From: an uncultured virus (IMG/VR IMGVR_UViG_3300044987_000436)
Lineage: Duplodnaviria; Heunggongvirae; Uroviricota; Caudoviricetes
Virus record (IMG/VR): IMGVR_UViG_3300044987_000436
Length of the DNA: 20,000 nt
Direction: 5' to 3' (one strand)
The notes beneath the pieces are model-generated. The model searched no databases and was not told where the DNA came from. It saw only the letters and a program-made list of their open reading frames with translations. This document shows positions 1 to 20,000 of the stretch, one piece after another. The translations under genes were made by a program, and so were the position numbers. Position 1 is the stretch's first letter; every line of letters begins with the position of its first letter.

Positions 1-177
1 GCACTGGCGGGCAAGATGGAACTCGATGGGTTGCGCGTTGGATCGCAGATCAAGCAGGCCGAGGCCAAGCTGCAATCCGACCAAGAACGAGAAGGTGTCC
101 GCATGGGCATCGACATCGCAAAGAGCCGTCAACAAGCGGCACAGAACAACCAGCAAAGGAAAGGTCCGGCTAAATAA
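1..177 (+). CDS. 3' end of a large gene, probably the portal protein (helical, Gln-rich C-terminus); partial
   Basis: Frame 1 is open from base 1 to TAA 175-177 (ALAGKMELDGLRVGSQIKQAEAKLQSDQEREGVRMGIDIAKSRQQAAQNNQQRKGPAK*). Portal identity is inferred only from its position upstream of the scaffold and capsid genes. Confidence 0.55.
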   Translation, partial: ALAGKMELDGLRVGSQIKQAEAKLQSDQEREGVRMGIDIAKSRQQAAQNNQQRKGPAK

Positions 178-372
178 ATGATTCAAGACTTCGCACGCGT
201 GTTGCGCGAACAAATACGCAAAGACATGAACAACTACGCTGACGACGCCGCCAGCGGAGCATGTCGCTCATTTGAGGAATACCAAAAACTTTGCGGAACC
301 ATTCAGGGTCTGGCTATCGCAGAGCGCTATGTAATCGACCTTGCTATGAAAGTGGAGAAAGCAGATGAGTGA
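178..372 (+). CDS. small hypothetical phage protein (64 aa, helical)
   Basis: ATG directly follows the upstream stop; AGGAAAGG SD-like sequence upstream; overlaps the next gene. Confidence 0.8.
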   Translation: MIQDFARVLREQIRKDMNNYADDAASGACRSFEEYQKLCGTIQGLAIAERYVIDLAMKVEKADE

Positions 373-796
373 ACTAAGTCTTGATCCGGGCGTATTTGCC
401 CTCCCCGAAGCCATCCAACCGACTGAGGCTCCAGCCCCAGAAGCGACTGATGAAGAAAAGGCCCGACAGCTTCCCGACCCCAAAGGTTGGAAACTGCTGT
501 GTGCGGTGCCTGACGTTGTTGAGACTTTCGAGAATTCCTCGATTGTCAAAGCTGGCCAGTTCATGAAACAAGAAGAACACGCCACAACCGTGTTGTTCGT
601 CATGAAGGTCGGACCTGACGCGTACAAAGACACCACCAAGTTCCCAAGCGGTCCGTGGTGTGAGGAAGGTGACTTTGTGCTCGTGCGTACGTATTCCGGT
701 ACGCGATTCAAAATCTACGGAAAAGAGTTTCGAGTCATAAACGACGACATGATCGAAGCAGTTGTGCAAGACCCTCGCGGTTTAACCCGCGCTTGA
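365..796 (+). CDS. groES: phage co-chaperonin GroES/Cpn10-like protein
   Basis: GroES-like pattern P.G.KLL ... V.KVGP ... GDFVLV..YSGT.FK..GKEFRVINDD.IEAVV; GGAG SD upstream; acidic Pro-rich N-terminal extension. Confidence 0.8.
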   Translation: MSELSLDPGVFALPEAIQPTEAPAPEATDEEKARQLPDPKGWKLLCAVPDVVETFENSSIVKAGQFMKQEEHATTVLFVMKVGPDAYKDTTKFPSGPWCEEGDFVLVRTYSGTRFKIYGKEFRVINDDMIEAVVQDPRGLTRA

Positions 797-807
797 AGGA
801 GCAGTAA

Positions 808-1752
808 ATGGCAGGTGAATTTAAATTTCCTGATGAGCAGGAAGAAACTGTTGTAGTTTCGCAACAGGACGACGGCGATATTGAAATTGAAATTGTCGAT
901 GACACGCCTGAGCGTGACAAAGGCCGCAGGCCCTTAGACCGGGAAGTGGTAGACCCCACTGATGCCGAGATTGAGAACTACACCAAGGGTGCTCAGGACC
1001 GCATCAAGGAACTGACCCATGCCCGTCACGACGAGCGTCGAGCCAAAGAAGCCCTTCAGCGGGAAAAGCAGGAGCTTGAGCGTCTTGCCCAACACATGCA
1101 GCAAGAGAACCAAAAACTCAAACAGTATGTGGATAACGGCACGCAGCAGTACAACAAGATGGCTGAAAGCGCCGCCGAAGCCGCATTGGACAAAGCCCGC
1201 CGCGATTACAAGATTGCGCAGGAAGCGTTTGATACTGACGGTATTATTGCGGCGCAGGAAGCACTTACTGAAGCCAAGATGAGTATTGCGGCGACAAAAA
1301 ACTTTCGCCCGGCCCCTTTACAACGTGAAGAAGATGTTGTACAAACAAGACAACCAGCACCCCAACAGGTGCAACCTGACGAAAAAACGCTGCGCTGGCA
1401 GGCAAAAAACCAGTGGTTCGGGTCTGATGGGTTTGAGGAAGTTACCAGCTTTGCACTAGGGCTGCACCAAAATCTAGTCAATAACGGGATTGACCCGCGT
1501 AGTGATGATTATTTCGAGCGCATTGACGCACGCGTGAAGTCAAAGTTCCCCGAAGTTTTTGGTGGAACTGAAGATCGTAAGTCAAGTGAGTCTTCAAAAC
1601 GGCCAACCTCGGTTGTTGCCCCCGCAGCTCGTTCTTCGGGCGCAAAGAAAATCCAGCTTACCCAGACGCAAGTTGCGCTGGCAAAGAAGTATGGACTAAC
1701 CCCGCAGCAATATGCTGCTGAAGTTGCAAAATTGGAGAGAAACAATGGCTGA
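808..1752 (+). CDS. capsid scaffolding protein (putative)
   Basis: AAGGAG SD; acidic N-terminus, long coiled coil, basic C-terminal helix pair (LTQTQVALAKKYGLTPQQYA); located upstream of the MCP. Confidence 0.7.
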   Translation: MAGEFKFPDEQEETVVVSQQDDGDIEIEIVDDTPERDKGRRPLDREVVDPTDAEIENYTKGAQDRIKELTHARHDERRAKEALQREKQELERLAQHMQQENQKLKQYVDNGTQQYNKMAESAAEAALDKARRDYKIAQEAFDTDGIIAAQEALTEAKMSIAATKNFRPAPLQREEDVVQTRQPAPQQVQPDEKTLRWQAKNQWFGSDGFEEVTSFALGLHQNLVNNGIDPRSDDYFERIDARVKSKFPEVFGGTEDRKSSESSKRPTSVVAPAARSSGAKKIQLTQTQVALAKKYGLTPQQYAAEVAKLERNNG

Positions 1753-2197
1753 TCCTCGTACCCCCCGTGACCTCGTGTCCCGCGATAAGACTGCTCGTCC
1801 TGTATATGTGCCACCTTCGGCGCTGCCTGATCCGACTCCAGAGCCGGGTTATGTGTATCGCTGGATCATGACGCATTTGCTTGGCGAAGCGAACCCAACT
1901 AACGTGTCTCGTAAGATGCGCGAAGGCTGGGTGCCGGTGAAAGCCGTTGACCATCCAGAACTGATGCTGGTGGGTAGTGACAAAACAGGAAACGTCGAAA
2001 TCGGTGGCCTCATGCTTTGCAAGATGTCGTCGGAGATGGCCAAGTCCCGTGATGAGTACTACAACACGCAAGCTCAGAACCAGATGGACTCGGTGGACAA
2101 CCACTTCATGCGAAATAACGACCCTCGGATGCCGCTGTTTGCTGACCGCAAGTCAACAGCCAGTCGCGGACAAGGATTTGGTTCAGGTTCTAAATAA
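1745..2197 (+). CDS. hypothetical head-module protein (150 aa)
   Basis: ATG 1745 preceded by GGAGAG and overlapping the scaffold stop, so preferred over the ORF-track start at 1712; motifs GYVYRWI, REGWVPV, GGLMLCK. Confidence 0.75.
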   Translation: MADPRTPRDLVSRDKTARPVYVPPSALPDPTPEPGYVYRWIMTHLLGEANPTNVSRKMREGWVPVKAVDHPELMLVGSDKTGNVEIGGLMLCKMSSEMAKSRDEYYNTQAQNQMDSVDNHFMRNNDPRMPLFADRKSTASRGQGFGSGSK

Positions 2198-2208
2198 AGG
2201 AGTGCCTC

Positions 2209-2832
2209 ATGGCATCAACTGCATCCCCCTACGGCCTTAAAGCCGTCAACGAACTGGGCGGTCTACCTTATTCCGGTAGCACGCGTCAGTTTTTGATTAA
2301 CCCTGCGGGTTACAACACCAATATCTTCAACGGAAGTATTGTTGCTATTAACACTAGCGGTTTTCTGGAAATTGTCACTACCAATGGTATTGCGGCTACG
2401 CCATTTCCGGCAGGCACAATCGGCGTTTTCGTCGGCTGCTCCTACGTAAATTCGCAAGGTCAGGTGATCTACGCTCAGTTCTATCCCGCCAACTACGTTG
2501 CTCCTGCTGGCACTGCCATCACTGCATACGTTATTGACGACGACCGTGCTGTGTTCCAAGTTCAATCTGTCGGCCCCGTGGCACAAGCTGCTTTGGGCGC
2601 TAACGTGTACCTGAACGCTGTTCAGTCCACCTCCACAGGTAGCACTATTACTGGCAACTCCAACTCGGCAATCATCATCGGCTCTTCTGCTGCTGCGACC
2701 ACCGGCTGGGCTCTTCGCGTTGTTGGCTTCGTGGACATGCAAGGCTTCTCGACTGTTGGCGACGCCTTCACCGATGTGCTGGTTAAGTTCAACCCAGTGG
2801 CCCATTCGTATTCCAACCCACTCGGTGTTTAA
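2209..2832 (+). CDS. putative capsid decoration/cement (minor head) protein
   Basis: AAAGGAG SD; beta-rich Gly/Ala/Thr composition (GVFVGCSY, VIDDD.AVFQVQ); immediately upstream of the MCP; highly biased codons. Confidence 0.6.
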   Translation: MASTASPYGLKAVNELGGLPYSGSTRQFLINPAGYNTNIFNGSIVAINTSGFLEIVTTNGIAATPFPAGTIGVFVGCSYVNSQGQVIYAQFYPANYVAPAGTAITAYVIDDDRAVFQVQSVGPVAQAALGANVYLNAVQSTSTGSTITGNSNSAIIIGSSAAATTGWALRVVGFVDMQGFSTVGDAFTDVLVKFNPVAHSYSNPLGV

Positions 2833-2843
2833 GGAGCTAAATC

Positions 2844-3776
2844 ATGGCAATTTCACGCGCACAACTACTTAAAGAACTGCTCCCCGGCCTGAACGCATTG
2901 TTTGGTCTGGAATATGCTCGCTACGGCGAAGAGCACAAGGAAATCTACGAGACTGAGAAATCAGAGCGCTCGTTTGAAGAAGAAACCAAGCTGTCTGGCT
3001 TCGGTGCTGCACCAGTGAAGAACGAGGGCCAAGCCATTGCTTATGACAATGCGCAGGAAGCCTTCACTGCACGTTACAGCCACGAGACCATTGCTCTGGG
3101 CTTCTCGATCACTGAAGAAGCGGTCGAAGATAACCTGTACGACAGTCTGTCGGCTCGTTACACCAAGGGTCTGGCTCGCGCTATGGCCTACACCAAACAG
3201 GTCAAAGCTGCTGGCGTTATCAATAACGGCTTCAGCGGTTCGTACCTCGGCGGTGACGGTGTGTCGTTGTTTGGCGTCAACTCTTCCAGCGCACGCGTGG
3301 GTCACCCACTCGTCAACGGCGGCGTTAACTACAACAGCCCCACCACTGGTGTTGATCTGAACGAAACCTCGCTGGAAAATGCTGTGATTCAAATCGCTGC
3401 ATGGACTGATGAGCGTGGTCTGCTGATCGCCGCTAAGCCACGCAAGATGATTGTGCCGCCTGCGCTGCAATTCGTTGCTACCCGTCTGTTGGAAACCAAC
3501 CTCCGCGTTGGCACTGCTGACAACGATATCAACGCGTTGAAGAACAACGGTTCGATCCCTGAAGGCTATGCCATCAACCACTTCTTGACCGACAGCAATG
3601 CTTGGTTCCTGATGACTGATGTGCCAAACGGCCTGAAGCACTTCGAGCGTACAGCTCTGAACAACTCCATGGACGGGGATTTCGACACGGGCAACGTCCG
3701 TTACAAGTCCCGCGAGCGTTACAGCTTTGGCTGGAGCGATCCATTGGGTGCTTGGGGCTCGTCCGGTTCGTCTTAA
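2844..3776 (+). CDS. major capsid protein (Mu-like gpT / HK97-fold family)
   Basis: AAGGAG SD; N-terminus MAISRAQLLKELLPGLNALFGLEY and C-terminal DFDTGNVRYKSRERYSFGWSDP are typical of MCPs of uncultured aquatic phages; strong codon bias; followed by a terminator. Confidence 0.9.
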   Translation: MAISRAQLLKELLPGLNALFGLEYARYGEEHKEIYETEKSERSFEEETKLSGFGAAPVKNEGQAIAYDNAQEAFTARYSHETIALGFSITEEAVEDNLYDSLSARYTKGLARAMAYTKQVKAAGVINNGFSGSYLGGDGVSLFGVNSSSARVGHPLVNGGVNYNSPTTGVDLNETSLENAVIQIAAWTDERGLLIAAKPRKMIVPPALQFVATRLLETNLRVGTADNDINALKNNGSIPEGYAINHFLTDSNAWFLMTDVPNGLKHFERTALNNSMDGDFDTGNVRYKSRERYSFGWSDPLGAWGSSGSS

Positions 3777-3786
3777 TTGACGGCTG

Positions 3787-3821
3787 AGTAAGTTAGGGTT
3801 GGGGGTTCCCGGCCGCTTACT
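3787..3821 (+). other. hairpin in the MCP 3' UTR
   Basis: AGTAAGT(3787-3793)/GCTTACT(3815-3821) outer stem, 3-nt bulge, GGTTGGG(3797-3803)/CCCGGCC(3808-3814) inner stem. The G-U pairs favour the + strand. Confidence 0.5.
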
Positions 3822-3823
3822 GG

Positions 3824-3849
3824 AAAAGGCACCTTCGGGTGCCTTTTTT
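3824..3849 (+). terminator. Rho-independent terminator after the MCP (possibly bidirectional)
   Basis: AAAAGGCACC-TTCG-GGTGCCTTTTTT: perfect stem, C(UUCG)G tetraloop, U tract, A tract on the 5' side. Confidence 0.92.
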
Positions 3850-3850
3850 G

Positions 3851-3878
3851 TTGACACACTTTGAAAAAGGTGTATATT
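3851..3878 (+). promoter_or_regulatory. sigma70-like promoter
   Basis: Perfect -35 TTGACA (3851-3856), 16-bp spacer, -10 TATATT (3873-3878), directly after the terminator. Predicted TSS about 3884-3885. Confidence 0.65.
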
Positions 3879-3884
3879 GCAAGT

Positions 3885-3960
3885 ACTCCGGGTCTTCCGG
3901 TGTATCAGACAGTCCCGGCTGACGACATGCAGACTGATACGCCTATCTTGCATGTAAGGA
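3885..3960 (+). ncRNA. structured RNA leader with two pseudoknots; candidate Mu-gpT-DE-like motif
   Basis: GGTGTATCAG(3899-3908)/CTGATACGCC(3934-3943); CAG(3910-3912)/CTG(3919-3921); CCGGG(3888-3892)/CCCGG(3914-3918); ACATGCA(3925-3931)/TGCATGT(3949-3955). Lies downstream of a gpT-like MCP gene and abuts the SD AAGGA (3956-3960). Confidence 0.65.
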
Positions 3961-3967
3961 ACCAATC

Positions 3968-4546
3968 ATGGCATTGACCACATTCTCCGGCCCAGTCTCT
4001 TCCCTCAACGGCTTCATCGGCGGCACTGCGACCTCCCCCATCACTCTTACCACGGCCAGCAACGTGTCTGAGTCGTACGCCACATCCTCCGCTACCACTG
4101 GCGATACCCGCCTGTCGTACAACCGCTTGGCTTTTACCTCTACAGGTTCTGGCGAGACCATCCGTGCCCTGACTCAAGTCACAGGTGTTGGTGGCGCTAC
4201 GGGCGGCACAATCAATGGTGCTCACGTTAGCTTGAGCGTCAACGGTTCGGGCACTATTTCCGGTGCCGGTAACGCTCTTCGCGCTACTCTGGGTGGTACA
4301 TCTACAAACCCCGGCGGAACATTGGCAGCTATTCAAGCTGACTCCAACTTTGCTACTGGTGGTACTTGGACTAACAGTTCATTCATCCGCTTTACAAACA
4401 GCGGAACAGGCGTTATTCCTAACTTGTTCAATGTCCCAGCCGCTATGGTTGTGGCTGATGTGGTCGCAGACTCCTCCCACACAATTAAAATTGTGGACAG
4501 CGCCGGTACTGCGTACTACCTGATGGCAACTACTACTGCGCCTTAA
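3968..4546 (+). CDS. virion structural protein, putative head fibre/decoration protein
   Basis: TAAGGA SD; N-terminal MALTTFSGPVSSLNGF motif commonly seen after the MCP in such phages; Thr/Gly/Ser-rich beta-type sequence. Confidence 0.65.
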   Translation: MALTTFSGPVSSLNGFIGGTATSPITLTTASNVSESYATSSATTGDTRLSYNRLAFTSTGSGETIRALTQVTGVGGATGGTINGAHVSLSVNGSGTISGAGNALRATLGGTSTNPGGTLAAIQADSNFATGGTWTNSSFIRFTNSGTGVIPNLFNVPAAMVVADVVADSSHTIKIVDSAGTAYYLMATTTAP

Positions 4547-4547
4547 T

Positions 4548-4718
4548 ATGCAGATCACCAAGGAATTCTTGGAATCTGAGATACGTGACCTTGAGACTGA
4601 AGCGCAGAAAGCTCAAACCTTTTTGACTCAGGCTCAAGCCACGATCCAAGCATACAAGATGCTCATAAACAGGCTAGACGCACCAGAACCGGAGCAAGAA
4701 AATGGCAATGCAATATGA
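4548..4718 (+). CDS. small coiled-coil protein (56 aa), possible fibre chaperone; not in the ORF track
   Basis: ATG 4548 to TGA 4716-4718, MQITKEFLESEIRDLETEAQKAQTFLTQAQATIQAYKMLINRLDAPEPEQENGNAI. It fills the gap exactly and has a heptad pattern. Confidence 0.75.
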   Translation: MQITKEFLESEIRDLETEAQKAQTFLTQAQATIQAYKMLINRLDAPEPEQENGNAI

Positions 4719-5178
4719 TGTTAAGTCGCAACACGGCGGGGCTTCCGGCTTGATGGTTTCGTACCGTACTCGCCTTAAAGGCGCGGTTGTTTTTCCTTTT
4801 TCTGGTGCTACAGAGTACACCGTTTTGGTAGACGACATTAGTATTAGCGGAACTTACTCAAGAGCCACTACTATGGCGACGGTTACCGCGACAAACCACG
4901 GCCTAAAAGCAGGCGATTGGGTTTATTTGGACTGGGATTTGACGGATAACCCGTACCAAGTTCAAACAGCCGCTACTGCAGACACGTTTATTGTGACTGT
5001 TGCGAATTCTGGTGCAGACAGCGGAAATGTCACGGTATGGAATGATGTGCTGCTGCAATTGGACGCATCAAATCAAACGGCGTACAGTGTGCCGATTCCC
5101 GGCGAAGGTGTTCTTGCCCATTACGGCATACGCCTTTTCTTGGGAGCCAACACGCACATTACGGTGTTCTATGGCTAA
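4702..5178 (+). CDS. hypothetical virion protein with an inserted beta-domain
   Basis: GGAG SD; framework MQYDVKS..RTRLKG ... IPGEGVL...GI......TVFYG with a central TVTATNHGLKAGDWVYL...YQV...DTF module. Confidence 0.7.
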   Translation: MAMQYDVKSQHGGASGLMVSYRTRLKGAVVFPFSGATEYTVLVDDISISGTYSRATTMATVTATNHGLKAGDWVYLDWDLTDNPYQVQTAATADTFIVTVANSGADSGNVTVWNDVLLQLDASNQTAYSVPIPGEGVLAHYGIRLFLGANTHITVFYG

Positions 5179-5425
5179 ATCACCAGCATGGACACGCAAA
5201 GAAGGCAAGTCGGAGAAGGGCGGGCTCAACGCGAAGGGCCGAGCTTCCTACAACAAGGCCAACCCCGGCAAACCCGGTCTGAAGGCCCCTCAACCCGAGG
5301 GCGGCAGCAGGCGCGACTCTTTCTGTGCCCGGATGTCCGGCATGAAAAAGAAGTTGACCAGCGCCAAAACAGCCAAAGACCCGGACAGCCGCATCAACAA
5401 AAGCCTTCGGGCTTGGAAATGCTGA
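5171..5425 (+). CDS. small basic hypothetical protein (DUF6321-like), 84 aa
   Basis: ATG 5171 overlaps the upstream gene end; WTRKEGK..KGGLNAKGRASYN ... RRDSFCARM.GM ... DPDSRINKSLRAWKC. DUF assignment is from memory. Confidence 0.75.
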   Translation: MAKSPAWTRKEGKSEKGGLNAKGRASYNKANPGKPGLKAPQPEGGSRRDSFCARMSGMKKKLTSAKTAKDPDSRINKSLRAWKC

Positions 5426-5426
5426 T

Positions 5427-5669
5427 ATGAGCACGCCCGAAATCCTTACCGCCCGTGAACTTGCCACCCATGCTGCTGATATTAAGCACATGCAGGAGGA
5501 CATGGACAAGATGCTTGAGAGCATGAAAGCCATGCAGGTCACGCTGACATCCATAAACTCCACCCTGTCTGAAGCCAAAGGCGGTTGGAAAGTCCTGATG
5601 TTGGTTGGCGGCGCGGCTGGCACGGTTGGCGCTGGGATCGTACAGTTGGTCCATTGGTGGAGCAAGTAA
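5427..5669 (+). CDS. small membrane protein (coiled coil plus C-terminal TM helix)
   Basis: Heptad-rich N-terminal half, then GGWKVLMLVGGAAGTVGAGIVQLVHWW; coupled to both neighbours. Confidence 0.7.
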   Translation: MSTPEILTARELATHAADIKHMQEDMDKMLESMKAMQVTLTSINSTLSEAKGGWKVLMLVGGAAGTVGAGIVQLVHWWSK

Positions 5670-6046
5670 TGCCCAGTAGCTCCAAAAAACAACACAATTT
5701 CATGGCGGCTGTGGCCAATAACCCAGCATTTGCCAAGAAAGCAGGCGTCCCACAGTCCGTGGGACAGGACTTTACCAAGGCCGACAAGGGCCGCAAATTT
5801 TCAAAAGGTGGTGACACTATGGCTTCCAAAATGAATCCCGGCTTCATGGCAATGATGGCTAAGAAAAAAGGTGCTGACGCACCTGCCAAGGGCAAAGACG
5901 CTCTGGCCAAACACGCGTCCAAGCCTGCTTCCAAAGCACACGCGGGCCTCAAAGCCGGTGGCATGGCCAAGGGTGGCGGTATCGAGTCCAAGGGTAAAAC
6001 CAAGGGCACGATGATTAAGATGAAATCTGGCGGCAGAACCTGCTAA
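5669..6046 (+). CDS. small Lys/Gly/Met-rich basic protein (125 aa)
   Basis: TAATG overlap at 5667-5671 with GGAG SD; MPSSSKKQHNFMAAVANNPAFAKKAGVPQSVG; several xxxGG motifs. Confidence 0.75.
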   Translation: MPSSSKKQHNFMAAVANNPAFAKKAGVPQSVGQDFTKADKGRKFSKGGDTMASKMNPGFMAMMAKKKGADAPAKGKDALAKHASKPASKAHAGLKAGGMAKGGGIESKGKTKGTMIKMKSGGRTC

Positions 6047-6057
6047 AAGGAAAGATC

Positions 6058-6639
6058 ATGGCGACTAAACCGGCAATCGTTACCAAAAAGCAGCTCGAAG
6101 ATTCGGGCTTTGATAATCTGCGCGATTACTTGAACGCTGAGCGCGGTTTGACTCGCCGTGACGGCCAAGTCGCAGTTCGCAAAGGTGAGATGGACATCAA
6201 GAGTCCTGCTGAAAAACGCAGCGCTACCCGAATGGCTGATGTTGCCGCGCAGAAACCTAGCGCTGAGCGCCGCAGCGACACGCGTTTGCGCGATTCGCAA
6301 AGTGCGTCTGCTTCCTCAAACGACGCCAATATGCTGCTTGTAGATTCTGCCGTGAAAGAGATTGGTGGCGGTCGTTCAGGTGGCCGAGGCGGTGCTGAAG
6401 CCGGTGAAGGGTCTGAGTCAAAACCCGCAGGTGCCTTTCGTGGCACGCGTTCTGACCCAAAACCTGAAGGTGCTTATCGCGGCACGCGTTCTGACCCAAA
6501 ACCTGAAGGTGCTTATCGCGGCACGCGTTCTGATATGAAAAAAGGTGGCGCAGTCAAGAAGATGGCTTCTGGCGGTTCCGCGTCCAGTCGTGCTGACGGT
6601 ATTGCCCAGCGCGGCAAGACCAAAGGACGGGTCTGCTAA
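6058..6639 (+). CDS. basic low-complexity protein with 13-aa tandem repeats
   Basis: AAGGA SD; C-terminal MKKGG..KKMASGG...RADGIAQRGKTKGRVC. Confidence 0.75.
   Translation: MATKPAIVTKKQLEDSGFDNLRDYLNAERGLTRRDGQVAVRKGEMDIKSPAEKRSATRMADVAAQKPSAERRSDTRLRDSQSASASSNDANMLLVDSAVKEIGGGRSGGRGGAEAGEGSESKPAGAFRGTRSDPKPEGAYRGTRSDPKPEGAYRGTRSDMKKGGAVKKMASGGSASSRADGIAQRGKTKGRVC
6421..6533 (+). repeat. in-frame 39-bp tandem repeat, about 2.9 copies
   Basis: Units 6421-6459 (diverged), 6460-6498 and 6499-6533 (identical over 35 nt): aaacctgaaggtgcttatcgcggcacgcgttctgaccca, encoding KPEGAYRGTRSDP. Confidence 0.95.
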
Positions 6640-6915
6640 ATGATGGCAAGCCGAGGCATGGGGGCAATCTCCCCCAGTAAGATGCCCGGCGGCAAAAAGA
6701 AAGCCCGTCGTGATGACACTGACTTCACCCAGTTCAAAGAGGGTGGTAAGGTCAACGCGGCGGGTAACTACACGAAGCCAAGTCTTCGCAAGAAGATACT
6801 GAGCCAAGTCAAAGCCGCCGCGACTCAGGGTACGGGAGCTGGAAAATGGTCAGCCCGTAAAGCGCAGCTTGTGGCCAAGAAATATAAAGCCGCAGGCGGC
6901 GGGTACAGGGACTAA
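6640..6915 (+). CDS. small basic protein with a YTKP.LR...WSARKAQL...YK..GGGY domain
   Basis: Starts directly after the upstream stop; AAAGGA upstream; recognisable conserved motif. Confidence 0.75.
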   Translation: MMASRGMGAISPSKMPGGKKKARRDDTDFTQFKEGGKVNAAGNYTKPSLRKKILSQVKAAATQGTGAGKWSARKAQLVAKKYKAAGGGYRD

Positions 6916-6916
6916 A

Positions 6917-7150
6917 GTGAAAGCGCCGCAGAAATCCCTCAAGGACTGGGGCGACCAGAAGTGGCGCACCAAGTCTGGCAAACCGTCTTCCAAGACGGGG
7001 GAGCGGTATTTGCCCGAGAAAGCCATACAATCACTCAGCCCTGCCGAGTACGCTGCAACCACAAAGGCCAAGCGTGCCGGTAAAGCAGCAGGCAAGCAGT
7101 TCGTGGCGCAGCCCAAGCGTATCGCAAAGAAAACAGCAGGGTTCAGATAA
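6917..7150 (+). CDS. small basic protein (DUF5872-like), 77 aa
   Basis: GTG 6917 one base after the upstream stop; QKSLKDW..QKWRTKSGK....GERYLP.KA...LS..E...T...KR......KQFV.QP. DUF assignment is from memory. Confidence 0.7.
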   Translation: MKAPQKSLKDWGDQKWRTKSGKPSSKTGERYLPEKAIQSLSPAEYAATTKAKRAGKAAGKQFVAQPKRIAKKTAGFR

Positions 7151-7851
7151 TGGCAACTTCCGGCACCGCAGCATTCAACCTTGACCTGACAGAACTGGTC
7201 GAGGAGGCGTTCGAGCGCGTCGGTAGCGAGTTGCGTACGGGCTATGACTTAAAAACTGCACGGCGTTCCCTGAACCTGTTGTTCGCTGATTGGGCCAACC
7301 GTGGCGTGAACATGTGGACGTTCGAGCAGGGCTCCATCACGATGGTTCCGGGCACAGCTACATACAACCTACCGTCAGACACCGTTGACCTTCTGGAACA
7401 CGTCATCCGCACGGGAGCAGGTAACGCAGCCACACAGGCCGACCTGACCATCACGCGTATCAGCGTCTCCACCTACGCCACCATCCCCAATAAGCTGGCC
7501 CAAGCCCGTCCGATTCAGGTCTGGATTGAGCGTCTTCAGGAGACTCCGCGCATTACCGTGTGGCCCATCCCCGATGCCAGCCAGACCTACACGTTCGTGT
7601 ACTGGCGTATGCGCCGCATTGATGATGCTGGTAGCGGTGTGAATACGATGGACGTTCCGTTCCGGTTTATTCCCTGCATGGTGGCGGGACTGGCCTACTA
7701 CTTGGCCATGAAGGTTCCCGGTGGCGTAGAGCGTCTGGGCATTTTGAAAGAGCAGTACGATACGGCGTGGCAGTTGGCCGCTGACGAAGACCGCGAGAAG
7801 GCGTCTGTACGTTTCGTGCCACGTCAGATGTTCATTGGAAGCGGTACGTAA
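7150..7851 (+). CDS. head-to-tail adaptor-like protein (P22 gp4 / T7 gp11-like)
   Basis: TAATG coupling; helical N-terminus (LVEEAFER...ARRSLNLLFADWANRG), beta middle, helical C-terminus (CMVAGLAYYLA), which is a typical adaptor layout. Confidence 0.65.
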   Translation: MATSGTAAFNLDLTELVEEAFERVGSELRTGYDLKTARRSLNLLFADWANRGVNMWTFEQGSITMVPGTATYNLPSDTVDLLEHVIRTGAGNAATQADLTITRISVSTYATIPNKLAQARPIQVWIERLQETPRITVWPIPDASQTYTFVYWRMRRIDDAGSGVNTMDVPFRFIPCMVAGLAYYLAMKVPGGVERLGILKEQYDTAWQLAADEDREKASVRFVPRQMFIGSGT

Positions 7852-8244
7852 GTGGGAAACCGTTTCTCCTCTGGCAAGAACTCGATTGCCGAGTGTGATC
7901 GGTGCGGGTTTCGGTTCAAGCTGACTTCCCTGCGGAAAGAGACCGTCAAGACGAAGATACGCGAGATTCTGGTGTGCAGCAGTTGCTGGGACCCGGATCA
8001 ACCGCAGTTGATGTTGGGCATGTATCCGGTAGATGACCCGCAGGCGGTTCGTGATCCCCGCCCAGACCGCAGCTACGTGGCCTCTGGCCTGTTGGCGGAT
8101 GGTTACCAAGGGCAGGGTAGCCGGAACATCCAGTGGGGCTGGAATCCGGTCGGAGGTTCTCGGTTTTTTGATGACGCACTGACGCCAAACCTCTTGGCTT
8201 TAGGCGTGCAAGTTGGTACAGTCAGTATACAAATTGGAGCGTAA
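7852..8244 (+). CDS. hypothetical protein with CxxC...CxxC putative Zn ribbon
   Basis: GTG directly after the upstream stop; ECDRCGF ... VCSSCWDPDQPQL ... DPQAVRDPRPD. Confidence 0.75.
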   Translation: MGNRFSSGKNSIAECDRCGFRFKLTSLRKETVKTKIREILVCSSCWDPDQPQLMLGMYPVDDPQAVRDPRPDRSYVASGLLADGYQGQGSRNIQWGWNPVGGSRFFDDALTPNLLALGVQVGTVSIQIGA

Positions 8245-8245
8245 A

Positions 8246-8434
8246 ATGGCATTCAAATCAGCAGCAGACGGCATAGCCTCCAAAGGCAAGACCAAGGGCA
8301 AGAATCTGGGCGACAGCGGCCCCTCCGTAGCCATTCAAAAAGGTGGCAAGGGCGGTAACGGTGGCAAGACCAACGAAGAGATGCTCAAACTGGGCCGTGG
8401 TCTGGCCAAGGTCGCAAACCAAAAGCGAGGTTAA
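8246..8434 (+). CDS. small basic protein (62 aa)
   Basis: GGAG SD, ATG 8246; MAFKSAADGIASKGKTKGKNLG. Confidence 0.75.
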   Translation: MAFKSAADGIASKGKTKGKNLGDSGPSVAIQKGGKGGNGGKTNEEMLKLGRGLAKVANQKRG

Positions 8435-8436
8435 TC

Positions 8437-8682
8437 ATGGCTACAAAGAACAACTTGTCGGCTGCGTCCTACGCCAAGCCCCACACCATGTCAGGTAAAC
8501 CCGTGACTGTGGAAGCCAATCCGGGTAAGCTGCCAAACCGCAGCAAGCTCGATACCGTTGACGCAACTGTGGGCAACATCAGCAAGTCCGCCGGTAGCGA
8601 GACAACCAAAACTGCGGGCACTGTGACTCGCGGTAACGGCTGCGCTACCAAGGGCATCACCGCCCGTGGGCCAATGGCATAA
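8437..8682 (+). CDS. small basic protein (81 aa)
   Basis: GAGG SD; C-terminal TRGNGCATKGITARGPMA. Confidence 0.75.
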   Translation: MATKNNLSAASYAKPHTMSGKPVTVEANPGKLPNRSKLDTVDATVGNISKSAGSETTKTAGTVTRGNGCATKGITARGPMA

Positions 8683-8695
8683 CTAGGGTTTACCC

Positions 8696-9409
8696 GTGAA
8701 CTATACGCAGCTCGTCGCGGCCATTGAGTCGTACACGGAGAACCAGTTCCCAGTCACGTACTTGGCGGACGGCTCTACCGTGTCCAGCACACAGCAGATT
8801 AACCGTCTGATTGAGCAGGCCGAGCAGCGTATATACAACTCGGTGCAGTTCCCGTCGATTCGCAAGAATGTGACCGGCAGCATCACGGCCAACAACAAGT
8901 ATTTGGCTTGCCCAAACGACTTTCTGGCGGTGTATTCCATTGCGGTAATTGACTCGCTGGGTGTGTATGAGTTCTTGCTGAACAAAGATGTGAACTTCAT
9001 CCGCCAAGCATATCCCCAGCCAACAGATACGGCGCAGCCCAAGTATTACGCATTGTTCGGGTCGCAGACCAACGACCCAAATGAGTTGACGTTCATCCTT
9101 GGCCCCACACCGAACCTAACGTATGGTGTTGAGCTTCACTATTACTACTACCCTGAGTCAATTACAACTGTTGCCTCTGGTCAGACATGGCTGGGCGATA
9201 ACTTTGACTCTGTGCTGCTGTATGGCAGCTTGGTCGAGGCGTACACGTACATGAAGGGTGAAGCTGACCTTGTTACGCTGTACAACACCAAGTACAACGA
9301 AGCCCTTGCTCTGGCTAAACGACTTGGTGATGGACTTGAGCGGTCCGACAGTTATAGAAGCGGGCAATACCGTGCTCCGCCTTTGCCCCGAAACAATGGG
9401 GTCGCGTAA
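8696..9409 (+). CDS. second adaptor/connector-like virion protein
   Basis: GTG start; MNYTQLVAAIESYTEN..IEQAEQRIYN ... PKYYA ... GPTP ... LLYGSLVEAYTYMKG; helix-beta-helix adaptor layout. Confidence 0.65.
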   Translation: MNYTQLVAAIESYTENQFPVTYLADGSTVSSTQQINRLIEQAEQRIYNSVQFPSIRKNVTGSITANNKYLACPNDFLAVYSIAVIDSLGVYEFLLNKDVNFIRQAYPQPTDTAQPKYYALFGSQTNDPNELTFILGPTPNLTYGVELHYYYYPESITTVASGQTWLGDNFDSVLLYGSLVEAYTYMKGEADLVTLYNTKYNEALALAKRLGDGLERSDSYRSGQYRAPPLPRNNGVA

Positions 9410-10038
9410 TGGTAAGGCACAATCGCCAAGCAGCCAAAGCCTTAGGACTACCCAAGTGTTACGGCTCTCCCTGCCATAAACACCCAGAGCTTGAGGGCTT
9501 TCGTCGAGTGTCCGGCGCATGTGTTGCCTGTGCCAAGCAAAATCTGCAAAACAGTCGAGCGGCAAATTTAGAACGTACAAAAGTGCAACAGGATAAGGAC
9601 CGCATCAAGCTGTTGCAAAACCCAGTTTATGTTGCTAAGAAACGCATTAGTGATACTGCCTACCGAGCCGCAAACAAGGCGCAATGCCGTGCAGTTATCG
9701 AGGCATGGAGCGCACGCAACCCCGAAAAGGTAAAAGCGTACGCAAAGAAGACCAAAGCGTTTAACTCTGGTCGTGTGCTTGCACACACTGTAAAACGCCG
9801 CTTGGCAAAAATAAAGCGCACCCCCGTGTGGCTAACATCAGATGACCACTGGATGATTGAGCAAGCATACGAGTTGGCCGCAGTCCGTACCAAAATGTTT
9901 GGTTTTGCTTGGCACGTTGACCATATCGTCCCGTTGCAAGGTAAACTCGTCTCAGGACTTCACGCCCCCAATAACTTGCGTGTCATACCCGGCGCTGAGA
10001 ATATACGGAAGTCCAACCACTTTCAGGTAGCTACATGA
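9409..10038 (+). CDS. free-standing HNH (homing) endonuclease
   Basis: C-terminal WHVDHIVPLQGKLVSGLHAPNNLRVIPGAENIRKSN (HNH motif); N-terminal Cys/His cluster (PCHKH..CVAC); basic helical linker. Confidence 0.88.
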   Translation: MVRHNRQAAKALGLPKCYGSPCHKHPELEGFRRVSGACVACAKQNLQNSRAANLERTKVQQDKDRIKLLQNPVYVAKKRISDTAYRAANKAQCRAVIEAWSARNPEKVKAYAKKTKAFNSGRVLAHTVKRRLAKIKRTPVWLTSDDHWMIEQAYELAAVRTKMFGFAWHVDHIVPLQGKLVSGLHAPNNLRVIPGAENIRKSNHFQVAT

Positions 10039-10481
10039 CCATCGCACAAACAGCAACGACCAGCTTTAAAATTGAACTGCTTCAGGCAGTTCATAGCTTT
10101 GGCCCCACGTCCCCTGACACGTACAAGATCGCGCTTTACACGGCGCTGTCAACGATTGGTCCCGGCACTACTGTATATACAACAACGGCTGAAGTTGTCG
10201 GTACGGGCTACACGGCTGGGGGTAACACACTTGTAATCTCTACAAGCCCTACGTCTGGCAACAACAACCTTGGAGTTCCCACTGCCTTCATCAGCTTTGC
10301 CAACTCATCTTGGCCTGCCTCGACATTTACAGCCCGTGGTGCATTGATCTACAACAGCACTGAAAGCAACAAATCTGTAGCGGTGCTGGATTTCGGCGCG
10401 GATAAGACCGTTTCTAACGACACGTTCCAAATCATTTTCCCAACCGCCGATGCCACCAGCGCAATCGTGCGAATCAGCTAA
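10035..10481 (+). CDS. conserved tail/virion structural protein
   Basis: ATGA overlap; TSFKIELL ... KIALYT ... GTGYTAGG ... TARGALIYN ... AVLDFG.DKT motifs. Confidence 0.7.
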   Translation: MTIAQTATTSFKIELLQAVHSFGPTSPDTYKIALYTALSTIGPGTTVYTTTAEVVGTGYTAGGNTLVISTSPTSGNNNLGVPTAFISFANSSWPASTFTARGALIYNSTESNKSVAVLDFGADKTVSNDTFQIIFPTADATSAIVRIS

Positions 10482-10493
10482 ACAGGAGCTTAC

Positions 10494-11066
10494 ATGCCAA
10501 TCGAAAACAGCCAAACTCAAGATGCCGTGCAAGCAGGCATGATCGCCAACAAAGCGTCAACTGAGCAAATGGGGGCCGGTGGCGTATACACCGTTGAGTG
10601 CGTCGGCGCTGACGGCCAAGTCAAATGGACCGACACGTTCCACAACCTCGTGATGAACGAAGGCGTGCAGGACATGAACGCCAAGTACTTTAAAGGCGCT
10701 ACGTACACAGCCTCGCCCTTTCTTGGTCTTGTCACTGGCCCCGGCTCGGGAACTACATTTGCCGCAACAGACACGTTAGCATCCCATATTGGCTGGACTG
10801 AGAGCACGGATTACGCAGGCGCACGCAAAGCAGTCACGTTTGGCACGGCTACAACAGCTAATCCATCAGTTATATCTAACTCTGCGTCCCCATCGTCGTT
10901 TGCCATGAACGCCACAGTTATTGTTGGCGGTGCCTTCCTGTGTACAGTGTCGAGTGGTACGTCCGGCATCTTGTTTTCCGCTGGTGACTTTACGGGCGGC
11001 GACAAGCTCGTAGACAGCGGCGATACACTGAATGTCACATACACTTTTTCGCTGACTGCTACTTAA
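10494..11066 (+). CDS. tail/virion structural protein
   Basis: AGGAG SD; NLVMNEG ... LFSAGDF ... SGDTLNVTYTFSL beta-sandwich-type motifs. Confidence 0.7.
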   Translation: MPIENSQTQDAVQAGMIANKASTEQMGAGGVYTVECVGADGQVKWTDTFHNLVMNEGVQDMNAKYFKGATYTASPFLGLVTGPGSGTTFAATDTLASHIGWTESTDYAGARKAVTFGTATTANPSVISNSASPSSFAMNATVIVGGAFLCTVSSGTSGILFSAGDFTGGDKLVDSGDTLNVTYTFSLTAT

Positions 11067-11077
11067 AAGGCGGCTAG

Positions 11078-11803
11078 GTGTTTGGTGATGCAGCTTTTGC
11101 TCAAGCTCCTTTCGCCGCACTTGGCGCGAGTGGTATTGCCTATGACGTAGAGGTAGCCGAGACGGGGACCGTGATATCGGATTCTGCTTTGGCAGCAACG
11201 TTTTTTGTAGCTACGAATACCGAAAGTAGCTCTGGTGTAGCCGCAGTTAACACGATCAACAACATCTTCAATAGCCTACTTTCTGGGGCGGCATCTACGG
11301 CGTCCACTCAGGCGGTACAGGTAGATTTTGCAGGGTTAATAGCAGAGGCGGCTTCCACCCAAGCAGCCCAGACGGTTATTGCAACGATGTTGGCAAACGC
11401 ATCTGAGAGCGTTACAGCACTTGCTACACCTACAGCTAACTCGGTAGTTTTTGCAAGTATTTTGGAAGCAGTTTCAGGGGCAGACGCAAATATTGGAACG
11501 AGAACCTTCCTTGTCGGTATAACCGAAGCGGCTTCCGGGGGGAGTGTTGTATCAACCAGCGCGGTCTTTGTCGGAACAGTAGCGGAAATGGCTTCCGCAG
11601 TCTCTGCGCTGACGGTTTTGCGAGAAGCTAACGTATACCCTAACGGAGTTCAGCTTTACGTTTACATCGGCGGCGTGCTTGTTTGGGCAACAATCAACGA
11701 CAGTCAGACGCCAAACTGGCAAAATATAGGCAGTACGCAGACCCCCGGCTGGAGCGTTGTAGTGGACACGCAGGCTCCCGGCTGGACCATCCTGCCATCG
11801 TAA
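11078..11803 (+). CDS. repeat-containing tail-associated protein
   Basis: GTG start, MFGDAAFAQAPFA N-terminal motif; 20-aa periodic Ala/Ser/Thr-rich core; 11-aa Trp repeats at the C-terminus. Confidence 0.7.
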   Translation: MFGDAAFAQAPFAALGASGIAYDVEVAETGTVISDSALAATFFVATNTESSSGVAAVNTINNIFNSLLSGAASTASTQAVQVDFAGLIAEAASTQAAQTVIATMLANASESVTALATPTANSVVFASILEAVSGADANIGTRTFLVGITEAASGGSVVSTSAVFVGTVAEMASAVSALTVLREANVYPNGVQLYVYIGGVLVWATINDSQTPNWQNIGSTQTPGWSVVVDTQAPGWTILPS

Positions 11804-11812
11804 GGAACAAAA

Positions 11813-14800
11813 ATGGCTTTAGTTGTAAAAGATCGCGTACAAGAAACCACGACTGTAGTCGGCACGGGGACAATGACTCTTGACGGTGCAGTCCTTGGCT
11901 TCCAAACATTCGCCATCATAGGTAACAGCAACACAACATACTACGCAGTTGCAGACGCCATCACAGGGGACTGGGAAGTTGGCATTGGTACGTACACTTT
12001 GTCTGGGACTACGCTGTCTCGTACAACGGTATTGGAGTCCAGCAACGCTGGGGCGCTGGTTAACTTTGCCGCAGGCAGCAAGAACGTATTCTGTACGTAC
12101 CCAGCAGAGCGTTCGGTGTACTTGGACTCAGCAGGTTCTTACCCTGTACAGAGCACATTCAACGCTATTACAGCCGCATCCATTGCACTGACTACTGGAA
12201 CCATTACCACAGCACCAGCCGTTAGCGATGACATAGCAAATAAATTCTATGTGGACTCTATTGCGGCGCTGGGTATTGTCTACCATGAGCCTGTTTTTGT
12301 AGAGTCTCCAGTTGCTGCGGGTAATCTGAATGCCACGTACAACCAGCCGGGCGGCGCAGGAGACGGAGTTGGGGCCACGCTGACCAACGCAGGAACGCAA
12401 GTTGCGTTGACTATTGACGGGGTGTTGATGACTACGGGTAAGCGGGTGCTGATTCACAACCAGACCAGCGCATTCCAGAACGGCGTTTACACGGTTACGA
12501 CTGTCGGCACTGTCTCAACTAACTGGGTTTTGACTCGGGCAACGGACGCAGACACTTACGCGGTTAATAGCCCTGACTCATTGGGTCAGGGGGATGCGTT
12601 CTATGTCCAAGCAGGCGATACGGGCGCTAGTAACCTGTATGCTGTAAACACTGTTGGGACTATCACGTTTGGCACGACTGCCATTACGTTCGCGCTTATT
12701 AGCGCGGCTTTCCCATACCTTGCGGGTACGGGTCTGAACCTGAGTCCAGCCACTACGTTCAACATCTCCAATGTTGGCACAGCAGGCACGTATGGCTCCT
12801 CGTCCAACGTCCCTGTATTCGTCACCAACGCGCAGGGTCAGGTAACGAGCGTCACGAACACGGGCATCGCCATCACATCTGCGGCAGTCTCTGGGCTTGC
12901 AGCATCAGCTACAACAGACACAACCAACGCAGCCAACATAACCACTGGCACACTTCCAGCAGGTCGTATTGCAGGCACGTATAGCAACCTCACAGGTACG
13001 GGCGCACTGGCAGCGGGTTCGTTGGCAACAGGGTTCACGGCAGTCTCCGCCCCACTGGGCGGCACAGGCTTAAGTTCCTACACCATCGGCGACCTGATTT
13101 ACGCAGACACATCAACCTCCTTTGCCAAACTGGCTGACGTAGCTGTAGGTAATGCCTTGATTTCTGGCGGTGTCGGCTCGGCCCCAAGCTGGGGCAAGAT
13201 TGGCGCAGCTACTCACATTGACGGTACGCTGCCCGTACTCAATGGCGGCACAAGTCTGACGAGTCTGACGGCTAATAATGTCATCTTGGGCAACGGCACA
13301 GGCGCACCGCTGTTTGTATCTCCGGCTACATCGGGTAATGTGCTTACTGCTAACGGCACAACTTGGATATCGGCACCAGCAGGTGGTGGTGGGGGCCTGA
13401 CGTACGTCTACAAAACAGCCAACTACACCGCCGCAAGCAACGAAGGCGTGCTCTGTGACACCTTGGCTGGCGCTTTTACGGTAACGCTGCCCGCTACACC
13501 CGCTGTAGGTGTTCAAGTAATAGTTGCGGATGCTGGTGGTGCTTGGGGTACGAATAACCTCACTGTGGACCGCAATGGCTCGCTTATCGCTGGCCTAGCC
13601 GAAAATCTGGTCTGTGACATTGCAAGCGTAAGTGTCCAGCTTGTTTACGATGGCACGAGTTGGGAAGTCTACGCGCAGATTGGCGTTAACGGTGGCACAC
13701 TGGTAACGCTCAATGATATTCAGACACTGACGAATAAAGACCTGACTTCGGCGACCAACACTTTCCCGACGAGCTTGGCTACTCTTGTCGGCGCACAGAC
13801 ATTAACAAACAAGACTATTGCCTTTGCAAATAACACCTTGACTGGTGTGCAAGCCGAACTGGTCTCCGGCAGTAACATTAAGACGATAAACGGCACGACC
13901 CTGCTCGGCGCAGGCGATTTAGTTGTGGCGTCAGGTATCCTCACCATCAACAATAAAGTTGCCGCCTATACCGTAGTTGCTGGCGATCTGGGTAAGGTTA
14001 TCAACTGCACCAGCGGCACGTTCACGGTATCGCTGACGGCTGCGGCCACGCTTGGGGCTGGGTTTAATGTTACGATTTGGAATACTAGTGCAACCTCAAC
14101 TGATGTAATTACTATTGACGCATTTGCGTCGGAAACAATTGACGGTTTGCAAGCGGTAATTCTTCGCCGTGGCGAAGGTATGGAGATTGTTTCTGACGGC
14201 TCAAACTGGCAGACGGGTAACAAAAAGGTAATGCGGGCATACGCGGAAAATATGCTTAGTACTGCCTTTAGACCAACAGCTTCTGGAAACGGGGCACTAG
14301 CTATAAGCTCAGGCGGACTTACATCCATCGCCTCTAATTCTGGCGCTATAAATATTGGCGGAGGTACTTCGTCTGGAACAAATTCACTTGGCATTTTAGG
14401 AAGCCCCTCCGGTACCAATAGCACGGCTATTGGACTTAACAACGGTTCTCAGTATGCCGTCGCTACCGGCTCCGGCGCAGTGTCTCTTGGCGGCTCTTAC
14501 GCATCTGGTACGGATACGTTTGCTGCTGTTATTGGAACCAGCTCAAGCTCTTACGGAACTTCGAACTCACTCGCTATTGCAATGGGCTATATTGCAAAGG
14601 CTGCATATGCTAGCGTTGCCATTGGGGCAAGAGCAGTAGCCTCCGTATCTAACTCGATATCTATTTGTAGTAGTTATTCAAGTTTTGGAAATGTGTCTTC
14701 TGGATTTAATTCAATTACTTTAGGGGATGGCAACGCTGCAGCCGGTACAAGCTCTGTTGCATGGGGGTTCGGGGCAAATGCCAGATATATTAATGGAAAA

Positions 14801-15247
14801 CAGGTATGGGCTGGCGGAAGTTTTAATTCTACCAATGCTGAAGGAAGTTCGCAGACGGGGCAAATAGTTTTGCGCGGGGCTACAACAACCGCGATTGCGG
14901 CGGTTATGTCTTCTGATACTTCAGCAGCTTCTACCATCAACCAAGTTATTCTCCCCAACGACAGCACCTTTATTTTTAGGGGCCAACTTGTTGCTCGCAA
15001 TACGGGCAGTGATACAGATAGCATGGTTTGGGAGTTTAAAGGTGGTATTCGTAGAGGAACTTCCGCTGGCACAACAACTTTAATTGGAACGCCAAGTATC
15101 GACCTTATTGCATCTGATGGGTCGGCATGGACGGTTGCACTAACCGCAGACACTACTAACGGCGGACTGGCAGTTACGGTTACTGGCGAAGCTGCAAAAA
15201 CCATTCGCTGGGTTGCAACCGTCCGGACAACAGAAGTTACTGGATAA
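11813..15247 (+). CDS. long tail fibre / receptor-binding protein (1144 aa)
   Basis: TAAGGA SD; N-terminal DRVQETTT..GTG anchor, QNGVY..WVLTRATD module, GGTG and QTLTNK shaft repeats, SxAIG-type repeats near the C-terminus. Confidence 0.85.
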   Translation: MALVVKDRVQETTTVVGTGTMTLDGAVLGFQTFAIIGNSNTTYYAVADAITGDWEVGIGTYTLSGTTLSRTTVLESSNAGALVNFAAGSKNVFCTYPAERSVYLDSAGSYPVQSTFNAITAASIALTTGTITTAPAVSDDIANKFYVDSIAALGIVYHEPVFVESPVAAGNLNATYNQPGGAGDGVGATLTNAGTQVALTIDGVLMTTGKRVLIHNQTSAFQNGVYTVTTVGTVSTNWVLTRATDADTYAVNSPDSLGQGDAFYVQAGDTGASNLYAVNTVGTITFGTTAITFALISAAFPYLAGTGLNLSPATTFNISNVGTAGTYGSSSNVPVFVTNAQGQVTSVTNTGIAITSAAVSGLAASATTDTTNAANITTGTLPAGRIAGTYSNLTGTGALAAGSLATGFTAVSAPLGGTGLSSYTIGDLIYADTSTSFAKLADVAVGNALISGGVGSAPSWGKIGAATHIDGTLPVLNGGTSLTSLTANNVILGNGTGAPLFVSPATSGNVLTANGTTWISAPAGGGGGLTYVYKTANYTAASNEGVLCDTLAGAFTVTLPATPAVGVQVIVADAGGAWGTNNLTVDRNGSLIAGLAENLVCDIASVSVQLVYDGTSWEVYAQIGVNGGTLVTLNDIQTLTNKDLTSATNTFPTSLATLVGAQTLTNKTIAFANNTLTGVQAELVSGSNIKTINGTTLLGAGDLVVASGILTINNKVAAYTVVAGDLGKVINCTSGTFTVSLTAAATLGAGFNVTIWNTSATSTDVITIDAFASETIDGLQAVILRRGEGMEIVSDGSNWQTGNKKVMRAYAENMLSTAFRPTASGNGALAISSGGLTSIASNSGAINIGGGTSSGTNSLGILGSPSGTNSTAIGLNNGSQYAVATGSGAVSLGGSYASGTDTFAAVIGTSSSSYGTSNSLAIAMGYIAKAAYASVAIGARAVASVSNSISICSSYSSFGNVSSGFNSITLGDGNAAAGTSSVAWGFGANARYINGKQVWAGGSFNSTNAEGSSQTGQIVLRGATTTAIAAVMSSDTSAASTINQVILPNDSTFIFRGQLVARNTGSDTDSMVWEFKGGIRRGTSAGTTTLIGTPSIDLIASDGSAWTVALTADTTNGGLAVTVTGEAAKTIRWVATVRTTEVTG

Positions 15248-15261
15248 TTAAAGGAAAAATC

Positions 15262-15561
15262 ATGGCAATTCAAATCGACCTCCAGCAATCAAACTTTGGC
15301 GTCCCATTTGCGGGCGCGTACTTCCGCATTGTCACCGCATCAATTAGCCGCCAACGTCAGGAAACCCCCCGCCACAGCGTGATGATTGACATAGTGGGGT
15401 ATGCCACCCAGCCAACCAACGAGGACACCAAGGACGTAGATTTTCGCCGCTACCACGTTGCCGCCTCTGAGGTGTACGCGCAAGCAGGTGATAACTTCTT
15501 GGCCCAGTGTTACGCATGGGTGATGGCACAGCCTGATATGGCTGGCGCAACAGGAGTGTGA
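15262..15561 (+). CDS. putative tail fibre assembly chaperone
   Basis: AAGGA SD; small gene directly after the fibre; AYFRI ... QCYAWV pattern. Confidence 0.55.
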   Translation: MAIQIDLQQSNFGVPFAGAYFRIVTASISRQRQETPRHSVMIDIVGYATQPTNEDTKDVDFRRYHVAASEVYAQAGDNFLAQCYAWVMAQPDMAGATGV

Positions 15562-15562
15562 A

Positions 15563-16606
15563 ATGGCAGTACTTTCAAACATCATCACGCCGTCAAACGT
15601 CTTGACGGCTACCAACACCGCTACGCTGACAAACAAGACCATCAGCGGTGCAAGCAATACGCTGTCCAACATATCTGTAGCCAGTGGCGGCACCGGGGTT
15701 GCATCGCTGACAGCTAACAACGTCATCTTGGGCAACGGTACGGCTGCGGTTCAATTCGTGGCCCCCGGAACAGCGGGCAATGTTTTAACCTCTGACGGCA
15801 CGACATGGAGCAGTTCTTCCGGCGCTGGAAGCCCGACAGGACAGGCTTTTTATGGTTTTGGTGCTGGCGCATATTCATGGACGGTCCCTGCGGGTGTAAC
15901 TAGTGTTTGCGTGGTTTGTATTGGCGCTGGTGGAGGTAGTCAGGGCTCAACATGGTCGAGCGGTGGCGGTGGAGGCGGTGGACTGGCATACAAAAACAAT
16001 ATCGTAGTTGTTCCCGGACAAGTCTGGACGGTAAACGTCGGACTCGGTGGCGATGTTGGCCGTGGCATTCAAAACGGTGGAAGCAGTTCTTTTGTAAGCC
16101 CCACCTTCGTGCAAGAGTGCGTAGCAAACGGCGGCGGATCCACTAGTGGTGGTAGCGGTGGCACTGCCCTTGGCTATGATGGCGGTGGAAACGGTGGAGG
16201 CGGAAACGCCAACTATGGCGGCGGCGGAGCAGGCGGCTACTCCGGAAACGGCGGCAGTGGTAATGCCTCCGGTTCGGGGGGAGGCGCAGCGGGCGGTATT
16301 ACTTACAGCTCCACTTACGGATCAGCCGGTGGCGGGGGTGTGGCACCTTTTGGGCAAGGTACTTCAGGGAGTCTTAACTATGGGGGTGCCGGAGGTTCTG
16401 GCGGAGAAACAGCTTCAGCGGGACAAAACCCGTATACCTCCTTTGGTAATGTTACTCGCCCCGGCGGTCGTTATGGTGGCGGTGGCGGTGGCAGTGGTAC
16501 TAGCGACCCCGTAGGCCGGGGTACTCACCGAGGCGCTGATGGCTGTGTTCGTATTATTTGGGGCACTGGACGGTCCTTCCCCTCAACTGGTACAGGAGAT
16601 ATGTAA
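15563..16606 (+). CDS. glycine-rich tail fibre / receptor-binding protein
   Basis: AGGAG SD; TLTNKT and GGTG shaft, then WTVPAGVTSVCVVCIGAGGG ... GADGCVRIIW glycine-rich domain. Confidence 0.8.
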   Translation: MAVLSNIITPSNVLTATNTATLTNKTISGASNTLSNISVASGGTGVASLTANNVILGNGTAAVQFVAPGTAGNVLTSDGTTWSSSSGAGSPTGQAFYGFGAGAYSWTVPAGVTSVCVVCIGAGGGSQGSTWSSGGGGGGGLAYKNNIVVVPGQVWTVNVGLGGDVGRGIQNGGSSSFVSPTFVQECVANGGGSTSGGSGGTALGYDGGGNGGGGNANYGGGGAGGYSGNGGSGNASGSGGGAAGGITYSSTYGSAGGGGVAPFGQGTSGSLNYGGAGGSGGETASAGQNPYTSFGNVTRPGGRYGGGGGGSGTSDPVGRGTHRGADGCVRIIWGTGRSFPSTGTGDM

Positions 16607-16972
16607 ATGCACCACGTATTATTCAACTATGTCGTGGACGGGGTAGTGATTGAAGGACCCATATCCTATGCAACCGTTTGTGAACGCACGGGGCTAACAG
16701 ACACGCCGGGCTTTGCAGAGCTTGGTTACCATGAGCACATGCCTGTTCCAGAATTCATACCTCCTACCAGCGAACAAATAGCTATGGCTGTGCGGAATAT
16801 TCGCAATCACCTTCTACAACAGTCCGATTGGACACAGTTTGTCGATTCCCCCCTTGCCAGTGAAGAAAAAGCACTGTGGGCCGCATACCGTCAGCAACTT
16901 CGTGATATGCCTGCAACCAGCGCTCAAGTGGCGACTCTTGAAGAGATTACTTGGCCTGTTGCACCTGCTTGA
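16607..16972 (+). CDS. phage tail assembly chaperone (Phage_tail_APC-like)
   Basis: RNHLLQQSDWTQ..DSPL ... WAAYRQQLRDMP ... WPVAP signature. Confidence 0.85.
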   Translation: MHHVLFNYVVDGVVIEGPISYATVCERTGLTDTPGFAELGYHEHMPVPEFIPPTSEQIAMAVRNIRNHLLQQSDWTQFVDSPLASEEKALWAAYRQQLRDMPATSAQVATLEEITWPVAPA

Positions 16973-17009
16973 GTAAATCTGCCAAAATACCCTGAACTGA
17001 AGGACTTAC

Positions 17010-18077
17010 ATGTCAAGCACCTACTCCCCCGATTTACGCATTGAACTCATTGGCCCCGGCGATCAAGCGGGCACATGGGGAACCACGACCAACACCAACC
17101 TCGGCACTCTGATTGAAGATGCTATCGCGGGTTACGCTACGGTGTCGGTTACTTCGGCGGACCAAGCATTCACTGCACTGGACGGGGCCGCTGACCAAGC
17201 ACGAAACGCAGTCATCGCCCTGACCACCACTACCACGGCAAACTTTGCCGTGTACACGCCACCCGCGTCTAAACAGTACATCATCTACAACACCACCGCC
17301 TACACGGCCACGATCTACAACTCCACAGTGATTGGCAATACAACGGCTGCGGGCTTGGGAGTTGCAGTACCGGCGGGGTCAAAGCTGGCAGTGTTCAGTA
17401 ACGGGACTAATTTCCGTTCTGTCGATGCTCCCGGTTTTGTTGGCGTGCTTCCAGTGGCCAACGGAGGTACAGGACTTAGCACCACTCCGAGCAACGGTAC
17501 GTTGCTAATTGGCAACGGGTCAGGCTTCTCCGCCGCTACCCTGACGGCAGGGGCCAACGTGACAATTACCAATGGCGCTGGTTCTATTACCATTGCGACC
17601 ACTTCCGCCAGCGCTCCCATTCCTTCGGGCACGGTGATGTTGTTTGTCCAGTCTTCGGCTCCTACGGGGTGGACTAAAAGTGTTTCCCACGACAACAAAG
17701 CCCTGCGGGTGGTGAACGGCAGTGTCTCTTCCGGGGGCTCGGTTTCGTTTTCAACGGCTTTTTCAAACCAGTCGGTTAGCGGCTCTGTTGGCTCAACAAC
17801 ACTCAGTACTTCGCAGATGCCATTCCACAACCACAGTGCAAGTGTCAGTGATCCTAGTCACGTACATCAAAACGGGTTTGATGCGTTTGGAGTAAATGGG
17901 TATGCGGGGGCATTTGGCGGAAACGGCATAATTACTAATACCGCAGCCGCTGTTACAGGTATTTCTGTAACCGTTGGTTACGAAGGCAGCAGCGGCTCGC
18001 ACAACCACTCGTTTTCTGGAACCTCAATTAACTTGGCGGTGCAGTATGTTGACGTGATTATCGCTACGGCTAACTAA
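17010..18077 (+). CDS. tail fibre/baseplate protein with a tail-collar-like C-terminal domain
   Basis: AAGGA SD; MSSTYS.DLRIELI..G.Q.GTWG.TTNTNL N-terminus; IPSGTVMLF..SSAPTGW, TLSTSQMP.HNH and HNH.FSG metal-binding-type HxH motifs. Confidence 0.8.
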   Translation: MSSTYSPDLRIELIGPGDQAGTWGTTTNTNLGTLIEDAIAGYATVSVTSADQAFTALDGAADQARNAVIALTTTTTANFAVYTPPASKQYIIYNTTAYTATIYNSTVIGNTTAAGLGVAVPAGSKLAVFSNGTNFRSVDAPGFVGVLPVANGGTGLSTTPSNGTLLIGNGSGFSAATLTAGANVTITNGAGSITIATTSASAPIPSGTVMLFVQSSAPTGWTKSVSHDNKALRVVNGSVSSGGSVSFSTAFSNQSVSGSVGSTTLSTSQMPFHNHSASVSDPSHVHQNGFDAFGVNGYAGAFGGNGIITNTAAAVTGISVTVGYEGSSGSHNHSFSGTSINLAVQYVDVIIATAN

Positions 18078-18088
18078 AAGGATCGAAT

Positions 18089-18343
18089 ATGCGTGTAACT
18101 ATTATTTACCCAGACCGGGCCGTCACCAAAGACGGGCTGACATACAGTAATTTAGCCTTTACGCTTCCCAACAACATCCACGCCGTGCAGTGGTTTGAAA
18201 CGGAAGGCGAAGTGGAAATCTGCGATGCGCAAGGCCGGATGGTGGAAAACAAAACGATAACAGACATAAGCCCGTTTCAATCAGCGCTCGATGCTTGGCA
18301 GCTTCGTCACGATACCCCCGCTCCTGCGCCCACACCCGTATGA
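18089..18343 (+). CDS. small fibre-associated protein, putative chaperone
   Basis: AAGGA SD; IHAVQW...EGEVE motif; follows a fibre gene. Confidence 0.65.
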   Translation: MRVTIIYPDRAVTKDGLTYSNLAFTLPNNIHAVQWFETEGEVEICDAQGRMVENKTITDISPFQSALDAWQLRHDTPAPAPTPV

Positions 18344-18651
18344 AACTAGAAAAGGGCAATTTTTGTCCCCTCATTAAAAAAGACTGCGTAGGACTTCAGT
18401 GCGCTTGGTTTGTTCAGGTCCGTGGGCACAATCCTAATACGGGGCAAGAAGTTGACGAATGGGCCTGCTCGATTGCGTGGATGCCCATCTTGATGATCGA
18501 GAACAGCCAGCAACAACGCCAAACCGGGGCTGCGGTTGAAACTTTCAGGAACGAGATGGTCAAAGCCAACGACACCAATCTGCGTGTGTTAGCCCATACT
18601 GCAAACATGATTACGTCGAACGCGCCGCCACCTACCAAGGCGCTTGAGTAG
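18340..18651 (+). CDS. Cys-containing hypothetical protein (103 aa)
   Basis: ATGA overlap at 18340-18343; CPLIKKDCVGLQCAWF ... DEWACSIAW, then a coiled-coil-like C-terminus. Confidence 0.75.
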   Translation: MKLEKGNFCPLIKKDCVGLQCAWFVQVRGHNPNTGQEVDEWACSIAWMPILMIENSQQQRQTGAAVETFRNEMVKANDTNLRVLAHTANMITSNAPPPTKALE

Positions 18652-18662
18652 AACCCAGCTTT

Positions 18663-19151
18663 ATGATCGACCCCTTCACAGCCCTAGCGGCAATACAAAC
18701 GGCTGTGAAGCTGGTGAAGACGGCTGCCCAAACCGTCAAAGATGTGGAGTCGCTCGGCCCTGTACTGGGTAAGTTTTTCAGCGCCAAATCAGACGCCATC
18801 AAGGTTGTCCAGCAGTCCAAGACCAGTGGATTCAAGGGCTCTGCGATGGGTAAAGCCATCGAGCTTGAGCTTGCCATCGAGTCAGCCAGAGCGTTTGAGG
18901 AAGAGATCAAGATGCTCTTCTTCCAGAGCAACAAGATGGACGTGTGGGCCAAGATTCTGGCCCGCGCTGCAAGTATCGACAAAGAAGCAGCACATGAGGC
19001 CAGACGCCAGCGCGAGGCGGCTGCAAGGCACAAGAAAGAGATGGATGAGGTTATCACCCTTGTCCTGATGTTTGTGGTTCTGGCGCTGGTCTGCGGCGGT
19101 GTCGGCTGGATCATCTACAAAGCTGTGCAAGAGTGCGGCGGTCGGTGCTGA
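18663..19151 (+). CDS. helical protein with a C-terminal transmembrane segment
   Basis: MIDPFTALAA N-terminus, charged coiled coil, VITLVLMFVVLALVCGGVGWIIY TM segment. Confidence 0.7.
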   Translation: MIDPFTALAAIQTAVKLVKTAAQTVKDVESLGPVLGKFFSAKSDAIKVVQQSKTSGFKGSAMGKAIELELAIESARAFEEEIKMLFFQSNKMDVWAKILARAASIDKEAAHEARRQREAAARHKKEMDEVITLVLMFVVLALVCGGVGWIIYKAVQECGGRC

Positions 19152-19168
19152 TTGTGAGTAATGAAAAT

Positions 19169-19633
19169 ATGTTTTCTAACTTTGACCTGACTAAAGCCAT
19201 TGGCGCAGTTGCTGCCAGTATTGCCGCGCTTGGCGGCGGTTACACCTTGGCCGACAAAATTGGGTGGTTTGACAGGGCCATTATTGAGTGGACACCAGAG
19301 CATTTCAAGATTGTTGCAGAGGCTGGACAGCCCATCAACGTAACGGTTGCCCGTATTAAAAAGCGTGATGACTGCTCAGTGGAGGGCTTTACCCCAAGCA
19401 TCAGAGACGCAGCAGGTATGCTGCATGAAGCAACAACCACGGCGAGCAAGTTCAGCGGCCCAGCCGGGCCAGAGATTGACACGTTCACCTACCAGTTGAC
19501 GATGGTGCGAAAAGAAAAGATTGCACCCGGTAAAGCCACCTTGCTGGCGACCATCAAATACAAATGTCCAGAGGGCGAGCGTATCGTTCAGTACCCTCGC
19601 CATGCAAATCTAAGTTTTGACTTGAAAGGCTAA
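19169..19633 (+). CDS. N-terminally membrane-anchored hypothetical protein (start could be GTG 19154)
   Basis: AIGAVAASIAALGGGYTLA hydrophobic segment, then a beta-rich domain with two Cys. Confidence 0.65.
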   Translation: MFSNFDLTKAIGAVAASIAALGGGYTLADKIGWFDRAIIEWTPEHFKIVAEAGQPINVTVARIKKRDDCSVEGFTPSIRDAAGMLHEATTTASKFSGPAGPEIDTFTYQLTMVRKEKIAPGKATLLATIKYKCPEGERIVQYPRHANLSFDLKG

Positions 19634-19635
19634 AT

Positions 19636-20000
19636 ATGTTCCCCCTTACAGCACTATTTGAAATCGGCGGCAAGCTCATTGACAAGCTCATCCCAGACCC
19701 TGAAGCCAAGGCCAAGGCCCAGATGGAATTGGGGAAGATGGTTCAAGACGGTGAACTTGCCAAGATGGCGAACGACACCAAGCTCTACGAAGTCGAGCAG
19801 GAGAACATCACAGACCGCTGGCGCTCAGACATGGGCAGTGACTCTTGGATGTCTAAAAACATCCGCCCAATGGCTTTGATTGCTATCTTTGTGGCCTTCT
19901 TCCTGTTCACCATGATGTCTGCGTTTGGCTACAACGCGCAGGAGTCTTACGTCCAACTGCTGGGCCAGTGGGGGCAGATCATCTTCCTTGCCTACTTTGG
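19636..20000 (+). CDS. holin, GTA 3TM holin-like family (partial, runs off the window); not in the ORF track
   Basis: ATG 19636 after GAAAGG; MFPLTALFEIGGKLIDKLIPDPEAKAKAQMEL ... RWRSDMGSDSWMSKNIRPMALIAIFVAFFLF ... LLGQWGQIIFLAYF. Confidence 0.8.
   Translation, partial: MFPLTALFEIGGKLIDKLIPDPEAKAKAQMELGKMVQDGELAKMANDTKLYEVEQENITDRWRSDMGSDSWMSKNIRPMALIAIFVAFFLFTMMSAFGYNAQESYVQLLGQWGQIIFLAYF

Follow-up and report, generated by a model that had tools for sequence, protein, structure and literature searches.

T4 gp32 binds nucleic acids and spreads cooperatively, and the preQ1 and SAM-II/V riboswitches are pseudoknots that cover the Shine-Dalgarno sequence. In the accessible part of PMC10690425, gp32 is described as autoregulating via a pseudoknot in its own leader, and the accessible part of 10.1101/2022.12.13.520362 reports that the P22 scaffolding protein, when free, represses its own translation, with its N-terminus implicated. 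The leader RNA described here lies in a 20,000-nucleotide stretch of DNA from an uncultured member of the Caudoviricetes (the window). It resembles the T4 gp32 operator, so far as that source describes it, in being a pseudoknot in a phage gene leader that would be bound by the gene's own product; it differs in that the window gene encodes a predicted capsid-surface trimer, whose binding is putative. The window product and the P22 scaffolding protein belong to different protein classes, and their likeness, within the accessible part of that preprint, is autoregulation by a head-assembly protein. As in the preQ1 and SAM-II/V riboswitches, the 3′ strand of a pseudoknot abuts or takes the first Shine-Dalgarno bases, but the window RNA has no Rfam match, far fewer conserved bases and a structural rather than a metabolic gene behind it.

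The closest described RNA is the orphan motif Mu-gpT-DE (RF03012), which is filed in Rfam as an sRNA of 53 positions. The motif reportedly came from the Weinberg 2017 survey, and we know of no function for it. Its Rfam model has 9 pairs and ends at the AUG, without the third junction pair and the start-codon pairing described below. The part of Rivas (PMC7657543) available to us counts 9 pairs for Rfam, 11 for ZWD and 12–13 for CaCoFold, so that the third junction pair may already be drawn among the ZWD or CaCoFold pairs. The term 'gpT' is absent from the accessible main text of Weinberg 2017. In the accessible literature, including bioRxiv 10.64898/2026.09.22.753630, we found neither an account of the long form nor a function, and no match to the long form in the accessible supplements of PMC10690425 and PMC10085705; further files of PMC10690425 and PMC5737381 may hold one.

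Genomic context of the leader

The features around the leader are as follows.

2844..3776, plus strand: major capsid gene, with Pfam matches to Phage_capsid_4 and Mu-like_gpT
3828..3849, plus strand: terminator-like hairpin ending the capsid transcript (6-bp G+C stem, UUCG loop, six U; found by eye)
3851..3878, plus strand: sigma70-like promoter (−35 at 3851-3856, −10 at 3873-3878; start inferred near A3885)
3955..3960, plus strand: TAAGGA, seen in the sequence 7 nt 5′ of the ATG at 3968, which we take from its consensus to be the Shine-Dalgarno sequence
3968..4546, plus strand: putatively regulated gene for a 192-aa predicted homotrimeric capsid-decoration or head-fibre protein, with the N-terminal arm MxTTFxGP

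The window capsid is 61% identical to that of Pelagibacter phage HTVC023P and 53% identical to that of CRP-902, and by this measure the window phage belongs with HTVC023P, DSL-LC04 and CRP-901/902. An earlier sequence-only reading of the locus had proposed a terminator, then a promoter, then an RNA leader, and this order was borne out. Hairpins resembling 3828-3849 occur in most relatives, and a terminator scan did not list the window copy. The promoter has 11 of 12 consensus matches, with 0.6 sites expected in shuffles. Among the long forms of the element, TAnnnT stands 6–20 nt 5′ of it in 133 of 173, a count that has no background control, and pseudoknot 1 most commonly starts 8–9 nt past the −10-like box, leaving 1–3 free 5′ bases. 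A lake metatranscriptome contig starts at 3879, but the RNA runs exist as contigs only and this is no evidence of a start site.

A second hairpin lies between the capsid stop and the terminator (3787-3821, plus strand; 7-bp outer and 7-bp inner stems, GGTT loop); in a short-motif screen of 402 loci, only L009 and L018 have one like it. Endonuclease-like or other open reading frames were seen by eye between the capsid terminator and the leader promoter in L003, L006, L007, L014, L020, L027 and others, and this gap looks like an insertion hotspot. Further downstream among the virion genes, 9409-10038 (plus strand) is an Endonuclease VII-like open reading frame (PHROG 1035) and probably a homing endonuclease. 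A run of small Lys/Gly/Ala-rich open reading frames occupies 5000-7150 and 8213-8682 (plus strand), of which 5000-5425 matches DUF6321 and 6058-6639 contains a threefold repeat of about 12 residues.

Helices of the leader RNA

Within the leader, the following elements can be drawn.

3888-3892/3914-3918, plus strand: pseudoknot 1, 5 bp, its 5′ strand near the inferred 5′ end
3899-3908/3934-3943, plus strand: P2, a 10-bp stem with one G.U pair
3899..3908, plus strand: P2 5′ strand, in which G3908 is the G of the first GAC
3908..3934, plus strand: core with GAC triplets at 3908-3910, 3921-3923 and 3932-3934
3910..3921, plus strand: P3 hairpin, 3-bp stem 3910-3912/3919-3921, its loop carrying the pseudoknot 1 3′ strand at 3914-3918
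3924..3931, plus strand: 8-nt loop closed by C3923-G3932 and holding the pseudoknot 2 5′ strand
3925-3931/3949-3955, plus strand: pseudoknot 2, 7 bp, with 3925-3930 the conserved part
3934..3943, plus strand: P2 3′ strand, which in short forms is itself the Shine-Dalgarno sequence

All helices that the sequence-only reading had listed are present in the letters of the window, and it had overlooked one extra pair, C3923-G3932. The full topology, a 10-bp stem with both pseudoknots, arose in 0 of 3000 dinucleotide shuffles of 3885-3960, against 151 of 3000 for the 10-bp stem alone. Nested folding of the leader alone is unremarkable (z 0.62), as expected where pseudoknots make the structure. The last base of the pseudoknot 2 3′ strand (3955) is the first base of TAAGGA, so that this strand not only adjoins AAGGA at 3956-3960, as had been noted, but overlaps the Shine-Dalgarno sequence by one base.

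For comparison, we assembled 410 loci (400 viral loci, 9 annotated regions and the window), of which 402 have a capsid end; 349 show the next gene by its N-terminal arm, giving 262 distinct leaders. Parsing on nested stems and GAC triplets only, with pseudoknots excluded, found 223 leaders, and removal of 5 of these rows by eye as mis-parses left 181 long and 37 short forms. Once 14 divergent leaders had been added by eye to the long class, the 262 leaders divided into 187 long, 8 intermediate and 37 short forms, with the RNA absent from the remaining 30. Among 163 distinct long-form cores, pseudoknots 1 and 2 have at least 4 bp in 157 and 161, with means of 5.33 and 6.11 bp compared to 3.53 and 4.03 bp with partners shuffled; in neither case did any of 60 shuffles reach as high.

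A MAFFT alignment of 75 leaders was drawn from the 155 having both pseudoknots and is therefore biased towards pseudoknots. On it, 90.0% of cells pair (71.7% in shuffles), 23 of 26 pairs show changes on both sides, and the covariation score is 0.518, compared to 0.186 in shuffles and at most 0.104 when slid. P2 is compensatory at 10 of 10 pairs, with 95% of cells paired; pseudoknot 1 changes on both sides at 5 of 5 pairs; and the middle pair of P3 is AU in 44, UA in 18, CG in 7 and GC in 6 of 75. Pseudoknot 2, which the sequence-only reading gave 7 bp, holds for six pairs, all of them compensatory (6 of 6; 3925-3930 strand), but not for the seventh, 3931/3949, which is paired in 33 of 74 with no compensation in this alignment. 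The model built from the 75 leaders matched 89 of 100 further loci, and in the model-fitted alignment 13 of 14 nested pairs are compensatory. G.U exceeds A.C by 100 to 5 among 1267 P2 cells, which points to an RNA of the plus strand. A loose descriptor scan was dropped, having given 105 reverse-strand matches in 402 loci, and blastn of the leader against cultured phages gave no matches.

The four helices first drawn from the window alone, namely the 10-bp stem, the 3-bp hairpin and the two pseudoknots, thus covary among homologous leaders, and comparison of relatives confirms the double-pseudoknotted leader RNA as real. The competing pairings fared differently. All three are present as letters, but shuffled controls in relatives scored as high in 442 of 500 cases for CAGTC 3910-3914/GACTG 3932-3936, in 160 of 500 for CCGG 3888-3891/3897-3900 and in 50 of 300 for the read-through pairing TGCAAG 3878-3883/CTTGCA 3947-3952. 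No conserved alternative fold was found among these three.

A pseudo-three-fold junction core

The C of each GAC triplet pairs with the G of the next, giving a three-way junction of G3908-C3934, C3910-G3921 and C3923-G3932 with one unpaired adenine per strand (A3909, A3922 and A3933). The first pair is GC in 137, AU in 21, GU in 4 and UA in 1 of 163. The third, C3923-G3932, is CG in 86 and UA in 3 of 89 in the model-based count (UA in loci L033, L072 and L263), and with only three such swaps its support is real but thin. The second, C3910-G3921, is invariant in 89 of 89 and never covaries cleanly; a clade of four has a shifted version of it, in which either a G-C swap or a change of register is possible. 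The adenines A3909, A3922 and A3933 are kept in 85, 88 and 89 of 89. Three GAC triplets occur in 190 of 223 parsed leaders, but the parse favours GAC, and the model-based counts are therefore preferable. The loop closed by the third pair measures 7–11 nt in 218 of 218 leaders and 8 nt in 171, whereas linkers outside the core range from 3 to 21 nt in the parsed leaders.

Some leaders depart from this pattern. In the clade L042, L047, L051 and L077, the first two triplets are replaced by CAG and TCAC with all helices kept. Leaders L287 and L311 have only two GAC triplets, around a UUCG hairpin, and are possibly a degenerate form. By eye, L161 (Pag-Yong1/MinM2, about 3448-3512) has a similar helix connectivity without the GAC core: a 5′ pseudoknot, an 8-bp stem with the Shine-Dalgarno sequence and a pairing with the AUG. 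The long-form model does not match it.

Relation to Mu-gpT-DE

The sequence-only reading had suggested that the element may be a member of Mu-gpT-DE and had proposed an Rfam scan. When run, the scan gave no RF03012 match in the window at the gathering threshold or at E ≤ 10, and the mark for membership of at least 49 bits was not reached; RF03012 likewise matched 0 of 20 homologous loci and 0 of 5 records. A second motif, Polynucleobacter-1 (RF01718), was rejected with 0 of 5 records and no match in the window. At the equivalent site in Roseobacter phage CRP-902, RF03012 scores 72.3 bits.

The window element stands 3′ of a Mu-like gpT capsid gene (PF10124 on 2844-3776), as Mu-gpT-DE requires, and the two RNAs have in common their position, the class of the downstream gene, P2, P3 and three GAC triplets. 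Of the traits of Mu-gpT-DE, the outer stem, bulged A and inner hairpin are also present, and a Shine-Dalgarno sequence in the outer stem, a 5-bp inner hairpin and a length of about 53 nt are absent; in the window, the Shine-Dalgarno sequence lies 12 nt past P2, P3 has 3 bp and the element is about 70 nt long. Compared with Mu-gpT-DE, the window RNA has a longer P2, a shorter P3 and an extra 5′ pseudoknot, and its pseudoknot 2 reaches just before the Shine-Dalgarno sequence, whereas the short Mu-gpT-DE forms reach the AUG. Across the sample, P2 is mostly 8–9 bp in long forms and 3–6 bp in short forms. A loop-to-linker pseudoknot in short forms was considered and rejected, many of them having a plain tetraloop.

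One-pseudoknot intermediates occur in L331, L333, L336, L342, L349, L281 and L283. Three short forms score only about 13 bits with the long-form model, which misses the rest, and this model and RF03012 do not cross-detect; the case for kinship is thus made by position, core and intermediates. In a midpoint-rooted tree of the 136 capsids kept out of 251, the long, intermediate, short and absent forms interleave, with 19 changes over 136 tips, a number that has no shuffled control. These comparisons indicate that the short, intermediate and long forms are built on one pseudo-three-fold three-way junction core and that the window RNA is a larger, uncatalogued form of the catalogued orphan. Membership of Mu-gpT-DE therefore holds as kinship by position, core and intermediates, but not as a match to RF03012.

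Contact with the ribosome-binding site

Pseudoknot 2 of the long forms overlaps the Shine-Dalgarno sequence by at least 1 nt in 104, abuts it in 36 and leaves a gap of 1–5 nt in 21 (n = 161). In short forms, the Shine-Dalgarno sequence is itself the P2 3′ strand, and a linker of 7–9 nt pairs with the start codon and second codon. This pairing amounts to at least 4 bp in 37 of 37 short forms, with a mean of 5.01 bp compared to 4.32 bp in shuffles, 0 of 2000 of which were as high, although the background is high and 84 of 181 long forms also reach at least 4 bp. The linker follows the second codon: GCC is found with Ala in 26 of 37 and CCC or CCT with Gly in the other 11, and one more case, L414, has GGC with Pro. 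A column-wise count on a MAFFT alignment recovers the linker/codon swap in only 3 of 32 cells, owing to register shifts between sequences. Codon 2 ends in T in 35 of 37 short forms and in 53 of 181 long forms, a bias that fits start-codon pairing but is confounded by codon bias and kinship.

These contacts bear on two readings in which the RNA would act other than on initiation. Self-cleavage, processing or destabilising the leader, would suit the compact double pseudoknot, and the window has CUGACGA at 3919-3925, presumably the hammerhead core motif. The hammerhead core contains invariant CUGANGA and GAAA, which are found here in 47 and 9 of 218 leaders, and the hammerhead was rejected. In HDV-like ribozymes the P1 3′ strand follows P3; here the 5′ strand instead pairs within the loop of P3 and Rfam gives no match, and this class was rejected as well. 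No ribozyme in Rfam matches, linker lengths vary freely, and each pseudoknot can be lost singly. A free structural or packaging RNA resembling phi29 pRNA, with the pseudoknots formed between molecules, would account for an RNA with its own promoter and a three-way junction next to head genes, but no terminator follows the element (the next is listed at 4771), and 30 of 262 relatives lack it. The sequence-only reading had raised both ideas. Since only three unpaired bases are conserved and the short forms pair in cis with the AUG of their own mRNA, we regard a ribozyme as very unlikely and a free RNA as scarcely credible.

The downstream gene and its protein

The 3968-4546 protein has no match in Pfam, PHROG or PDB, and an Atlas search returned only viral clusters without names. 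It is predicted as an intertwined homotrimer with a score of 0.97 (best control, 0.00), by a mark that 20 of 30 solved pairs and 1 of 23 single chains reach and that applies only roughly here; contacts agree at ≥95% between homotrimer runs, with pLDDT ≥94, and the monomer model is poor (pLDDT 54). The 314 complete downstream proteins fall into 28 clusters whose only common feature is the arm MxTTFxGP, the conservation of which is partly circular because the genes were selected by it. The one basic position of the arm is R or K in only 155 of 307. The largest cluster matches the Pam1 cement protein 7eel_H by profile (E 1.1e-6), and its model (pLDDT 81) has 7eel_H as the top fold match, followed by KHP30 and GP4 capsid entries; the window's own protein is in another cluster and has no 7eel_H match. 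We infer that the 3968-4546 protein docks on the capsid from where its gene lies, from the arm it shares and from how DSL-LC04 and Pag-Yong1 are annotated.

The RNA belongs with this gene rather than with the capsid gene. A distance of more than 300 nt lies between the capsid gene and the RNA in 57 of 187 long, 1 of 8 intermediate and 7 of 37 short forms, so that 65 of 232 RNA-bearing leaders keep it next to the downstream gene despite insertions. One copy is found in each of three of five complete genomes, the three with a model match. A gene-blind pattern scan of metagenomes gave 119 matches, of which 102 stand in front of the arm motif and 4 more, by eye, in front of the equivalent gene class; another 7 are cut, and 6 lack P2 by eye. 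The short-form pattern gave 49 matches in 185,579 prokaryote genomes, 47 of them parsed, one on a 544 kb Rhodobacteraceae contig with a capsid gene beside the RNA. The 14 that are well formed by eye all precede the phage decoration gene class, and none of these 14 precedes a metabolic gene. The RNA is missing from 30 of 262 leaders although the gene has the arm.

This distribution also bears on whether the RNA is a riboswitch-like sensor, in which the three-adenine junction would bind a metal ion, a small molecule or some other conserved protein of phage or host, such as the capsid protein. This would match the riboswitch plan of an invariant core, a periphery that varies and an expression platform at the Shine-Dalgarno sequence, and the core stays constant while the downstream protein varies. 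Only nine bases are conserved, however, the well-formed genome matches stand before one phage gene class in every case, and a conserved alternative fold was not found. We consider such a sensor rather improbable.

Discussion

Our results support a model in which the leader RNA is a cis-acting translational control of some kind, an OFF element, to which we give a probability of roughly 0.8. That one core is wired in two ways, each reaching the initiation site, speaks for repression of translation in cis. With the three-way junction and pseudoknot 2 formed, the 30S subunit would be kept off the Shine-Dalgarno sequence and, in short forms, would also be excluded from the AUG; pseudoknot 1 may be an accessory that clamps the transcript made from this promoter at its 5′ end. 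The sequence-only reading had spoken of a switch coupling head assembly to downstream expression. That the RNA is the leader of the downstream gene and touches its initiation site agrees with this proposal, but the alternative conformations invoked for it are unsupported.

As to what would stabilise the OFF state, our leading candidate, held tentatively, is the trimer made by the gene itself. The trimer is suggested as ligand by the constant symmetric core that precedes a trimer gene, and the short-form P2, at only 3–6 bp, probably needs a stabiliser. Free decoration trimers would accumulate when mature capsids are saturated or absent, and their three identical N-terminal arms, normally docked on the capsid, could then read the three equivalent GAC/A positions. 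A more specific version, which we put forward as doubtful, is that the three docking arms of the decoration trimer read the three-fold RNA junction as a mimic of the capsid's three-fold site. The accessible part of PMC7602432 describes decoration proteins as typically trimers at three-fold sites, some of them attached via an N-terminal arm, and several as monomeric off the capsid. Three points weaken the case for the trimer as ligand: the arm is short and weakly basic, 30 leaders have no RNA, and some free decoration proteins are monomeric.

Long forms, with a P2 of 8–9 bp and two pseudoknots, could also fold without a ligand. The element might then be a gate that forms after transcription, so that ribosomes could load only while the RNA is nascent or briefly open, with pseudoknot 1 shielding the 5′ end from decay and the adenines playing a structural part. 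The leader of the MS2 maturation gene is a slow-folding gate and offers a working likeness. The apparent stability of the long forms, the usual placing of pseudoknot 1 just past the −10-like box with few free 5′ bases and the diversity of the partner proteins are all consistent with a gate of this sort. Conversely, the triplets persist on the capsid tree where peripheral helices come and go, a simple hairpin would be enough for occlusion, and the short forms look too weak alone. We therefore judge a ligand-free gate unlikely, and retain the trimer-stabilised OFF element as our working model.

In summary, an orphan Rfam motif is given a more complete structure, its target gene and a role that can be tested, and the RNA family is larger than the Rfam model detects, at 187 long, 8 intermediate and 37 short forms among 262 leaders. 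The module is an unusual one for an RNA, a minimal symmetric junction to which pseudoknot clamps are fitted interchangeably, and its presence in the cultured phages HTVC023P, HTVC027P, DSL-LC04 and CRP-902 makes its function testable. If the trimer binds, this would be a new type of feedback that matches a capsid-surface protein to finished heads. On the more doubtful reading, with the junction as a mimic of the capsid site, it would be a symmetry-matched RNA–protein switch that counts spare capsid parts, one that some of the commonest aquatic phages would have retained although their fibre and cement domains are many and unrelated.
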